Virus record (IMG/VR): IMGVR_UViG_3300028805_000037
Location: 192,001 to 256,000 of that record
Strand: one strand, 5' to 3'
Origin: a virus
Lineage: Duplodnaviria; Caudoviricetes
Length of the DNA stretch: 64,000 nt
Shown here: positions 1-64,000 of the stretch, piece after piece
How the letters are laid out: each line of letters begins with the position of its first letter
Position numbering within the stretch: the first letter of the stretch is position 1
Translations under genes and position numbers: made by a program
Notes under the pieces: model-generated
Told to the model about the DNA's origin: nothing
Seen by the model: only the letters and a program-made list of their open reading frames with translations
Databases searched by the model: none

Positions 1-67
1 TAATGCTCTTAAAATTATATATACTAGTAAAATATACAAAATTATTCCTAAAGCAATTAACATTGTC

Positions 68-1066
68 TTACTCCTTATTATATTTTGTTGGCATATGATC
101 TTGTCCCCATTTTAATGTTGCACTTGTTTCATGCTCTTGAAAGTAACCGGTAAGATATGCACCAGTAGCATCATAAAGTTTATTTACTTCACCAATTAAA
201 CCATCATGTATTTGTTTAACAAGAAAACTATTCTTTCTAACTTCAAGTACTTCTACTGCCTTGGAAGGCATAAATGAGCATCCACTACTCATATAAGCAA
301 TATCTCCAATATTAACTAACTTTGGTTTTCCTTGTTTAAAATTTATATAGCTAACATCCTCAACAGTTTTAATATATCTTCTATCAATAACTGTACCCTC
401 AACCCAAGTATTATCGTAATCATACGGATATTTTGATAGTAGTCTATCACAAATATTTTGATATTTTTCAACAATATCCTTATTAAGTCTGTTCAATGGA
501 TAATATCCAATCTTTTCATTAGCAATTTGATTAATTTTTGTAAGGTAATTACCATATGCTTGTTCGTTTTCTTTTCTATAGTCTTTGGTTATCTTAATAA
601 GTAGGGCATAATATTCTGAACAATTTATTTGGTCACGAAGTATTCTACCATCTAAATCTTTAATTTCTTTCTTTAATTCTCTTGCGTTTGATTCTAATAC
701 TACAATATAATCACCTTCATAAATATTTCGGGTATGTTTTATCTTATTGGCAGACCTTGGGTTTAATTTTACCAAATCACTTGCATATCTATCTTGGCCA
801 AATCGCATACTTGTAAACCAACCATCAAGCCAATAAATACCAACTATAGGAACATCGTATGTGTTCTTAATGATGGCAATAATAACATCATCCTTATCTA
901 TTGCTTGCCCATTACTTTGACATGTCTTGTAAATTTTATTGTATTGCTCAATTTCTTGTGCACTCAACCCTATATTTGATTGAATATTTTTAACTTCTCT
1001 TTCTATATCTTCTTGTAAGATTAGATATCGTAATTTAGCGAAATATAGCTTTATTTTTTCAAACAT
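68..1066 (-). CDS. hypothetical phage protein
   Basis: 332 aa ORF, GGAG RBS upstream, no recognised motif. Confidence 0.75.
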   Translation of the reverse strand: MFEKIKLYFAKLRYLILQEDIEREVKNIQSNIGLSAQEIEQYNKIYKTCQSNGQAIDKDDVIIAIIKNTYDVPIVGIYWLDGWFTSMRFGQDRYASDLVKLNPRSANKIKHTRNIYEGDYIVVLESNARELKKEIKDLDGRILRDQINCSEYYALLIKITKDYRKENEQAYGNYLTKINQIANEKIGYYPLNRLNKDIVEKYQNICDRLLSKYPYDYDNTWVEGTVIDRRYIKTVEDVSYINFKQGKPKLVNIGDIAYMSSGCSFMPSKAVEVLEVRKNSFLVKQIHDGLIGEVNKLYDATGAYLTGYFQEHETSATLKWGQDHMPTKYNKE

Positions 1067-1068
1067 TA

Positions 1069-1488
1069 TTATTCTCCTTTTAAAATTTTCTTTGCAGAAC
1101 TAACATAATAGTAACTATCACCAGACTTATATAACTGTTTTAATTTTAATCTCATAGCATTAAGGTGTTCTTCAATGAGTTTCTGATTTATTTCATCGGC
1201 TAATTTCTCAGCTTCTTCTATTGTTTTAGCACAATACTCATGTAGCCAGACACTATTAGTTTCATAAAATATCTTACCATTTATTTTTCTAATATTTTTA
1301 ATTATTTCTTTATCATAATTAACTCTAGTATAAGAATATTTAGTTAATCCGTTATTACAGCAACAACATTTAAAAGTATCAGTCATAATGTCAATACAAT
1401 ATATTTCATCACCTATTTTGTAATTACTAATATTTTTTATATTTTTCATTTTTTTATTCCTTATTAAATTTATAAAATTCTTCAACAC
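1069..1488 (-). CDS. hypothetical protein (true start may be the internal MKNIK)
   Basis: ORF in leftward operon with a Cys cluster. Confidence 0.65.
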   Translation of the reverse strand: MLKNFINLIRNKKMKNIKNISNYKIGDEIYCIDIMTDTFKCCCCNNGLTKYSYTRVNYDKEIIKNIRKINGKIFYETNSVWLHEYCAKTIEEAEKLADEINQKLIEEHLNAMRLKLKQLYKSGDSYYYVSSAKKILKGE

Positions 1489-1837
1489 CTTTAGCTAATT
1501 TAATATATAATTTTAATAACTTTTTTAAACTTTCAAAATTACCATCATTGTATAACTTATAAACTAATGATCCAAATGGAGTAGCTACTAAAATTTCAAT
1601 ATAATCATCTTTATAATTTTTACCAAAAAACTTATTTGGAAAATAGTAATTAAATATAAACCACATTCTTTTAACTTTAAGAATTTTTGGATTTGATTTA
1701 ACTTTCAACCAACCATAAGACCAAGGTTCTATTACAACTTGTTTCTTTCCTTTTATTTTTTCTACACAATATATTTCAGCTAATTCTTTAAACCATTTTT
1801 GTACATTTGTTTTTGTTTCTAATTGATCTAAATACAT
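1454..1837 (-). CDS. hypothetical protein
   Basis: 127 aa ORF with AAGGA RBS. Confidence 0.7.
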   Translation of the reverse strand: MYLDQLETKTNVQKWFKELAEIYCVEKIKGKKQVVIEPWSYGWLKVKSNPKILKVKRMWFIFNYYFPNKFFGKNYKDDYIEILVATPFGSLVYKLYNDGNFESLKKLLKLYIKLAKGVEEFYKFNKE

Positions 1838-1847
1838 ATTTTTTCCT

Positions 1848-2033
1848 TTATAATCTTACAACACTGATTATTTCAACATTAGTATAATATCTTTTAAATT
1901 TTTCATATAATTCATCAAAACAACTTGCTTCTAATGTAATATTACTTATTACCCATTTACTTAAATTATCTACATAACAAATATTATTTAATTTCCATTT
2001 AACTTTATAATATATTATATAAAATTTGTGCAT
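1848..2033 (-). CDS. small hypothetical protein (start uncertain)
   Basis: 61 aa ORF; 5' end overlaps a copy of the TATAATATATTATA promoter motif. Confidence 0.45.
   Translation of the reverse strand: MHKFYIIYYKVKWKLNNICYVDNLSKWVISNITLEASCFDELYEKFKRYYTNVEIISVVRL
2004..2027 (-). promoter_or_regulatory. phage promoter class B (AAATTTTATATAATATATTATAAA)
   Basis: copy of the recurring motif in reverse orientation. Confidence 0.55.
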
Positions 2034-2093
2034 AATTTTAATAATTTTTAAAATTTATTATAAATTTATAAAATACTTTAATTTAAATTTAAA

Positions 2094-3380
2094 ATGAAAA
2101 CAATAATTTTTAAAATCAAATTAAATAAAGAATTACAAAAAGTTATAGATGAAGATTCTAGAATATGTTCATCTATATATAGATTTGCGTTTAATAGATT
2201 TCAAGATAGATTATCAAATAAAGATAATTATATTTTAATATCTGAAAAATTTAAAGATGTTAATTGCCATTTAAGAAATTCTTCTTTACGAGCAGCTAAT
2301 AGTTTATTTAAAAAGTTAAAATTTACTAAAGGAGTAAAATTTGGCTTAGTAGATAAAATTAAAAAGGGCTTAATAACTAAAGAAGAATATAAACAATCTA
2401 GAAATGTAGGTATATTATCAGAAGGTGAATTCAATCAAAAAGGTAATAGATTATTTCAAATTGATTTAAAAAATAATTGTTTTATTTATAAAAGAAGTGT
2501 TAAAGAGCATTATAAATTAGAAATTATAGAAAAATTGAATAATAAAAGAAAACATATTTTACAAATTTTATATAATTTAATGATATCTAAAACAATTCCA
2601 GTAACTTTTAAATTAAAAAATGATTTAGTTTATATAACTTATGATGAATCTATAGTTGAAAAAGAAAAACAATTTAAAAATTTATTTAATAATAGAGTTT
2701 TAGGTATAGATTTAAATCCAAATTATTTTGGTTTATCAATTATAGAATTTAATCATAATAATAATTTTAAAATTATATTTAAACAAGTTATAGATTTAAA
2801 TGAATTACAAAATATTAATAATAAAAATAAAATTAAATATGAATTGCAACAAATAAATCATTATTTGATTAAATTATGTAAAAATTATCATGTTTCTAAA
2901 ATATCAGTTGAAGATTTAAAATTTAATCCTAAAAATAAATTTTGGAATAAAGATTTAAATAGATTATGTAAAAATAAATTTAGATATTCTATAATAAAAA
3001 ATCATTTAAAAACTTTATGTAATACTTATGGTGTTCAATATATAGAAGTAAATTCTTGTTATTCATCTATTATAGGTAACTTTAAATATGGCTCTGAAAA
3101 TTGTCCAGATATGATAGCTGCAAGTATAGAAATAGCAAGAAGATGCTATAAAAAGTTTGAAAAAGGTTGGTTCCAACCGATGTTTATTACTAAACAAAGA
3201 TTACAAAAAGTTTTAGGAAATCAATGGAAGAAAGAACTAAAACTAAGTTGTAAATCTTGGAAAGAACTAACTAGGAAAATTAAAGAACTTAAATTAAAAT
3301 ATAGGTTCCAGCTTATACCTTTAAATGCTGTCTTTAGTGTTTTTTATATAAAAAAGTTATATAAATTATATACTTTTTAA
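2094..3380 (+). CDS. tnpB: TnpB-related RuvC nuclease without a CxxC Zn-finger
   Basis: N-terminal helix YRFAFNR; RuvC-I VLGIDLN, RuvC-II SVEDL, EVNSCYSSIIG, RuvC-III PDMIAASIEIARR; lies antisense within a leftward block. Confidence 0.8.
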   Translation: MKTIIFKIKLNKELQKVIDEDSRICSSIYRFAFNRFQDRLSNKDNYILISEKFKDVNCHLRNSSLRAANSLFKKLKFTKGVKFGLVDKIKKGLITKEEYKQSRNVGILSEGEFNQKGNRLFQIDLKNNCFIYKRSVKEHYKLEIIEKLNNKRKHILQILYNLMISKTIPVTFKLKNDLVYITYDESIVEKEKQFKNLFNNRVLGIDLNPNYFGLSIIEFNHNNNFKIIFKQVIDLNELQNINNKNKIKYELQQINHYLIKLCKNYHVSKISVEDLKFNPKNKFWNKDLNRLCKNKFRYSIIKNHLKTLCNTYGVQYIEVNSCYSSIIGNFKYGSENCPDMIAASIEIARRCYKKFEKGWFQPMFITKQRLQKVLGNQWKKELKLSCKSWKELTRKIKELKLKYRFQLIPLNAVFSVFYIKKLYKLYTF

Positions 3381-3415
3381 TTAAATTTTATAAAAAACAT
3401 ATTTTATATTTATAT

Positions 3416-3655
3416 TTAATCATTATTTTTCTCCTCAAAATACATTGGTAGTTCTTCATCTCCTTCGTAGTTTAGTAATAAGCAATTATAATTATCGTTG
3501 TTATCTGCTTGTTCTAATGTATCAAACCAATATCCACACTTTACACATTTATAATGTTCTTCATTAGGATACTCTTCATCTTTTTTCAAAAATTTACAAT
3601 TTACACAACTATATCTATCATATTTAACCATTATTTTATCCTTTATAAAATTCAT
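3416..3655 (-). CDS. small Cys-rich hypothetical protein
   Basis: CVNC and CVKC motifs. Confidence 0.6.
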   Translation of the reverse strand: MNFIKDKIMVKYDRYSCVNCKFLKKDEEYPNEEHYKCVKCGYWFDTLEQADNNDNYNCLLLNYEGDEELPMYFEEKNND

Positions 3656-3902
3656 CTGCTACATTTTTTGAAATTGTTTCAACTATTTTTGTTATTTCAT
3701 TTGTTTTTGAATCTCTAAAATATATGTAATATTTACCTTCACCCTTTTCATAATGGTAACCACTACATACATTTCCTAATTCTACTTGTTGTTGACATTT
3801 TTGAATTGCTTTTGATTGATCTGAAGTTGTTGAAAAATACACTAATGAACAAAATCCTACTACTACTGCTACTACAATTGCTACACTAATAACGTTTTTC
3901 AT
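3636..3902 (-). CDS. membrane-anchored hypothetical protein
   Basis: N-terminal hydrophobic segment, AAGGAG RBS. Confidence 0.75.
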   Translation of the reverse strand: MKNVISVAIVVAVVVGFCSLVYFSTTSDQSKAIQKCQQQVELGNVCSGYHYEKGEGKYYIYFRDSKTNEITKIVETISKNVADEFYKG

Positions 3903-3937
3903 TCTTCTTCTCCTTAACTTTTTTAATTTATATAATT

Positions 3938-3966
3938 ATTATAATACATTTTCACTAAAATGTAAA
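3938..3966 (-). promoter_or_regulatory. sigma70-type promoter (class A)
   Basis: TTTACA-N17-TATAAT on the minus strand. Confidence 0.7.
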
Positions 3967-3987
3967 TATATACAAATATATTATATT

Positions 3988-4284
3988 TTAATCAATAAGT
4001 TTTTCATATTCTTTTTTATCAATATTTTGACTTACGAGGTATAAAATAAGATAGCCAATTAAATCGCAAACATCATTAAATCTTAAATGTTCGCTATTTT
4101 TAATTCTAGATAACTTATCATCAAGTCTTATTAATATTGAATTTGTATTATCACCTTTATAAAAACATTTGATAGGTTCAAGTGCACTATTTCCATATCT
4201 TAAATTTTTAGTTAAAAGTATACTTTGTATTGCTTCACATGTTTCAATAATTTTCTTTTGTGTATCTGTTAAAACTTGTGCCAT
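3988..4284 (-). CDS. DUF1599 / nucleotide-modification-associated domain 1 protein
   Basis: KNLRYGNS...IRLDDKLSRI...DLIGY pattern. Confidence 0.75.
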   Translation of the reverse strand: MAQVLTDTQKKIIETCEAIQSILLTKNLRYGNSALEPIKCFYKGDNTNSILIRLDDKLSRIKNSEHLRFNDVCDLIGYLILYLVSQNIDKKEYEKLID

Positions 4285-4295
4285 TTTATTTCTCC

Positions 4296-6056
4296 TTAAT
4301 TTGATATAAATTCAAGTAAATCTCTTTGTTTTAAACTAAATGTAAGTATTTCATCTGCACTTTTTACTCTTTTATTAATTTTTCTATATATATTATCTTC
4401 AATTGTATTTTTCATTACCAACATATAAATATTTACTTTACTTTTTTGTCCTCTTCTTATTATTCTACCAGTTCTCTGTTTCATTCCAGCACCAGTAAAA
4501 TTAAGATTAAAGTGTATCATATTAGAACAAAATTGAAGATTAGCACCAAAACTTAAACAATCACTACATATTAAAAATTTTACTTCATTTTGATTTTTAA
4601 ATTCATCTATAATATCATTTCTTTTTTTCTGCTGTATATCACCTGTAATAAGATAATATTTTATATTATTTTTATCAAATGTTTTACATATTCTATCTGT
4701 TGTTTTAGTTCTACTATCAAATATTATTGTTTTTTCGTTAAATTTATCTACATTATCTATAATCCATTTCATTTTGGGTGAATATGTTTCATCATATAAA
4801 TCTTCATAAACTATATTAGGAAAATCACAAAATTGAAATTTATTATTAGTTGTTTCAAACTGCATTTGTTCTTTAACTTGCTTTTTATATTCTGCAAGTT
4901 CATCTTGATTTGACATATCACCAGGAAATGGATGTTCATCAAGATACTTTTTTACTCTATCTTCAAGTATTCTATTATAATTTTTATAATCTTCTTCATA
5001 AAAATCAAGTTCTATTTTACATATATTTGATTTTACACCAAGATCTATTTCTTTAAAGAATATATATGGTTGTACTATTGATTTTAATTCATTTAATTTA
5101 TTATTTTTAAATAATACTTTATTACCATAATAATCTTCATAAAAATAACGTTCTCTAAAACGAGATAAACCACCACAAAATATATTTTCATTAATAACTT
5201 GAAATATACCAAATAAATTATAATATGAAGTTTCTATAGGTGTAGCAGTTAATGCAAATACATAATTAACTTTATCGCAAAGTTGTTTTACACTAAATCT
5301 ATTATTTAATGTTCCATTAGGTGTTTGTCTACCTAAAGATTTTAATTTTGATGCTTCATCAATAATAATATAATCAAAATGTATATTATCTAAATATTGT
5401 AAATCTATACGAACTTTTTCATAATTTATAACAAGACAAGAAAAGTCATCATAAGATTTAAAATCTTTATATACTTGTATTCTATCATTAGACGAACAAG
5501 CATTAAAAACTTTTAAATTTGGAAAAGCTTTACCTATTTCTTTTTCCCACTGTTTAACAATTGAATTTAATGTTATAATAAGAACTTTATTTAATTGAGA
5601 TTTTTCATTATGTATAAAATGTACAGCTTCTAATGAGGTAAATGTTTTGCCTACACCAGTTCCAAAAGATAGTATACCTTTTTGAATAAAACTTAACCAA
5701 ATAGCACCTTGTTTTTGTATGTCTGCCAATGGAAATTCTTCATTACAAAATTGTTTATAATTATCTATATTAATATCTTTAACTTTATCAGAATTAGATG
5801 AAAATTGTAAATAATTTTTATATTGATTATCAATATTGTTATCTATAATAATATTAAACTTATTATTATAATCTTCATAAAAATATTGTAAATAATGTAT
5901 TTTAAATCTATATTTTCTTAATTTAGAATCATATTGACAAGCAAAAAATTGTTTAATATAATTTTGAATTATATTAAAACTACCATCAATATATACCCAA
6001 TTATTAAAATATACTAATCTAATTATTGGTTTTGTATTATCCATATTCACTTCCAA
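4296..6056 (-). CDS. SNF2-family (SF2) helicase
   Basis: GTGVGKT Walker A, IIDEAS, LTATPIE, GANLQ, QRTGRIIRRGQ. Confidence 0.9.
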   Translation of the reverse strand: MEVNMDNTKPIIRLVYFNNWVYIDGSFNIIQNYIKQFFACQYDSKLRKYRFKIHYLQYFYEDYNNKFNIIIDNNIDNQYKNYLQFSSNSDKVKDINIDNYKQFCNEEFPLADIQKQGAIWLSFIQKGILSFGTGVGKTFTSLEAVHFIHNEKSQLNKVLIITLNSIVKQWEKEIGKAFPNLKVFNACSSNDRIQVYKDFKSYDDFSCLVINYEKVRIDLQYLDNIHFDYIIIDEASKLKSLGRQTPNGTLNNRFSVKQLCDKVNYVFALTATPIETSYYNLFGIFQVINENIFCGGLSRFRERYFYEDYYGNKVLFKNNKLNELKSIVQPYIFFKEIDLGVKSNICKIELDFYEEDYKNYNRILEDRVKKYLDEHPFPGDMSNQDELAEYKKQVKEQMQFETTNNKFQFCDFPNIVYEDLYDETYSPKMKWIIDNVDKFNEKTIIFDSRTKTTDRICKTFDKNNIKYYLITGDIQQKKRNDIIDEFKNQNEVKFLICSDCLSFGANLQFCSNMIHFNLNFTGAGMKQRTGRIIRRGQKSKVNIYMLVMKNTIEDNIYRKINKRVKSADEILTFSLKQRDLLEFISN

Positions 6057-6061
6057 ATTAT

Positions 6062-6088
6062 TTTTATAATATATTATATAAAAATTTT
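6062..6088 (-). promoter_or_regulatory. phage promoter class B upstream of SNF2 helicase
   Basis: AAAATTTTTATATAATATATTATAAAA on the minus strand. Confidence 0.65.
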
Positions 6089-6343
6089 TAATTTTTGTAA
6101 ATTTTTGAGTTTTGTATACTGGAGAGAAAAGTAGACGTGAATGAAGAAACCATTGTTTGTTAATGAGTTTGTTAAAAAATCAATTTCGACTTAACCATTT
6201 CTTTACTATTTCTAATATACTAAATATAATACAAATATATTATTTAAGGAATTCTTGACTATTATTCATAATACAAGCTTCAGCTTCAGACTTATACTAT
6301 ATAAGAAGTAGTAAGTAAGAATATCTATAAGTATTAGTAGATG

Positions 6344-6414
6344 AATTCTAATTCTAATTCTAATTCTAATTCTAATTCTAATTCTAATTCTAATTCTAAT
6401 TCTAATTCTAATTC
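6344..6414. repeat. hexamer tandem repeat (AATTCT)x11 plus a partial unit
   Basis: read directly from sequence. Confidence 0.95.
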
Positions 6415-6968
6415 AGACTTCTAATTTAGTTCTAGTATACCTTTGCTATACTTATTGATTAAGTTAAAATTAGTTTTTACTAATATATTTTCTTCTTATT
6501 CTTCTTATATATTTTACTCTGCAACAATAGTTATATATGTATGCATAGTAATTAGTCTTATATATTGGCATTATCTGTAGTCTTCACTTCGCCTATTAAG
6601 GTTACGTGCAACGGTTTTTACAGGTTACATGTCTATATATCTTTCTAATTTATAACCTAAGAGTACAACATTACTAGGATTTGCTTACCGAATAGCCTTG
6701 TTAGTATACTATTCTTAGGATCATTACTCCTTCATTGTTAGTAAGTAATCGCAATTAATAACATTATACCTATACCATTACTGGCATTCGTCTTTTGATT
6801 CTTTTTATAAAAAAGAATACTTACTATATATCAATTAAGATATATAATAAAGAAAAACGTTTAAACAAGAAAAAACAGTCATAATTACAAAGATCAGAAA
6901 TACTGATTTACTACAAATTTACTACTATTACTTCACAAACTACAATTATATATTATATAAAAAATAAA

Positions 6969-7031
6969 AAAGCTTATAGAAATTTTGATTTTAAAACTTT
7001 GGTAAATTTTACTCAGCTTTCTATAAGCTTT
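6969..7031. repeat. perfect 14 bp inverted repeat AAAGCTTATAGAAA/TTTCTATAAGCTTT
   Basis: arms at 6969-6982 and 7018-7031. Confidence 0.9.
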
Positions 7032-7203
7032 ATCAATATATTATATTAAATATATTCATTTTATATACTGAGTAAGGTTTTACCAATACCTTTTTACAAC
7101 TTTTTTAAATTTCCATAAGAACTATTTTCTCTATACATTTCAACGATTCTATTTACTACTAGATATCTCGATGTACATTTAAGAACAATGGACTTGCCCT
7201 TTA

Positions 7204-7219
7204 TTTTTAAATTTAAATT
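7204..7219 (-). promoter_or_regulatory. putative late promoter class C (AATTTAAATTTAAAAA) pointing into the non-coding region
   Basis: exact reverse-complement of the 16-mer found before structural genes. Confidence 0.5.
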
Positions 7220-7246
7220 AAAGCCCTCGGAGTTTCATTGATTTTG

Positions 7247-7272
7247 AAAATTTTATATAATATATTATAAAA
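7247..7272 (+). promoter_or_regulatory. phage promoter class B
   Basis: AAAATTTTATATAATATATTATAAAA just upstream of the RBS. Confidence 0.7.
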
Positions 7273-7291
7273 ATAATATATGGAGTAGTAT

Positions 7292-8809
7292 ATGGAAGAT
7301 ATAGAATCACAAGATTTACAAGAATCATTTTCTGATAATGAAATACAACTTTTAAATAAAATATATATAAAATTAGAAAAAGTATTAAAAAAAGATGATC
7401 TAGAAGTTTTAAGTGATATTTTAGATAAAGCTGGTGTAAATACAAATATATTTAAAGAAATAGAAGAACTTGATAATAATTATAATTCTACTGTAAAAGA
7501 AGAAGATAAAAAAGAAATAGAATATGAAATGTATAATGGTAAAAAGATTGAAATAAATGATGATTATAAAAAGGCATTTAAAATAATAGATAAAAATGAA
7601 AATATATTTATTACTGGTGAAGCTGGAACTGGTAAAAGCCAATTTTTAAAGATTTTAAAGAACAGATTAAGAAAGCAAGATAAAAGATATGTAGTATTAG
7701 CACCTACTGGAGTAGCTGCTTTGAATGTAGGTGGTGAGACAATACATAGTTTTTTTAAATTTAGTATACATAATATAAGACCACATATAGTAGAAAAGAA
7801 AAAAGAACTTTTTGAAAATCTTGATTGTGTTATAATAGATGAAGTGAGTATGTTACGCGCTGATTTAATGGATTATATTGATGAAGCATTACAAATTAAT
7901 AAAGGTAATAGTACACTTTTTGGTGGTTGTCAGATGATATTTATAGGTGATTTAAGTCAACTACCACCGGTTACAATGAAAGAAGAATTACCTTTATTTA
8001 CAGTAATATATAAAACACCATATTTTTTAAGTGCAAGGTGTATAGAAATACAAAAATTAAAAATGGTTAAATTTAGTAAGATATATAGACAAAATGATAC
8101 TAAATTTATTGAAATGTTAAATCAAGTAAGAAGAGGACAAGTAACTTATGATACAATAAATACTTTAAATACAAGATGTGGTTATTTAAATGAGAACAAT
8201 ATTTTAGTTACTACTACAAATAAAGTAGTTAAAAATCATAATAATAAGATGATAAATAAATTACCAGGTGAAGAAAAACATTTTAAAGCCGAATGTGAAA
8301 ATATAAGTTATGATGAACTTGATAAATATGGTATTGAAAAAGAAATTATTATTAAAAATGGTTGTAAAATAATGTTTCTTAATAATAATTATGAGCAAGA
8401 TTGGGTGAATGGTAGTCTTGGTAAAATAACACATATAGGTAATAATGAATTAAAAGCTGAACTTGAAAATGGAAGAACTGTGACAATTAATAGAGTAGAA
8501 AATGATATAAATAGTTATAAATGGGATGAAGAAAATAAAGAAATAAGTGTAGAAAAACAAGCAAGTATAATTCAATTTCCTATTAAATTAGCTTATGCAA
8601 CAACTATACATAAATGTCAAGGTATGACTTTTGATAAGATTAATCTTGATTTAAGTTTTGGCACATTTGCACCAGGACAATTATATGTAGCATTAAGTAG
8701 AGCAACTAGTCTTGAAGGAATAACATTAATAAGACCAATAAGACCTAAAGATATTATTCTTGATGGTAGAATTGATGATTTAATTAAAAATACTTGCGAG
8801 GTATTATAA
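7292..8809 (+). CDS. Pif1/RecD-like SF1B helicase
   Basis: GEAGTGKS, APTGVAA, IIDEVSM, GDLSQLPPV, TIHKCQG, YVALSRA. Confidence 0.92.
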   Translation: MEDIESQDLQESFSDNEIQLLNKIYIKLEKVLKKDDLEVLSDILDKAGVNTNIFKEIEELDNNYNSTVKEEDKKEIEYEMYNGKKIEINDDYKKAFKIIDKNENIFITGEAGTGKSQFLKILKNRLRKQDKRYVVLAPTGVAALNVGGETIHSFFKFSIHNIRPHIVEKKKELFENLDCVIIDEVSMLRADLMDYIDEALQINKGNSTLFGGCQMIFIGDLSQLPPVTMKEELPLFTVIYKTPYFLSARCIEIQKLKMVKFSKIYRQNDTKFIEMLNQVRRGQVTYDTINTLNTRCGYLNENNILVTTTNKVVKNHNNKMINKLPGEEKHFKAECENISYDELDKYGIEKEIIIKNGCKIMFLNNNYEQDWVNGSLGKITHIGNNELKAELENGRTVTINRVENDINSYKWDEENKEISVEKQASIIQFPIKLAYATTIHKCQGMTFDKINLDLSFGTFAPGQLYVALSRATSLEGITLIRPIRPKDIILDGRIDDLIKNTCEVL

Positions 8810-8868
8810 TTATGTTTGATTATTTAACATTATTATAAATTGTTTTAGTAATATATGAGGTATTGATA

Positions 8869-9056
8869 ATGTGGATAAAAGTCAATACAAATAACTTAAA
8901 AAAGTAGAGAAAATTCTTGAAGAAAATGGCTATGAGGTATTAGAAAATTATGATGATGAAATATTAAATAGACAAAAATGTTGTCCAAAATGTGGAGATT
9001 CAGAATTTTTTGATATTTATGAAAATAAATGTAATCATTATGGATGGGAAGGTTAA
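8869..9056 (+). pseudogene. small Zn-ribbon protein requiring a -1 frameshift at A_AAA_AAG (8898-8904)
   Basis: GAGG RBS, MWIKVNTNNLKK then TAG; -1 frame continues VEKILEENG...CPKCG...GWEG*. Confidence 0.55.
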
Positions 9057-9091
9057 TATATAATTAAAACAAAAATAGAGGTTAAAATAGA

Positions 9092-11353
9092 ATGAAAAAA
9101 ATAAGAGATAATATTTTAAGTTGGTGTAATAATCCAGAAGAAGGAGCTATTGAACAAGCACAGCATTTAGCTGAACATCCTTGGCTCGTTGGTAATGTTT
9201 GTTTAATGCCAGATACACATGCAGGAATGGGTATGCCAATTGGAGGTGTAGTTGCACTTGATAAAGCTATATGTCCTAATATGGTTGGTGTTGATATCGG
9301 ATGTTTTACTAAAGATACTAAAGTTGCTCTTGCTGATGGAAGAAATTTAACATTTGATGAATTAATAAAAGAATCTAACAAAGAACATTATGGTTATTCA
9401 ATTGATAAAAATGGAAATGTTCAAATTTCTAAATTAGAGTATCCTAGAAAAATTAGAAATGATAATAAATTATTGAAAATAACTTTAGATAATAATAAAA
9501 TTATTAAATGCACATTAGATCATATTTTTTATAAAAGAGATTGTTCACAAGTTGAAGCTAAAAATTTAAAAATTGGTGATTCATTATATCCATTTGACAT
9601 ACAATATGCTAAAAATGTTTTAAATAATGTTGGAAATGATGAGCATTTATGTATTTTTGATGGTAAAAAATCTGAATATGTATATATTCATATATTATCT
9701 GATGCTTATAATGAAAGACATAATTTAACACAAACATTTTATAAAAGAGGTTTTGTTAGACATCATAAAGATTTTAATAAATTTAATAATAATCCTACTA
9801 ATATAACAAGAATGTTATATGAAGATCATTTTAAAATACATGCAGATAATATTAAATATACTAATAAAATAGGTATTACTAGTTATATTGCAGCTAATAA
9901 AAAACATCCTGGACTTTATAAAAGAGCATCTATTAAAAGGGCACAGTCTACATGGCAAGGTAAAAATAAAATAATTAATAAAATTAAAGCTCAAAAACGT
10001 TTTGTTTTATTAAACAAATCGTATGAAATGAGAAGAAAAAATAGTGAAAGACAAAAATTATTTAATACTAATAAATTTTCAGAATTAAATTCACAAGAAT
10101 GGATGAAAAATAGAATAAAAATAGGTAAAATAAAAAAGATATTAAATTATTTAATACAAAATAATTTAGAAATTAATGAATACAATTATAATAATGCCAG
10201 AAAACATTTTTATAATTATAGTTTTTATTCTAAAGCAAAATCATTATTAAATTCTTTAGGTTTAACTTTTGAAAAAGTTGCTAATGGAGAAACTGTAAAA
10301 AATCATAAAATTATAAAAATTGAAGAAATTGCAGGTGAAGATGTTTATTGTTTAACTTGTAAAGAATTTGGAAATTTTGCATTAGAAGCAGGTGTTTTTG
10401 TACATAATTGCGGAATGTTGGCAGTAAGAACAAATTTAGAAGAAATATCAATAGAAAGTTTAAAACAAATATTAGGTAAAATAAGAGAAACAATACCATT
10501 AGGTTTTGACCATCATAAACAACCTCAACAACATGAAATTTTTGATTTACCTGATTGGGAAGAAACAATAATTTGTAAGCAAGAATATATTTCTGCACAA
10601 AAACAAATAGGAACTTTAGGTGGTGGTAATCACTTTATAGAGATACAAAAAGGTTCTGATGGTAATATATGGTTTATGATACATTCTGGCTCTAGAAATT
10701 TAGGGTATAAAGTTGCAAATTATTATAATAAAATTGCTAATGAATTATGTTTAAAATGGAAACAAGATAAAATAGTAAAAGATCAAATAGCTGTATTACC
10801 TATTGGAACAAAAGAAGCTAATGATTATATCAATGAAATGAATTTATGTTTAGCATTTTCTAATGCTAATAGAGAACTTATGTCAAATTTTATTAAAGAA
10901 ATATTTTATAAGGTTTTAGGTAATGATGTTCAATTTGATGAAGCTATAAATATTCAACATAATTATGCTATTATTGAAAATCATTATGGCAAAAATGTTT
11001 GGGTTCATAGAAAAGGTGCAACATTAGCAAGAAAAAATACTATTGGTATTATTCCTGGTTCACAAGGAACAAGTTCGTATATAGTTAAAGGCTTAGGTAA
11101 TGAAGCAAGCATGTGTTCTTGTTCACATGGTGCAGGTAGAAAAATGTCAAGGACTAAAGCAAAACAAGAACTTGACCTTAAAACTGAACAAGAAAAACTT
11201 GATAAAAAAGGTATATTACATGCTATTAGAGGTAAAAATGATTTAGAAGAAGCCAGTTCTGCATATAAAGATATAGATGTAGTGATGGAAGAACAAAAAG
11301 ACTTAGTTGAAATATTAATTAAATTACAACCACTTGCAGTGATAAAGGGATAA
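9092..11353 (+). CDS. rtcB: RtcB RNA ligase, intein-containing
   Basis: MPDTHAG, VGVDIG|CGM, GTLGGGNHFIE, HSGSR, HRKGA, PGSQG, SHGAGR, AYKDI. Confidence 0.95.
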   Translation: MKKIRDNILSWCNNPEEGAIEQAQHLAEHPWLVGNVCLMPDTHAGMGMPIGGVVALDKAICPNMVGVDIGCFTKDTKVALADGRNLTFDELIKESNKEHYGYSIDKNGNVQISKLEYPRKIRNDNKLLKITLDNNKIIKCTLDHIFYKRDCSQVEAKNLKIGDSLYPFDIQYAKNVLNNVGNDEHLCIFDGKKSEYVYIHILSDAYNERHNLTQTFYKRGFVRHHKDFNKFNNNPTNITRMLYEDHFKIHADNIKYTNKIGITSYIAANKKHPGLYKRASIKRAQSTWQGKNKIINKIKAQKRFVLLNKSYEMRRKNSERQKLFNTNKFSELNSQEWMKNRIKIGKIKKILNYLIQNNLEINEYNYNNARKHFYNYSFYSKAKSLLNSLGLTFEKVANGETVKNHKIIKIEEIAGEDVYCLTCKEFGNFALEAGVFVHNCGMLAVRTNLEEISIESLKQILGKIRETIPLGFDHHKQPQQHEIFDLPDWEETIICKQEYISAQKQIGTLGGGNHFIEIQKGSDGNIWFMIHSGSRNLGYKVANYYNKIANELCLKWKQDKIVKDQIAVLPIGTKEANDYINEMNLCLAFSNANRELMSNFIKEIFYKVLGNDVQFDEAINIQHNYAIIENHYGKNVWVHRKGATLARKNTIGIIPGSQGTSSYIVKGLGNEASMCSCSHGAGRKMSRTKAKQELDLKTEQEKLDKKGILHAIRGKNDLEEASSAYKDIDVVMEEQKDLVEILIKLQPLAVIKG
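9302..10408 (+). mobile_element. intein (369 aa) with HNH-type homing endonuclease in RtcB
   Basis: CFTKDTKV start, CTLDH block B, RHHKDFNKFNNNPTNI, VFVHN|C end. Confidence 0.92.
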
Positions 11354-11407
11354 TTATTAAATAATTATTTTGTTTGTAATTGTAATCAAAAAATTTAAGG
11401 TAGATAA

Positions 11408-11524
11408 ATGAAAGATTTAATTGAAATATTGATATATGGTTTAATTGCATTTTTAATTGTTTTTATAGGAATTGAATTAGCATCTGAGATGATTAGATTT
11501 ATAGTAATGAATAACATCTATTAA
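11408..11524 (+). CDS. 38 aa membrane peptide
   Basis: AAGG RBS; MKDLIEILIYGLIAFLIVFIGIELASEM... Confidence 0.5.
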   Translation: MKDLIEILIYGLIAFLIVFIGIELASEMIRFIVMNNIY

Positions 11525-11559
11525 AATTTTTATATAAAATATATATGTGAGGTTATGTA

Positions 11560-11745
11560 ATGAAAGTAAAACAAATTATAGAAAAATTACAAAAATATGA
11601 TGGTAATTGTGAATGCGAAATTTATGTTGCTAGTGGTTGTGAATCACAAAAAATTTTAAAAGTTAAAAAAAGTATTGTTGATAAAAATAAAGTTATTATT
11701 TTTCCAAAATATGTAATGACATCACATTTAATGGAGATAAAATGA
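11560..11745 (+). CDS. hypothetical protein
   Basis: GAGG RBS; MKVKQIIEKLQKY-type small phage protein. Confidence 0.65.
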   Translation: MKVKQIIEKLQKYDGNCECEIYVASGCESQKILKVKKSIVDKNKVIIFPKYVMTSHLMEIK

Positions 11746-12227
11746 AATACAAATTTAAAATAGATTATATGTCAGAAAATGATATTAGTATTTTTAAAGA
11801 TCAAATTGTTGATGTTAAAACTGTTTTTGATAATGAAAATAGTAAACCAGATTGTTTAATTGCTTGGGATGAAAAACAAGATGATGGATCATTTGTCAAA
11901 TATGAGACATATATTACATTAGAAGCATTACAATTTTGTACTGAACCTTATATAGATAAAGAAAAAGAAGTTAATTGCTATAAATGTATAAGATGGAAAA
12001 ATTGTTTAACAACAAATTATAATAATATGGGTGTTAAACATTGTGCTAGATATTTGGAGAATTGTTTTTATTTAACAGATAAAGATATCGAAAATGTATG
12101 TAAAAAATGTATGAAAAATCCTAATCAATGTTCTAACGCTAATCAAAGAGAAAAATGTAAATGGAATTTTGATGAAGAAGGCAAACCTAAAAAAGAAATA
12201 AAAGGTATAGATTATGTTTCAAGATAA
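11742..12227 (+). CDS. Cys-rich hypothetical protein
   Basis: ORF with CxxC pairs, coupled to neighbours. Confidence 0.7.
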   Translation: MKYKFKIDYMSENDISIFKDQIVDVKTVFDNENSKPDCLIAWDEKQDDGSFVKYETYITLEALQFCTEPYIDKEKEVNCYKCIRWKNCLTTNYNNMGVKHCARYLENCFYLTDKDIENVCKKCMKNPNQCSNANQREKCKWNFDEEGKPKKEIKGIDYVSR

Positions 12228-12945
12228 AATTTTAGATAAATATAAATTTTTATTAAAAAGTAATTGTCAAATATGTAAAAATTTAGATGAATTATGTCAA
12301 AATTGTTTTAACAAATTATTAAATGCACAAAGATATATTAATTCTGGTATACCTTTAAAATATATAGATTTACCTTTAGATGTATTTAATAAAAATGTTA
12401 ATGAAAATAATAAAACAGTAAGTGAAACTATAATTAGAAAAAGAAATGATGTTTATAATAATGTAGTAAATTATATTAATAATATACAATATAATATAAA
12501 TTTAGGTAAAGGTATATTATTTTATGGTAGTTTTGGAACAGGTAAGTCTACATTAAGTATGAACATAGCAAAAGTAGCTTGTGATATAAATTTTAAATGT
12601 AAAGTGAGAGAATTTAGTGAAATAGTTAAGATATCACAAACAGGAACAGAAATTGATAGTGAACAACCTTGTGATATACTTAATGAAATAACAAATTGTG
12701 ATTTATATTGTATTGAAAATATAGATTATGTTTATGCGAAAAAAGAATCTGATTTTGTTAAAATGTTATTTGATAATATAATAAGTTTAGCAAATAAGTA
12801 TTCAATATCATTAATAATAACTACAAATATGAAACCAATTGAAATGAATAAAAGATTTAATGAACATGTATATTCAGTTTTACATGAAATATGTAATGTA
12901 TATGAAGTTCCAGGCTTAGATGTAAGATTAAATAATAAAAAGTAA
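12214..12945 (+). CDS. DnaC/IstB-like AAA+ helicase loader
   Basis: N-terminal Zn-binding Cys, SGIP, YGSFGTGKS, IITTN, GLDVR. Confidence 0.85.
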   Translation: MFQDKILDKYKFLLKSNCQICKNLDELCQNCFNKLLNAQRYINSGIPLKYIDLPLDVFNKNVNENNKTVSETIIRKRNDVYNNVVNYINNIQYNINLGKGILFYGSFGTGKSTLSMNIAKVACDINFKCKVREFSEIVKISQTGTEIDSEQPCDILNEITNCDLYCIENIDYVYAKKESDFVKMLFDNIISLANKYSISLIITTNMKPIEMNKRFNEHVYSVLHEICNVYEVPGLDVRLNNKK

Positions 12946-12965
12946 AATTTTATATAATATATAAA
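12944..12965 (+). promoter_or_regulatory. phage promoter class B (variant)
   Basis: AAAATTTTATATAATATATAAA. Confidence 0.55.
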
Positions 12966-12992
12966 TGTGGAAAATATAAAGGAGAATATAAA

Positions 12993-13193
12993 ATGGCCGA
13001 TAATATCAAAGATAAAGAAATTGATATGAAAGTAAAAGAAGCAGATGTTACAGTAACATTGTTTAATGATAAGAAAGAAGTTTTTAAACATGCAAATGTT
13101 ATATTTTCAGCTGCTAATTTTATTAGATTCACAACAGGAAATCAATACATAGCCTATTCTGGAAATTTTAAAACAGAAAGGGAATTAAATTAA
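12993..13193 (+). CDS. hypothetical protein
   Basis: AAGGAG RBS. Confidence 0.7.
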   Translation: MADNIKDKEIDMKVKEADVTVTLFNDKKEVFKHANVIFSAANFIRFTTGNQYIAYSGNFKTERELN

Positions 13194-13207
13194 AAGGAGA
13201 AGAAGAA

Positions 13208-13927
13208 ATGGTAAAAACTTTAGAAGAAATGTTAAAAGAAAATGGTATTAACACAAATCAAGAACAAAAAGCAGCACAACCTCAACAGCAAGTAGTAAAT
13301 CAACAGCCTCCAAATTTTGTACCTTCAGCGGAATATGTTATTCCAACACAACAAGTTCCAACACAAGTTGTAACTCAACAAGCACAACAACCTCAACAAC
13401 CTCAACAACCTCAACAACCTCAACAACAAGTGGTTCCAGTACAAACTTATAATGGACAACCTCAACAGCAACAAGGTAATTTTTATAGACCAACTGTTTT
13501 AATGTCAAGTGAAGACGTAAGTAATCTTGATATAAAGAAATTTTTAGGAGATGCAACAGGTGGTGGAGTAAAATTAGAAGAAGATTTTTATCTTGTTGAA
13601 TGTGTAGGAATAGAATTGATAAAAGATAAAGATTTTAATTCTGGACTTGAAGTAAATAAATATAGATTTTCATTAAAAGTTTTATCTTCATCTAGTGGAA
13701 CACCAATTGATGGAGTAGTATTGCATAAGAAAACATCTTTAAGTTTCGGTGATAGATCAAATAATTATGCAATATATAAAGCTTTTATGGGACATGTTCC
13801 ACAAGGCAAATATAATATACTTGAATGTAAAGGTAAAAGGTGTATGATAAGAGTTGAAAATAAACCTTCAAATACTGGTGGAACATTTTCAGTTATAACT
13901 TTATTTGCACCAGCACCAAAAAAATAA
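13208..13927 (+). CDS. putative ssDNA-binding/recombination protein with Q/P-rich N-terminal arm
   Basis: C-terminal beta-rich OB-like domain; immediately upstream of recA. Confidence 0.5.
   Translation: MVKTLEEMLKENGINTNQEQKAAQPQQQVVNQQPPNFVPSAEYVIPTQQVPTQVVTQQAQQPQQPQQPQQPQQQVVPVQTYNGQPQQQQGNFYRPTVLMSSEDVSNLDIKKFLGDATGGGVKLEEDFYLVECVGIELIKDKDFNSGLEVNKYRFSLKVLSSSSGTPIDGVVLHKKTSLSFGDRSNNYAIYKAFMGHVPQGKYNILECKGKRCMIRVENKPSNTGGTFSVITLFAPAPKK
13385..13429 (+). repeat. (CAACAACCT)x4 coding repeat (QQP)
   Basis: read directly. Confidence 0.9.
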
Positions 13928-13937
13928 TAAAAATTTT

Positions 13938-13975
13938 ATATGGAAGAGAAAATAAAAAATTCTCTTCCATATTTG
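13938..13975 (+). terminator. stem-loop / intrinsic terminator
   Basis: ATATGGAAGAGAA...TTCTCTTCCATAT followed by a short T run. Confidence 0.65.
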
Positions 13976-14000
13976 TCAATTAAAATAGAAGGAGAAATAT

Positions 14001-15071
14001 ATGGAAAAGAATAATAAATTAATGGATGCAATTAAACTTATTAATAAAAAATATTCTAAAGAAAATGGTGGTGATGTAATAAGTTTAGATGTAAAACCAA
14101 TTAATAAAATTACATCTGGAAGTATAGCAATTGATGCTGCAACAAATTCTTGTGGAATTCCTGAAGGAAGAATCTATGAATTTTTTGGTAAAGAATCTTC
14201 TGGAAAAACAACAATAGCTTTAATTATAGCTCAAGAATATTTAAAAAATAATAAAAATGTTTTATATATAGATGCAGAACAAGCTTTTGATCCACAATGG
14301 GCAAAAAAGATTGGAGTAGATGTAAATAATGAAAATTTTATTTTAGTTCAAGAATATATACTCGAAAATGTATTTAATATAATACAAACAATGATTGAAG
14401 AAGGTGACGTTAAATTAGTTATTGTTGATAGTTTAGCGGCACTTGCTCCTAAAGATGATAGAGTTATGGATGATCCAGCATCAGGTGGTATGCCAATTAA
14501 AGCTAAAATATTAAATAGATTATTAAGAATATTAACTCCAATTGCAGCACAAAATAATGCAAATGTTATATTTATAAATCATGAAATGGAAGATATAGGC
14601 AAAATGGGTTTTGGTGAACGCACTACGACTCCAGGAGGAAAAGCGTTGAAATTCTTTTCTTCAATGAGATTAAGAGTAATAAGAATAGGAACAGAAAAAG
14701 ATAAAAATGATGTAAAAATACAAAATAGAATAAAACTTAGTTTTGTTAAAAATAAAGTTGGTAAACCTTTCGGAGAAAGTGAATTAACATTAAATTTTGA
14801 TAAAGGCTTAGATAAAGTTAGAGAAATTATTGATTTTGCTATAAATTATGATATAATACAGAAAAAAGGAACAAGATCATATTTGTATAATAATGAACAA
14901 ATAGCTAGTTCATTTAAAGAATTATATGAAAAGATTAATAGTGACATAAATTTTCAAAAAGAGCTTAAAGATAAGATTTATATTATAATGAAAGATAAAG
15001 TTGTTTTAAATAATGAATCTGAAGTTCAGGATGAAAAAGAAGAAGTAATAGAACAAATAGAAAAGGAATAA
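14001..15071 (+). CDS. recA: RecA recombinase
   Basis: GKESSGKTT, IDAEQA, VDSLAAL, TTPGGKALKFFSS, KNKVGKPF. Confidence 0.95.
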   Translation: MEKNNKLMDAIKLINKKYSKENGGDVISLDVKPINKITSGSIAIDAATNSCGIPEGRIYEFFGKESSGKTTIALIIAQEYLKNNKNVLYIDAEQAFDPQWAKKIGVDVNNENFILVQEYILENVFNIIQTMIEEGDVKLVIVDSLAALAPKDDRVMDDPASGGMPIKAKILNRLLRILTPIAAQNNANVIFINHEMEDIGKMGFGERTTTPGGKALKFFSSMRLRVIRIGTEKDKNDVKIQNRIKLSFVKNKVGKPFGESELTLNFDKGLDKVREIIDFAINYDIIQKKGTRSYLYNNEQIASSFKELYEKINSDINFQKELKDKIYIIMKDKVVLNNESEVQDEKEEVIEQIEKE

Positions 15072-15078
15072 GAATAAG

Positions 15079-15102
15079 AATTTTATATAATATATTATAA
15101 AA
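15079..15102 (+). promoter_or_regulatory. phage promoter class B
   Basis: AATTTTATATAATATATTATAAAA before dnaE. Confidence 0.7.
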
Positions 15103-15119
15103 TTAAATAGAAACAATTT

Positions 15120-18100
15120 ATGGAAAATACTTATAGTTTAATTCATTGTCATACATATTTTTCTTTTGCTGATTCAGTAATAGATCCAAAAAGATTAGTG
15201 AAAAGGTTAAAAGAGTGTAATATTAATAAAGTAGCTTTAACAGATCATGGTAATTTACACTGTATATATAGATTTGGCAAAGTATTAAAAGAAAATAATA
15301 TTACATATTTTCCAGGTTGTGAATTTTATTTTACAAATGATGTAAAACTTAAAGATAATGAACATAGAAAATCATATCATTTAATTATTATAGCAAAATC
15401 TGAAAAAGGCTTAAAGAATCTTTACAAATTATCATCGTTATCATATATTGATGGTTTTTATTATAAACCAAGAATTGATTATGAATATCTTAAACAATAT
15501 AATGAAGATTTAGTATGTTCTTCTGCTTGCATTCAAGGTATTATTGGTAGTTTAATACTTGAAGATAAATATGAAGAAGCTAAAATTGAAGCACAAAAAT
15601 TTAAAGATATTTTTGGAGATAGATTTTATATTGAAATAATGCCACATAATCTTCCAGAGCAAGTAAAAGCTAATATACAATTAATTAAATTATCACAAGA
15701 ATTAAATATTAAATTAGTTGCTAGTAATGATTGTCATTTAATAAATAGAGAAGATGCAGAATATAGAAGATTTTTAATGTTAATGTCAAAAGCAAGTTGG
15801 GCTAAAACTGATGAAGATCTTGGTAAATTAGATTCTATATGTATAATGAATAAAAATGATTTAAAAAGAGAATTTATTATAAATAATTCAGAAATTAATG
15901 AAAATATTATTGAAGAAGCTATTAATAATACAAATGAAATGTTAAGTGGTGAACAAATTAAATTAGTAGATGAACAAATTAAATTACCATCTTATGGAAC
16001 TGAACAAGAAATAGAAAAAAAGATGTTAATTTCAATAATGAATTCATTAAAAGAAAAAAATCTTTTTAATAATAAAAAATATACTGAAAGAGCAGCTTAT
16101 GAATTTGAAGTAATTAAAAAAGCAGGTTTTATTAATTATTTTTTAGTTGTTCAGGAATTATTTGATTGGTGTAGAAAAAATAATATAATAACCGGATTCG
16201 CAAGAGGGAGTTGTGGGGGTTCTTTAATTGCATATCTTTTAGGTATAACAAAAATAGATCCGTTAAAATTTGATTTAATTTTTGAAAGATTTTATAATGC
16301 TGGTAGAACTGGTATTGGAGCAGCTCCAGATATTGATAGCGATTTTGAAGATGAACGTAGATCTGAAGTTATTAAACATCTTGAAGATAAATATGGAAAA
16401 GAAAATATATCACAAATATGTAATATAAGTGAAATAAAAATAAAAACTGGTATAAGAGATTGTGCAAGAGTTTTAAATATACCATTAAATATAGTTAATA
16501 AAATTTCTTCAGATGTTGAATGGGATTCTTTTGAAGCATTAGAAGATGCAGAAGAAATGAATCCAAAAGCAGCTGAATATATAAAACAATATTCTGAATT
16601 ATTTTCAAAAGTTAGATATTTTTTAAATTTTCCAAGACATATAGGTAAACATGCTGCAGGAATTGTTATATCATCAGAAAATATTGGTAATGTTTGTCCT
16701 ATGATGATAACAAAAGTAAAAGATGAATCTTTTTCTTTAAGTCAATTTGATAAAATAGATATCCCAAATACAGGTTTAATTAAATTTGATATTTTAGGTC
16801 TATCAACTTTAACATTTTTAAAACATATAATAAAAGCTATAAAAGAAGACTGTAATAAAGTTATTAATATGGATGAGATAGATTTAAATGATAAAAATAT
16901 TTATAGAGTTGTATTTAGTAATGGTATAACAGATAATGTTTTTCAGTTTGAATCTCCAGGAATGAAAATGTATTTACAAAAAATGAAACCTGAAACATTT
17001 GAAGATATAACAGTTTTAAATTCATTGTATAGACCAGCTGGTTTAATATCAGGTGCACTTGATAATTATATTAATAATAAATTGACTGGAACAGAAGTTA
17101 AAACTGGAATAAATGAACTTGATGAAATATTACGTAAAACAAGATATGTTATAGCTTTTGATGAACAAAAAATGCAAATAGTATCTAAATTTGGAGATTA
17201 TGATCCTGCAGAAACAAATTATTTTAGAAAACATTCAGATGAATTTCATGAAGATAAATATTTAGAAGATGGTAAAAAATATAAAGAAAAATTTATAAAC
17301 AATGCAATAAAGCATGGTTTAGATTCAGAAATGGCAAATAGATTATTTGAGGGTATGTGTGGTTATGCATTTTGTAGAGCTCATTCAGTTGCATATTCAA
17401 TATTAAGTTATTTATGCGCATGGTTTAAATATTATTATCCTTTACAATTTTTAAAAGCATCATTTTATATGTCAAAAAATGTAGATGATTCAAAATATAG
17501 TACAATAACTGCATTAAAAATGGCAAGACAATTTAATTTAAAGATAAAATCTCCAGATATTAACAAATCAAAAATGAGTTTTAATTTTATAGATGATAAT
17601 ATTTATTGGGGTTTAGTAAATGTTAAGGGTATAAGTACAGAAACAGCAAAGAAAATAGTAGAAATGCAACCATTTAGTTCATTTAATGATTTTGTTAGTA
17701 AATGTAAAGCAAAAAAGATAACAAAAAGAACAATACAACCATTAATTTTAATAGGTGCTTTTAATGAATTACCAAATTATAAGCAAGAAATAATTGAATG
17801 GTATAAAAATAGTAAATATAAAGAAAATATTGAAGAAATGTTACAAAAACCTTCTATGACTTATGAAACCGAATATTTAGGTTTAGTATTAAATAGTGAT
17901 ATTGATAGAAGTGATCCAAGATTAATGAATTGTATAAATCCAGATAAAATTAATGATCTTCCAGATAATTCTGAGTGTATAATTGTAGGTTATCTTGTAG
18001 ATATGAAAATTTTAAAAAGTAAATCTAATAAAATGTATGGTAAAATATTTATTGTAGATGATTATTTTAATAATTATGAATTAATTACTAGTGATAAATC

Positions 18101-18215
18101 AATAGAAGATATACAAATGAGGTGTGAAATAGGTGATTTAGTATTATGTGGAATAAAAAAATTAGAAACTAATAGATATTCATTAAATCGTTCACAATTA
18201 GTAAAATTTCAATAA
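15120..18215 (+). CDS. dnaE: DNA polymerase III alpha subunit (family C)
   Basis: PHP domain HCHTYFS/TDHG, RGS, PDIDSDF, HAAG, KFDILGL, YAFCRAHS. Confidence 0.95.
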   Translation: MENTYSLIHCHTYFSFADSVIDPKRLVKRLKECNINKVALTDHGNLHCIYRFGKVLKENNITYFPGCEFYFTNDVKLKDNEHRKSYHLIIIAKSEKGLKNLYKLSSLSYIDGFYYKPRIDYEYLKQYNEDLVCSSACIQGIIGSLILEDKYEEAKIEAQKFKDIFGDRFYIEIMPHNLPEQVKANIQLIKLSQELNIKLVASNDCHLINREDAEYRRFLMLMSKASWAKTDEDLGKLDSICIMNKNDLKREFIINNSEINENIIEEAINNTNEMLSGEQIKLVDEQIKLPSYGTEQEIEKKMLISIMNSLKEKNLFNNKKYTERAAYEFEVIKKAGFINYFLVVQELFDWCRKNNIITGFARGSCGGSLIAYLLGITKIDPLKFDLIFERFYNAGRTGIGAAPDIDSDFEDERRSEVIKHLEDKYGKENISQICNISEIKIKTGIRDCARVLNIPLNIVNKISSDVEWDSFEALEDAEEMNPKAAEYIKQYSELFSKVRYFLNFPRHIGKHAAGIVISSENIGNVCPMMITKVKDESFSLSQFDKIDIPNTGLIKFDILGLSTLTFLKHIIKAIKEDCNKVINMDEIDLNDKNIYRVVFSNGITDNVFQFESPGMKMYLQKMKPETFEDITVLNSLYRPAGLISGALDNYINNKLTGTEVKTGINELDEILRKTRYVIAFDEQKMQIVSKFGDYDPAETNYFRKHSDEFHEDKYLEDGKKYKEKFINNAIKHGLDSEMANRLFEGMCGYAFCRAHSVAYSILSYLCAWFKYYYPLQFLKASFYMSKNVDDSKYSTITALKMARQFNLKIKSPDINKSKMSFNFIDDNIYWGLVNVKGISTETAKKIVEMQPFSSFNDFVSKCKAKKITKRTIQPLILIGAFNELPNYKQEIIEWYKNSKYKENIEEMLQKPSMTYETEYLGLVLNSDIDRSDPRLMNCINPDKINDLPDNSECIIVGYLVDMKILKSKSNKMYGKIFIVDDYFNNYELITSDKSIEDIQMRCEIGDLVLCGIKKLETNRYSLNRSQLVKFQ

Positions 18216-18219
18216 TTTT

Positions 18220-18247
18220 AAAAATTTTATATAATATATTATAAAAA
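18220..18247 (+). promoter_or_regulatory. phage promoter class B
   Basis: exact motif before AAGGAG. Confidence 0.7.
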
Positions 18248-18265
18248 TATTTAAAGGAGTAATAT

Positions 18266-18808
18266 ATGGATAATTTTGTAATTGTAAAACAATATACATT
18301 TAACCCTAAATTTACTAGTAATATTGATTTTTTAGTTAAAAATCAACAAAAAACATTTACAACAAAAGGTTTAAATCCAGTACAAGTTAATAATAAATCA
18401 GAAACATTAAAGAATTATAATTTAACTTGGGAATATGATTGCAAAAAACGTTTGACTTTTATTACTGGTAAATTAATTAATATAGCTAATTGGATTACTA
18501 ATTATTATGATATTAATTGTTCACTTTCAGATACAATAAAATATATTAATAAGTTGCAAAAGCAACAGAATGAAAATAAAATAAAAAAGGAGAAGAAAGA
18601 AATGGTTAAAAAACAGCAAACAAAGTTAGAAAAAGTATTTAATTTATTAAAAAGCGGTAAAAAGGTAAAAATTCAAACGATTGCTAAAAAAGTTTATGGT
18701 AGTGATAGTGAATATTCTATAAAGAAAGCAAGAACAGCTATTTCTGATTTAAGGACAAGTAAAGGTTATGAAATTCAACTTGTAGGAAAAGGAATTTATC
18801 AACTCTAA
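18266..18808 (+). CDS. hypothetical protein with C-terminal winged-HTH-like domain
   Basis: IQTIAKKVYG...ARTAISDLR...GIYQL; possible internal start after AAGGAG at 18602. Confidence 0.6.
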   Translation: MDNFVIVKQYTFNPKFTSNIDFLVKNQQKTFTTKGLNPVQVNNKSETLKNYNLTWEYDCKKRLTFITGKLINIANWITNYYDINCSLSDTIKYINKLQKQQNENKIKKEKKEMVKKQQTKLEKVFNLLKSGKKVKIQTIAKKVYGSDSEYSIKKARTAISDLRTSKGYEIQLVGKGIYQL

Positions 18809-20016
18809 TGAAATACATTAAAGAATTACAATTAACTAATTTTGAATCTTGGTTAAATAATAATATTCAATTTAATAAAGGATTGAATATTATTATAGGT
18901 AATTCTGATAGTGGTAAAAGTGCCTCATTTAGAGCAATAGATGCAGTTTTAAATGGAAAATTTAAAGATTCTTCAATAACATTTGGTAAAAAGAAGTCAG
19001 AAGTTAAAATAATATTTGAAGATAATCATTTTGCAACAAGAATTAGAAGTAAAAAAGAAAATATTATACAATATGATGATTTACTTTTTGAAAGAGTAGG
19101 AAAAGAAATACCAAATGAATATTTTGAAGCATTAGGTAAAACAAAGTTAGAGTTAAATGATGATAAAAGTATAGATTTATGTTTATATTCACAATTTGCT
19201 AATCATTTTTTTATAACATCATCTGATATTGAAAAAAGTAAAATTATTGGCAGCGCTTGTGGTATAAATATAGTTGATAAAATTGTAGATAATGTTAATA
19301 ATGACATTAGACATAATAATTCAGAATTAAAACATCTTAAGTCTACTGTTGACGAACAGCAGCTTAAGTTAAATCAATTGCAATTGGATGTCGACATAAA
19401 ACGTAGGAAATTAGAACAGTTAACAGTTCTAATAGGTAGGGTCAATACTAATTATAATAAATTAGTTAAAATTGATCACCTTTTTCAAAATATTAAAAAT
19501 AAATTAACTCAAATTTCTAATTTAAAAAATCAAATTTCTAAAAATCAAATTCAAATTTCTAAAATTCAAAATTCTAAATTAAAATTTCAAAAATTAAACT
19601 CATTATATCAAATTTTTCTTTATCAAGTTAAAATTAATACAATTAAAACTTTAATTTCTGAAAATCAAATTAAAATTTCTAAATTTCAAAACTTTAAATT
19701 AAAATTTCAAACTTTAAATACTTTAATTAAAATTTTTAAAAATCAAATTCAAATTTCTAATTTAAAAAATCAAAATTCTAAATTTCAAACTTTAATTTCT
19801 AAAATTCAAAATTCTAAATTAAAATTTCAAAAATTAAATTTATTAAATGAAAAAGCACAAGTAATTAAAAATTCTCTGCTTAATATTAATAGTATTAAGC
19901 AGAGAATAAATGATGTAAATAATAAATTAGCAATAAAATTAGAACAAAAAAATAATTTTCATAAAGAAACTGGAATTTGTCCACTTTGTGGAAGTGTTAT
20001 AGGAGAACATAAATGA
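18808..20016 (+). CDS. SbcC/Rad50-like ATPase, N-terminal half
   Basis: LTNFES, GNSDSGKS Walker A, coiled coil, C-terminal CPLCG hook. Confidence 0.88.
   Translation: MKYIKELQLTNFESWLNNNIQFNKGLNIIIGNSDSGKSASFRAIDAVLNGKFKDSSITFGKKKSEVKIIFEDNHFATRIRSKKENIIQYDDLLFERVGKEIPNEYFEALGKTKLELNDDKSIDLCLYSQFANHFFITSSDIEKSKIIGSACGINIVDKIVDNVNNDIRHNNSELKHLKSTVDEQQLKLNQLQLDVDIKRRKLEQLTVLIGRVNTNYNKLVKIDHLFQNIKNKLTQISNLKNQISKNQIQISKIQNSKLKFQKLNSLYQIFLYQVKINTIKTLISENQIKISKFQNFKLKFQTLNTLIKIFKNQIQISNLKNQNSKFQTLISKIQNSKLKFQKLNLLNEKAQVIKNSLLNINSIKQRINDVNNKLAIKLEQKNNFHKETGICPLCGSVIGEHK
19495..19850 (+). repeat. ~120 bp-period imperfect tandem repeats, nearly G-free
   Basis: 42 bp TTCTAAAATTCAAAATTCTAAATTAAAATTTCAAAAATTAAA at 19557 and 19797, related copy near 19677. 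Confidence 0.85.
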
Positions 20017-20930
20017 AATTATTAATAGTTGGCGATTTACATTTAAGATATACTGCTCCTATAAATAGAAAAGAAACTTTTTATAATGAATTATTAAATA
20101 AATTAGAAGAAATTAAACAAATACAATTACAGAATAATATTGAAGATGAAAATGTTATATGTTTAGGTGATGTTTTTGATGATTTTATTGTAGATTACGC
20201 TGAAAAAATAATTTATGATGTAGCAAATTATATTAAAGGTTGGACATTTCTTATTGGAAATCATGATTGCAAAGAAAAAAACGGAGATGTAAGAGGTACA
20301 ACTTTTGGTATGTTAGTTCAATTAGGTATAATTAAAATTATTAAAAGAAGAATCATTAATTATAAATATTTATTAGATTTTTATCATTATTATAATAGAC
20401 AAAATATTTATAATACAGATTTAAAAGAATATAATGATAAGTTAAAAATTGCATTTATTCATGATTATATTGTACCTAATAAAATAGCTAATAAATATCA
20501 TGCTAAAGATGTAGTAACTTGTGAAAATATGAAATCAAAATATGATTATATATTTTGTGGACATTTTCATTATTCTTATGATTTTAGTTGTAATGGAACC
20601 AGATTTATTAATCCAGGTTCGTTATTAAGAAAAACAATAGCAGATGATGATATGAAACGTAAAGTAAAAGTTTGTATTTTTGATTCAGATAAAATAGATA
20701 ATGATCCAATTCAATATATTTATTTAAAATCTTGTAAAGATTATAAAGATGTATTTAATATTAATAATGATGATATAATTAAAAAAGATTTTGATTCACA
20801 ATTTATACAAAAATTACAAAATGTAAAACTTTATGGTAATACATTTGATGATGTGATAAATCTTTTAAAAGATAATAAGGTTGATAATGATGTAATTGAG
20901 TATGTTGATACAATGAAACAAAATATATAA
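20013..20930 (+). CDS. SbcD/Mre11-like nuclease
   Basis: GDLH, LGDVFD, GNHD, GHFH, NPGSLLR. Confidence 0.9.
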   Translation: MKLLIVGDLHLRYTAPINRKETFYNELLNKLEEIKQIQLQNNIEDENVICLGDVFDDFIVDYAEKIIYDVANYIKGWTFLIGNHDCKEKNGDVRGTTFGMLVQLGIIKIIKRRIINYKYLLDFYHYYNRQNIYNTDLKEYNDKLKIAFIHDYIVPNKIANKYHAKDVVTCENMKSKYDYIFCGHFHYSYDFSCNGTRFINPGSLLRKTIADDDMKRKVKVCIFDSDKIDNDPIQYIYLKSCKDYKDVFNINNDDIIKKDFDSQFIQKLQNVKLYGNTFDDVINLLKDNKVDNDVIEYVDTMKQNI

Positions 20931-20940
20931 GGAGAAGAAA

Positions 20941-21198
20941 ATGGATATAAATAAAGTAAATGAGGTTTTAAATAAGTATAAAATTATTGAAAATGAAGTA
21001 AATAATCTTGAACAGCGGCAACAACAATTAAATAATGAATTAATTAAAGAACAAACATTACTTCAACAAAATCTTGATGAATTAAAACAATATGATATTT
21101 TACCACAAAATGTAGAAAAAGAAATAGAAAATATAACAATAGAATTAGAAAAGGATATAAAAGAGTATGAACAACTCTCTGGAACAACTTCAATATAA
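20941..21198 (+). CDS. coiled-coil protein (possible SbcCD accessory)
   Basis: heptad-rich 85 aa ORF within the sbc cluster. Confidence 0.65.
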   Translation: MDINKVNEVLNKYKIIENEVNNLEQRQQQLNNELIKEQTLLQQNLDELKQYDILPQNVEKEIENITIELEKDIKEYEQLSGTTSI

Positions 21199-21832
21199 AA
21201 TTCAAAATATTAATAATAATTATAAAATTTTTGAACAAGATTATTATAAAATTAAAGGTGAATTTGAGCAATTAAATTCAATTTTAAATAGTAATATTAA
21301 TAAAATAGATATATGTAATAAAAATAATGAATTATATTTAAAAACAAAAAAGATTATTAATGACATTATATTAAGTATAAGAGATAATGCATTAAAATTT
21401 ATTGAAGATGTAATTACTAGTGCATTACAAGAAATATTTATTGATAAAAAATTAGAATTAAAATTAATTTTAAATAATGAAAATGTAAAGACTTCTGTAT
21501 CTGTTTATATTAAAGAAAATGATAATCTTTTTGATATTGAAAGTTCTAGAGGTGGTGGATTAAGAGATATAGTTAGTTTTGGTTTTTTAATATGTTTAAG
21601 AAAATTATGTAATATACAACTTCCTTTAATTTGTGATGAAAGTTTTAAGTTCATTAACAGCGTAGATTCAAATGAATATAATAAAAATGCTTTTAGATTT
21701 GTAAAAAATATTTGTAATAAATTAAATGAGCAAATTATATTCATTACTGGTAAAATTAATAAAGATGCTATAGCAAATGCAGATAAAGTTATATATGTAG
21801 AACAAAAAGATGGAAAATCATATGTGAGGTAA
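21167..21832 (+). CDS. SbcC/Rad50-like ATPase, C-terminal half
   Basis: coiled coil, signature SRGGG, Walker B LICDES, QIIFIT. Confidence 0.85.
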   Translation: MNNSLEQLQYKIQNINNNYKIFEQDYYKIKGEFEQLNSILNSNINKIDICNKNNELYLKTKKIINDIILSIRDNALKFIEDVITSALQEIFIDKKLELKLILNNENVKTSVSVYIKENDNLFDIESSRGGGLRDIVSFGFLICLRKLCNIQLPLICDESFKFINSVDSNEYNKNAFRFVKNICNKLNEQIIFITGKINKDAIANADKVIYVEQKDGKSYVR

Positions 21833-21837
21833 TAAAT

Positions 21838-22077
21838 ATGTTTGTTCAATTTCATAATGAAGTAGGACCATTTACGATAAATAAAGATGAAATAGTTATG
21901 GCAGCACCAAATTTGAATTTAAATGAAAATTTTAGTAAAACGACATTTAATTCTAGTTTTGATTATTCTGAATTAAAAACTTATTTAACATTAAAAAATG
22001 GTATGGTAATTATGATTAAAGAAGAATATAGTTATGTTGATTCTTTATTAAGACCAGAGGTAAAAAATGAAGGATAA
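21838..22077 (+). CDS. hypothetical protein
   Basis: GAGG RBS. Confidence 0.65.
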   Translation: MFVQFHNEVGPFTINKDEIVMAAPNLNLNENFSKTTFNSSFDYSELKTYLTLKNGMVIMIKEEYSYVDSLLRPEVKNEG

Positions 22078-22411
22078 ACCAAGAAGATTAACTAAAGAAC
22101 AATTTATAGAAAGAGTTAAAGATTTATATATTAAATTTAATTCTTATTTATATGATGAAAATAATGTTAAAATACCATTTGAAGTGTATTATAATGATGC
22201 ATTAAAAGAATATCAAAAACAAAATAATATGTCAGATGATGAATTAAGACAATATAGAAATATACAATTTGAAGAATTAGTTAATGATGTAAATCAATTA
22301 ACTACAGATAAAGAACGTGAAAAATATAAAAAAGAAGAATTACAAACATTAACTGAAGAAGATTTGATAAGGTATCAATATGAAAAAAGTAAAAAAGAAA
22401 AAAGTCAATAA
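22067..22411 (+). CDS. hypothetical protein
   Basis: GAGG RBS, overlapping neighbours. Confidence 0.65.
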   Translation: MKDKPRRLTKEQFIERVKDLYIKFNSYLYDENNVKIPFEVYYNDALKEYQKQNNMSDDELRQYRNIQFEELVNDVNQLTTDKEREKYKKEELQTLTEEDLIRYQYEKSKKEKSQ

Positions 22412-22838
22412 AGCAAAATTAATAAAAAAAATAAAAAAACAAAATTTTGAATTATGGTCAAAATGTGTAAGATTAAGAGATAAAAGATGCATAGTTTGTG
22501 GTAGTACTGAAAATTTGCAAGCACATCATTGTTTTGTTAGAGCGGCGGCTAGTTTAAGAACAAGGTTTATGACAATTAATGGTATTTGTGTATGTTTTCG
22601 TTGCCATTTAATTCAAATTCATAAAAATGGTGATAAAAGATTTTTTGAAAAATATATTAAAATATTAGATGAAAAAATACCAAAAGAAAAACAACAAGAA
22701 ATATATAAAATAGCTGAAAATAAAGAGCCAATAACTTTAGAAGATTTACAGATAATAAATGAAAATTTAAAAAAAGAATTGCAAAATTTACAGCAATCTC
22801 AAGAAAAACAAGAAATATTACCTAAAATAATCACATAA
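22380..22838 (+). CDS. NinG/HNH-like endonuclease
   Basis: VRLRDKRCIVCG, QAHH, NGICVCFRCH. Confidence 0.8.
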   Translation: MKKVKKKKVNKAKLIKKIKKQNFELWSKCVRLRDKRCIVCGSTENLQAHHCFVRAAASLRTRFMTINGICVCFRCHLIQIHKNGDKRFFEKYIKILDEKIPKEKQQEIYKIAENKEPITLEDLQIINENLKKELQNLQQSQEKQEILPKIIT

Positions 22839-22860
22839 TTTTATATAATATATTATAAAA
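22837..22860 (+). promoter_or_regulatory. phage promoter class B
   Basis: motif before dnaB. Confidence 0.7.
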
Positions 22861-22882
22861 AAATATTGGAAGGGATATATAA

Positions 22883-24256
22883 TTGGCATTTCAATTTAGT
22901 TCTATTTCACTTGAAATTGAGTTATTAAATCATTTAGTAAAAAGTGAAGATAATTTAGAAAAAGCTTTAATTAAGATTAGTAATGATGATTTTACAACTG
23001 ATATAACTAAAGTTTTATTTTATGAAATAACTCAGTTTTATAAACAATATAATAAAATTATATCTAGATTAGAATTACAACAAAAAGTAATTGATACTTA
23101 TCAAAATAAAGATATAATTTTACAATATATTGTACAAATTTATGATATTAATAATAATACAAATTTTGATAATATTGTAGAAAGTATAAAACAAAAAACA
23201 AAGGCAAGAAAAGTAGCAAGATTAATAGAAGTATTAGCAAATGCAGTAACATCTGGCGATATATCAAAGACTGATGTAATTATTAATGATTTTATGAATA
23301 ATTACGATGAATCAAATGAATTTTCAAAAACGCCAATGTTACAAAAAACAAATGATTTTTTACAAAAAATTATTGATGAAAGAAATAATCCAACAAAATT
23401 TGATGGCATTGAAACTGGTATACAAGAAGTAGATAAAGTTATAAGAGGTTTAAAAAAATCAGAGTTAGCTTTAGTTCTTGGTAAAACAGGTGGTTATAAA
23501 ACAACTACATTAATAAATTTAGCTTGTAATGCTTTATTAATGGGTAAAAAAGTAGCATTTTTTATAATTGAATCTCCAGTTGAACAATATACATATAATA
23601 TTCAATCATATTTTTCAAATATACCAGCAGAAAAGTTACAAAAAGCAACATCAACAGATCAAGAAATTATACAAGTTTATCAAATAATGAATAAAGTTAA
23701 ACAACTTGGTGGTGAAATAATATTTATAGATTGTCCTCAGGATTTAACACCAACTAAATTTCAAATTGAAATTAAAAAAGCAAAAAGAAAATATGGTAAT
23801 ATTGATTTAGTTATATTAGATTATATGCAAATTATGAATGACGAAAGTGGAAACAAAACAGATCCGTACGATTGGAAAAGATTAGCAACAATAAGTAAAC
23901 AATTAAAAGCAATAGCAAGGGCAGAACAGGTTCCAATATGGACAGCGGCACAAAAAGTAAAAAATAGAGTAAATCCAAATTCTAAAAAAGGAAATGAAGA
24001 AACACATGGAGTAGAAGATATAGCTTTTTCAAAATCAATTTCTGATAATTGTGATCTTGTATTAGAAATATATCAGTCTGATCAAGATAAATTAATGAAT
24101 ATTATAGAATTATATTTTTTAAAAGCAAGAAGAAGTAATGTTAAAACTGGTTATGGAGTAAAATTGCAATCTAATATTAATTATCAACAAATTGATGTAT
24201 TAGGAACAAAAATATTAAAAGAAAAATATTTAAATGGACAACAAACAAATAATTAA
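22883..24256 (+). CDS. dnaB: DnaB-like replicative helicase
   Basis: GIETG, GKTGGYKTT, ILDYMQIM, ISKQLKAIA, WTAAQ, KAR. Confidence 0.92.
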   Translation: MAFQFSSISLEIELLNHLVKSEDNLEKALIKISNDDFTTDITKVLFYEITQFYKQYNKIISRLELQQKVIDTYQNKDIILQYIVQIYDINNNTNFDNIVESIKQKTKARKVARLIEVLANAVTSGDISKTDVIINDFMNNYDESNEFSKTPMLQKTNDFLQKIIDERNNPTKFDGIETGIQEVDKVIRGLKKSELALVLGKTGGYKTTTLINLACNALLMGKKVAFFIIESPVEQYTYNIQSYFSNIPAEKLQKATSTDQEIIQVYQIMNKVKQLGGEIIFIDCPQDLTPTKFQIEIKKAKRKYGNIDLVILDYMQIMNDESGNKTDPYDWKRLATISKQLKAIARAEQVPIWTAAQKVKNRVNPNSKKGNEETHGVEDIAFSKSISDNCDLVLEIYQSDQDKLMNIIELYFLKARRSNVKTGYGVKLQSNINYQQIDVLGTKILKEKYLNGQQTNN

Positions 24257-25175
24257 TTCATATTTTAATTATGAAAAAATGTTAATAATACTTGAAAATT
24301 ATGGTATAAAAAACATAAAAAAGTCAGGCAATTATTTTATGTGTTCATGTCCTTGGCATAAGGATGATAAACCATCATTTTCAATATCATTTTTAAATGG
24401 TAGTTATAGATGTTTTTCTTGTGGAGATTTTGGAGATTTTTTTAAATTTAAGTCAAAGATAGAAGGAATAACTTATGATGAAGCAAAAAAGAATATCTTA
24501 AATAATTTTAAACATATATATTATCAAAATGTAATAATGACATCATTAAATAAATTAAAATATGAAGATAAACCTAAACAAAATATAACTGAAGTATTAA
24601 ATGTTAAAAAGTTAAATAAATTTAATAATTATGAAGTTATATTAAAATATATTAATATTAGTAAAGAAGTTGCAAATAAATTTAATTTAGGTTTATGTTT
24701 AGAAAAAAGATATTTAGGTCGATTAGCAATTCCTTTATATAATGATAAACAAACTTTTTGGGAACTACGTGATTTGACTAAAACTAGTGATAAAAAAGTT
24801 TTATATACAAAAGGAACACATGTTGGTGATATACTTTATTATAATAAAGTTGATGAGAATAATGATTCAGTGTTTTTATGTGAAGGAACAAAAGATGTAC
24901 TTACAATGAATAGTTATGGTTTTAATGCAATGTGTTGCTTTGGTATAAATATAAGTATGAAGCAAATAGAATTAATGTTAAATAAAGGAATAAAATTTGT
25001 ATATTTACTTTATGACAATGATACTGCCGGTCAAGATGCGACAAAAAGAAATTACCCTATATTAAAAAAATATATAGATTGTCAAAAAATAATATGGAAT
25101 AATACATTCCCTAAAGATCCAAATGAATGTAGTAAACAACAAATTTTACAATTATTAAAGAATAATTTAAATTAA
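24234..25175 (+). CDS. dnaG: DnaG-type primase
   Basis: CHC2 finger CPWHKDDKPS...CFSC, Toprim CEGTKD and YDNDTAG, KDPNE. Confidence 0.92.
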   Translation: MDNKQIINSYFNYEKMLIILENYGIKNIKKSGNYFMCSCPWHKDDKPSFSISFLNGSYRCFSCGDFGDFFKFKSKIEGITYDEAKKNILNNFKHIYYQNVIMTSLNKLKYEDKPKQNITEVLNVKKLNKFNNYEVILKYINISKEVANKFNLGLCLEKRYLGRLAIPLYNDKQTFWELRDLTKTSDKKVLYTKGTHVGDILYYNKVDENNDSVFLCEGTKDVLTMNSYGFNAMCCFGINISMKQIELMLNKGIKFVYLLYDNDTAGQDATKRNYPILKKYIDCQKIIWNNTFPKDPNECSKQQILQLLKNNLN

Positions 25176-25178
25176 AAA

Positions 25179-26513
25179 ATGTTAATAGATATTAATAAAG
25201 ACATCACTTCTTTTAAAAAAGGTATAGATGAAGCAATTAAGAATTTTAAGATTTGCTTTCAGAATGATTCTAATGTCATAATTTTTAATGAAAGTAAAAA
25301 TTATATAAATAATATTGATTTACTTTTAAAACATCAAAATACGTCAAATAGGATATATAATTTAGGTTATAATTTAATAGTTGATAGTGTAGATAATATA
25401 AGAAAACAAATATGTATAAAGCCAATATTATATTTACTTTTTATAGAACAAATATTTAAAGAAATAAATTATAAAATTCTTAAAAATTATCAAAAAATAA
25501 TTACAGATTTTTTACATTTTATAATTCAATATAGTAATAAAAGTAATTTGAGCAAAGTTAGAATAACTGAACAAGATTTGTTATCATATTTTAATTATAA
25601 TAATGAATTTTATAATGATATAATTAAGATAAGTTATAAAATTAATAATATTGAAATTAATGAAAATAAATTTAATTTAATAGAAAAAGATGAAAGTTAT
25701 ACAATTAAAGCAACTTGGTATGCAGCACAAAAATATTATCAAAATGTAGAATGTATGATATGGTATTCTAATTTAACAGTAGATGATTTAAAACAATTAA
25801 CAAATTTTGCACTTGAGATGAATAAAAAAATTGTTTTATTTTTTACATATTGTGATGAAAAAGTATCACATTATATAGATGAAACAAAAATTCTTGGTAG
25901 AATAATTTATGTTAAAATATTTGATATGTTTTATGATAAATTAAGAGATATTAAATATATAACAAGAAGTGATGACTTCTTTTATGATAAAAATTTTAAA
26001 ACATTTTTATCATACAGGTTTGGTAAAATTAAAGATATAGAATATAAAGAAGGTTTTGTTAAAATTATTGGTAAAGCGAAATATGAAGATTTTAAATACC
26101 ATATTAACTATCTTAATAATATTGTTAATTTAAAAAGATTAAATATGGTAAAAGGCAATTCATATATAATTAATTGTGAAGATAAAGATCTTGAAAATGT
26201 AAGAAATATTGTAAGTTTTTGCAAATCATCAGTGTTATATGGAATATTTTTTGGTATAACAAAAACGCTAAATATATTGAATTACCAATATAAAAATCAA
26301 CAAATTATAAATAATTTATATATTAAACTATTAAAATTTTATAATACAAAAATACTATATTTACAAAATATTAAAAATAATATAAAATATTCTTATAATT
26401 TTTCATTAAATGATTTTACAAATGATTTTGTTCCAATACAATTATATGTAGAAACATTTAAGATGCTTATTAGTAATATTGTAAATGTAATAAAGATTTT
26501 AGATAAGAAGTAA
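25179..26513 (+). CDS. highly diverged GroEL/chaperonin-fold protein (putative, lacks GDGTTT)
   Basis: colinear weak matches to GroEL segments (see findings). Confidence 0.5.
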   Translation: [444 protein letters not shown]

Positions 26514-26546
26514 TAATATAAAGTAAATTTTTAAAGGAGAAGAAGA

Positions 26547-27392
26547 ATGATGAATTTACAAAGTAGTATTAAAATTTTAAGGTCAGATTCACAAAATCAG
26601 TTAGCCTGGAATTATTTAATGAAAAGAATGAATGGACAAATTGTTTATCAAATTTCACATCATTTAAAAGCTTTAAATATGGAAAAAGAAGATTTAAAGC
26701 AAGAAATTGGTATATTTTTACTTGATAGAATTATTCCTCGTCCATCACTTCGTAATAGAAATAATAATGGTATAAGAAAAGAAATTGATATAACGAAATC
26801 TGAAGGCCAAATTTATAATTGTTTATGTTTTGAAATAAATAATTTTGTATTAAGAAAAATCAATAAAAATATAACAAATAAAGATACAAAAATTTCATTT
26901 AAAGATGATAATGGTAAATTTTATAAAGATTTAAATAATAAGAAAATTACATTGTATTTAAAATGGGATAAAGAGAAAAAGCAATTTTATTTTATAGATA
27001 AAAAAAGATATATTTATTTAGATTTGAATATAAAAAGAGATAATGTAATTAATAAAAATCCATTAAGTACGAATTATTTTGAATTAACTGATAAACATGA
27101 AGATCACTGTGATGAAAATAAATATGATAAATTTTTATATGATAATAGATTATATACAGATAATAAAAATCATGATAGTTATAAAGAAATAGAATTTGAA
27201 ATTGATAATACATTTAAAGATAGTGATGAAGCTCAAAAAATATTAAATTATATTTTAGAGCATGATTATAAACAAGGTCGAAATTTTGTAAGAAGTCAAG
27301 AAGCCAACAAAATTTGTAATAAAAAAATAAAACCTATTTTACAACAAATTTATGGCTTGGGAACAAATAAAAGATCTTACAGAAAGAAATAA
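26547..27392 (+). CDS. putative phage sigma-like factor
   Basis: region-2-like MEKEDLKQEIGIFLL...EINNFVL. Confidence 0.5.
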   Translation: MMNLQSSIKILRSDSQNQLAWNYLMKRMNGQIVYQISHHLKALNMEKEDLKQEIGIFLLDRIIPRPSLRNRNNNGIRKEIDITKSEGQIYNCLCFEINNFVLRKINKNITNKDTKISFKDDNGKFYKDLNNKKITLYLKWDKEKKQFYFIDKKRYIYLDLNIKRDNVINKNPLSTNYFELTDKHEDHCDENKYDKFLYDNRLYTDNKNHDSYKEIEFEIDNTFKDSDEAQKILNYILEHDYKQGRNFVRSQEANKICNKKIKPILQQIYGLGTNKRSYRKK

Positions 27393-28089
27393 AAATCAGA
27401 AAAAAGTTTATATTAATTTAGATAATGTAGACATTTTATTTAATAAGAATAAGAACGAAATTTTATGTCATGATAAGATTTTTAATTTGTGTCAAAAATA
27501 TGTGACACAATATATGAAATTTACATCAAATTTTGAATTAAAAAAAGAATTAGCAACAAGCGCTTTATGTAAATTATATATACATTTTAAAAGAACACTT
27601 TTAAAAATGCAAGCAGCTAACCCTGATAAAAAACCAGAATTAGTTTTTTATTTAAGTCAATTTTATTATTATGTTCATTTAACAGCTAGAAATGAAATAT
27701 ATATGCATAATAATAGACTCAAAAAATCACCACAATTTATTGAATTTAGACAGGATGTTGATTATACACAACCAATAGAAAAATATATTAATAGTCTTGA
27801 AGATATTGATGGTTATATACAAGTAAATGAAAAGATAGTTTTAACATCTAATGATTATAATAGAGATAATAGAAAAATAGAAGATAATAGTAGTTATGAA
27901 AGTAAATTTGATTTTGATAGAATACTTGTTAAAATTAAAAATTATTTTACAGATGATGAAATAAATGTTATTAAAGACATTTATAATGGTAATGAAAATA
28001 AAATTAATAGTTCAATATTAATTTCGATACAAAATAAAATAGCTAATAATGATGAATTAAAAACTATTTTAATGGATTTTATTCAATAG
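27352..28089 (+). CDS. putative second sigma-like factor
   Basis: ELATSALCKLY, FYYYVHLTARNEI (region 2.3/2.4-like), FTDDEINVIKDIYNG (region 4-like). Confidence 0.45.
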   Translation: MAWEQIKDLTERNKNQKKVYINLDNVDILFNKNKNEILCHDKIFNLCQKYVTQYMKFTSNFELKKELATSALCKLYIHFKRTLLKMQAANPDKKPELVFYLSQFYYYVHLTARNEIYMHNNRLKKSPQFIEFRQDVDYTQPIEKYINSLEDIDGYIQVNEKIVLTSNDYNRDNRKIEDNSSYESKFDFDRILVKIKNYFTDDEINVIKDIYNGNENKINSSILISIQNKIANNDELKTILMDFIQ

Positions 28090-28098
28090 GAGTAATTA

Positions 28099-28926
28099 AT
28101 GGCTAAAAAGTATCAAAGAATTTTAAATATGCAAAATGGAATAACTTCAACAAAGTTATTTAATTCTCCATATTGGACTGATGTTGTAGATATGGTAAAA
28201 AATGCAGCAAATCCATATTCAGTATATAGATATTTGAATGAAGATAAAAAATTTAAAGTATCTTATCCTACAGTTTTAACAGCTTGTCAATATATTAGAT
28301 TAAATGGTGATAAAGCATTAGCACTTTTTAAAGAATCTGAAAAAGCTGTATTAAAAGAAAATGAAGAAATAAAAAAGATAGCACCTTCATTAACAAATAT
28401 GTTTACAAGAAGAACAAATTTGATAACTGAAATTTTAAAACGTAAAATGGAATTATTAAATTTACAAAAAGAAGGTGATAGAGTATTAGATTTAATAAAA
28501 ATGTTAGATATTTATAATAATGAAATAATTAAAAATCTTAAACCTAATATAACTAGTCAAGAATTAACTGATTTTAGTAAAAAATATACAAAAATAATGG
28601 ATTATATAAAAGGTAATTTTACAAGTTATAAAATTGATACGAATGTTGAAGGTTTAATAAGAAATTACATTAAAGATTTACATGATATTTATAAATATGT
28701 TGAAGAATTTACTGGTAAGTATGATATAATGAATGTAATTGATAATTTATCTTTAGATATAACACGTTCAGCTGTAGAAACATTTGGTAAATTTATTAGG
28801 CAAGAAACTCCAGAAGTTAGAAGTGAAATTCTTAATAAGTTTAAACAATCTATTAAGAGTATAGTAAATGATATAAAATTAAATAAATTAGATATTAAAG
28901 AAGACGAAGTGGTTTATAATGAATAA
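28099..28926 (+). CDS. putative terminase small subunit / HTH protein
   Basis: N-terminal HTH-like segment, helical, overlaps the large terminase gene. Confidence 0.5.
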   Translation: MAKKYQRILNMQNGITSTKLFNSPYWTDVVDMVKNAANPYSVYRYLNEDKKFKVSYPTVLTACQYIRLNGDKALALFKESEKAVLKENEEIKKIAPSLTNMFTRRTNLITEILKRKMELLNLQKEGDRVLDLIKMLDIYNNEIIKNLKPNITSQELTDFSKKYTKIMDYIKGNFTSYKIDTNVEGLIRNYIKDLHDIYKYVEEFTGKYDIMNVIDNLSLDITRSAVETFGKFIRQETPEVRSEILNKFKQSIKSIVNDIKLNKLDIKEDEVVYNE

Positions 28927-31168
28927 TTTAGATTCTAAATTAGATAATATATTTGATGATATTTTAAATGTAAAAGAAGAAAGTAATAATCTTATTGAAT
29001 GGGAAGAAGAACCAGTAACTTTTAGAGAATTTCTTACATCAAAAGATCATCTTGATTTTCCAGAATATTCAGATAGACAATATGAAGCTATTACAGCATT
29101 ATTTGGTGATGATCCTAAAAATATATTTTTTAGTGATACAACTGCATTTTTATGTATTTTAATTTGGGGAAAAGGTTGCTTAGCTGGAGAATCAATTCTA
29201 GAAGATGCATTAACACATAAAAAATATACAATTGAAGAACTTTATAAACAGAATAAAAGTATATTAGTTAATAGTTATAATGAAGAAAAACAAAAAGTTG
29301 AAATCTGCGCAGCTTCTGTTCCTTGGATTTCAGGTAAAGGTGAAATTTACGAAGTATTAACAGAAACAGAGCATAAGATAAATGTATTTAAGCATCATCA
29401 ATTTTATACTGAAAAAGGTTGGCAAAGGCTTTCAGATTTAAAAGTTGATGATAAAATATTAAACGATGTACTACTATTTGAAAAGATAAAGTCAATTAAT
29501 TATTTACGTAAAGATAATTATTATGATTTAGAAGTAGATAAATATCATAATTATTTAGCACATGGTTTATATAATCATAATTCTGGCAAAGATACAATAT
29601 GTTGTCATTGTATTCTTTATTGTATTTATGTTTTATTATGTGTAAAAGTTCCACAAAATATGTTTAAAGGTATTGATAGTAAAACTGTTATAGATATATT
29701 GAATGTTGCATCTACTGCACGTCAGGCGAATTCAATATTTTTTACAAAGATGAAAAATCATGTTAAATCTTGGAAGTGGTTAAAAAATAAATATGTAATT
29801 AAAGATTCTGGTAAAAAAGTACAAAAAGATAAAAAAGAAGATGAAAATATTGTATCTATAAAAGGTGATGAAATAATGTTTCCTAAAAGAATCAGAGCAT
29901 TATCAAAACACAGTCAACAAGAAGCAGCTGAAGGTTGTTCACCTTTATTATGGATTGCAGATGAATTCGATTCATTTTCAGATAAAAATCAAAAATCTAA
30001 TGCAATGGCTATGTATAGTGCATTAGAAACTTCAATGAGAACAAGATATGGACAGCAAGGAAAAGGTTTTATTATATCATGGCCAAGATATGATGGTGGA
30101 CCAATACAACAATTAGCAAAATTACATAAAAATAATTTAAGAGCATATATTGATGTAGCTCCAACATTTGAAGTAAAACCAAAAAGATGCTTTGTAGATA
30201 AATGGATAAATTGGCACGGACATGAAATTCCAGAAGATTATCTTGAAGAATTTGAAAGACATCCTGAAGATTCAAAAGCTAAATTTTTATGTTTACCACC
30301 AAAAACTTCTGATCCATTTTTTACTGAATTAAGTAGAATTGATGCTTGTATAGATGTAAATAAACAACCTATGTTTACTTATAGAGAAAAAGTTATTGAT
30401 AGTATGAATGGTAAATTAATTAGTCTTGAAATAATTTCAAGAAATTATAATATGCAAGATGTAAGTTTTGTTGTAGCTGGAGATATTGGATTAAGTAATG
30501 ACTTAACTGCTGTATCAATTTGGCATACTGAAACACTTAATCTTGCCGATGGTACAACATATAATACATTTGTTCAAGATTGTTTATTTAAATGGAAACC
30601 AGATAAAAGTAAGAATATAAAAGTTGATGTAGATAATATACAAACTATAATAGATACATTAATAAATGATTATAAATTACCTATAAATGGAATAATTTTT
30701 GATCATTATAATAGTGCTACTTTACTTACACATTATTCTAAAAAAGGTATAAATGCACAAGCTTATACATTAAAAACACAAGATTTTTATGATATTAGAG
30801 CCAAGATTTATGATAATAAAGTTAGATTTTTAGATGATAAATATCAAAATGATGAAATAAAAAGATTAACAAATACAACATCTGGTAAGCCTGATCATCT
30901 TCCTGATGAACATGATGATGTATTTAGAGCAAATTGTTTAGCTATAGTATCATTATCTGGATTTAAAAATCAGAGTGTTATTGTAAATGATGATGGTATG
31001 TTTTTTCAAAAAAAGATGACACCTCAATTAATGGAAAATAGTTTAGACAATTTTGAACCAGTTACTGTAAAAGCTAAATTACATACTGGTAGATCTCAAA
31101 TGGATTTTAATCCTTTTAGTGATGATGATTATGGTAGTTTTGATGATGAAATAGACTTCAGAAACTAG
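28919..31168 (+). CDS. terL: terminase large subunit with mini-intein
   Basis: Walker A GKG|SGKD, Walker B WIADE, ISWP, nuclease GDIGLSND, FDHYNS, DH...DD. Confidence 0.9.
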   Translation: MNNLDSKLDNIFDDILNVKEESNNLIEWEEEPVTFREFLTSKDHLDFPEYSDRQYEAITALFGDDPKNIFFSDTTAFLCILIWGKGCLAGESILEDALTHKKYTIEELYKQNKSILVNSYNEEKQKVEICAASVPWISGKGEIYEVLTETEHKINVFKHHQFYTEKGWQRLSDLKVDDKILNDVLLFEKIKSINYLRKDNYYDLEVDKYHNYLAHGLYNHNSGKDTICCHCILYCIYVLLCVKVPQNMFKGIDSKTVIDILNVASTARQANSIFFTKMKNHVKSWKWLKNKYVIKDSGKKVQKDKKEDENIVSIKGDEIMFPKRIRALSKHSQQEAAEGCSPLLWIADEFDSFSDKNQKSNAMAMYSALETSMRTRYGQQGKGFIISWPRYDGGPIQQLAKLHKNNLRAYIDVAPTFEVKPKRCFVDKWINWHGHEIPEDYLEEFERHPEDSKAKFLCLPPKTSDPFFTELSRIDACIDVNKQPMFTYREKVIDSMNGKLISLEIISRNYNMQDVSFVVAGDIGLSNDLTAVSIWHTETLNLADGTTYNTFVQDCLFKWKPDKSKNIKVDVDNIQTIIDTLINDYKLPINGIIFDHYNSATLLTHYSKKGINAQAYTLKTQDFYDIRAKIYDNKVRFLDDKYQNDEIKRLTNTTSGKPDHLPDEHDDVFRANCLAIVSLSGFKNQSVIVNDDGMFFQKKMTPQLMENSLDNFEPVTVKAKLHTGRSQMDFNPFSDDDYGSFDDEIDFRN
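29177..29581 (+). mobile_element. mini-intein (135 aa) in the terminase P-loop
   Basis: CLAGES start, YYDLEV...HNYLAHGLYNHN|S end, no endonuclease. Confidence 0.92.
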
Positions 31169-31183
31169 TCTTGGTAATTCCAA

Positions 31184-31199
31184 AATTTAAATTTAAAAA
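31184..31199 (+). promoter_or_regulatory. putative late promoter class C
   Basis: AATTTAAATTTAAAAA followed by hairpin AGGACT-N5-AGTCCT. Confidence 0.55.
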
Positions 31200-31251
31200 T
31201 TAGGACTTATAGAGTCCTTTTATATATAAATTTAATTTAGAGGTATATTTT

Positions 31252-32994
31252 ATGAACGATTCCATTATTGATTTTTTACAATCTGTAAGATTAATTAAAG
31301 CAAATGTTAAAGATTTGATTAATATTTATAGATTTCTTGAGAAAAAGTATATATCTGCGAATAAAAATACACTTTTAAATAGTTTATTAAAAGAAAAGAA
31401 AGTAATTTTTTCATATTTTGATAAATATAAAGATTATTCATTAAAACAAGTAAAAGCATATATAAATGAACTTGAAGATTCTTATATAGATATGAATGAA
31501 TTTGATGAATTATATAAACCTACAAAAGATATTAATCTTATTAAACTTGCATATCAGAATAATATGTATAAAATAGAAAATGAAGCATTGTCTAATCCTA
31601 TAACTACTAAAAATCAAATATATGCTATGCAGTATCTTAGAGATTTAGCACCGAGATTAAGCTATCAAGATTCTATGGATATTCTAAATCATACTCAAAA
31701 TAGTGGAAAATTTTGTATAGCAAGAGATTATTATATATCTAATAAAAATGATATTACTCAAACAGAATTTGATACAAGATATTTAAGAGAAACACCTAAT
31801 ACAAGTGCTACATTTGAAGGAACGTCAATTGGAACGAATGCAGATCCATATATGCCAGTATCTAGACAATTTGCAGCAGAAAATGATGATATTAGAACTC
31901 AAGATCTAAAAAATAAATCTTTAGGTAAAATTGACGTAGAACAAACTCCTGAAAAAACTAATGAACAAAAGTTAGAACAAGAAGAAAATTCAATAAATGT
32001 AGGTAATGTATACGCTACACAAGATGATGAAATAATAACTGTTACTGCAGTAGATAATGAATCTGTAGTATTATCTAATAATGATGTTAAATCAAAAGGT
32101 GAAATACAAAAGAAAATTGATGATGGTGAATGGAGAAGACAAGCTGCAGATGAAGAAAATAAAGAAATTGTTAAATTATTAAAACAGATGGTTAAATATG
32201 GTGATGCACTTGAACAAAAATTAATAATAGATCAATCAATAGAACAAATTACTAAAGATGTTAAAGATAATCTTGAATCTAAAGTTGGTGAAGATTTACA
32301 AAATTATGATACTATGATCGATAAAAATTTACCTAAAATCACAAAATTAGCTGCATCAATAGAATCCATAACAAGAAGTGATGAAAAATCATATAGTATT
32401 ATAAAAAAGAAATTTGGTAATATAAAATTTCAATATACTCCAGAATATTTAAGACAAACTGTAGTAAGTAAACAAGTATTAGAAGAAATATTAGAACAAA
32501 TGGCTAAATTAGTTTCGCCTAAAAATATACAAAAATTTGAAGCTCTTGAAAGCCAACTTTATAAATATTCTATGGTACAAGAAAATATAAAATTTTCTCT
32601 TGATGATAAAAATACAGAAGTTCAAGAAAAAATACAAGATAAAATACAAGAATTAAGAAAGAGTTTATCAAGTTCTAAGATACTTAGAGATAAACAACTT
32701 GATGATAAAACTTATGATAAACTTGATAAAATGATAAGTGCTGGCAAAATTAGTTTTGATACATATAATTCTTTAACTGATTGTATGGAATCAAATAGCC
32801 AATTAACAAATAATCTTGTAAATAAAATATATGCAACACTTAGTAAAAATCAAATATCTGAATTTAAAATAACAGCTGGAAATATATTACAATCCATAAA
32901 AGATATATTTATATGGATTGGTAAAATATTTGGTTTTGTAACAATTCAAGAGATGGAATCTAAAAAATTAGAATCTTTACTTGAACAAATTTAA
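31252..32994 (+). CDS. putative virion/head-associated protein
   Basis: follows terL and class C motif; several K/R-x-x-A sites (LIKAN, RQFAA, RRQAA, TKLAA, KITAG). Confidence 0.6.
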   Translation: MNDSIIDFLQSVRLIKANVKDLINIYRFLEKKYISANKNTLLNSLLKEKKVIFSYFDKYKDYSLKQVKAYINELEDSYIDMNEFDELYKPTKDINLIKLAYQNNMYKIENEALSNPITTKNQIYAMQYLRDLAPRLSYQDSMDILNHTQNSGKFCIARDYYISNKNDITQTEFDTRYLRETPNTSATFEGTSIGTNADPYMPVSRQFAAENDDIRTQDLKNKSLGKIDVEQTPEKTNEQKLEQEENSINVGNVYATQDDEIITVTAVDNESVVLSNNDVKSKGEIQKKIDDGEWRRQAADEENKEIVKLLKQMVKYGDALEQKLIIDQSIEQITKDVKDNLESKVGEDLQNYDTMIDKNLPKITKLAASIESITRSDEKSYSIIKKKFGNIKFQYTPEYLRQTVVSKQVLEEILEQMAKLVSPKNIQKFEALESQLYKYSMVQENIKFSLDDKNTEVQEKIQDKIQELRKSLSSSKILRDKQLDDKTYDKLDKMISAGKISFDTYNSLTDCMESNSQLTNNLVNKIYATLSKNQISEFKITAGNILQSIKDIFIWIGKIFGFVTIQEMESKKLESLLEQI

Positions 32995-33011
32995 TTAGGA
33001 GTTACTATTTT

Positions 33012-33572
33012 ATGAAAGTTAGAGATAATTATAATCAATTGTATAATGTTGAAGTTATTATTGATAATAATACAAATAATAAATTTTATAGAGTTGCTAA
33101 TCAAAGTGATGATAGGATAGTAACACAAAAAGAATTTGATGAAAATTTTCATAAAGTAGCTGAATCTAAAACAATAGATTATTTCCAAGAATTGACGCAG
33201 CTTAAAGACAAAGTAGTTGAAAGAATTGGAAAAATTAATGAAAGAATAAATTATGTTGATATAAGGTTAGGTTCTATTGATAAAAAATCTCAAGAAGGAA
33301 TGAAACTTCAAGAACAACTTGATAGATATGAAGAAGATAAAAAATATTATAATGATATACTTGAAAATATTAAAGATAAAATAGTAGATTTTCAATCTAT
33401 ACAATCTCGTGTAAGTATAGAAAGAGAAATTGATCTTGCTGAAATTTATTCACAATTAGGAATAGATTTAAATGAATTACAAAACAGATTTAAAAATGAA
33501 GATGAATCTGTTGAATTGATACAAGAAAAAGAAGTAGATACTACAGAAGTACCACAATCCAACGAAGAATAA
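33012..33572 (+). CDS. coiled-coil putative virion protein
   Basis: YRVAN and HKVAE sites; AGGAG RBS. Confidence 0.6.
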   Translation: MKVRDNYNQLYNVEVIIDNNTNNKFYRVANQSDDRIVTQKEFDENFHKVAESKTIDYFQELTQLKDKVVERIGKINERINYVDIRLGSIDKKSQEGMKLQEQLDRYEEDKKYYNDILENIKDKIVDFQSIQSRVSIEREIDLAEIYSQLGIDLNELQNRFKNEDESVELIQEKEVDTTEVPQSNEE

Positions 33573-33669
33573 TTTTTTAATTTTGATTTAATTTTTAATG
33601 AATTTTGACATATTTTGTGAAAATTTTATATATTATATTATTATATTTAATTTATTTAAGGAGAATATA

Positions 33670-36600
33670 ATGTTTAAATGGAAGCAACCTTTATCTGAAG
33701 AAATTTTTAAAAAGAAATATATGATTAATGAAGGAGATAAAGATGTTGAAACAATAATACAAAATATATCAAAAGAAATATCATCAGTAGAAAAAACAAA
33801 AGAAAAACAACAATTATGGCAAGAATTATTTTATACAGAAATAATTAATCAAAGATTTATTCCAGCTGGAAGAATATTAGCGCATGCTAGACCAAATTCA
33901 AAGCAAAAAACATATATAAATTGTTATACAGTAGGTATAGAAGATAGTTTAAATGGAATATATGATACAATTAAAGAAATGGCTTTAATTGCTCAATCAT
34001 CTGGTGGTAGTGGATTAAATATATCAAATATAAGGCCCGAAGGTGCAATTTTATCACGTGGAGGAACAGCTTCAGGACCTTTATCATTTATGAAAGTTAT
34101 AAATGAATCTGCAAATACAATTTGTGTTGGCGGCGCTAGAAGAAGTGCTACAATTATAATATTAAATGTAGATCATCCAGATATTGAAAAATTTATTACT
34201 TGTAAACATGGGGATGAAAATAAAGCATATCAATTTATGAATATTTCAGTTGGTATAACTGATGAATTTATGAATGCAGTAGAACAAGATTTAAATTGGG
34301 ATCTTAAATTTGATGGTAAAATTTATAAAACAGTAAAAGCAAAAGATTTATATAATTTAATAATTGAAAATAGTTTTAAATATGCTGAACCAGGTGTTTT
34401 AAATTTATCAGCAATAAATAAAGAAAATAATGGTTATTATATGTATAATATTAATGAGTGTAATCCATGTTTCACTGGTGAAACAATGATTGCAGTAGCT
34501 GATGGTAGAAATGCAGTTTCAATAAAACAATTAGCTGATGAAAATAAAGAGTTTTTAATATATTCAACAAAATATAAAATGAAAAAATGGAATAGAACTC
34601 CAGAAATAAAAAAGGCAAAAGCTTTTAAAACTGGAGAAAAAGAAGTTTTAACTATTGTTTTATCAAATGGAAGTAGTTTTGAATGTACGCCAGATCATTT
34701 ATTAGCTTTACCTAATGGAACTTTTATACAAGCTAAAGATTCATTAGGTGAAGTATTACAAAAATTTTATACATTTTCAAATAAAAATAATAATAAAAGT
34801 TATAGACATATTAATAGTATAACAAATTGTCATTCAAAACAATGTAGATTAATTTATAATTATTATAATAAATTAGAACAAGGTACTGTTATACATCATA
34901 AAGATCATAATTCAATAAATGATTTAATTGATAATTTACAAGCTTTAACTAAAGAAGAGCATGATAAATTAACTGGTGAAGAACATAAAGGAAACAATAA
35001 TCCAATATTTAAAACAAATATGGAATGGACAAAGTGGGATTGGGCAAGAAAAAATAGATTTGCAAATGCTCGCAAATATAATTGGACAGATGAAAGATTA
35101 AAAAAAGAATTAGAAATTTATGATAGAGAAAATCCTGAACCAACAAGAGATATAACTGATAAAAATATATATATGAATCAAGATGTACAAGTAATTGATG
35201 TTATTCGTAATGGAAAAGTTGCTCCTGTATATGATATAACTGTTGAAGATAATCATAATTTTTATATTATTACTAAAACTGATGATGATAAATATTTAAA
35301 TTGTTCAGGCGTATTAGTTCATAATTGTGGTGAAACATCAATGCCAATATATAATGTCTGCGATTTGGGCTCAATTAAATTATCAACATTTGTTGAAAAT
35401 CCATTTACAAATGAAGCAAAAATTGATTGGGAAAGATTAATAAAATCAATACATATTGGGGTAAGATTTTTAGATAATGTATTAGATGCTACTCAATTAC
35501 CATTAGATAAAGTTAAACATAATGTAAAAAAAGAACGTAGAATTGGGTTAGGTTTTACAGCTTATGCTGATATGTTAATAAAAATGAAAATACAATATGG
35601 ATCTGAAGAAGCAATTCAATTAACAAAAAAGTTAGCAAAAATATTTAGAGATGAAAGTTATAAAGCATCAATTGAATTAGCAAAAGAAAAAGGAAGCTTT
35701 CCACATTTAGATAAAGAAAAATATTTACAAAGTAATTTTATTAAAAGATTACCTGAAGAAATTAAAGAAAATATTAAAAAATATGGTATTCGTAATATTA
35801 ATTTAAATTGTGTAGCTCCAACTGGAACTATAAGTTTAAGTTATGGTAATAATTGTAGTTCTGGAATAGAACCAGTATTCGCATTAAGTTATGATAGAAA
35901 AGTAAGACAAAAAGATGAAACTTTTATTACACAAACTGTTTGTGATGAAGCATTTTTAGATTGGCAAAATCAATTTAATAATGAAAAAGAAATACCAAAA
36001 TATTTTACAACAGTAGCAGATTTAACTGCAGAGCAACATATAGCAATACAATCATTATGGCAAAAATATATAGATAGTAGTATAAGTAAAACTGTAAATT
36101 TACCTTCTGGAACAACAATAGAAAAATATAAAGATTTATTTATGTTAGCATATAAATCTGGTTGTAAAGGTATAACATTTTTTAATCCAGATGGAGCATT
36201 AGCACCAGTTTTATCAGTTAAAAAAGAAAATGTTAAACAGCAAGAAGATATAAAAGAAAATCAAGCTCCAAAACGGCCACAAGATTTACCATGTGATATT
36301 TATCAAATAGTTGTAGATCATAAACCAGTTCTTGTATTACTTGGCAAATTAAATAGCAAAATATATGAAATGTTTTTAGATTATAATTTTGATGAAAATG
36401 GTGATAAAAAAATAGATGTAATGAAAGCTAAAGAAGGTATAATACGGAAAATTAAATCTAGCCAATATGATTTAATTATTAAAACTGATGAAGGTAAAGA
36501 ATTAACAATTATTAAAAATATAGCTGATACTTTTGATGAAATGGCTGGGATGATAAGTAGATTTGTTTCAATGTCATTAAGATATGGAGTTCCATACCAA

Positions 36601-36798
36601 TTTATTATTAATCAAATGCAAAAAACAAAAAGTTTTAATAGTTTTACAAAGATTGTATCAAGAGTATTAAAAAAATATATTAAAGATGGTGAAAAAGTTA
36701 AAACATCTGATAATAAATGTCCAGAATGTAATACAGAATTAGTATTTCAAAGTGGTTGTATAATATGTCCATCTTGTGGCTTTTCAAAATGTAATTAA
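33670..36798 (+). CDS. nrdJ: class II (B12-dependent) ribonucleotide reductase with intein
   Basis: PAGRIL, NCY, GGARRSA, NP|CGE, RRIGLG, APTGTIS, SISKT, C-terminal CPEC/CPSC; start moved to the ATG after AAGGAG. Confidence 0.92.
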   Translation: MFKWKQPLSEEIFKKKYMINEGDKDVETIIQNISKEISSVEKTKEKQQLWQELFYTEIINQRFIPAGRILAHARPNSKQKTYINCYTVGIEDSLNGIYDTIKEMALIAQSSGGSGLNISNIRPEGAILSRGGTASGPLSFMKVINESANTICVGGARRSATIIILNVDHPDIEKFITCKHGDENKAYQFMNISVGITDEFMNAVEQDLNWDLKFDGKIYKTVKAKDLYNLIIENSFKYAEPGVLNLSAINKENNGYYMYNINECNPCFTGETMIAVADGRNAVSIKQLADENKEFLIYSTKYKMKKWNRTPEIKKAKAFKTGEKEVLTIVLSNGSSFECTPDHLLALPNGTFIQAKDSLGEVLQKFYTFSNKNNNKSYRHINSITNCHSKQCRLIYNYYNKLEQGTVIHHKDHNSINDLIDNLQALTKEEHDKLTGEEHKGNNNPIFKTNMEWTKWDWARKNRFANARKYNWTDERLKKELEIYDRENPEPTRDITDKNIYMNQDVQVIDVIRNGKVAPVYDITVEDNHNFYIITKTDDDKYLNCSGVLVHNCGETSMPIYNVCDLGSIKLSTFVENPFTNEAKIDWERLIKSIHIGVRFLDNVLDATQLPLDKVKHNVKKERRIGLGFTAYADMLIKMKIQYGSEEAIQLTKKLAKIFRDESYKASIELAKEKGSFPHLDKEKYLQSNFIKRLPEEIKENIKKYGIRNINLNCVAPTGTISLSYGNNCSSGIEPVFALSYDRKVRQKDETFITQTVCDEAFLDWQNQFNNEKEIPKYFTTVADLTAEQHIAIQSLWQKYIDSSISKTVNLPSGTTIEKYKDLFMLAYKSGCKGITFFNPDGALAPVLSVKKENVKQQEDIKENQAPKRPQDLPCDIYQIVVDHKPVLVLLGKLNSKIYEMFLDYNFDENGDKKIDVMKAKEGIIRKIKSSQYDLIIKTDEGKELTIIKNIADTFDEMAGMISRFVSMSLRYGVPYQFIINQMQKTKSFNSFTKIVSRVLKKYIKDGEKVKTSDNKCPECNTELVFQSGCIICPSCGFSKCN
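34468..35325 (+). mobile_element. intein (286 aa) with HNH-type endonuclease at the RNR catalytic Cys
   Basis: CFTGETMI, CTPDH, IHHKDHNSINDLIDNL, VYDITVEDNHNF, VLVHN|C. Confidence 0.92.
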
Positions 36799-36810
36799 AG
36801 GAGTAATGAA

Positions 36811-37071
36811 ATGATAGAAATAGTTAAATTATACACATCAAGTTGTGTACCTTGTAAAATGTTATCACCAATTTTAGATGAAATAAAAAAAGAATTTAAT
36901 ATAAAAGTTGAAGAGATAAATTTAGATAATGGTATACCAGAAAAATTTCAAGAATTAAATATAATGAGTACACCTACACTATTGTTTTATAAAGATAATA
37001 AATTAAGAAAAACATTAGTTGGTTTAAGAACAAAAAGTACAATTATTGAAGTTTTGGAGTCAATGAAATAA
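36811..37071 (+). CDS. thioredoxin
   Basis: CVPCKML, IMSTPTL; follows RNR. Confidence 0.9.
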   Translation: MIEIVKLYTSSCVPCKMLSPILDEIKKEFNIKVEEINLDNGIPEKFQELNIMSTPTLLFYKDNKLRKTLVGLRTKSTIIEVLESMK

Positions 37072-37202
37072 AATGCTCCAAACAATAATTGAAGAAGCTT
37101 TAAAAGGAAATTTTAGTTGGTTTATTTTAATTGTAAATTTTATTCAACTTTTGATTATGTTATTAAATTTGTATATATTAATAAAAAAGAAATAAAGAAT
37201 AA

Positions 37203-37988
37203 ATGAAATTTAGAGTTTTTTCAGATTTACATATTAATATTAATAAAAATAATAATTTATTAAAAGAACTACAAAGAAATGCATCAGATGATGTTTTAAA
37301 TATTATTGCTGGTGATATTTCTGGTAATTGTTTTGAAACAATTAAATGGATTCAAAATTATTGTAAAAAAGCTTTATTTGTATCTGGAAATCATGAATTA
37401 GCAGCTTATGATGATACAAATGCAATTCAACAAGTAGATAACCATTTTAGAAACCTTTTAAGATCATTTCAATATTATTATTTGCAAAATGATTTTATTA
37501 GTTTTGATGATATTTTATTTGTTGGTTGCACATTATTTACTGATTATGAATATGGTGAATACAATAATGAATATAATCAACGTTTGGCATTAAATTATTT
37601 AAATGATTTTAGGTTTGGAGATTATTTAATTGATGATAAAAAATATCAATTAATGCCACATCATTATAAAGAATTATTTAATAAAAGTTTTGAATTTCTT
37701 AAAAATACAATTGAAAAATATAAAGATTATAAAATTGTAGTAATTACACATCATGGTTGTTCTAGTAAATCTATATTAGATAAATATCAAAATCATAAAT
37801 TAAATGCATCATTTATAAGTGATCTTGATGATTTTATTTTAAATCATCAACAAATAAAGTATTGGATTCATGGACATCTTCATAGCAATAGCGATTATAA
37901 AATAGGAAATACAAGAATAATATGTAATCCTTTAGGTTATATAAATGAAAATACAAATTTTAATCCTAATTTAATTTTAGAATTATGA
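37203..37988 (+). CDS. calcineurin-like metallophosphoesterase
   Basis: SDLH, AGDI, GNHE, THH, HGHLH, CNPLGY. Confidence 0.9.
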   Translation: MKFRVFSDLHININKNNNLLKELQRNASDDVLNIIAGDISGNCFETIKWIQNYCKKALFVSGNHELAAYDDTNAIQQVDNHFRNLLRSFQYYYLQNDFISFDDILFVGCTLFTDYEYGEYNNEYNQRLALNYLNDFRFGDYLIDDKKYQLMPHHYKELFNKSFEFLKNTIEKYKDYKIVVITHHGCSSKSILDKYQNHKLNASFISDLDDFILNHQQIKYWIHGHLHSNSDYKIGNTRIICNPLGYINENTNFNPNLILEL

Positions 37989-38818
37989 AATATTCAGAAA
38001 GTTTTATTCAAAATACATTATTGACATCGACATCTGGTTCTCCATTTAGTTTAAAAAGAAATTACAATTTACTTACTATTTTTAATGTAAGTTGGGGATT
38101 TTTTAAAGAAGGTGAAGCTGATATACTTACTGTAACAAATAATTACGAATTAATTGAAGGTGAAATTAAATGTACATTTTATGATTTTTTAAGTGATGAT
38201 AAAAAGAAACCTGAAATAATGGAAGAACGAAAAAGAAAATTGGCAAGAAAATATTACATTATTCCAATAGAAATTTATAGAGAACATGAAGATGAAATAT
38301 TTAACAAATTATGTGAAAGAAAATGTGGATTAGTTATTATTAATGGAACAAGTTGTAACACAATTTATCCTGCGCCAGATTTTGATAATGATTATACAAT
38401 AGATTTAAATCAATTTTTTAAATTAGTTAAACTTACATGTTATAGACAAAATAGATTAGATTTTAATGATGTTCTTGAATTTAAAGAATATATAGGAGAT
38501 TTTATGGATTTTAATAAAGTTATAGAAGAAGTAAAAGAAAATAAAAAAGAAATTAATTATAATGAAAAACCTAAAGAGTGGCAAGAATTATGCAAAATGT
38601 ACAAAGAACAATTTAAAGGTGTAATACAAATAATTGATAAATATACAAGACCAAATTTTGATGGAAAACAAGCTATATTTATTCAAACAATGAAACCTGG
38701 TGAAGGATTTTTATTTTGTGAAAATGGTTATGTTTTAGATACAATTACAAGAAGTGTAATAGCAATGTTAAATGTGCAACAAGTGTGGGAAATGATTAAA
38801 ATATTGAATAGAAAATAA
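37985..38818 (+). CDS. MmcB-like PD-(D/E)XK protein, possibly fused to a second ORF
   Basis: EADIL...EGEIKCTFYDFLSD; internal AGGAG+ATG near 38503. Confidence 0.6.
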   Translation: MKYSESFIQNTLLTSTSGSPFSLKRNYNLLTIFNVSWGFFKEGEADILTVTNNYELIEGEIKCTFYDFLSDDKKKPEIMEERKRKLARKYYIIPIEIYREHEDEIFNKLCERKCGLVIINGTSCNTIYPAPDFDNDYTIDLNQFFKLVKLTCYRQNRLDFNDVLEFKEYIGDFMDFNKVIEEVKENKKEINYNEKPKEWQELCKMYKEQFKGVIQIIDKYTRPNFDGKQAIFIQTMKPGEGFLFCENGYVLDTITRSVIAMLNVQQVWEMIKILNRK

Positions 38819-38820
38819 CC

Positions 38821-38862
38821 TATTTACTTTTTCATAAAAATTTATTATAATAATTATATAAA
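38821..38862 (+). promoter_or_regulatory. sigma70-type promoter (class A), 42 bp repeat copy 1
   Basis: TTTACT-N17-TATAAT; identical to 39322-39363. Confidence 0.75.
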
Positions 38863-38881
38863 ATTAAATGAGATAATAAAA

Positions 38882-39316
38882 ATGAATAAATGGACAATTA
38901 AAGATAGAAATATTATAATGAAAAGAATGGAATCACAATTACAAAATAAAAATAAACCTAAGGTTGGATCATTTTATTATGATATTAAAAATAAAAATTT
39001 ATTTCTTGTTGATACATTACTTACTGAAAAAGCTTATGATCCAGGAAATGGCATTAAAACATCAGATAAATTACATAAAGAAATTTGGCAAGATAATGGT
39101 ATGAATGGAAATTATATGGATACACCAAGAGGCAGAGTATTTTATAATGTAAATAAAAATGAATATCAAATTATGGTTGGAGATTGGATTAAAGATACTC
39201 CAAATTTAAAAGATATAGTAATACAAAGATTTAATTTACAAAATGAAAAAGTTGAAGTTATAGAAGATGAACATTGGAATATAGGTAATGGTTTTGAAGA
39301 TGATTATTTATGGTAA
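38882..39316 (+). CDS. hypothetical protein with MNKWTIK leader
   Basis: ORF; PRGRVFY motif. Confidence 0.75.
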   Translation: MNKWTIKDRNIIMKRMESQLQNKNKPKVGSFYYDIKNKNLFLVDTLLTEKAYDPGNGIKTSDKLHKEIWQDNGMNGNYMDTPRGRVFYNVNKNEYQIMVGDWIKDTPNLKDIVIQRFNLQNEKVEVIEDEHWNIGNGFEDDYLW

Positions 39317-39321
39317 TTAAA

Positions 39322-39363
39322 TATTTACTTTTTCATAAAAATTTATTATAATAATTATATAAA
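39322..39363 (+). promoter_or_regulatory. sigma70-type promoter (class A), 42 bp repeat copy 2
   Basis: identical to 38821-38862. Confidence 0.75.
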
Positions 39364-39384
39364 TAAAAGTTAAGGAGAAGAAGA

Positions 39385-39506
39385 ATGAATAAAAAATTAC
39401 AAGAATTAAAAGAACAGATGTATATAAAACTCAAATTTGTTCAAGATGTGGTTCAAAAGAAGCATTAGAAATTTTTTATAATTATATGAAAAACAAGGAG
39501 AAATAA
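39385..39506 (+). pseudogene. small CxxC protein interrupted by a -1 frameshift
   Basis: strong RBS; -1 frame reads RTDVYKTQICSRCGSKEALE...* and stops immediately before the next ATG. Confidence 0.55.
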
Positions 39507-39959
39507 ATGAAGTGGATAAAAATAATAGCAATGTCTAAAAATTTAAAAGATATAAAAAGAGATTTAGGTGATGGACGTTCTGTAAAATTTGCAGATCATT
39601 GTTGCAAAATAATTGTTACAAATGGTAGAGTATATTTTGAACATTGGACAAATGAAATTTATGGTTTTTGTTCTTGGATTATGACAACAACAATAAAACC
39701 AGATAATAGAAAGATTGATTTAAAAATGATAAATGAATATTTTTTTGGAAGTTGTTGTGATACATTAAATACATTTAAAATTTGTTTAAAATTACAAAAT
39801 TCAATTGAAAATAAAAATAATAAGTGGGATGAATCTAATGATGAAGTTTTATTTGAAAATTATAGAAATTTTTGTAAACAAATAGCAATATATCTTAATA
39901 AAAATATTTTAACTCCAAATGATGTAAGAGATTTTGCAATTAAATATTTAATTAAATGA
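39507..39959 (+). CDS. hypothetical protein with MKWIKIIA leader
   Basis: AAGGAG RBS; HCCKII...HWTNEI. Confidence 0.75.
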   Translation: MKWIKIIAMSKNLKDIKRDLGDGRSVKFADHCCKIIVTNGRVYFEHWTNEIYGFCSWIMTTTIKPDNRKIDLKMINEYFFGSCCDTLNTFKICLKLQNSIENKNNKWDESNDEVLFENYRNFCKQIAIYLNKNILTPNDVRDFAIKYLIK

Positions 39960-39984
39960 AAATTTTATATAATATATTATAAAA
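39959..39984 (+). promoter_or_regulatory. phage promoter class B
   Basis: exact motif. Confidence 0.7.
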
Positions 39985-40012
39985 TTAATCAAAATAATTA
40001 AAGGAGAAAACA

Positions 40013-40513
40013 ATGGAAGAAAATAAAAAAGAAGTAGTAAATAATGAAGAAAAAACAAGATTTGAAAAATTTAGTGAAACAGATAAAGTTAAAGAGTTAT
40101 TAAAACCAATACAAACAAATTGTCCACATTATAATTTAGTTGTAGGTTTAAAAGCTTTATTTACAAGAGCTAAAAATTATGAATTTACAGATAAGTGGAT
40201 TAAAGAAACTGAAGGTAAAATTGATGAACATACTAAAAAAGCAACAAAAGAATTACAAGATGTTAATAAATTACTTGATGATTGGTTTTTTAATTTTACT
40301 AAAGCAACTTTAACATTTTGTGAAACTGAAAAAGCACAAAAATCTAATAAAGATGTTGAAGCTGTAATAATTGATGTTAATGAAAAAGTTCAATCTGCAG
40401 AATTTCATAATAAATGTGTAGAATTAGCTAAAAAAATAAGACAATGGGTAAATGCTACACAAATTGGTATGAATCATGAAGTAATATTTGAAACTATATC
40501 ACTTTTTGCATAA
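40013..40513 (+). CDS. hypothetical protein
   Basis: AAGGAG RBS. Confidence 0.75.
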   Translation: MEENKKEVVNNEEKTRFEKFSETDKVKELLKPIQTNCPHYNLVVGLKALFTRAKNYEFTDKWIKETEGKIDEHTKKATKELQDVNKLLDDWFFNFTKATLTFCETEKAQKSNKDVEAVIIDVNEKVQSAEFHNKCVELAKKIRQWVNATQIGMNHEVIFETISLFA

Positions 40514-40517
40514 ATAG

Positions 40518-40546
40518 TTTACTTTTAGTAAAAAATTTATTATAAT
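40518..40546 (+). promoter_or_regulatory. sigma70-type promoter (class A)
   Basis: TTTACT-N17-TATAAT. Confidence 0.7.
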
Positions 40547-40585
40547 ATTTATATAAAATAAATTTTTGCTAAAAGGAGAATAAGA

Positions 40586-41902
40586 ATGATTTTATTAACT
40601 TTATTAGAAAAGATTCAAAATTTTGTTGATGAAGTAAATCAAAGTAATAGTGGAACTTATAAAAAACAAGTTCTACAAAAATATTTTGATTATGATTTTA
40701 AAAGATTTTTTAGTTATATTTTTGATTATGATAAACAATTTAATATAACATCAAAATCAATATTAAAATATGAAAATAGTAAACAATTAGAATTATTAGA
40801 TACATATAAATATGATTATTTATTTGATTTATTAGATGCATTAAATTCTAGAAAAGTAACTGGGCATAATGCAATTAAAACTTGTTTAGATTTTATTAAT
40901 GATAATATTAAATATAAAGATTTAATATTAAAAATTATAGATAAAAAATTAGATATTGGAATAAGTGATACTACTATTAATAAATTATATCCTAGTACTG
41001 TAAAAGAATTTAATGTAGCATTAGCTGGAAAATGGTCTGAAAAATTTCCATTAGATGATACATATTTTATAAGTAGAAAATTAGATGGAGTAAGATGTAT
41101 ATGTTTTTATAATCATCCTTATAATATTCAATTTTATTCAAGACAAGGTAAAGAATTTACAACATTAAATGTATTAAAAGAAAAACTAAGTCAATGTAAG
41201 AATATTCCAAATAACACAGTTTTTGATGGTGAAATTTGTATTGTAGATGAAAATGGAAATGAAGATTTTCAAGGTATAATTAAAGAAATAAAAAGAAAAG
41301 ATTATACAATTAAAAATCCATGTTATATGATATTTGATGTTTTAACTAAAGATGAGTTTGAAATGAAAGAGCAATCACAATGGTTAAAATGGAGAATTGG
41401 AAATTTAACATCTTTATTTAATGATAATGAATTATTAAGAACAAATAACTTTAAACAAGTAACACAATATCAGTATACTTCAGATACATTACAAATGTTA
41501 AAAGAAAAGGCTAATAAAGAAGGTTGGGAAGGTTTAATGTTTAGAAAAAATGTATCATATAAAGGAACAAGAAGTAATGATTTATTAAAATATAAAGAAT
41601 TTAATGAAAATGATTATAAAGTTATAGATGTTGAAGTTAGTGAAGTTCAAGATGTTGTTAATGGTATTGCTACAAAAATTCCTGCAATTGGAGCTTTAAT
41701 AATAGAACATAAAGGTAATAAAGTTCATGTTGGAACAGGTTTATCATTGGAACAAAGAAAAAGATGGTTAGAGCATCCTGAAGAAATAGTTGGTTCTATG
41801 ATAAATGTAAAATATTTTGAAGAATCATTAAGTCAAGATGGAAGTTACTCATTAAGATTTCCAGTTTTAAAAGGTGTATATGGAAAACAGAGAGATATTT
41901 AA
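40586..41902 (+). CDS. ATP-dependent DNA ligase
   Basis: KLDGVRC, SRQGK, FDGEI, IFDVL, WEGLMFR, LLKYK, SLRFPV. Confidence 0.95.
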   Translation: MILLTLLEKIQNFVDEVNQSNSGTYKKQVLQKYFDYDFKRFFSYIFDYDKQFNITSKSILKYENSKQLELLDTYKYDYLFDLLDALNSRKVTGHNAIKTCLDFINDNIKYKDLILKIIDKKLDIGISDTTINKLYPSTVKEFNVALAGKWSEKFPLDDTYFISRKLDGVRCICFYNHPYNIQFYSRQGKEFTTLNVLKEKLSQCKNIPNNTVFDGEICIVDENGNEDFQGIIKEIKRKDYTIKNPCYMIFDVLTKDEFEMKEQSQWLKWRIGNLTSLFNDNELLRTNNFKQVTQYQYTSDTLQMLKEKANKEGWEGLMFRKNVSYKGTRSNDLLKYKEFNENDYKVIDVEVSEVQDVVNGIATKIPAIGALIIEHKGNKVHVGTGLSLEQRKRWLEHPEEIVGSMINVKYFEESLSQDGSYSLRFPVLKGVYGKQRDI

Positions 41903-41903
41903 A

Positions 41904-42284
41904 ATGACTATTGATAATGATAATGAAAACAATAATTATATAGAAAATGGGAAAATTTTGTATAATATGTTTATAGGATCAGTACCGCAATTTATTGATA
42001 TAATTATTGATAATATTAGAAAATTGAATATTAAAGAAGACGATGATAGTTTATTTGATATTACAATAGATATACAAGAATATGTAACTATAATACAAAG
42101 TAAAATTAGTATTATACAATATTATTTAAATCAACTTGAATATAATATTGATATTAGAGTTAAAGAAAATTATCCTAATACAAAGGTAATATTTAAACAA
42201 GTAGATAAATATATAATTCAAGATTTACAAGATGTAAAATTTCTTATATTTTGTGAATATCATAAAAATTTAGGACATGCATAG
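41904..42284 (+). CDS. hypothetical protein
   Basis: ORF downstream of ligase. Confidence 0.6.
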   Translation: MTIDNDNENNNYIENGKILYNMFIGSVPQFIDIIIDNIRKLNIKEDDDSLFDITIDIQEYVTIIQSKISIIQYYLNQLEYNIDIRVKENYPNTKVIFKQVDKYIIQDLQDVKFLIFCEYHKNLGHA

Positions 42285-42292
42285 GAGTAATA

Positions 42293-42922
42293 ATGGAAAA
42301 TAAAAAAGATTGGACAGGTGGTTCAAGATCAACATATAGTATTTTAGCAGCTTCTTCACATAGTGATACTAAAAGAGAAATTAATGATTATTATGCTACT
42401 AATCCTCGAATGGCTGAGGAATTATTAAAATTTTTACCACAATTAAATAATATTTGGGAACCAGCTTGTGGTGAAGGACATTTAGCAAAAATATTTGAAA
42501 AATATAATAAATTGAAATTAGCATCTGATTTAATTGATAGGGGTTATCATAGTTCAACTTGTGGAAAAGATTTTGATTTTTTAAATTTAGATAATAGTAA
42601 TAATAGTAAATATAATGGTGATATAGTTACAAATCCGCCATATAAATATGCATTAAAATTTGTTGAAAAGGCTTTAAGTATAATTGAATCTGGAAGATAT
42701 GTTTGTATGTTTTTAAAAATACAATTTTTAGAAGGTAAATCAAGAAGAATATTATATGATAAAGAACCACCAAAATATATTTTAGTATCAACTAATCGTG
42801 TTGAATGTGCTAAAAATGGTAAACCAATAAGTGAAAATTGGACAGCATCTGCAGTGTGTTTTGCTTGGTTTATTTGGCAAAAAGATTATAAAGGTGATAC
42901 TATTATAAAATGGTTTAATTAA
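42293..42922 (+). CDS. amino-DNA methyltransferase (probably N6-adenine)
   Basis: DYYAT, WEPACGEG (SAM-binding), TNPPY. Confidence 0.88.
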   Translation: MENKKDWTGGSRSTYSILAASSHSDTKREINDYYATNPRMAEELLKFLPQLNNIWEPACGEGHLAKIFEKYNKLKLASDLIDRGYHSSTCGKDFDFLNLDNSNNSKYNGDIVTNPPYKYALKFVEKALSIIESGRYVCMFLKIQFLEGKSRRILYDKEPPKYILVSTNRVECAKNGKPISENWTASAVCFAWFIWQKDYKGDTIIKWFN

Positions 42923-42931
42923 GGAGGAATA

Positions 42932-43216
42932 ATGGAAATAGTTTATTTAATTAGTTATTTAATAACAAAATATGAAAAACCAAAATTTAATTATATGTTA
43001 TTTTATGATGAACCAGCATTAATGGACACATTATGTTCTATTATTGAACATGAAAAAGATGAAAATCTTAATCCAGACGATATAGTTATTTTATCTATTA
43101 ATCCTATATATAATGATTTAGATGAATATGAAGAGCAAAATACAGAAGATCAATGTGATTGTGAACATTGTGATGAAATAGATTGTAAAAATAGAAAAAA
43201 TAAAATTTTAAATTAA
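42932..43216 (+). CDS. hypothetical acidic protein
   Basis: AAGGAGG RBS. Confidence 0.65.
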   Translation: MEIVYLISYLITKYEKPKFNYMLFYDEPALMDTLCSIIEHEKDENLNPDDIVILSINPIYNDLDEYEEQNTEDQCDCEHCDEIDCKNRKNKILN

Positions 43217-43227
43217 GGAGAAATAAA

Positions 43228-43683
43228 ATGAGCTTTGTAGTAGAAGAACAATATCTAACATTAAAATTTCAAAAATTGACAGAAAATGCAAAAACCCCAG
43301 TAAGAGGAACTAAATTTTCTTCTGGTTTAGATGTTTTTTCAACTGGAGATTATGATATTCCAGCAAGAGGAGATGTTTTAATTCCATTAGATTTAAGATT
43401 TGAAATTCCTATAGGTTGGGATTTATCAGTATATAATAAATCAGGTATGTCAACAAAATTAAAATTAGATAAAGGTGCAGAATTAATTGATTCAGATTAT
43501 CGTGGTAATTGTCATGTGCATTTATTTAATAATTCAGATAATGTTATACATATAGAAAAAGGGCAAAAAATAGCGCAATTAGTAATGAGAAAAGTTTGGT
43601 TAGGAAATGTTGAAGAAGTAAAAGAAATATCTACTGATACAAGTAGAGGTCAAGGTGGTTTTGGATCAACTGGAAAATTTTAA
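43228..43683 (+). CDS. dut: trimeric dUTPase
   Basis: SGLD, KSG, IDSDYRG, KIAQ, RGQGGFGSTG. Confidence 0.93.
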   Translation: MSFVVEEQYLTLKFQKLTENAKTPVRGTKFSSGLDVFSTGDYDIPARGDVLIPLDLRFEIPIGWDLSVYNKSGMSTKLKLDKGAELIDSDYRGNCHVHLFNNSDNVIHIEKGQKIAQLVMRKVWLGNVEEVKEISTDTSRGQGGFGSTGKF

Positions 43684-43696
43684 TAAGGAGAAAACA

Positions 43697-43933
43697 ATGT
43701 TTAAATGTGATAATTGTAATGAAAGCTTTAGACAGCCACATAGAGTAGTAGCAGAAACTAGAGTAAAAATTTATGAAAATGTTTATCCTAAAAAAGCTAA
43801 AAAATTTATGAATTTTACAAAAGGTCAACAAAACTTAAATGAGTTGCAATTTGCAAGAGGAACAGAAATTGTAAAAGAATTAAATTTATGTGATAAATGT
43901 TTTAAAGATTTAGGATATGATGTAAAAAAATAA
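43697..43933 (+). CDS. Zn-finger hypothetical protein
   Basis: CDNC...CDKC; start after AAGGAG. Confidence 0.7.
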   Translation: MFKCDNCNESFRQPHRVVAETRVKIYENVYPKKAKKFMNFTKGQQNLNELQFARGTEIVKELNLCDKCFKDLGYDVKK

Positions 43934-43956
43934 AATTTTATATAATATATTATAAA
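43932..43956 (+). promoter_or_regulatory. phage promoter class B heading the DNA-modification operon
   Basis: AAAATTTTATATAATATATTATAAA. Confidence 0.7.
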
Positions 43957-43979
43957 CATATATTTAAGGAGAAAATAAA

Positions 43980-44270
43980 ATGAGATTAATTTCAAAAATT
44001 TACAAAGCAAGAGTAGCAGGAACACCATCAGTAGTAGTAAATCTTTTAGATTTTAAACAAAAACCATTATTAAATGGTGAAAAGAAAACTGAAAATGATT
44101 GGACCATTAGATTAGGTGATTATTTTAATATTGATGAAAGAGTAATAACACTACCTAAAGATAGAGAATTAAAACCTGAAATAATAGTACTTAAATCTAA
44201 TAAAGAAGATTTAGATAAATTATTTAAAGATGTACAATTAGCTTTAAAATTAGCAAAAAGGATAAAATAA
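43980..44270 (+). CDS. hypothetical protein
   Basis: AAGGAG RBS. Confidence 0.7.
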   Translation: MRLISKIYKARVAGTPSVVVNLLDFKQKPLLNGEKKTENDWTIRLGDYFNIDERVITLPKDRELKPEIIVLKSNKEDLDKLFKDVQLALKLAKRIK

Positions 44271-44272
44271 AA

Positions 44273-44836
44273 ATGAATAACAATATATTGTGGTTAGATA
44301 CTGAAACAACTGGAATTGATCCGAATAAAAATTTTTTAATTCAGTTATCTTATATAAGTACATTAAATAATAATATAAAATTTGATAATGATTTATATAT
44401 GAGACCACAATATATTGAAAAATTTGAAATAGAACAAAGTGCACTTGATAAAAATAAAATAACAGTAGAACAAATTAAAAATTTTGAATTAGAAGATAAA
44501 CAAATAAAAATTTTTCTTAATGATTTAACATCAAGTTGTGGAAAATTTTATTTAGCGGGTTATAATGTAAAATTTGATATAGAGTTTTTAACAGCAATTT
44601 TTGCAAGACAAAATCTAAATTTACATTATTATTTTAATTATTTATATCTTGATGTAATGCAATTAGTTATAAATTTAAAATTAGCAGGAAAAATCAATCC
44701 AGAAAATTGTAAATTACAAACAGTTTTACAATATTTTAATCTTATAGAAGATATAAGTGTTTTGCATAATGCAAAACAAGATATAGTATGTACTAAAATG
44801 CTATATGATTTTCTTATAAATAAATTCAATATTTAA
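44273..44836 (+). CDS. DnaQ-like DEDDh 3'-5' exonuclease
   Basis: LDTETTG, GYNVKFD, LHNAKQD. Confidence 0.92.
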   Translation: MNNNILWLDTETTGIDPNKNFLIQLSYISTLNNNIKFDNDLYMRPQYIEKFEIEQSALDKNKITVEQIKNFELEDKQIKIFLNDLTSSCGKFYLAGYNVKFDIEFLTAIFARQNLNLHYYFNYLYLDVMQLVINLKLAGKINPENCKLQTVLQYFNLIEDISVLHNAKQDIVCTKMLYDFLINKFNI

Positions 44837-44838
44837 AA

Positions 44839-45339
44839 ATGAATAAAATAATTATAATAGAAGGTATATCACGTGTAGGTAAAACTACATTATGTAATAA
44901 AATTAATAAATTATATAATATACCAATATATAAACATAATAATAAAATAATAAATTATTCTGAAATGAATGATAAAAATGAAGTAGAAAAAATGATGGTT
45001 ATGTTAGACGTATATAGAACTATACCATCAAATATAATATTTGATAGATTTCATTTTTCAAATGCAGTTTATGGTATTTTATTAAGAAATTATGATGTTA
45101 ATGAATCTATTAATAATATTAAAAAGATTGAAAAATATATTAAATCTGTGAATTCTAGATGTATTTTAATTAAAGTTAGTCCTACAGATATTAAAGAATC
45201 TTCAAGACAATATGGTAGAGATTTAACAGAATTTGAAAATTATTTTCAAAAATTATATAATATATCAATATTAGAAAAATATAATTGTAATTATAATAAT
45301 CAAGATCAATTAATCAAAAAATTAAATTTAGGAGTTTAA
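44839..45339 (+). CDS. dNMP kinase (thymidylate-kinase-like)
   Basis: IEGISRVGKTT, FDRFHFSNAVYG. Confidence 0.88.
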   Translation: MNKIIIIEGISRVGKTTLCNKINKLYNIPIYKHNNKIINYSEMNDKNEVEKMMVMLDVYRTIPSNIIFDRFHFSNAVYGILLRNYDVNESINNIKKIEKYIKSVNSRCILIKVSPTDIKESSRQYGRDLTEFENYFQKLYNISILEKYNCNYNNQDQLIKKLNLGV

Positions 45340-46440
45340 ATGAATATTTTATATTTTTATTGGGGATTTCTTGGTGATGTAAAATATAAACCAAATGGAG
45401 AATTAGGTAGTTTTCCTGATGGTAATGCATTTTATTCTTGGTCAATAATACATGAATTACAAAAAAGAAATAATGATGTATATATTATTGAAGATAGAGA
45501 TAAAATAGGTTATGAAAAGTTTAATAAAGATTTATTTCATTCATTTGCTCAGAATAAAAGATGTGAATGTTATAGAAAATTAAAGATTTTTAATAAAAAT
45601 GTAAAAATAAATTATGCTATAATTGAATGGAGATGGCCAATACCTGGAAGAAATACATTAGATGTTAAAGGTACTAATATTTATCAACCAGATTTAGAAT
45701 ATATGCAAAATTGTATTGATTATTGTAATAATAATAAAATACCATTTATTATTTTTGATTTAGATTATAAATTACAATATGAAGATATAAAGAAGTATGA
45801 TATCAAATATATAATTGAATTAGGTAATAAATGGAATAAACTTTATGGTGATATTAAAGCTACAAGAGTAGAGATACCATTTGATTTTTCTTGTATTAAT
45901 GAAAAACCAATAAAAATGGAAAATTTTGAAAATGATTGTATTTATATTGGTTCACGTTATGAAAGAGATTGGTGTATGCATTATTTACCAAAAGGAACAG
46001 TTGTACATGGTAATTGGTTAGAACCAGGTCATGGAGATCCAGTAAATGAATTTCCAAATTTAGTATTTAAAAAGAGGTTATCAGCATCTGAAATTTTTGA
46101 ACCATATAATAATAGTATAGCAACTGTATTATTAGCTAAAAAAGAATATTGTAGTAAACAATTTATGACAGCACGTATACAAGAAGCAATTTTTTATGGA
46201 ACAGTACCATTATTTATTAGAGAATATGGTAAAGAATTAATTAATAAATATGCTGGAAAATATAGTAACATTTTAGTAGTAGCTTCAGATGAAGATGTTA
46301 AAATGAAAATAGATATATTTAAAACACGTCCAGAATTAAGAAAACAAATAATAATGTATTTACGTAAATATTTAAGATTTATGGATTGCAAATTTTTTGT
46401 TGATGATATACAAGAGTTAATAGGAGTTCAGAATGTATGA
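45340..46440 (+). CDS. GT-B DNA glycosyltransferase, T4 beta-glucosyltransferase-like
   Basis: IIFDLD, DCIYIGSRYER, HGNW, SIATVLLAKKEY..QFMTARIQEA, ELRKQII, colinear with T4 BGT as recalled. Confidence 0.75.
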   Translation: MNILYFYWGFLGDVKYKPNGELGSFPDGNAFYSWSIIHELQKRNNDVYIIEDRDKIGYEKFNKDLFHSFAQNKRCECYRKLKIFNKNVKINYAIIEWRWPIPGRNTLDVKGTNIYQPDLEYMQNCIDYCNNNKIPFIIFDLDYKLQYEDIKKYDIKYIIELGNKWNKLYGDIKATRVEIPFDFSCINEKPIKMENFENDCIYIGSRYERDWCMHYLPKGTVVHGNWLEPGHGDPVNEFPNLVFKKRLSASEIFEPYNNSIATVLLAKKEYCSKQFMTARIQEAIFYGTVPLFIREYGKELINKYAGKYSNILVVASDEDVKMKIDIFKTRPELRKQIIMYLRKYLRFMDCKFFVDDIQELIGVQNV

Positions 46441-48490
46441 TTATCTTATAGTTGGTTCAGGATTATATGGCAGTTTTGCAGCATTTTTGTTAACACAAAA
46501 AGGCAAAAAATGTTTAGTTATTGATAAACGAAATCATATAGGTGGTAATGTATATAATGAAAGAAAAGATGATATAGATATACATATTTATGGACCACAT
46601 ATATTTCATACATCAAATAAAGAATTGTGGAATTTTTTAAATAAATATATTAAATTTAATAATTTTATAAATCAACCATTAGCTATATATAAAAATGAAA
46701 TTTATAATTTACCATTTAATATGAATACATTTTCAAAAATGTGGAATATACAAACTCCAAAACAAGTACAAGAAATTATTTATAAACAAAAGCAAGAAAT
46801 AATAAATGAACCAAAAAATCTTGAAGAACAAGCAATAAGTTTAGTTGGTAGAGATATTTATGAAAAATTAATTAAAGGTTATACTGAAAAACAATGGGGA
46901 AAATCTTGCATAGAATTAGATAAGAATATAATAAAAAGATTACCAGTAAGATATACTTATGATAATAATTATTTTAATGATATATATCAAGGTATACCAA
47001 TTAATGGTTATAATGAACTAATAAATATATTTTTAAGTAAATGTGATGTGAAATTAAATATTAAATTTGATTATAGTAATAAAAAAGAATTAGAGAAATT
47101 AGCAAAAAAAATTATATATACTGGTTCACTTGATGAATTATATAATTATCAACTTGGTAAATTAGAATATAGGTCTTTAAAATTTGATACTTATTCTTTA
47201 CAAGAAGTTAATTATCAAGGTAATGCTGTAATTAATTATACTGAATATGAAATACCTTATACCAGAATTATAGAACATAAACATTTTAATAAATATCAGA
47301 AAGGTTATATAAATCCTATAACATATTTAACAAAAGAATATCCTATTAAATTTGAAGAAGGTTTAGAAAGATTTTATCCAATAAATAATGAAATAAATAA
47401 TCAATTATATCAAAAATATGTTGATTTAATTAATCAAGATAAAAAGTATATTTTTGGTGGTAGATTAGCAGAATATAAATATTATGATATGGATAAAGTT
47501 TTAATTAAATGTAAAGAAGATATAGATAAAATTTTAAAAATTAAAGATAACATTAAAATTAAAACTAGAGTTAAAAAAGAAAAAACAAATGTTATTAGTA
47601 ATGAAGAAATTTTAGGCTATTTAAAACAAACACAAGATATAAATACTTTAGAATATCCTGTATGTATACCAACTGTTCATAATAGAGAAAAATCAGTATT
47701 AAAATTATTAGATAATTTTGGTAATACAAAAATATTTTTATTTATTATACCTAATGAAGTTCAATTATATAATTATTTAAATAAATCAAATATTATTAAA
47801 GTTATATTACCAGAAGAATATGTTGGTTCAATACAAAAAGCAAGAAAATATATACAAGAATATATGGATAAACAAAATATTGATTTATATCATTGTATAG
47901 ATGATGATGTTGTTGGTTTTATGTTAATTAATAAAACAATAGATTGTAGTGTTTCTCAAGGTTTAAGAGTTCTAGAGTTATTTTCAAAAACTATTGAATT
48001 TTCATCATTAAGTTATTGTTTCAATGATATAAGTTGTAAATTTTGGAATGGTGAAAAATATGGTGAAGTTTTAACAGCAGTTCAATATTTATTTAATAAT
48101 AAAAAATTAAAAGAATTAAATTTAAGATTTACTGGACAATCTGATTTAAATGAAGATTTAGAATTTACTGTAAATTCATTGTTATATACTAATCTTCCAA
48201 CAAAAGTTTTAAGATGGGGATTAATAAAACAAGCTTATGCAGCTGGAGGTAAAGATTCAATAGCATCATCAAATAATTTACATTTATTATATCAAACAAA
48301 TAATTATTTAAAATTTGGTAATTATTTAAAATTTCATAAAGATATACGTGGTTTTAGAACAAATATTAATTATAGTAAAATTAAAAAAGATAAAAAGAAT
48401 AATAACATTAAAATAGAATATGATGAAAATTTATATAATATGTGTATAAGCAGAAATTATGAAGGATTAATTAAATATGTACAACAATAA
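46433..48490 (+). CDS. glf: UDP-galactopyranose mutase fused to a GT-A (TAGT/GREB1-like) glycosyltransferase
   Basis: N-terminal GSGLYG, HIGGN, YGPHIFHT, YTEKQWG, YQGIP, RIIEHKHF, GRLAEYKYYDMD; C-terminal (from ~47654) YPVCIPT..R, ARKYI, IDDD, NED, AGG. Confidence 0.9.
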   Translation: MYDYLIVGSGLYGSFAAFLLTQKGKKCLVIDKRNHIGGNVYNERKDDIDIHIYGPHIFHTSNKELWNFLNKYIKFNNFINQPLAIYKNEIYNLPFNMNTFSKMWNIQTPKQVQEIIYKQKQEIINEPKNLEEQAISLVGRDIYEKLIKGYTEKQWGKSCIELDKNIIKRLPVRYTYDNNYFNDIYQGIPINGYNELINIFLSKCDVKLNIKFDYSNKKELEKLAKKIIYTGSLDELYNYQLGKLEYRSLKFDTYSLQEVNYQGNAVINYTEYEIPYTRIIEHKHFNKYQKGYINPITYLTKEYPIKFEEGLERFYPINNEINNQLYQKYVDLINQDKKYIFGGRLAEYKYYDMDKVLIKCKEDIDKILKIKDNIKIKTRVKKEKTNVISNEEILGYLKQTQDINTLEYPVCIPTVHNREKSVLKLLDNFGNTKIFLFIIPNEVQLYNYLNKSNIIKVILPEEYVGSIQKARKYIQEYMDKQNIDLYHCIDDDVVGFMLINKTIDCSVSQGLRVLELFSKTIEFSSLSYCFNDISCKFWNGEKYGEVLTAVQYLFNNKKLKELNLRFTGQSDLNEDLEFTVNSLLYTNLPTKVLRWGLIKQAYAAGGKDSIASSNNLHLLYQTNNYLKFGNYLKFHKDIRGFRTNINYSKIKKDKKNNNIKIEYDENLYNMCISRNYEGLIKYVQQ

Positions 48491-48920
48491 GCAAATAAGA
48501 GAATTTAATTTTTTTATGAAATCAGCTTTATTGGCAGCACAAAATTCTTATGCAATTAGAAATAAAGTTGGTGCCGTATTTGTTAGAGATGGAAGAATTA
48601 TAAGTAGTGGTTGGAACGGTCAGCCTAAAGGTTTTGATAATTGTTGTGAAGAAAAATTAGAAGATGGTTCATTAAAAACATTACCAACAGTTATACATGC
48701 TGAAGCAAATGCGTTATGTTTTTGTGCAAAAAATGGTATATCATTAAAAGATTGTGATGCCTTTATTACATTAAGTCCTTGTATGAATTGTGCATTATTA
48801 TTAATACAAGCTGGTATTAAAAATGTTTATTATTATGAAGATTATAGAGATAATGGTGGTATTAAATTATTAAATAATGTCGGAATTAAATGTGAAAATA
48901 TTAAGGAGTATATTAAATGA
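48477..48920 (+). CDS. dCMP deaminase
   Basis: KVGA, GWNG, HAEANA, LSPCMNC. Confidence 0.93.
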   Translation: MYNNKQIREFNFFMKSALLAAQNSYAIRNKVGAVFVRDGRIISSGWNGQPKGFDNCCEEKLEDGSLKTLPTVIHAEANALCFCAKNGISLKDCDAFITLSPCMNCALLLIQAGIKNVYYYEDYRDNGGIKLLNNVGIKCENIKEYIK

Positions 48921-49651
48921 AAAATGAAGAAATAATATTACCATATTTTAAAGAATTAAAAAGAAAAAAAGATAATGGTAAATTTAAAATTGATAAAACT
49001 GGAGTAAAAACAGTTGAAATTAGAAATTGCCATATAGATGGATTAAATCCGTTACAACCAATATTAGAATTTCCTGGAAGAAAAACTCCAGAAAATTATG
49101 TAAAAAAAGAATCTAATTGGTATAATAGTTGTTCATTAAATATTAATGGTTATGTTGATGATGTAAAAATTTGGAAACAAGTTAGTGATAATGATGGTTT
49201 TGTAAATAGTAATTATGGTTGGTGTATATATTCAAAAGAAAATTATAAACAATATAATCATGTTTTAAAAGAATTAATTAATAATAATTGTTCTAGAAGA
49301 GCATCAATGATTTATAATAGACCATCAATGTGGATTGAATATAATCAAGATGGTATGAATGAATTTATGTGTACTTATGCAGTTCAATATGATATTACAG
49401 ATAATGAATTAAATGCTATTGTATATATGCGGTCGAATGATAGTCAATATGGGTTCTTTAATGATCTAGCTTGGCAGTGTGAAGTATATATGAAATTATA
49501 TAATGATTTAAAGAAACATTATAAAGATTTACAAATAGGTGTAATAGATTGGAATTCTGGTAGTTGGCATATTTATGAAAGACATTTTGAAATGTTAGAT
49601 AAAATATGTACTTATGAGGTTAAAAATGAAGAACCAAAAATCAATAATTAA
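48917..49651 (+). CDS. dCMP hydroxymethylase (T4 gp42-like, thymidylate synthase fold)
   Basis: DKTGVKT, NSNYGW, SRRASMIYNRPSM, DGMNEFMCT, MRSND..GFFND.AWQ, HIYERHF. Confidence 0.88.
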   Translation: MKNEEIILPYFKELKRKKDNGKFKIDKTGVKTVEIRNCHIDGLNPLQPILEFPGRKTPENYVKKESNWYNSCSLNINGYVDDVKIWKQVSDNDGFVNSNYGWCIYSKENYKQYNHVLKELINNNCSRRASMIYNRPSMWIEYNQDGMNEFMCTYAVQYDITDNELNAIVYMRSNDSQYGFFNDLAWQCEVYMKLYNDLKKHYKDLQIGVIDWNSGSWHIYERHFEMLDKICTYEVKNEEPKINN

Positions 49652-49790
49652 GAAAATTACACAAAGGTATAAAAATGCACATAAAGTAGATTGTAAAAAT
49701 TGTAATAGAGATGAAAAAAGTTGTGTAATGAAAATACATATGAGTAAAAATGATAAATGTATCTGGTTTAAATATAAAGTGGAAGAATAA
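49626..49790 (+). CDS. small Cys-containing protein
   Basis: GAGGT RBS, 54 aa, CKNC. Confidence 0.5.
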   Translation: MKNQKSIIKKITQRYKNAHKVDCKNCNRDEKSCVMKIHMSKNDKCIWFKYKVEE

Positions 49791-49832
49791 TGGAACAAAT
49801 ATATAAAAACAAATAAATTAAAGAGGATTAAT

Positions 49833-50021
49833 GTGTATAATAATAAATATTACTATTTAGATGATATATATGATTCAAATAAAAATCTTGAAAAATTAGC
49901 AACTTATATAATTTGTAGAGATAATGCTGAACGACCTGCAAATAAACTTGAGTTTATATTAGAGAAAATGCATAATAATAAAAAGTTTAAAGAACAATAT
50001 TATTGTAACAAAGGAGAATAA
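49833..50021 (+). CDS. hypothetical protein
   Basis: GAGG RBS, GTG start. Confidence 0.55.
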   Translation: MYNNKYYYLDDIYDSNKNLEKLATYIICRDNAERPANKLEFILEKMHNNKKFKEQYYCNKGE

Positions 50022-50024
50022 ATA

Positions 50025-51131
50025 ATGATAAATGCAAGTTTTGAACAAATTGAAAAAGTAGAAAAACATCCTAATGCAGATAAATTAGATATAATTACAG
50101 TTTCAGGTTATACAGTAGTTTCACAAAAAGATACACATAAAGTAGGGGATACTGTGTTTTTTATTCGTGAAGATAGTCAAATACTTGTTGATGAACAAAA
50201 GTTTCCTTGGCATACAGGAGTTAAAACATATTTAGGTAAAAGTGGTAGAGTTAAAACAATTAAATTAAGGGGAATATTTAGTTCGGGCATTGTATTAAAT
50301 GCCGAAAAAGTATTAGAATCATATTTTAAAAATAACGGTCTTAAACGATATACCTTAGTAAGATATGAAATAAATAAAAGGTTGGAAGATGAAAAGTTCC
50401 TTGAAGAAAATTTTGGTATTAAACATTATGTACCACCAGCAGTTGGTGCAAGTTTTGGCAATTTACAAATGATAGGAACTATACCATTTGGTATACCAAA
50501 AACAGATGAAGAAAATGTACAAAATATAGATAAATCAGAATTACCATTTGGTGAAGAAGTTTTAGTTACAAGAAAACTTGATGGTACAAGTTGTACAGTA
50601 ATATTTGATAATGATGGTAAATATCATATTTGTGGTAGGAATTATGAATATAAATTAGGTCAAGATAATATTTATGAAAGAACAACTAAACAATTAATAG
50701 ATTTAATATTAGAAATAGGTTTTTATAAACAATTAAAAGAAAATGAACATTTAGTTATACAAGGTGAGGTTGCAGGCAAAGGAATACAATCAAATAAAAT
50801 AAACAAAATTAGTCAAATAGAAGAACCAAGATTTTATATATTTAGAACAATGTTATGGAATGATAAAGATAGAACAAAAGTTGATTGGGGCAATTATGGT
50901 AGTAAATATCATTTTTTTAAAATTAGAAGACAATTAGTTGAAGAAGAATTTAGAAAAAATAAAACTAATAGTGTAGTATATTGTGTTCCTATATTAGGTA
51001 GAGAAATATTAACAGAAGAAATGGTGCAAAAATATATAAATGCACCTGCAGAAGAAGGTGAAGGCGTAGTAATTAACCACAAAAAAGGACATTTTAAGAT
51101 TAAGTCATTAGATTACATAAGTAAATTTTAG
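50025..51131 (+). CDS. RNA ligase, Rnl2/DRB0094-type with N-terminal OB module
   Basis: HPNADKL, KLRGIFSSG, PKTDEE, KLDGTS, QGE, EGVV, FKIKS. Confidence 0.88.
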   Translation: MINASFEQIEKVEKHPNADKLDIITVSGYTVVSQKDTHKVGDTVFFIREDSQILVDEQKFPWHTGVKTYLGKSGRVKTIKLRGIFSSGIVLNAEKVLESYFKNNGLKRYTLVRYEINKRLEDEKFLEENFGIKHYVPPAVGASFGNLQMIGTIPFGIPKTDEENVQNIDKSELPFGEEVLVTRKLDGTSCTVIFDNDGKYHICGRNYEYKLGQDNIYERTTKQLIDLILEIGFYKQLKENEHLVIQGEVAGKGIQSNKINKISQIEEPRFYIFRTMLWNDKDRTKVDWGNYGSKYHFFKIRRQLVEEEFRKNKTNSVVYCVPILGREILTEEMVQKYINAPAEEGEGVVINHKKGHFKIKSLDYISKF

Positions 51132-51152
51132 GAAAAAGGAAAAATTAAAATA

Positions 51153-51722
51153 GTGGAAAAGAAAATATTTATAATAAGTGATACTCATTTTTGGCATACA
51201 AGAATAATCAGATTTGAAAATCGTCCATTTAAATCAGTAGAAGAAATGAATGAAGAACTCATCAAAAGATGGAATTCTAAAGTGTCTAATAATGATACTG
51301 TTATTCATTTAGGTGATTTTTGTTTTGGAAATAAAGAAAAGACTCAAGATATTGCACAAAGATTAAATGGTAAGAAAATACTTATAATGGGAAATCATGA
51401 CGACTCTAGAAATGTAAAATGGTTTATAGATTGCGGCTTTGATGAAGTTTATAGGTATTCTATACTTTTTCAAAATTATTTTATTCTTTCTCATGAACCT
51501 ATTGCTTATTTAAAAGCACCATTTGTGAATCTTTATGGTCATGTTCATGGTAGTCCCAATAATCCAACATTCACTAAAAATAGTGTATGTTGTTGTGTAG
51601 AAAGATGGAATTATGCGCCTATAAATTTTACTACAATAATGAGGAATATAGAAAAATTACAAAGACAAATTGATGCAACTATGATTAACTTTGAATCTTC
51701 AGAAACAATAGAAGAACAATAA
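51153..51722 (+). CDS. calcineurin-like phosphoesterase
   Basis: SDTHFWH, LGDF, GNHD, SHEP, GHVH. Confidence 0.9.
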   Translation: MEKKIFIISDTHFWHTRIIRFENRPFKSVEEMNEELIKRWNSKVSNNDTVIHLGDFCFGNKEKTQDIAQRLNGKKILIMGNHDDSRNVKWFIDCGFDEVYRYSILFQNYFILSHEPIAYLKAPFVNLYGHVHGSPNNPTFTKNSVCCCVERWNYAPINFTTIMRNIEKLQRQIDATMINFESSETIEEQ

Positions 51723-51738
51723 ATTTAAATTTTAAAAA

Positions 51739-52020
51739 ATGAAACAAATTAATCAAACCCAATTCTATGCTAAAATTCTTTTAAAATTACATAAAATTTT
51801 ATCAATTTATGAAGGTAAAATTTTATGTAGAGAGATTTCTGAAAAAATAGAGAATGATATAAAAGAATTTTATAAACAATTAAAAATTAAATATAAAAGT
51901 ATTTTAAATATAAGATATTTAAATGAACTCATTAAACAGCCAATTCATTATAAAGTAAGATATCATACATTATTAAGTATACAGATTGATATAGATTTAA
52001 AGAGGTTATTTAAAAAATGA
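51739..52020 (+). CDS. hypothetical protein
   Basis: ORF overlapping next start. Confidence 0.55.
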   Translation: MKQINQTQFYAKILLKLHKILSIYEGKILCREISEKIENDIKEFYKQLKIKYKSILNIRYLNELIKQPIHYKVRYHTLLSIQIDIDLKRLFKK

Positions 52021-53111
52021 ATTTAGAAGTATTAGAATTTATTAATAATAATAAAAACTGGAAAGAAATTCTTGAAAAAAATCCATATAATATAAAAATT
52101 AAAGAAGAAGATAATTTTATTATATTAAATTATTCTCAAGTTGAAAGTGATTTTTCATTAAGAATAGTACAAGAATGTAGAGGATTAATTTTAGTTAAAG
52201 AAGATAATAAATATATTCCAGTATGTATTCCATTTTTTAAGTTTTTTAATTATGGTGAAAAATATGCAAGTAAAATTGATTGGAATTCAGCACAAGTTCA
52301 AGAAAAAATTGACGGTTCATTAATTAAAATATGGTTTTATAAAGATAAAATGCATATATCTACAAATAGTATGATTGATGCATTTAAAGCTACTATAGCA
52401 TTACCTACTGATAATTTTAAAACTTATGGTGATTTAGTAATATATTGTTTAAATTCATTTTATAAAATAGAAGAGTTTAATAAAGATTACACGTATATGT
52501 TTGAATTAGTTTCACCTTATACAAGAATAGTAGTTCCTTATAAAGAAATAAAATTATTTTATTTGGGACAAAGAAATAATAAAACATTTAATGAGATGAA
52601 TTTAAGAAATTTTTATAATTATGTACCTAAGTTATATAATATATCAATATTAAGTGATTGTGTAAATAATGCTAATAAATTGCCTAAAGATAAAGAAGGA
52701 TATGTAGTAGTTGATGAAAGATTTAATAGAATAAAAGTAAAATCACCTGTTTATGTAGCTATGCATCATATAAGAACAAATGTGGCAACCGAAAAATCAA
52801 TATTAGAATTGATAAGAAAAAATGAAATAGATGAATTTACAAATTATTTTCCAGAATATAAAAATGTTTCACAACAAATAAAAGATAAATATAATAATGC
52901 ATGTGCAGACATAGCAAATTGTTATTTGTTTGTTGAAATGAAAGTAAAAAATTTAAAAACAAGAAAAGAACAAGCACAACTTATAATGCAAAATTTTAAA
53001 AATTGTTCAGATTTTGCATTTAGTTATCTTGATGGAAGAGTTAAAGGAATAGAAGAATTCATTAAAAATTTGAGTTTAGAAAAATTATTGAAGCGATTGG
53101 AGAATTATTAA
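52017..53111 (+). CDS. T4 Rnl1-type RNA ligase
   Basis: ECRGLIL, FFKFFNYGE, EKIDGSL, FELVSP, EGYVV, RIKVKS. Confidence 0.9.
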   Translation: MNLEVLEFINNNKNWKEILEKNPYNIKIKEEDNFIILNYSQVESDFSLRIVQECRGLILVKEDNKYIPVCIPFFKFFNYGEKYASKIDWNSAQVQEKIDGSLIKIWFYKDKMHISTNSMIDAFKATIALPTDNFKTYGDLVIYCLNSFYKIEEFNKDYTYMFELVSPYTRIVVPYKEIKLFYLGQRNNKTFNEMNLRNFYNYVPKLYNISILSDCVNNANKLPKDKEGYVVVDERFNRIKVKSPVYVAMHHIRTNVATEKSILELIRKNEIDEFTNYFPEYKNVSQQIKDKYNNACADIANCYLFVEMKVKNLKTRKEQAQLIMQNFKNCSDFAFSYLDGRVKGIEEFIKNLSLEKLLKRLENY

Positions 53112-53112
53112 A

Positions 53113-53433
53113 ATGAAATTAAAGCATGGAAGTTGTTATCAATATGATAAAACAATATATATTATTGAAAAAGTTGATTATGATAGAATACTTGCAAAAC
53201 CTAAAATGATTTATTATAAAATATTTTATTATACAAAATTAAATAGATATAATAATCAAATTGCTTTTGTAAAAGATAAAAATAAAGAAATAGATAATTT
53301 TTGTATGACATTTAATGATTGGAATATATTTATTAATGTAAATAAATGTAATTTTATAGGTATTTTACATCAAACAGTAAGATTAAATAAATTTAGTTTA
53401 ACAATAAATAAAAAATATTTTAAGAAGGTGTAA
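53113..53433 (+). CDS. hypothetical protein
   Basis: ORF in operon. Confidence 0.6.
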   Translation: MKLKHGSCYQYDKTIYIIEKVDYDRILAKPKMIYYKIFYYTKLNRYNNQIAFVKDKNKEIDNFCMTFNDWNIFINVNKCNFIGILHQTVRLNKFSLTINKKYFKKV

Positions 53434-53436
53434 ATT

Positions 53437-54093
53437 ATGGATGTAAAAATTATAGGTAATACTTATACTGATGAAGCAACTATTACTGAATATTTTGCTA
53501 AAATAGCAAGAAGATGCTATACAACTATTCCATTTATAGATATTCAAATTGATTATGAAAAAGCTAAAAAATTATTAAAAAAGATTATTGATTCTGGACA
53601 TTTATCAATTTTAGAACATTATTCATTTACATTTGCTATAGAAAACGTATCTGTAGCGCTTCTTGGACAATTAACAAGAAATAGATTAGCATCATTTACA
53701 GTTCAATCATTAAGATACAATAATATGAAAGATAGTGATATCAATGTAAGTATACCTGAAGGTATAAAATATGATGATTTAAATGAAATATATTTAAAGT
53801 CAATTAGTGAATCTTACAATAATTATAATAAACTTATAGAAAAAGGCTATAAACCAGAACAAGCTAGATATGTTCTGCCTCAAGGAATAAGAACAAATTT
53901 GATTATGACGATGAATGTAAGAGAACTTTTTCATTTCTTTGATTTAAGGTATTGTAATAGAGCAGATAATGAAATACATCAATTAGCAACTATGATCTAT
54001 TTTCTAGTAAATCAAAAAGATAATTATTTATTTAGTTTTGCAAAACATTCCTGTCAACAATGTAAAAATAAATGTGAAAAATATAAAAAATAA
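53437..54093 (+). CDS. thyX: flavin-dependent thymidylate synthase
   Basis: GHLSILEH, QLTRNRLASFTVQSLRY, ARYVLP, NVREL, EI. Confidence 0.9.
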   Translation: MDVKIIGNTYTDEATITEYFAKIARRCYTTIPFIDIQIDYEKAKKLLKKIIDSGHLSILEHYSFTFAIENVSVALLGQLTRNRLASFTVQSLRYNNMKDSDINVSIPEGIKYDDLNEIYLKSISESYNNYNKLIEKGYKPEQARYVLPQGIRTNLIMTMNVRELFHFFDLRYCNRADNEIHQLATMIYFLVNQKDNYLFSFAKHSCQQCKNKCEKYKK

Positions 54094-54119
54094 AAATTTT
54101 TATATAATATATTATAAAA
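54092..54119 (+). promoter_or_regulatory. phage promoter class B
   Basis: motif before AAGGAG. Confidence 0.7.
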
Positions 54120-54141
54120 TATTTAAAGGAGATATATTTAT

Positions 54142-54852
54142 ATGAAATTTACACAAGAACAAATTGATGAAATTAATCAAAAAGCAGAAGAATCATTAAA
54201 ATTTAGAATAGAGATTAATGATAATTTGAATCAGCAAAAATCACAATATAAAAGAGTATTTTTATCACATTTTACTCAAGGTTTAGATAAAAAATCACAA
54301 GAATATAAAGAACAAGTTAAAAAATGTAGTAATATATTTAATATGATACATCGTGCATATTATTATGATAAAGATTTTAAAGATGCTAATAAAACATATA
54401 AAGATGTATTATTACATTTATTAGAACAAGTTCAGATATTAGTAATGTGGATGAGAACATTAAAACTTGATAGTCATTTACAAGATACATTAGATAAATT
54501 AAATATGTCAATACAAACCCCAGAATTACATTTAAATGAACAAGATGTAGATACATTAAATAAAGTATTTGAAGCAATGAAAACTACACAAGCAAAAATA
54601 TGTGAAAACTCTGATATGATAACAATACAAAAATTTAATGAATTGCCATTTGATGTTAAATTTAATAATATGGATAATCGTAGTGGAATGAAATCATCAA
54701 AATTTAATAATTTAACTACATTATTGTATAAGAAAATGAAGAATAAAGACAAGGCTGTTGAGTCTGTAAATAAATTAATAGATCAAATTAATATAAATAA
54801 TGAAAGTAATGATAATTATTTAAATAGTGCATTTACAATTACTAAGGAGTAA
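54142..54852 (+). CDS. hypothetical helical protein
   Basis: 236 aa ORF with RBS. Confidence 0.75.
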   Translation: MKFTQEQIDEINQKAEESLKFRIEINDNLNQQKSQYKRVFLSHFTQGLDKKSQEYKEQVKKCSNIFNMIHRAYYYDKDFKDANKTYKDVLLHLLEQVQILVMWMRTLKLDSHLQDTLDKLNMSIQTPELHLNEQDVDTLNKVFEAMKTTQAKICENSDMITIQKFNELPFDVKFNNMDNRSGMKSSKFNNLTTLLYKKMKNKDKAVESVNKLIDQININNESNDNYLNSAFTITKE

Positions 54853-54856
54853 TTAA

Positions 54857-55351
54857 ATGGATAAAAAAGAATATCAAAAGATATATAGATTAAAAAATAA
54901 AGATAAAATTAAAGAGTACCAAAAAATATATAGATTAAAAAATAAAGACAAAGTTAAAAAATGGAGAGAAAGATATTATTTGAAAAACAAAGATAAAATT
55001 AAAGAATATCATAATAAATACAATAAAGAATATTTTAAAAATAATAAAAATAATAAAAATAAATTGAAATATTCTGTATATAAAAGTAGATATAAAACAA
55101 AAGAAAGTTATAATAATTTTTTAAAATATCAAAGAAATTATTATAATATTACTAAACAATTAAAAGAAAAATACAAAATTAATAAGAATTATAATGTAAA
55201 AACAGTTTTAATATCAAATGATAATACATTTAAAGGTTTATTTGATAAACAAGGTTATGAATGTGGAAAACAATATTTAGATCAAATTTTTACTAAAAAA
55301 CAAATTGAACTTTTATTACAAGGTTTAATTGATTATTTACTAGTTGTTTAA
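54857..55351 (+). CDS. K/Y-rich repeat protein
   Basis: KEYQKIYRLKNKDK repeats. Confidence 0.65.
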   Translation: MDKKEYQKIYRLKNKDKIKEYQKIYRLKNKDKVKKWRERYYLKNKDKIKEYHNKYNKEYFKNNKNNKNKLKYSVYKSRYKTKESYNNFLKYQRNYYNITKQLKEKYKINKNYNVKTVLISNDNTFKGLFDKQGYECGKQYLDQIFTKKQIELLLQGLIDYLLVV

Positions 55352-55408
55352 AATTTTTATCTTAATTTAAAACACAAATTATTTACAAAAATATAGATAT
55401 AAATTAAA

Positions 55409-55666
55409 ATGAATATATTTAATGATGAATTAGAAAAATTAAAGAAATTAAAAGAACAATTAATTAGATTAGATACGAGATTATTTGCTTGTGGTCTTTT
55501 TGATAATGGTAGTGATCGTATTGAAGCAGAAATAGATATACATTTAAAATATGAAGAATTAATTAAATTTGCTAAAGAATTGATACAAAAATATAAAGGC
55601 AATGAAAATAAAATTAAAAACATAAAAGATATTTTAAAAGGTGTTAAATTAAAGGAGGAATTATGA
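55409..55666 (+). CDS. hypothetical protein
   Basis: ORF coupled to next gene. Confidence 0.6.
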   Translation: MNIFNDELEKLKKLKEQLIRLDTRLFACGLFDNGSDRIEAEIDIHLKYEELIKFAKELIQKYKGNENKIKNIKDILKGVKLKEEL

Positions 55667-55998
55667 ACGTAGGACAATTAAAAGCTTTTATTGAAAAACT
55701 TAATGATGATATGGAAATTGTTATTGAAGGTGAATATAATAGAGGTGTACCTGTTTGTGAATTAAAAGTTGATAAAAGAGTATGGGATGATAATTATTAT
55801 AGTAGAGATGAAAAAAGAATAGCAGAAAAATGTTTAATTATAACTATTGATGAATATCTTGCCGAATCTGAAGATATTGGAGATAAAGAATTATTTCTTA
55901 CAACAAGTGAATATAATGATATATATAATCAAAATGTTAATGAAATAGATGATGAAGATGAACTTCAAGAATATGATGAGGACAATCAAGATGAATAA
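55663..55998 (+). CDS. hypothetical acidic protein
   Basis: AAGGAGG RBS; MNVGQLKAFIEKLNDDMEI. Confidence 0.7.
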   Translation: MNVGQLKAFIEKLNDDMEIVIEGEYNRGVPVCELKVDKRVWDDNYYSRDEKRIAEKCLIITIDEYLAESEDIGDKELFLTTSEYNDIYNQNVNEIDDEDELQEYDEDNQDE

Positions 55999-56380
55999 AT
56001 TACCTATAATTAAATCACAACAAGATATTGATAATATTGATTTTTCTTTATATAATGATGAAGATATAAAGAAAATAAAAAGAAGAATATATTATTTTAA
56101 AAATAAAAATAAAATTAGTAATTATATGAAGAATTATTATAAAAATAATTCAGAATATTTTAAAAAGAATGCTAAAGAACATTATAAAATAAATAAATTA
56201 AATGAAAATTATATAAATAATATAAAAAAATATAGAATAAAAAATAAAGATAAATATAAAGAATATTATAAGAAGTATAATGAAGCACATAAAGAAAAAA
56301 TACAAATGTATTATAAAGATTATTATCAAAAAAATAAAATAAAGTATAAAGAAAGATATTCAAAAAAGAATAAAATCTAA
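55991..56380 (+). CDS. K/Y-rich repeat protein
   Basis: YY.KNK repeats; start after GAGG. Confidence 0.6.
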   Translation: MNKLPIIKSQQDIDNIDFSLYNDEDIKKIKRRIYYFKNKNKISNYMKNYYKNNSEYFKKNAKEHYKINKLNENYINNIKKYRIKNKDKYKEYYKKYNEAHKEKIQMYYKDYYQKNKIKYKERYSKKNKI

Positions 56381-56384
56381 AATT

Positions 56385-56442
56385 TAAATACCTCGAAAAA
56401 GTTAAAATTTAAATTTAAAAAAAGATAATTTCGAGGTATTTA
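56385..56442 (+). promoter_or_regulatory. RBS-sequestering hairpin enclosing a class C late promoter (56406-56421)
   Basis: perfect 14 bp arms TAAATACCTCGAAA / TTTCGAGGTATTTA; right arm contains the GAGG RBS. Confidence 0.75.
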
Positions 56443-56444
56443 TT

Positions 56445-58664
56445 ATGTTTAAAAAGACAGCTAAACTTGAATTTAAGAAGATATATGCCTCTGATAATAA
56501 TGGTAATTATTATTGGAGAGATTTTGTTAAACAAGCCAATACTCAACTAGCCACTGATTCTAATTTTGTACCTAAAAATTTCTATGAATACAATACAGAT
56601 AAATTCCTTTATTTGACTGCGAGAGCAATTTCTTCATTAGAATCTTGGGGACCTAATGGAAATTTTGATGCATTTCCTTGGGAAGAATTAAAGAAATCAT
56701 ATCCTACTTTTTGTGGTAAAGGTTTTTATATTGAACATAAAGAAGATGATGAAAATGATGCAAAAGGTATAATATTAGATGCACAACCAGATGAAGACAA
56801 TGAATTTATTAATTGTATATGTGCAATATCTAAAGAAGAATACCCTGAAATATGTGATGATATATTAAATGGAAGATTAAATCAAGTATCAATGTCATGC
56901 TTGGCTTCTTCCTGTGAATGTAGTAGGTGCCATAATGTAGCTACTAAAGAAGAAGAACTTTGTGAACACATGAACCCAGAACATCCTCATTTTTGCAAAG
57001 GTTCACTTGATGAAAATAATAAACCTATATATGAAATCAATAGAGATATAGTATTTACTGGTTTATCTGGTGTTGCAATCCCAGCAGATAAAGATGCTTT
57101 TATATTTGATATTAAAGCAAGTAAAAAACAAAGAACTACAATAGATAAAGAATATAATAAATATTTAAGAGCTAAAAAAGAATATGAATATATTAATTCT
57201 TTATTAGAAAAAGAAGATATACGTAAATATATAGAATCTCAATTGAAGAAAGCATTTGAAGATATTAAAGGTAAATCTTGGGAAGATGTATTAAATAAAA
57301 TATCTGAATTAGGTTATGAATTTGATGAACATTATTATGATGAACCATATAAATTTATTACAGTATTAAAAGATAATAAAGAATATAAAATAAAATTATT
57401 TGGTTATAATAATGGTTCATATGAAGTAATTAGTATTGTAGATACAGGTAAAACATATAAAGATTTAGATGATTTTTTACTTAATTCTAGTTTAAAGAAA
57501 AAAGCTGGTAAATTTAATCTTTCAAAAGAAACTATAAAAGGAATGGTGATAGATGCCTTAGATTTATTAAAATCAGAACACACAATGTATAATAAGCAAT
57601 TTAATACAGACGATGAAGTATTAAAAGTACAACTTGAACAGAGAGATAAGGAACACGAATTTTTTAAAAAATGGAGAGGATATGATTATGGTAATTTTGT
57701 AAATAGACATAATGATACTTTTCATAAATTATATACAAATCAAATTTCTATTGAGCAAGCTGTTGAACAAGTAAAAGCACTTGAAGATCAAATTCATAAT
57801 TATGATTCACTTAATCCACATAAAAAAGCTAATCTTAAAAAGAAAGCAGATATAGAATACTTTTCAGATAAAGTTCAAGAAATTCCAGAAATTGATTTTT
57901 ATACAGAATTTATGAATGCTGGTAAATCTAAAGGTAATTCAGAAGAAATAAATAAAGAACAATTAGAAATGGGTAAAAAAGTTGAGATGGAACATACTAC
58001 AAATCCTATTATAGCAGAAAAGATAGCTATGGATCATATTAAAGAAATACCTAATTATTACAATTTACTTGCAGAAATGGAAGCTTCAGCTAAAGCAAAC
58101 TATGAAGTTGCTAAGCAAGAAATAAATAAAGAAATCAATGAAGAATATCCTACAAAACAAGCATCTAAACAATTCTTTAAAATTAAAAAAGCAAGTTGGG
58201 AAGTTAAAAAAGATAAAGATAATAAGTATCATATTTTAACTCCTGATGGAAAATATAAAAATAGTAAAGGTGAAATATATAAATTTGATACTGAAAAAGA
58301 TGCACTTGAAGAAATGGAATATTTAAAAGCTGAACATAAATATGAAAATAAAAAACAAGCATCTAAACAATTCTTTAAAATTAAAAAAGTATCTAAGAAA
58401 TGGTTTAAAATAGCTAGTGTTTATGATGATCCTGAAGATAGAAACGAAATAGATGAATATGGTTTAAATCAATTAGAAAGAGAAACTCTTGCTGATGTTG
58501 TATGGAATATAAATAGAGTTAATGAAGAATCATATATAACTTGGGAAGAATTAATTGAAAGTATACCTACTGATATAATATCTTATGATTTTATGAATAA
58601 AAATAAAGATAAAATAATAGAATTTATTCAAAATGAATTGGAACAAGATATAGAAGTATATTAA
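56445..58664 (+). CDS. prohead protease with C-terminal accessory domains including a DUF5661-like domain
   Basis: NGNFDAFP, YIEH, QVSMSC, CECSRC, GLSGVAIPAD; MGKKVEMEHT...IAMDHIKE.PNYY. Confidence 0.75.
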   Translation: MFKKTAKLEFKKIYASDNNGNYYWRDFVKQANTQLATDSNFVPKNFYEYNTDKFLYLTARAISSLESWGPNGNFDAFPWEELKKSYPTFCGKGFYIEHKEDDENDAKGIILDAQPDEDNEFINCICAISKEEYPEICDDILNGRLNQVSMSCLASSCECSRCHNVATKEEELCEHMNPEHPHFCKGSLDENNKPIYEINRDIVFTGLSGVAIPADKDAFIFDIKASKKQRTTIDKEYNKYLRAKKEYEYINSLLEKEDIRKYIESQLKKAFEDIKGKSWEDVLNKISELGYEFDEHYYDEPYKFITVLKDNKEYKIKLFGYNNGSYEVISIVDTGKTYKDLDDFLLNSSLKKKAGKFNLSKETIKGMVIDALDLLKSEHTMYNKQFNTDDEVLKVQLEQRDKEHEFFKKWRGYDYGNFVNRHNDTFHKLYTNQISIEQAVEQVKALEDQIHNYDSLNPHKKANLKKKADIEYFSDKVQEIPEIDFYTEFMNAGKSKGNSEEINKEQLEMGKKVEMEHTTNPIIAEKIAMDHIKEIPNYYNLLAEMEASAKANYEVAKQEINKEINEEYPTKQASKQFFKIKKASWEVKKDKDNKYHILTPDGKYKNSKGEIYKFDTEKDALEEMEYLKAEHKYENKKQASKQFFKIKKVSKKWFKIASVYDDPEDRNEIDEYGLNQLERETLADVVWNINRVNEESYITWEELIESIPTDIISYDFMNKNKDKIIEFIQNELEQDIEVY
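58154..58389 (+). repeat. 38 bp direct repeat (58154-58191, 58352-58389) encoding KQASKQFFKIKK
   Basis: read directly. Confidence 0.9.
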
Positions 58665-58687
58665 TATATATAAAAGGAGTAATAAAA

Positions 58688-58966
58688 ATGGCACCACATC
58701 AAGAGAAGAAAAATAATATTACTAGTTACTTTGATTTAAAATCATTAATAACTATATTAGGAATCATAGGTTTTGGTTTATTTTGGATCTTTACTATAAA
58801 TGGAATACCTTCAAGAGTAACAACATTAGAAACAAAGGTCGAAATGTTAGAAAGAAGTATAATTAAAAATGAAACACAAACTGAACTTATATTAAATGCT
58901 ATATATGAAATTCGTAATAATATACAAAATATAACATTACAAGTAAATAATAAAAAAGGTAAGTAA
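58688..58966 (+). CDS. single-TM coiled-coil protein (holin-like candidate)
   Basis: LITILGIIGFGLFWIFTI then coiled coil. Confidence 0.55.
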   Translation: MAPHQEKKNNITSYFDLKSLITILGIIGFGLFWIFTINGIPSRVTTLETKVEMLERSIIKNETQTELILNAIYEIRNNIQNITLQVNNKKGK

Positions 58967-58968
58967 TA

Positions 58969-59391
58969 ATGAGTAAATTTTTTAAAATTAAAAAAGCATC
59001 TGAAAATGAAATATATACATCATTAAGTAATAAACAAGTTTCTATTACTAGTGATATATTAAAACAATATGTAAGAAAAGATGATGATCCAATTGATGGA
59101 CTTATTGATTTTACACCAAATGATGAATCATATATAAAATGGACAATAAGAGTAGTTAACACTGGTATTGGTCAAGCTAGATTAGAAGTTAAAGTTTTAG
59201 ACATACAAATTAAAGGTAATATAGAATATGAAATAGAAAATAGTTATGAACCAATTATTATAGAAAATATTGTATTACCTATAAATGAAATAAATGTTGA
59301 TATAAACTTTAGTACAAATTTAATAGCTGTAGATTATATTGATTATAATGAAAATGGTAATATAAATGTAAATTTTTCAAGTTTAACCTGA
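58969..59391 (+). CDS. protein with MSKFFKIKKAS leader; 3' end altered by IS insertion
   Basis: leader nearly identical to protease internal linker. Confidence 0.7.
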   Translation: MSKFFKIKKASENEIYTSLSNKQVSITSDILKQYVRKDDDPIDGLIDFTPNDESYIKWTIRVVNTGIGQARLEVKVLDIQIKGNIEYEIENSYEPIIIENIVLPINEINVDINFSTNLIAVDYIDYNENGNINVNFSSLT

Positions 59392-59437
59392 AAACAAAAG
59401 AAATCTCTTTCCTTTAGGGAAGAGATGAAATTTGTAC

Positions 59438-59466
59438 TTGACATAAACAATAAAATAAGTTATAAT
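59438..59466 (+). promoter_or_regulatory. consensus sigma70 promoter of the IS element
   Basis: TTGACA-N17-TATAAT. Confidence 0.8.
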
Positions 59467-59494
59467 ATGGTATATCAAAAAAGGATATACTATA

Positions 59495-59629
59495 ATGTAT
59501 AAAGTAGATAAGAACAGAGGTTCGGTAAGTAGTATAATATATCATCTAATTGTTTGTGTAAAATATAGACAAAAAGTATTCAGAAATGTTACAGTTGATA
59601 TATTGAAGGAATATATTGAAAATCAATGA
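59495..59629 (+). pseudogene. tnpA: internally deleted Y1 transposase TnpA (44 aa)
   Basis: N-terminal YHLIVCVKYRQKVF joined directly to C-terminal VDILKEYIENQ; HUH motif missing. Confidence 0.85.
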
Positions 59630-60780
59630 TACAAAATAAAGCATATAAATTTAGATTATATCCAAATAAACAACAACAAGAACAAATAGATAAAACTATT
59701 GGTTGTTGTAGATTTTTATATAACATCATGCTCTCAGATAAGATAGATTGTTATCAAGAGAATAAAACAATGCTATATAATACTCCGGCTATGTATAAAG
59801 ACTTTTATTATTTTCTTAAAGAAATAGATAGTTTAGCATTAGCAAATGTACAGTTAAACTTAGAAAGAGCATATAAGAATTTCTTTAAGAATATAAAAGT
59901 AGGATTTCCTAAATTTAAAAACAAACATAAATCTAAATGGTGCTATACTACAAACAATTTAGGACAAATTCAAATTGAGAATAATAAAATAACATTGCCT
60001 AAATTAAAAGAAGTTAAAATTGTACAACATAGACAAATAAAAGGTGTAATTAAATCTTGTACAATAACAAAAACAAGAACAAATAAATATTATATATCAA
60101 TATTGTGTGAATACGAAAACCAAGTTGAACCAATATTGATAAATATGCAAAAGTCTAAAATGGTCGGTTTAGACTATTCAAGTTCACATTTCTTCGTTTC
60201 TTCTGATGGTGAAATTGCAGATTATCCAAAATTTTTTAGAAATAGTGAAAAGAAATTAGCCAAAGAACAAAGAAAGTTGAGCTTGAAGAAAAATAAAAAG
60301 TCAAAAAATTATCAAAAGCAAAAGTTAAAAGTTGCTAAAATCCATGAGAAAATTGCTAACCAAAGAAATGACTGGTTACATAAGAAGTCAAGTGAGTTAG
60401 TAAATGCTTATGATTGTATCTTTGTTGAAGATATAGATATGAAATCAATATCAAGATGTCTAAATTTAGGTAAATCAACAATGGATAATGGATTTGGGTT
60501 GTTTAGGAATATGATAGAGTACAAAGTTAAAGAACAAGGGAAATGTTATATGAAAATAGACAGATTTTCTCCTACAACCAAGTTATGCCATGTATGTGGA
60601 TATAAATATGAAGATATAAAATTATCAGTTAGGGATTGGACTTGTCCTATTTGCAAGACATATCATAACAGAGATATAAATGCGGCTCAAAATATATTAG
60701 CTTTTGGTAGAGAAATATTATTTAGAGGTAGGAACTGCCTTGATAGCTCTGTAGTATATTCTGGTAGTAAACAGAATTAA
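59626..60780 (+). CDS. tnpB: RNA-guided endonuclease TnpB
   Basis: AYKFRLYP, GFPKFK, VGLD, VED, CHVCG, CPIC..HNRDINAAQNI. Confidence 0.95.
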   Translation: MIQNKAYKFRLYPNKQQQEQIDKTIGCCRFLYNIMLSDKIDCYQENKTMLYNTPAMYKDFYYFLKEIDSLALANVQLNLERAYKNFFKNIKVGFPKFKNKHKSKWCYTTNNLGQIQIENNKITLPKLKEVKIVQHRQIKGVIKSCTITKTRTNKYYISILCEYENQVEPILINMQKSKMVGLDYSSSHFFVSSDGEIADYPKFFRNSEKKLAKEQRKLSLKKNKKSKNYQKQKLKVAKIHEKIANQRNDWLHKKSSELVNAYDCIFVEDIDMKSISRCLNLGKSTMDNGFGLFRNMIEYKVKEQGKCYMKIDRFSPTTKLCHVCGYKYEDIKLSVRDWTCPICKTYHNRDINAAQNILAFGREILFRGRNCLDSSVVYSGSKQN

Positions 60781-60828
60781 AATGAGAAGCTCTATGCTTT
60801 AGCTGAGAGTAGTTCACATGAGTAGGTA

Positions 60829-60857
60829 TTTACATTTTAATAAAAATTTATTATAAT
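60829..60857 (+). promoter_or_regulatory. sigma70-type promoter (class A)
   Basis: TTTACA-N17-TATAAT. Confidence 0.7.
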
Positions 60858-60888
60858 ATTTATAAAATAATTTAAAGGAGTAAATAAA

Positions 60889-61137
60889 ATGACTAAATGG
60901 ACTATTAAGAAACAAGCAGAAGATACTAAATATACAGATGAAGATAAGAAAATATATAATGAAACTACTAAATTAATGAAAGAATGTGTTGATATATTAA
61001 ATACATATATTATACAAAGTAAAGATATGAAATTTGAAGATTATGTAATAAATGATCAGCAAAGATCATATCGTAAACAAGATTTAGAAACATTGAAACA
61101 ATTAAAAGATTTTATTAAAAAATATTTTTGGAAATAA
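60889..61137 (+). CDS. small protein with MTKWTIKKQA leader
   Basis: AAGGAG RBS. Confidence 0.75.
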   Translation: MTKWTIKKQAEDTKYTDEDKKIYNETTKLMKECVDILNTYIIQSKDMKFEDYVINDQQRSYRKQDLETLKQLKDFIKKYFWK

Positions 61138-61153
61138 TTAAGGAGTAAAAATT

Positions 61154-61357
61154 ATGGCATTTAAAAAATCTGGTAGTCATAAAGATTCAAAAATAGAAGT
61201 AATAAAGCCAATAACAAAATTGCAAGCTAGCGAAAGTATAATTAAGTGTCCTAAATGTAAACAAGTTATAGGTAAAAAATTAGGTAATATATATCAAATA
61301 TTAGATAAACAATATGTATCTATGAATGGCATTGTTTGTCCAAAATGTGGGAGATAA
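61154..61357 (+). CDS. small Zn-ribbon protein
   Basis: CPKC twice; KLQAS site. Confidence 0.7.
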   Translation: MAFKKSGSHKDSKIEVIKPITKLQASESIIKCPKCKQVIGKKLGNIYQILDKQYVSMNGIVCPKCGR

Positions 61358-61360
61358 TAA

Positions 61361-61662
61361 ATGACTAAATGGATTGTTAAAAAGCTAATGAAGCTGAAGT
61401 TTTAAAAAATTTTACTGATCCTAAATCATCAAAAGCATTAATAACTGTATTAGTTAATGGTAATTATATTAAAGATGTTGATTTCGTATTAAATGATTTT
61501 GATGCTTATATACAATTACAAGATGTTGATAATCTTATAAACCAAGATAAAGATATTGATTATATAATAGATTATATTAATAAAATAAATATAAATATTG
61601 GATGGTTAGAAAAATTAAGACAAGAAAAAATACAATATGTTAAAGATATGTATAGACCATAA
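61361..61662 (+). pseudogene. MTKWIVKK(A) leader gene broken by a missing A at 61379-61383
   Basis: -1 frame open to 61662 (ANEAEVLKNF...DMYRP*). Confidence 0.65.
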
Positions 61663-61722
61663 TTTAGATCATACACATTCTATAATATTAGATAAAATTA
61701 AAAATAAAGGAGAGTAAATAAA

Positions 61723-62034
61723 ATGACTAAATAGGTAATAAAGAAAAAAGCATTTCTTGGTGATGAATTACCTATGCCTATACCTAATTCAATAGTAGGT
61801 TTATTAATTAGGTGTAATAAATATGATGGCAATAGATATACTAATATAGAATTAGCTGGTTATTTTGATAACAATAAAGGTAAAAGATATTATAATGATA
61901 AAATATCTAATGAAGAATTACAAAGTTTTAAAAAACAAGTTTTAAATGAATTAAAACCATTAGTAGATCAAATTGGAGAAAAATTTGATGAATTAGTTAG
62001 AGCAAAAGGTTTTATAACAAAAGATGAAGATTAA
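61723..62034 (+). pseudogene. MTK*VIKKKA leader gene with TGG>TAG at codon 4; in frame with ORF 61774-62034
   Basis: AAGGAG RBS before 61723; in-frame TAG at 61732-61734. Confidence 0.65.
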
Positions 62035-62067
62035 ATAAAATTAGTTGTGAAGATATATAAAAATATC

Positions 62068-62109
62068 AAAAATAGGTTAACTTAAAATCATTTTAGTTAA
62101 CCTATTTTT
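62068..62109 (+). terminator. intrinsic terminator (possibly bidirectional)
   Basis: AAAAATAGGTTAACT...AGTTAACCTATTTTT. Confidence 0.75.
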
Positions 62110-62115
62110 ATTTTT

Positions 62116-62131
62116 AATTTAAATTTAAAAA
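62116..62131 (+). promoter_or_regulatory. putative late promoter class C
   Basis: AATTTAAATTTAAAAA followed by hairpin GCCCA-CTT-TGGGC. Confidence 0.6.
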
Positions 62132-62175
62132 TTGATGCCCACTTTGGGCTAATTCTATTAAAAGGAGTAATCAAA

Positions 62176-63774
62176 ATGGCAGAAGAATTAAAAAAGAAAC
62201 TGAAAGCCGAAGAAGAAAATATTGATGAAACAAAGAAAAATGAAGAAAAGAAAAATGATGAAAAAGATATTAAAACTGAAGCTGAAACAGTTGAAACAAA
62301 AGTAGAAGACAAAAAAGATGAAGATACAGATGTAGAGAATACAATAGTATTAGATTCTGGTGCAGTTGTAGATGAAAATGAACAACCTGAAGAAACAGAA
62401 GATTTAGTAACTATTACGAAAGATGATGGTACTAAAATTTATGTTGATAAAGTTGAAGCTGAAACTGAAGATGAAAAGAAAGATATTTATGAAGCCATTG
62501 TATCAGCAGATGAAGCAGATGATGGTATGGCTGAATCAGTAGAAATTGGTGAAGAAATGTCTGATGAAATTAATGAAGGAGCTGATGTTGAAGCACCTGT
62601 TGTAGAAGATGAAGAAATTGAAGAGGCTTCTTATATTGGTGCAGCTTGCAATTCACATAAAGCTTCATTAAATAATTCTTATTTCATATTTAGAACTAAA
62701 GCTGGCAAAATATTAGCAGTTAAAGCCGGTAAATTACTTTCTAAACAGTTGAAGGCATCTTTACTTAGTAAAATAATTAGAAAGCAAGAGCTTCCTTCTC
62801 AAGAGACAGTTGTAAGTAAAATACTTGCTAAAATTGGTACAAGATTTTCTGATGTTAAAAGATATGTTAAAAAATTAGCATCTTTGGAAAAAGCAAATAT
62901 TACTAAAAAAGCTTCTATTACTTTACCTAAAATAGGAGATGAAGTTGAAATGAATGGCAAAACATTTAAAATTGTAGCTTCTAAGAAAGATGAAGTTATA
63001 CTTAATAATGGTAAACATCTTAAAGCAGCAGATTTAGCAACATCTGATACTAAAGATATTGAAGGTGATTCAAAACAGACTGTAGATAAAGATAAACAAT
63101 TAGAAACATTTTCTATAGATGAAAAAGATATAGAAGATTCTAATTATGAATCTACAATGGCTATTGATGGCAAAGAAGCAGATAAAGCTGATGAAGATGA
63201 TGTTAAAGCAGCAAAATCTAAAGTTAAAAATTTCTATAGTAGATTACCTGGTAAATCTGGTGTTGGTGGAGATCCTGATTGGGCACTTAAAGATTTTAAT
63301 TCATTAAGAAATAAAACAGTTGCTTCTCAAATTAAATCAATAAGAGAATTAACAAAACAACTCAGAGCAAAACAAGAAGAGATTGAAGCTAAAGAAAAAG
63401 AAAATAAAGAACTTCAAGCAAAATTGAATACAATTGAAGAATCTAAAAAATCAATGGAAAAACATGCTAAAATAACAAAAATATTGAAAGCAATGAACAT
63501 TGAAGATCCACAACAAAAATTTGTTATGGAAAAGAAATTTGCATCATTTAATGACAATCAATTAAATGCAGTATATGAAACATTAACAACAAATGTTGAT
63601 GCTGAAACAGACTCATATAACGAAAAAATGATAAATGAAGGAATGAATAAAGAAGCAAGTTTTTCAGCAGAAAGAATACCGGCATTTAATTTAAAAGATG
63701 AGCAGATAACAAGTGGTGAAGTTGATTACGTTTCATACTTGGCAGAAAGAGAAGAAAGAGAATTAAATAAGTAA
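62176..63774 (+). CDS. putative capsid scaffolding protein
   Basis: very acidic, coiled coil, many K-x(1-2)-AS sites, downstream of the protease. Confidence 0.65.
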   Translation: MAEELKKKLKAEEENIDETKKNEEKKNDEKDIKTEAETVETKVEDKKDEDTDVENTIVLDSGAVVDENEQPEETEDLVTITKDDGTKIYVDKVEAETEDEKKDIYEAIVSADEADDGMAESVEIGEEMSDEINEGADVEAPVVEDEEIEEASYIGAACNSHKASLNNSYFIFRTKAGKILAVKAGKLLSKQLKASLLSKIIRKQELPSQETVVSKILAKIGTRFSDVKRYVKKLASLEKANITKKASITLPKIGDEVEMNGKTFKIVASKKDEVILNNGKHLKAADLATSDTKDIEGDSKQTVDKDKQLETFSIDEKDIEDSNYESTMAIDGKEADKADEDDVKAAKSKVKNFYSRLPGKSGVGGDPDWALKDFNSLRNKTVASQIKSIRELTKQLRAKQEEIEAKEKENKELQAKLNTIEESKKSMEKHAKITKILKAMNIEDPQQKFVMEKKFASFNDNQLNAVYETLTTNVDAETDSYNEKMINEGMNKEASFSAERIPAFNLKDEQITSGEVDYVSYLAEREERELNK

Positions 63775-63825
63775 TCAAAAATGTAGTAAATGTAGTAAAT
63801 AAATTTAAAAAGGAGTATTACAAAA

Positions 63826-64000
63826 ATGTTAAACAGAGATTTTAATGCATTGACAGTAATAGGTGATTGTGATTTAGCAGTAATGAATATATATCAAGGA
63901 TCACCTTTGACTTTAGGAGTAAATGGTTATAAAAAAGCAACAAAAACAGATAAACTTGCAGGTTTTTCTTTCAACTATTATAATCAGTATAGAAATGATG
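63826..64000 (+). CDS. head-module protein (partial, runs off window)
   Basis: AAGGAG RBS, open to window end, follows scaffold. Confidence 0.55.
   Translation, partial: MLNRDFNALTVIGDCDLAVMNIYQGSPLTLGVNGYKKATKTDKLAGFSFNYYNQYRND

Follow-up and report, generated by a model that had tools for sequence, protein, structure and literature searches.

Phages classically use sugar-coated cytosines to shield their DNA from restriction enzymes, from type IV nucleases and from CRISPR. The T-even pathway leading to glucosyl-5-hydroxymethylcytosine includes a gp42-type hydroxymethylase and a dCMP deaminase (Cd in T4), and the glycosyltransferase genes b-gt of T4 and ggt of T6 both adjoin gene 42. The TET-associated glycosyltransferases (TAGT, PF20691) are GT-A-fold enzymes with a DxD motif. 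In Rhizobium phage RL38J1 (Pootjesviridae) the modified base is galactosyl-5-hydroxycytosine, galactose being the base-proximal sugar, and UDP-galactofuranose (UDP-Galf) made by the phage has been proposed as the donor (PMC13326640, NAR 2026). The original prediction for the locus described here knew of no cytosine derivative with galactofuranose (Galf), a sugar with a five-membered ring, and has been overtaken on this point: the idea of Galf-bearing DNA already exists, the RL38J1 5-hydroxycytosine proposal being its only published parallel.

The DNA analyzed, 64,000 nucleotides in length (the window), belongs to an uncultured phage with a 300-kb genome from ruminant gut. As had been predicted, it includes five abutting or overlapping genes, all on the + strand and with exactly the ORF coordinates described: a kinase (44839-45339), a GT-B glycosyltransferase (45340-46440), a fusion of UDP-galactopyranose mutase (Glf) with a GT-A domain (46433-48490), a dCMP deaminase (48477-48920) and a TS-fold enzyme (48917-49651). 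The GT-B ORF abuts that of the kinase, and overlaps of 8, 14 and 4 nt follow down the operon. The five genes belong to a co-directional + strand array that extends far beyond them and, like their counterparts in related phages, are set among replication and nucleotide-metabolism genes. The single phage promoter described earlier is only putative: a consensus scan found 69 promoter-like sites versus 79.7 in shuffled sequence, and a terminator scan found no + strand terminator; both scans are uninformative in DNA of 22% GC. Megablast of the operon against 50,697 phage records gave no match. We propose that the operon probably encodes a T4-like cytosine hypermodification pathway with a different sugar, 5-hydroxymethylcytosine (hmC) being the base that carries Galf.

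The TS-fold protein (48917-49651, + strand) matches T4 gp42 structures at 3e-53 in a PDB sequence search, and its nearest relatives are the gp42 proteins of Tequatrovirus (46% identity). A single alignment set its residues against those of E. coli ThyA, T4 gp42 and RB69 gp48. The motifs by which it had been said to follow gp42 (DKTGVKT, NSNYGW, RPSM, FMCT and MRSND) are all present and aligned with the T4 protein, as is GFFND. The catalytic Cys, that of EFMCT, aligns with ThyA C146 and T4 C148, and the Asp of GFFND, singled out earlier as the residue selecting dCMP, is retained in alignment with T4 D179 and ThyA N177. Asp replacing Asn at ThyA N177 selects dCMP over dUMP, an acidic residue at ThyA L143 admits water and thereby leads to a hydroxymethyl and not a methyl product, and 5-hydroxy-dCMP synthases of the RB69 gp48 / RL38J1 gp216 type carry Asn at D169 (PMC13326640, 2026). 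At ThyA L143 the window enzyme has Glu (EFMCT), T4 has Asp and ThyA has Leu; in the D169 column it has Asp (MRSND), as T4 does, and RB69 gp48 has Asn (RSQN). Scores lie far below the thymidylate synthase equivalog cut-offs. These residues separate the protein from both thymidylate synthases and 5-hydroxy-dCMP synthases, and support its assignment as a T4 gp42-type dCMP hydroxymethylase with 5-hydroxymethyl-dCMP as predicted product. It is the only PF00303 match in the genome and its sole TS-fold gene. The dTMP of this phage comes from the flavin-dependent thymidylate synthase ThyX (53437-54093, + strand; PF02511 1.8e-53, genome positions 245491-246015, which are window positions 53491-54015) and not from Td as in T-even phages, so that the TS-fold enzyme is free for hydroxymethylation.

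The first gene of the operon (44839-45339, + strand; 166 aa) encodes a P-loop nucleotide monophosphate kinase, in agreement with the dNMP kinase predicted. It is thymidylate-kinase-like (phrog_761 'thymidylate kinase' 1.5e-14; P-loop match to Thymidylate_kin), and in PDB it comes closest to the SPbeta YorR kinase-like protein (1.1e-4). Homology with T4 gp1 (PDB 1DEK/1DEL), the kinase of the T-even pathway, was considered and rejected, as the PDB search returned no gp1 match at E<=1. The protein, a predicted 5-hydroxymethyl-dCMP kinase, is probably a functional analogue of gp1, like the thymidylate-kinase-like gp214 of RL38J1. A homologue of it lies close to the GT-B gene in 36 of 44 related loci. 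The dCMP deaminase (48477-48920, + strand) also bears out the earlier assignment (PF00383 2.1e-23; phrog_174 3.7e-55) and has its counterpart in T4 Cd. A trimeric dUTPase, a nucleotide-pool accessory, is encoded 1.2 kb upstream of the operon (43228-43683, + strand; PF00692 4.2e-26); we considered whether this gene might be a dCTPase and rejected it, since it scores above the cut-off as a true dUTPase (TIGR00576). Another difference from the T-even phages is that the genome yielded no gp56-type dCTPase, having neither a T6 gp56 homologue (phmmer) nor a PF08761 or MazG match; cytosine replacement is thus possibly incomplete, or possibly reliant on an unrecognized enzyme.

The GT-B glycosyltransferase (45340-46440, + strand; 366 aa) had been described as colinear with T4 beta-glucosyltransferase (BGT). 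Such a likeness holds by structure and by profile. Its two-Rossmann-domain GT-B fold superposes on BGT, and the best structural matches are T4 BGT first and T4 AGT second, although in this comparison BGT exceeds unrelated GT-B enzymes by just 1-2 Z units. When the family profile was aligned with BGT by hhalign (89.6%, E 1.9e-6, C-terminal half covered), the family-invariant R279 and E282 fell on BGT Arg269 and Glu272, which we take to be UDP-binding residues. Several invariant acidic residues are located in the N-terminal half, outside the hhalign coverage; the catalytic base of BGT, Asp100, is in its N-terminal domain. With T6 alpha-glucosyltransferase the hhalign result was not significant. 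Plain sequence search does not see the resemblance: phmmer against PDB sequences gave a chance match only, tblastn against the 50,697 phage records gave none, and PHROGs and Pfam returned, respectively, no match and a sub-threshold PF13524. Unlike the T-even enzyme, the protein is too diverged for the BGT models of Pfam or PHROGs and is connected with BGT at the sequence level by profile-to-sequence hhalign alone; we consequently describe it as BGT-like, short of assigning it to the BGT family.

The neighbourhoods of this family give an indirect indication of its substrate. A TS-fold gene flanks the GT-B in 33 of the 44 related loci, most often immediately next to it, and all the complete TS-fold genes bear the dCMP-hydroxymethylase signature; protein P0085 is a fusion of GT-B and dCMP hydroxymethylase. 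This adjacency and fusion, which recall the position of b-gt beside gene 42 in T4, suggest that the GT-B would act on hmC in duplex DNA. The BGT-like family, unseen by Pfam and PHROGs, is a regular partner of dCMP hydroxymethylase in many uncultured phages, and recognizing it would improve the annotation of hypermodified phage genomes, including those considered for therapy.

The third ORF encodes a 685-aa fusion protein (P0001). Residues 1-375 (46433-47557, + strand) are a genuine UDP-galactopyranose mutase, as had been claimed: the Glf domain matches the full Pfam GLF profile (5.5e-68) and has an FAD-binding N-terminus, with PF13450 and PF03275 together giving full coverage; it exceeds the cut-off of the NCBIfam equivalog TIGR00031 (368.7 bits against 303.75), and aligns end to end with solved mutases (4mo2, 1.1e-131; E. 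coli 1i8t, 2.6e-128). No GalE was found in the genome, which would thus rely on host UDP-galactose. The nearest relative, L002, has a GalE equivalog as the next gene after its Glf fusion, which completes the chain UDP-Glc -> UDP-Galp -> UDP-Galf. The operon differs from T-even systems in this Glf, fused to the GT-A domain, and in its predicted donor, UDP-Galf and not UDP-glucose. RL38J1 likewise encodes its own UDP-galactopyranose mutase, along with DNA glycosyltransferases, a kinase that is thymidylate-kinase-like and a TS-fold enzyme that modifies cytosine. In contrast, the Glf of RL38J1 (gp084) is stand-alone and encoded far from the TS homologue gp216, whereas that of the window is fused to a TAGT-like glycosyltransferase and overlaps its neighbours; the glycosyltransferases belong to different families; and RL38J1 uses a D169N enzyme to make 5-hydroxycytosine as its base, whereas Asp169 is kept in the window and predicts hydroxymethylcytosine.

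Other phages, as it had been proposed to check, also have Glf next to such a module. Glf is found directly beside GT-B in the clade of the window (100/99 support), in a PolIII-alpha phage (L024) and in a PolB phage (L040), that is, in three separate lineages, a distribution for which the GT-B tree requires three gain or loss events. It is missing from 20 of the 21 near-complete genomes with this GT-B, so that the default donor of the family would be something else, a donor that the GT-B of the window could still use. Aeromonas phage Aes508 was considered as a further instance of the module and rejected: there Glf is followed by two unknown proteins of ~350 aa, neither resembling the GT-B family.

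The GT-A domain (47600-48490, + strand; residues 390-685 of P0001) is probably of the TAGT / T6 beta-glucosyl-HMC-alpha-glucosyltransferase kind, and its predicted structure has a pLDDT of 94.6. The resemblance to the second-sugar enzyme of T2/T6, pointed out previously, is real but remote. The domain matches phrog_842 at 2.7e-5, and in hhalign its family profile aligns with T6 ggt at 92.4% probability (E 5e-7), the DDD motif that is invariant in the family (residues 490-492 of P0001) aligning with IDDD of ggt. Its top structural matches in BFVD are TAGT proteins, with a Klebsiella phage beta-glucosyl-HMC-alpha-glucosyltransferase also among the matches; PDB matches are generic GT-A ones. Pfam TAGT is matched by more than half of the sequence homologues (18 of 33), and not by the window's own domain at E<=0.1. 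TAGT systems differ in that no TET/JBP dioxygenase is involved here, as hmC is made at the nucleotide level, and in that the window domain is fused to Glf. The fusion is retained in L002, P0166 and P0167, the architecture being seen only in a handful of close relatives; by this distribution the fused GT-A appears as a rare add-on to the Glf/GT-B module. Stand-alone GT-A homologues (P0122, P0124 and P0127) are on short contigs that show no hydroxymethylase or Glf nearby.

Taken in order, the pathway would proceed as follows. The gp42-type enzyme would convert dCMP to 5-hydroxymethyl-dCMP, which the small P-loop kinase and host NDP kinase would raise to the triphosphate, and the phage polymerase would build hmC into DNA, while dCMP deaminase (as a source of dUMP, like T4 Cd), ThyX and dUTPase would keep up the dTTP supply. 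The Glf domain would contract host UDP-galactopyranose to UDP-Galf, and the BGT-like GT-B and the Glf-fused TAGT-like GT-A would decorate hmC in DNA. In the product, hmC would bear Galf either as its sole sugar or within a disaccharide, or in both forms, and would be expected to block restriction enzymes and other nucleases. The analysis shows the families of the proteins, their diagnostic residues and the conserved linkage of their genes; we infer from there to a DNA acceptor, to Galf transfer and to the enzyme responsible. As to the division of labour, the GT-B may put Galf directly on hmC, with the GT-A adding a second sugar or serving other sites, or the GT-B may add a common hexose such as glucose, which the Glf-fused GT-A would cap with Galf; we give roughly equal odds to both. 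The biosynthetic scheme first drawn from this operon is thus upheld in its hm-dCMP enzyme, its BGT-like GT-B, its genuine Glf and its DNA-type GT-A, with DNA as the likeliest target, and the order that it favoured, hexose and then Galf, becomes one of two options of about the same weight.

In its strict form, this order has the GT-B act like T4 BGT, transferring glucose from UDP-glucose to hmC, and reserves UDP-Galf for the Glf-fused GT-A; the result would be a Galf-hexose-hmC disaccharide. We regard this as possible, though on the whole unlikely. The equilibrium of UDP-galactopyranose mutases disfavours UDP-Galf, and the mutase-transferase fusion suggests a hand-over of the disfavoured sugar nucleotide; moreover, T6 ggt, a homologue of the GT-A, adds to a sugar already in place, and most members of the GT-B family work without Glf. 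However, Glf lies beside GT-B in the absence of a GT-A of this family in L003/L004, L005, L024 and L040, which suggests that the GT-B may itself transfer Galf. No further glycosyltransferase was detected in the 98% complete genome of L024 (no GT1, GT2 or A2-family match), and the GT-B proteins of L003/L005 are 58-60% identical to that of the window. Furthermore, TAGT enzymes are described, in their Pfam name and reportedly by Burke et al. (2021), as working on hmC directly.

Far less probable is that the DNA contains glycosylated hmC without any furanose, with Glf and GT-A serving another target, for instance a host surface glycan or proteins of the virion. The normal role of Glf in bacteria and prophages is to supply surface glycans, records of Streptococcus suis prophages are among the tblastn matches, and the GT-A matches in PDB are wall-teichoic-acid and collagen glycosyltransferases. 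Yet the nearest relatives of this GT-A are the DNA enzymes TAGT and T6 ggt, Glf recurs beside the hmC module in three lineages and inside replication gene blocks, and its ORF in the window overlaps those of both GT-B and dCMP deaminase.

We consider it still less probable that the mutase uses another UDP-sugar, for instance UDP-GalNAc or UDP-arabinopyranose, and that the furanose on DNA is not Galf. RB69 and DLP3 are known to carry arabinofuranose on their cytosines, and the best PDB match of the Glf domain is 4mo2, which we take to be the bifunctional UDP-GalNAc/Gal mutase of C. jejuni. However, where 4mo2 has Arg59 and Arg168, positions which presumably bear on UDP-GalNAc versus UDP-Gal specificity, the domain has His and Lys, as does E. 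coli Glf; it passes the UDP-galactopyranose mutase equivalog cut-off, and L002 pairs the Glf fusion with a GalE equivalog. Finally, a 5-hydroxycytosine base with an ether-linked sugar, as in RB69, DLP3 and RL38J1, is very improbable, for although the one published proposal linking a phage Glf to DNA is on that base (PMC13326640) and its synthases belong to the same superfamily as the TS-fold enzyme, the D169N substitution is absent from the latter and its nearest relatives are gp42 proteins.

Returning to Galf on hmC, we hold, with odds somewhat better than even, that galactofuranosyl-5-hydroxymethylcytosine, alone or as a disaccharide, is a real and undescribed DNA base, and that it would be made by a large unrecognized family of BGT-like hmC glycosyltransferases (~940 members) whose donor is set by swappable neighbours, Glf here and radical-SAM/SPASM or GT47-like proteins elsewhere. 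A furanose hexose on hmC has so far had no chemical demonstration in the literature. If the proposal is correct, the Glf::TAGT fusion would be specialized in producing UDP-Galf and consuming it in place. The range of defences that a phage evades shifts with every new sugar, and hmC labelling gains new tools. The five genes of the operon form a compact, cloneable set to which a relative could contribute GalE, and its chemistry can be tested in E. coli without phage culture. Elsewhere in its genome, the phage encodes another glycosyltransferase, a double GT2 plus TPR protein. Of the sequencing runs listed for this DNA none is of RNA, and those that contain it at full length are sheep gut metagenomes, which may be the source sample.

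The operon on the plus strand of the window (44839-49651) comprises five ORFs, located where the original prediction had placed them, with neighbours that abut or overlap by 4-14 nt. The first (44839-45339) encodes a 166-aa P-loop kinase matching phrog_761 'thymidylate kinase' (1.5e-14); homology search led us to reject it as a homologue of T4 gp1. It is followed by the 366-aa GT-B protein (45340-46440), BGT-like by structure and profile, by P0001, a single 685-aa ORF combining a Glf and a GT-A domain (46433-48490), by a dCMP deaminase recognised from profile matches (48477-48920) and by a TS-fold protein of the dCMP hydroxymethylase type (48917-49651). A promoter consensus scan yielded fewer sites than shuffled sequence. 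Just 3′ of the operon lies an RNA-repair-like block (50025-53111) that encodes two RNA ligases, one with an OB-fold domain (50025-51131) and one of the T4 Rnl1 type (52017-53111), and between them a metallophosphoesterase (51153-51722).

The TS-fold protein scores 3e-53 against T4 gp42 crystal structures, compared with 5e-10 or weaker against thymidylate synthases, and among cultured phages it is closest to Tequatrovirus gp42 proteins (46% identity). In an alignment with four metagenomic relatives, E. coli ThyA, T4 gp42 and RB69 gp48, it keeps the catalytic Cys (ThyA C146); the ThyA N177 position is Asp, the switch from dUMP to dCMP, and the L143 position, at which the residue is linked to products that are hydroxymethyl rather than methyl, is Glu. 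At the D169 position the window protein and T4 have Asp and RB69 gp48 has Asn. In TS homologues, Asn at this position leads to 5-hydroxy-dCMP, not 5-hydroxymethyl-dCMP (Lee et al., NAR 2026, PMC13326640). The operon's TS-fold gene is the only one in the genome, with dTMP synthesis left to two ThyX genes (one of them at window 53437-54093). Considering these diagnostic residues (Asp at D169 among them), the gp42 relatives, the single TS-fold gene and the provision of dTMP by ThyX, the prediction of hmC as the base in this phage's DNA is well founded.

Full replacement of C cannot be taken for granted. Homology searches recognised no dCTPase in the genome, and the dUTPase-fold gene at window 43228-43683 scores as a true dUTPase. 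This gene and the ThyX gene within the window flank the operon; a second dUTPase/ThyX pair, in which the two genes are adjacent, sits at the record's right end (genome 298894-299277 and 299352-299921). The paired sets could reflect duplication or terminal redundancy.

T-even phages glucosylate hmC. The window GT-B has no significant sequence match in Pfam, PHROG, NCBIfam or PDB, and belongs to a family of 938 proteins (E<=0.001), all unnamed. Its AlphaFold model, obtained with 42 family proteins as input, has a pLDDT of 93.4, and in a Foldseek search of the PDB T4 beta-glucosyltransferase takes the first five places, ahead of T4 alpha-glucosyltransferase. The family profile aligns with the C-terminal half of T4 BGT (89.6% probability, E 1.9e-6), pairing the family-invariant Arg279 and Glu282 with BGT Arg269 and Glu272, which we take to be UDP-binding residues. 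The protein is BGT-like; as curated models miss it, we do not file it as a BGT member.

Linkage was analysed in 41 IMG/VR and 3 assembly loci, each holding a GT-B family member. A TS-fold gene flanks GT-B in 33 of these 44 loci, mostly as the adjoining gene, and every complete flanking TS-fold protein has the acidic-x-x-Cys-Thr motif and Asp at both D169 and N177. Furthermore, a metagenomic protein of 613 aa (P0085) fuses GT-B with a TS domain of the dCMP hydroxymethylase type. This linkage, together with the fusion, is strong evidence that the family would glycosylate hmC. A kinase homologue is also found near GT-B in most loci, in one of them (L021) with a gp56-family dUTPase_2 gene immediately 5′ of it. 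In many phages of about 50 kb the kinase/GT-B/hydroxymethylase module carries a radical-SAM gene between kinase and GT-B (L009:7147-8001, L017:7127-8017, L024:6024-6887; one with a SPASM domain), and a weakly GT47-like gene 3′ of the hydroxymethylase (L009:9926-11101, L017:9857-11002). These genes may perform further, undescribed tailoring of glycosyl-hmC.

Residues 1-368 of P0001 correspond to a UDP-galactopyranose mutase, Glf (Pfam GLF 5.5e-68; NCBIfam equivalog TIGR00031, 368.7 bits, cut-off 303.75; solved enzymes 4mo2, 1e-131, and 1i8t, 3e-128). Residues 407-581 match phrog_842 'beta-glucosyl-HMC-alpha-glucosyltransferase' (2.7e-5). The GT-A model (pLDDT 94.6) shows a GT-A fold with an invariant DDD motif; it retrieves generic GT-A enzymes from the PDB and, among viral models, TET-associated glycosyltransferases (TAGT) at the top, with a Klebsiella phage beta-glucosyl-HMC-alpha-glucosyltransferase also among the matches. 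Pfam TAGT is matched by 18 of 33 homologues, though not by the window's domain itself, and the family profile aligns with T6 ggt (92.4% probability), DDD motifs included. Given these TAGT matches and the ggt alignment, GT-A, like GT-B, probably comes from a DNA-modifying lineage. The domain is rare (44 matching representatives among 1.8 billion), and beyond the window and its closest relative, L002 (GT-B 71% identical), the Glf::GT-A fusion was found in only two further close relatives.

Which enzyme handles Galf was then considered. According to the original prediction, GT-B adds a hexose to hmC and the GT-A adds Galf; the physical fusion to Glf argues that GT-A uses UDP-Galf. However, in several relatives (L003/L004, L005, L024 and L040) Glf lies beside GT-B without a GT-A of this family, as a stand-alone protein of 370-373 aa in L003/L004 and L005; the GT-Bs of L003 and L005 share 58-60% identity with that of the window. 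The L024 genome (98% complete) has no GT1, GT2 or window-type GT-A family match. In all these relatives GT-B is the sole visible user of the Glf product. As the fusion favours GT-A and these relatives favour GT-B, we hold direct Galf transfer by GT-B and the hexose-then-Galf order to be about equally likely; both enzymes may use Galf. A weak point for the modification reading is a second glycosyltransferase outside the window (genome 49371-51092; L049:6372-8093). Its 573 aa include two GT2 domains and TPR repeats, and its gene lies between those for a DEAD/ResIII helicase and for nicotinamidase/NAPRTase NAD salvage.

Glf directly adjoins GT-B in the clade formed by the window, L002, L003 and L005 (support 100/99), in L024 and in the distant L040; on the GT-B tree this pattern takes three gains or losses. 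The replicases of these phages differ (PolIII-alpha in L002 and L024, PolB in L040). Only one of 21 near-complete genomes carrying GT-B has Glf; therefore, most of the family works with another donor. In L002 a GalE equivalog (TIGR01179, 413 bits against 262) lies 3′ of the Glf fusion, so its genes would encode a full route from UDP-glucose to UDP-galactofuranose. No GalE was found in the window's genome, and the phage must draw on host UDP-galactose.

The proposed pathway has solid genomic support. The window stands apart in combining a Glf::TAGT-like fusion with a BGT-like enzyme. A phage Glf has been proposed to make UDP-Galf for galactosyl-5-hydroxycytosine in Rhizobium phage RL38J1 (PMC13326640); that base is 5-hydroxycytosine, whereas Asp at D169 predicts hmC here. 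Our literature search found no other publication joining Glf with a dCMP hydroxymethylase. Cultured T4-like Aeromonas phages with a Glf homologue would offer a culturable place to seek furanosylated DNA: in Aes508 (NC_019543: 149417-153196) a 30% identical homologue precedes two unannotated proteins of about 350 aa, which bear no resemblance to the GT-B family.

The virus record (300,445 bp, rated 98% complete), of which the window spans bases 192001-256000, has a GC content of 26%, about 22% in the window, where nearly every gene lies on the plus strand. Sheep gut metagenome runs, possibly the source sample, contain near-identical DNA, and bovine and other gut metagenomes yield partial matches. 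An anaerobic ribonucleotide reductase is among the phage's genes. On the grounds of GC content, gut occurrence and this enzyme, the host is probably a low-GC gut anaerobe. In the related jumbo-phage contig L003, the hmC module has a TnpB/OrfB_IS605 gene (15850-16950) within a few kb of it.

Follow-up and report, generated by a model that had tools for sequence, protein, structure and literature searches.

A UDP-galactopyranose mutase fused to a TAGT-superfamily GT-A glycosyltransferase in a phage hydroxymethylcytosine operon, a candidate for galactofuranose transfer onto DNA

A 64,000-nucleotide stretch (here called the window) of a 300-kb, AT-rich gut phage genome that is not T4-like contains one open reading frame in which a UDP-galactopyranose mutase (Glf) is joined to a GT-A glycosyltransferase. 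Which sugar does this protein transfer, and onto what? The original prediction held that the mutase supplies scarce UDP-galactofuranose (UDP-Galf) to the transferase and that the fusion thereby marks the GT-A as the galactofuranosyltransferase, in the context of 5-hydroxymethylcytosine (hmC) DNA.

We found the predicted layout in full, namely, a single ORF with an intact mutase, a Lys-rich linker, and a GT-A domain containing IDDD (Table 1). The linker reads KILKIKDNIKIKTRVKKEKTNV, and Lys occurs 11 times in aa 356 to 405 of the fusion. No in-frame ATG, GTG, or TTG was found from the end of the mutase to the first strand of the GT-A, so the GT-A is produced only as part of the fusion. The same fusion is carried by P0001 (691 aa, ENA), with 95% identity to the ORF of the window, and by P0002 (681 aa, Logan), with 89% identity and a linker indel that keeps the reading frame. 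A survey of how often the fusion occurs, suggested along with the original prediction, thus yielded three assemblies with 89 to 95% identity, all from one lineage. The Glf-GT-A fusion is real and very rare, seen only in this lineage; the mutases are stand-alone proteins of ~365 to 425 aa in all solved structures, in all Atlas clusters, and in all of the best 80 viral homologues examined. Our searches brought up no earlier description of a mutase fused to a transferase.

Table 1. Features of the operon and of the fusion ORF, with window coordinates
Feature	Position	Strand	Evidence or detail
dUTPase-family enzyme (nucleotide pools), 5' of the operon	43228..43683	+	Pfam dUTPase 4e-26
Thymidylate-kinase-like (Tmk-like) P-loop nucleotide kinase, first gene of the operon	44839..45339	+	phrog_761 1.5e-14; weak Pfam Thymidylate_kin, AAA
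GT-B glycosyltransferase, 366 aa, T4 BGT/AGT-like	45340..46440	+	AlphaFold, PDB matches
Fusion ORF, 685 aa	46433..48490	+	AGGAG 8 nt 5' of ATG
UDP-galactopyranose mutase (Glf) domain, aa 1-365	46433..47527	+	FAD-binding GSGLYG at 46454-46471
Lys-rich interdomain linker, aa 366-387	47528..47593	+	Without in-frame start codon
TAGT-superfamily GT-A domain, putative DNA glycosyltransferase, aa 388-685	47594..48490	+	Motif, fold, profile evidence
GT-A motif residues	R418, R471; DDD aa 490-492 (47900-47908); ED aa 574-575 (48152-48157)	+	
dCMP deaminase	48477..48920	+	Pfam dCMP_cyt_deam_1 2e-23; phrog_174 4e-55
T4 gp42-type dCMP hydroxymethylase, predicted source of the 5-hmdCMP precursor	48917..49651	+	3e-53 to T4 1b49

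Judged by its sequence, the N-terminal half is an intact UDP-galactopyranose mutase. Pfam NAD_binding_8 matched aa 6 to 71 (2e-19), and GLF (PF03275) matched aa 145 to 350 (5.5e-68, 229 bits against a cut-off of 26.3). The domain aligned colinearly, over its full length, with the solved bacterial mutases of Campylobacter jejuni (4mo2; aa 1 to 357, 9e-132) and Escherichia coli (Glf, 1i8t; aa 1 to 360, 3e-128). Their FAD and substrate motifs are kept: the N-terminal FAD Rossmann motif GSGLYG (aa 8 to 13), RLPVRYTYDNNYFND, YTRIIEHKHF, YPIN, and GGRLAEYKYYDMD are all conserved, as is RLPVRY among the substrate- or flavin-site blocks. What sets the mutase of the window apart from these enzymes is the 320-aa transferase at its C terminus. 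UDP-galactopyranose (UDP-Galp) is favored 11:1 over UDP-Galf at equilibrium (PMC7278926), an established ratio that agrees with the strong bias assumed in the original prediction. At support values of 0.05 to 0.63, a Glf tree could place the fused mutase neither with TAGT-linked nor with GT-B-linked mutases.

We then analyzed the C-terminal half (aa ~388 to 685), which AlphaFold modeled as a GT-A fold with a pLDDT of 93, the first 15 residues of the model having a low pLDDT. IDDD occupies aa 489 to 492 of the fusion, and in an alignment of 33 homologues, DDD120-122 was invariant and R48, R101, and E204 were near-invariant; these positions correspond to D490-492, R418, R471, and E574 (then D575) of the fusion. 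The earlier assignment of this half as a GT-A with a DxD motif thus stands, and its R…DDD…ED motif matches the active-site motif published for DNA GT-As, R…DDD…ED(Y/F) (Pyle et al., bioRxiv 10.1101/2023.12.21.572611). At the profile level, phrog_842 matched the fusion protein at 2.7e-5, the domain alone at 4.4e-6, and 24 of its 33 relatives. Pfam TAGT (PF20691) gave no match to the fusion protein itself at E values up to 0.1 and matched 18/33 homologues, the best at 1.8e-11. Aligned by hhalign with canonical TAGTs, the family reached a probability of 94.5% (E value of 7.5e-8 over 242 columns) against their alignment and a weak 14% against one TAGT sequence. The top structural matches in BFVD were TAGT-domain proteins and a Klebsiella phage beta-glucosyl-HMC-alpha-GT (E values of 4e-12 to 1.5e-8, TM scores of 0.66 to 0.77). 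On the basis of its fold, its motif, the family-level Pfam and PHROG matches, and hhalign, we assign the GT-A half, as a divergent member, to the TAGT/T6 beta-glucosyl-HMC-alpha-glucosyltransferase superfamily.

Known TAGT/T6-type enzymes glycosylate hmC or glucosyl-hmC in DNA, and the GT-A half resembles the T2/T6 beta-glucosyl-HMC-alpha-glucosyltransferases and TAGTs (PF20691, phrog_842) not only in fold and motif but also in being phage encoded near 5hmC-making enzymes. It differs from them in belonging to a small, divergent branch and in being covalently fused to a sugar-nucleotide mutase, and whereas their donors are UDP-Glc or UDP-HexNAc, its predicted donor is probably UDP-Galf. The family of the GT-A half comprises 44 clusters among 1.84 billion representatives. 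Searches with the GT-A half returned no meaningful sequence match to any PDB chain, a single partial match (Nonlabens phage P12024L) by tblastn against 50,697 phage records, and no relative in a JGI metagenome scan or in a viral scan with alignment A4. The sole relative in a second metagenome scan (L096) is a close stand-alone family member located directly before a TS homologue.

The fusion is the third gene of a five-gene operon with stop/start overlaps, consisting of a Tmk-like kinase, a GT-B, the fusion, a dCMP deaminase (overlapping the 3' end of the fusion by 14 nt), and a gp42-type hydroxymethylase. The last, two genes downstream of the fusion, is the only TS-family gene of the genome. 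A published rule separates hmC from 5-hydroxycytosine (5hoC) synthases by Asp versus Asn (5hoC) at the equivalent of ThyA D169, together with Asp at N177 and an acidic residue at L143 (PMC13326640). In the hydroxymethylase, with its motifs NEFMCT and MRSNDSQYGFFND, the residue matching L143 is acidic and those matching D169 and N177 are both Asp, so it is of the hmC type and not of the 5hoC type. It also carries the hmC-type RSND…D signature, and the hmC context of the original prediction was therefore borne out. As in the T4 hmC pathway (gp42, Cd, kinase, and alpha- and beta-glucosyltransferases), a gp42-type hydroxymethylase (46% identity) is accompanied by a dCMP deaminase and a BGT/AGT-like GT-B, and hmC would be made before replication and its sugar added afterwards. 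Beyond what the T4 pathway has, the operon includes a mutase for making the sugar donor and a further transferase, the GT-A, all in one compact unit. The phage genome encodes no GalE-type epimerase, so UDP-Galp must be supplied by the host. A GT2-GT2-TPR protein is also encoded in this genome.

The GT-B directly upstream of the fusion was modeled with a pLDDT of 92.5, and its best PDB matches were T4 BGT (1c3j; E value of 8e-10, TM scores of 0.63/0.69) and T4 AGT (1y8z). A tblastn search with it against phage records gave no match. Its family has at least 938 proteins, and one of them (P0130) is joined in a single protein with an hmC-type TS homologue. The GT-B gene lies directly 5' of an hmC-type TS homologue in 29 of 41 IMG/VR loci, and a homologous Tmk-like kinase lies 5' of the GT-B in about 37/41 related loci. 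The GT-B is the probable base-proximal hmC transferase.

The fusion of a UDP-Galf-making enzyme to a T6/TET-type DNA glycosyltransferase, inside an hmC operon, makes galactofuranose (Galf) decoration of the phage's own DNA the most likely outcome. We propose, at a probability a little better than even (about 0.55), that the fusion is a bifunctional protein of a hypermodification operon whose tethered GT-A transfers Galf onto phage hmC DNA, most likely onto a sugar present on hmC. The gp42-like enzyme would make 5-hydroxymethyl-dCMP, which kinases would convert to the triphosphate for incorporation into phage DNA. After replication, the BGT-like GT-B would add a first sugar to the hydroxymethyl group. 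The FAD mutase domain would contract host UDP-Galp to UDP-Galf, which the tethered GT-A (with DDD binding Mn/Mg and ED as the candidate base) would use on the spot to transfer Galf, probably in beta linkage. The acceptor is probably a sugar already on hmC, direct transfer to hmC being less likely: the T6 TAGT puts a second glucose on glucosyl-hmC (PMC13390438), and by analogy glycosyl-hmC probably receives its second sugar from the GT-A. The tether would hold the 11:1-disfavored donor near its consumer, and UDP-Galf may, as we infer, be channeled from the mutase to the GT-A. The resulting glycan on hmC would contain a furanose and would protect the DNA against nucleases of the host. The more specific version, in which the mutase hands UDP-Galf directly to the tethered transferase and the outcome is a beta-galactofuranose-containing disaccharide or a di-Galf unit on hmC, is possible but falls clearly short of even odds.

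No sequence or structural feature identifying the sugar donor of the GT-A was found. GlfT2 (4fix, Z of 11.9) and GfsA (8yrl, Z of 10.9) share with it a GT-A fold with DxD and the predicted donor, but the similarity is generic, 148 chains having a Z of 8 or more and dozens of GT-As being as close; both act on lipid or glycan acceptors rather than DNA and have no fused mutase. The repeated adjacency of Glf and TAGT genes in other phages supports Galf transfer by the GT-A. A TAGT-type GT-A was found near Glf in 7 of the best 80 viral Glf loci examined. Three loci (L035, L036, and L048) are ParB-TAGT-Glf cassettes with overlapping genes and without any GT-B, and in four (L038, L041, L063, and L070) a TAGT-type GT-A and Glf lie within 3 kb. 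Another locus (L088) has two members of the GT-A family directly 5' of Glf, inside a replication module. In a quickly built tree of the GT-A family, these two copies and the fused clade were apart and not sisters, so there is no single "Galf clade." Most family members (L004, L085-L087, and L089-L091) had no Glf in reach, and a TS-family search in five contigs of the GT-A family was negative throughout, a result of little weight since these contigs are only 12 to 85% complete.

These data uphold the original prediction in part. The TAGT/T6 homology places the GT-A among DNA-glycosylating enzymes and the Glf-TAGT pairs speak for it as a galactofuranosyltransferase, but the fusion does not single it out as the sole user of Galf, because Glf also adjoins the same GT-B family in two loci. 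One (L097) has a stand-alone Glf directly after a GT-B 58% identical to that of the window, and the other (L115) has a divergent Glf directly before the GT-B. That the neighboring GT-B uses Galf is equally plausible, and it may use UDP-Galf in addition to, or instead of, the GT-A.

In its strict form, this alternative makes the upstream BGT-like GT-B the real or main galactofuranosyltransferase, placing Galf directly on hmC, with the fused GT-A extending the glycan by another sugar (glucose taken from UDP-Glc, for example, in the manner of T6); the fusion would then reflect coexpression or complex formation and not donor delivery to the GT-A. The order GT-B then Glf in the window is that of L097, no TAGT-like GT-A was detected within ±7 kb in L097 or L115, and the characterized T6 relative of the GT-A uses UDP-glucose. 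In Rhizobium phage RL38J1 (Pootjesviridae), whose DNA contains a galactose-glucose-glucose cytosine, galactose is the base-proximal sugar and the glucoses are the outer ones (PMC13326640). However, the covalent fusion is kept in three diverged genomes in which the GT-A is never made alone, which makes little sense without a coupling of the two activities, and the ParB-TAGT-Glf cassettes manage without any GT-B. Moreover, L097 is not a clean GT-B-only case, since a GT25 GT-A lies 2.7 kb downstream of its Glf. We consider the strict form doubtful. The two readings are compatible in that both transferases could use UDP-Galf. Two proteins of no assigned family that follow Glf in L097 (324 and 406 aa) were tried as GT-A family members and rejected. 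Across the loci examined, Glf recurs as an accessory in phage cassettes for DNA glycosylation of two unrelated kinds, TAGT type and BGT type, and a wider range of DNA glycans is to be expected.

Could the fusion act off DNA, with Galf going onto a virion protein, a small molecule, or a polymer of the host envelope (teichoic acid or lipopolysaccharide, compare prophage TarP)? The closest solved structures to the GT-A model are TarP, TarS, RmlT, and the LH3 glycosyltransferase domain, whose acceptors are polyol-phosphate polymers or proteins, and most of the best 80 viral Glf loci lack DNA-modification genes by the profiles used. Yet TarP has also been reported as the best PDB match of proven DNA GT-As, and the GT-A half is homologous to the TAGT and T6 DNA transferases. 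The operon of overlapping genes that contains the ORF has a BGT-like GT-B on one side of it and the dCMP deaminase and hydroxymethylase genes on the other, and neighbors of the GT-A family include TS homologues, DNA methyltransferases, ParB, and replication genes. An off-DNA role is thus quite improbable.

Slightly less probable still is that the mutase domain converts another UDP-sugar, either UDP-arabinopyranose to UDP-arabinofuranose or UDP-GalNAc, so that the transferred sugar is not Galf. The best PDB match, 4mo2, is a C. jejuni UDP-galactopyranose mutase that we take to be bifunctional for Gal and GalNAc, and bacterial UDP-galactopyranose mutases have minor activity on UDP-arabinose. However, the mutase half resembles E. 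coli Glf in carrying His59 and Lys168, where 4mo2 has Arg59 and Arg168; these positions presumably play a role in GalNAc recognition. Arabinofuranose has been proven to occur on phage DNA (PMC13326640), but the dedicated route by which RB69-type phages produce UDP-Araf is a different one, and it was not seen in the phage of the window. As for an assembly artefact, which the original prediction had named as grounds for its own rejection, a gene-calling artefact, or a pseudo-fusion in decay with one of its halves dead, nothing was found in favor beyond the fact that only three sequences carry the fusion, and the idea is dismissed in silico by the preservation of one frame across the linker indel in three independent assemblies (P0001 and P0002 besides the window), with all conserved motifs kept in both halves and a C-terminal half that models with high confidence.

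Whether a given host nuclease or CRISPR system can cut a phage depends on the sugars that the phage DNA carries. Galf on DNA has so far only been a proposal, for RL38J1 on 5-hydroxycytosine, and no paper in the searchable literature shows Galf on hmC; if the more specific version of our main reading is true, its Galf-containing disaccharide or di-Galf unit on hmC would be a DNA modification without prior chemical demonstration. The fusion extends known phage DNA glycosylation, the fused mutase-GT-A form being the new element, and it would be a compact way around the equilibrium against UDP-Galf. If active on hmC or glycosyl-hmC DNA, it would also provide a one-protein reagent for furanose tagging from cheap UDP-galactose, with a sugar absent from mammals. 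RL38J1 offers a further comparison: its Glf was proposed to supply UDP-Galf for DNA glycosylation (PMC13326640), and as in the window, a phage-encoded mutase accompanies a cluster of a Tmk-like kinase, a glycosyltransferase, and a TS homologue. Its base is 5-hydroxycytosine, unlike that predicted for the phage of the window, and is made by a D169N synthase, gp216 showing RSQN as expected for a 5hoC synthase. RL38J1 has neither a TAGT-type GT-A nor the fusion; its glycosyltransferases are of GT-B types, and a profile comparison of the GT-B family of the window with gp215 showed no similarity. The RL38J1 Glf is a stand-alone protein encoded about 60 kb from the glycosyltransferase cluster.

The fusion of a UDP-galactopyranose mutase (Glf) to a GT-A glycosyltransferase lies in an IMG/VR virus record of 300,445 bp that is 98% complete (CheckV) and has a G+C content of 26%, versus ∼22% in the window (bases 192001-256000 of the record). 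Its ATG is preceded by AGGAG 8 nt upstream. The mutase half (amino acids [aa] 1 to 367, phrog_9677 in PHROGs) contains the Pfam domains NAD_binding_8 (aa 6 to 71) and GLF (aa 145 to 350; 5.5e-68), and the solved mutases 4mo2 (E 9e-132) and 1i8t (E 3e-128) match it end to end, with every long conserved block intact. A Lys-rich linker follows (aa 366 to 387), then a region with a weak match (2.7e-5) to phrog_842, "beta-glucosyl-HMC-alpha-glucosyltransferase" (aa 407 to 581), in which the IDDD motif occupies aa 489 to 492. Pfam, alignment, and motif positions thus bear out the original prediction of an intact mutase, a K-rich linker, and a GT-A domain with IDDD in one ORF.

We then asked whether the fusion could be an assembly artefact, and how frequent it is. 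Among 5.8 billion proteins searched with the C-terminal half, we found two further fused-length proteins, P0001 (691 aa, ENA) and P0002 (681 aa, Logan), with 95% and 89% identity, respectively, which carry the same mutase at their N terminus. The frame is kept in P0002 despite an indel in the linker, and we conclude that the fusion is real. Because in-frame start codons (ATG, GTG, or TTG) are absent from the linker DNA, the GT-A half can be produced only as part of the fusion. The architecture is very rare: no Glf ORF exceeded 424 aa among the best 80 of 199 IMG/VR Glf loci, JGI metagenome contigs held no close relative of the C-terminal half, and the mutase clusters of the ESM Atlas were all stand-alone, with no fused one.

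The fusion is the third of five consecutive genes on one strand, in which each stop codon overlaps or abuts the start codon of the next gene.

Genes of the modification operon (window coordinates)
Feature	Position	Strand	Order	Remark
Thymidylate-kinase-like kinase	44839-45339		1	
GT-B glycosyltransferase	45340-46440		2	366 aa
Glf-GT-A fusion ORF	46433..48490	+	3	685 aa
dCMP deaminase	48477-48920		4	after fusion
Thymidylate synthase (TS) homologue	48917-49651		5	T4 gp42-type dCMP hydroxymethylase; 3e-53 to 1b49

The TS homologue, the only TS-family gene of the phage genome, has Asp at the equivalents of ThyA D169 and N177 and Glu at that of L143. According to the rule that separates hydroxymethylcytosine (hmC) synthases from 5-hydroxycytosine synthases at these positions (PMC13326640), it is an hmC synthase. 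The GT-B has no useful Pfam match, and its model (pLDDT 92.5) most resembles T4 beta-glucosyltransferase (1c3j; E 8e-10, TM 0.63/0.69) and T4 alpha-glucosyltransferase. Its family comprises at least 938 proteins, and in 41 IMG/VR loci the family gene has an hmC-type TS homologue directly 3' (29 loci) and a homologous kinase 5' (about 37 loci), which makes the GT-B the central hmC-glycosylating enzyme of a module that is widespread. The window's lineage differs in having the fusion and deaminase genes between GT-B and hydroxymethylase. One family member, P0130 (613 aa, Logan), is naturally fused to an hmC-type TS homologue (motif MRSNDLWMGFPYD), so that the hmC-glycosylation pathway offers two architectures in which a precursor-making enzyme is joined to a transferase. 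The operon is flanked by a dUTPase-family gene and genes for DNA ligase, exonuclease, and RNA ligases; RNA ligase genes and calcineurin-like phosphoesterases (Pfam RNA_ligase, Metallophos) lie beside it at 50025-53111 and 37203-37988.

We then analyzed the GT-A half. When 1.84 billion representatives were searched exhaustively with HMMER, just 44 clusters of relatives emerged, each stand-alone and of ∼300 aa. The family alignment showed that the DDD and Tyr76 are invariant and that Arg48, Arg101, and Glu204 are nearly so; R…DDD…ED is the pattern reported for phage GT-As that glycosylate 5hmC in DNA (bioRxiv 10.1101/2023.12.21.572611). The AlphaFold model built with this alignment (pLDDT 93) is a plain GT-A, with TarP, the LH3 glycosyltransferase domain, RmlT, TarS, and SpsA as top Foldseek matches among solved structures; TarP is also the best PDB match of the reported 5hmC-DNA GT-As (bioRxiv 10.1101/2023.12.21.572611). 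VIA-align gave Z 12-14 to many GT-A enzymes, among which the galactofuranosyltransferases GlfT2 (Z 11.9) and GfsA (Z 10.9) were not outstanding. The comparison with predicted viral structures was specific: TET-associated glycosyltransferases (TAGTs) ranked at the top, together with a beta-glucosyl-HMC-alpha-glucosyltransferase from a Klebsiella phage (E down to 4e-12, TM 0.66-0.77). Of 33 family members, 24 matched phrog_842 and 18 matched Pfam TAGT (best 1.8e-11); the window's own domain had no Pfam TAGT match. Aligned with canonical TAGTs by hhalign, the family scored 94.5% probability (E 7.5e-8, 242 columns). The GT-A half is probably a DNA transferase of the hmC pathway.

The original prediction held that the fusion marks the GT-A as the galactofuranosyltransferase. 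Pairings in other viruses favor this: a TAGT-superfamily GT-A lies within ∼3 kb of Glf in 7 of 80 viral Glf loci (best 80 of 199), far above chance, given that Glf occurs in just ∼200 of 2.9 million viral contigs. Three loci have overlapping genes in the order ParB-TAGT-Glf beside terminase, with no GT-B in sight; in these small phages, the run is directly 5' of terminase at the contig start (L035:117-3716, L036, L048:423-3070). At L088, two copies of the window's GT-A family are directly 5' of Glf, surrounded by DHFR, DnaB, two DNA methyltransferases, clamp loader, and polymerase. Right after GT-A-GT-A-Glf on this 87-kb phage contig, TnpB/IS605 OrfB and a complete flagellin gene (Flagellin_N, Flagellin_C) sit within the replication/DNA-modification module (L088:12198-15246). 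At L096, a close stand-alone GT-A family member lies directly 5' of a TS homologue; this locus (L096:3-4137) also contains a carbamoyltransferase, an AAA_28 kinase-like protein, and an unassigned 254-aa protein, and an additional modification of the sugar or base by the carbamoyltransferase is conceivable. Another run, L041:9959-15015 (also L038, L063, and L070), consists of Glf, a GNAT acetyltransferase, an unassigned gene, an ATP-grasp enzyme, a GT-A of TAGT-like type, and a PLP-dependent decarboxylase, and looks like a more elaborate DNA hypermodification combining galactofuranose (Galf) with an amino-acid-derived group.

Other loci speak against the exclusivity of that assignment, and the GT-B is also a candidate user of UDP-Galf. 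The 262-kb phage L097 has a GT-B 58% identical to the window's with a stand-alone Glf directly 3' (and, another 2.7 kb away, a GT25 enzyme), L115 has a divergent Glf directly 5' of its GT-B, and no TAGT-like GT-A is within reach at either locus. For most members of the GT-A family, Glf is absent from the neighborhood, and neither the GT-A-family tree nor the Glf tree connects the clade of fusions with one kind of partner or the other. UDP-Galf is at best slightly favored as the donor of the GT-A. The L115 run (L115:5024-11836) comprises a radical-SAM/SPASM enzyme, the Glf-like mutase (GLF 1e-25), the BGT-like GT-B, an hmC-type TS homologue, and DNA polymerase III alpha. The divergence of this mutase and its pairing with a radical-SAM enzyme suggest that the sugar chemistry differs there.

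We propose that the mutase feeds DNA glycosylation (probability about 0.85). hmC would be made before replication, and GT-B would add the first sugar, which may itself be Galf. The fusion would then turn UDP-Galp, host-derived since the phage encodes no GalE-type epimerase, into UDP-Galf and consume it immediately, the first sugar on hmC being the most likely acceptor. As the original prediction stated, the mutase equilibrium lies against UDP-Galf, by 11:1 (PMC7278926), which makes a tethered consumer a sensible arrangement; channelling is hypothetical. In T6-like phages, a TAGT enzyme is held to put a second glucose on alpha-glucosyl-hmC, giving a beta-1,6 gentiobiosyl base (PMC13390438). Since this relative forms its beta linkage with a UDP-alpha-sugar as donor, the fusion is expected to yield beta-Galf.

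The T4-type hmC pathway, BGT-like GT-Bs, TAGT-type GT-As, and Glf are known kinds, and the fusion is a new arrangement of them, its architecture well supported and its predicted chemistry unproven. In the literature searched, only PMC13326640 links galactofuranose to phage DNA hypermodification, proposing a use of Glf for the DNA of RL38J1, a phage that modifies 5-hydroxycytosine and has a stand-alone Glf far from its GT-B transferases, whereas here Glf is fused to GT-A in an operon with an hmC-type synthase. That literature contained no description of a mutase-transferase fusion, and Pyle et al. (bioRxiv 10.1101/2023.12.21.572611) mention neither mutase nor fusion. Another possible consumer of nucleotide sugars lies elsewhere in this phage genome, outside the window and next to a helicase: a protein of 573 aa that combines two GT2 domains with TPR repeats (G000:C1:49371-51090; L095:1429-3150).
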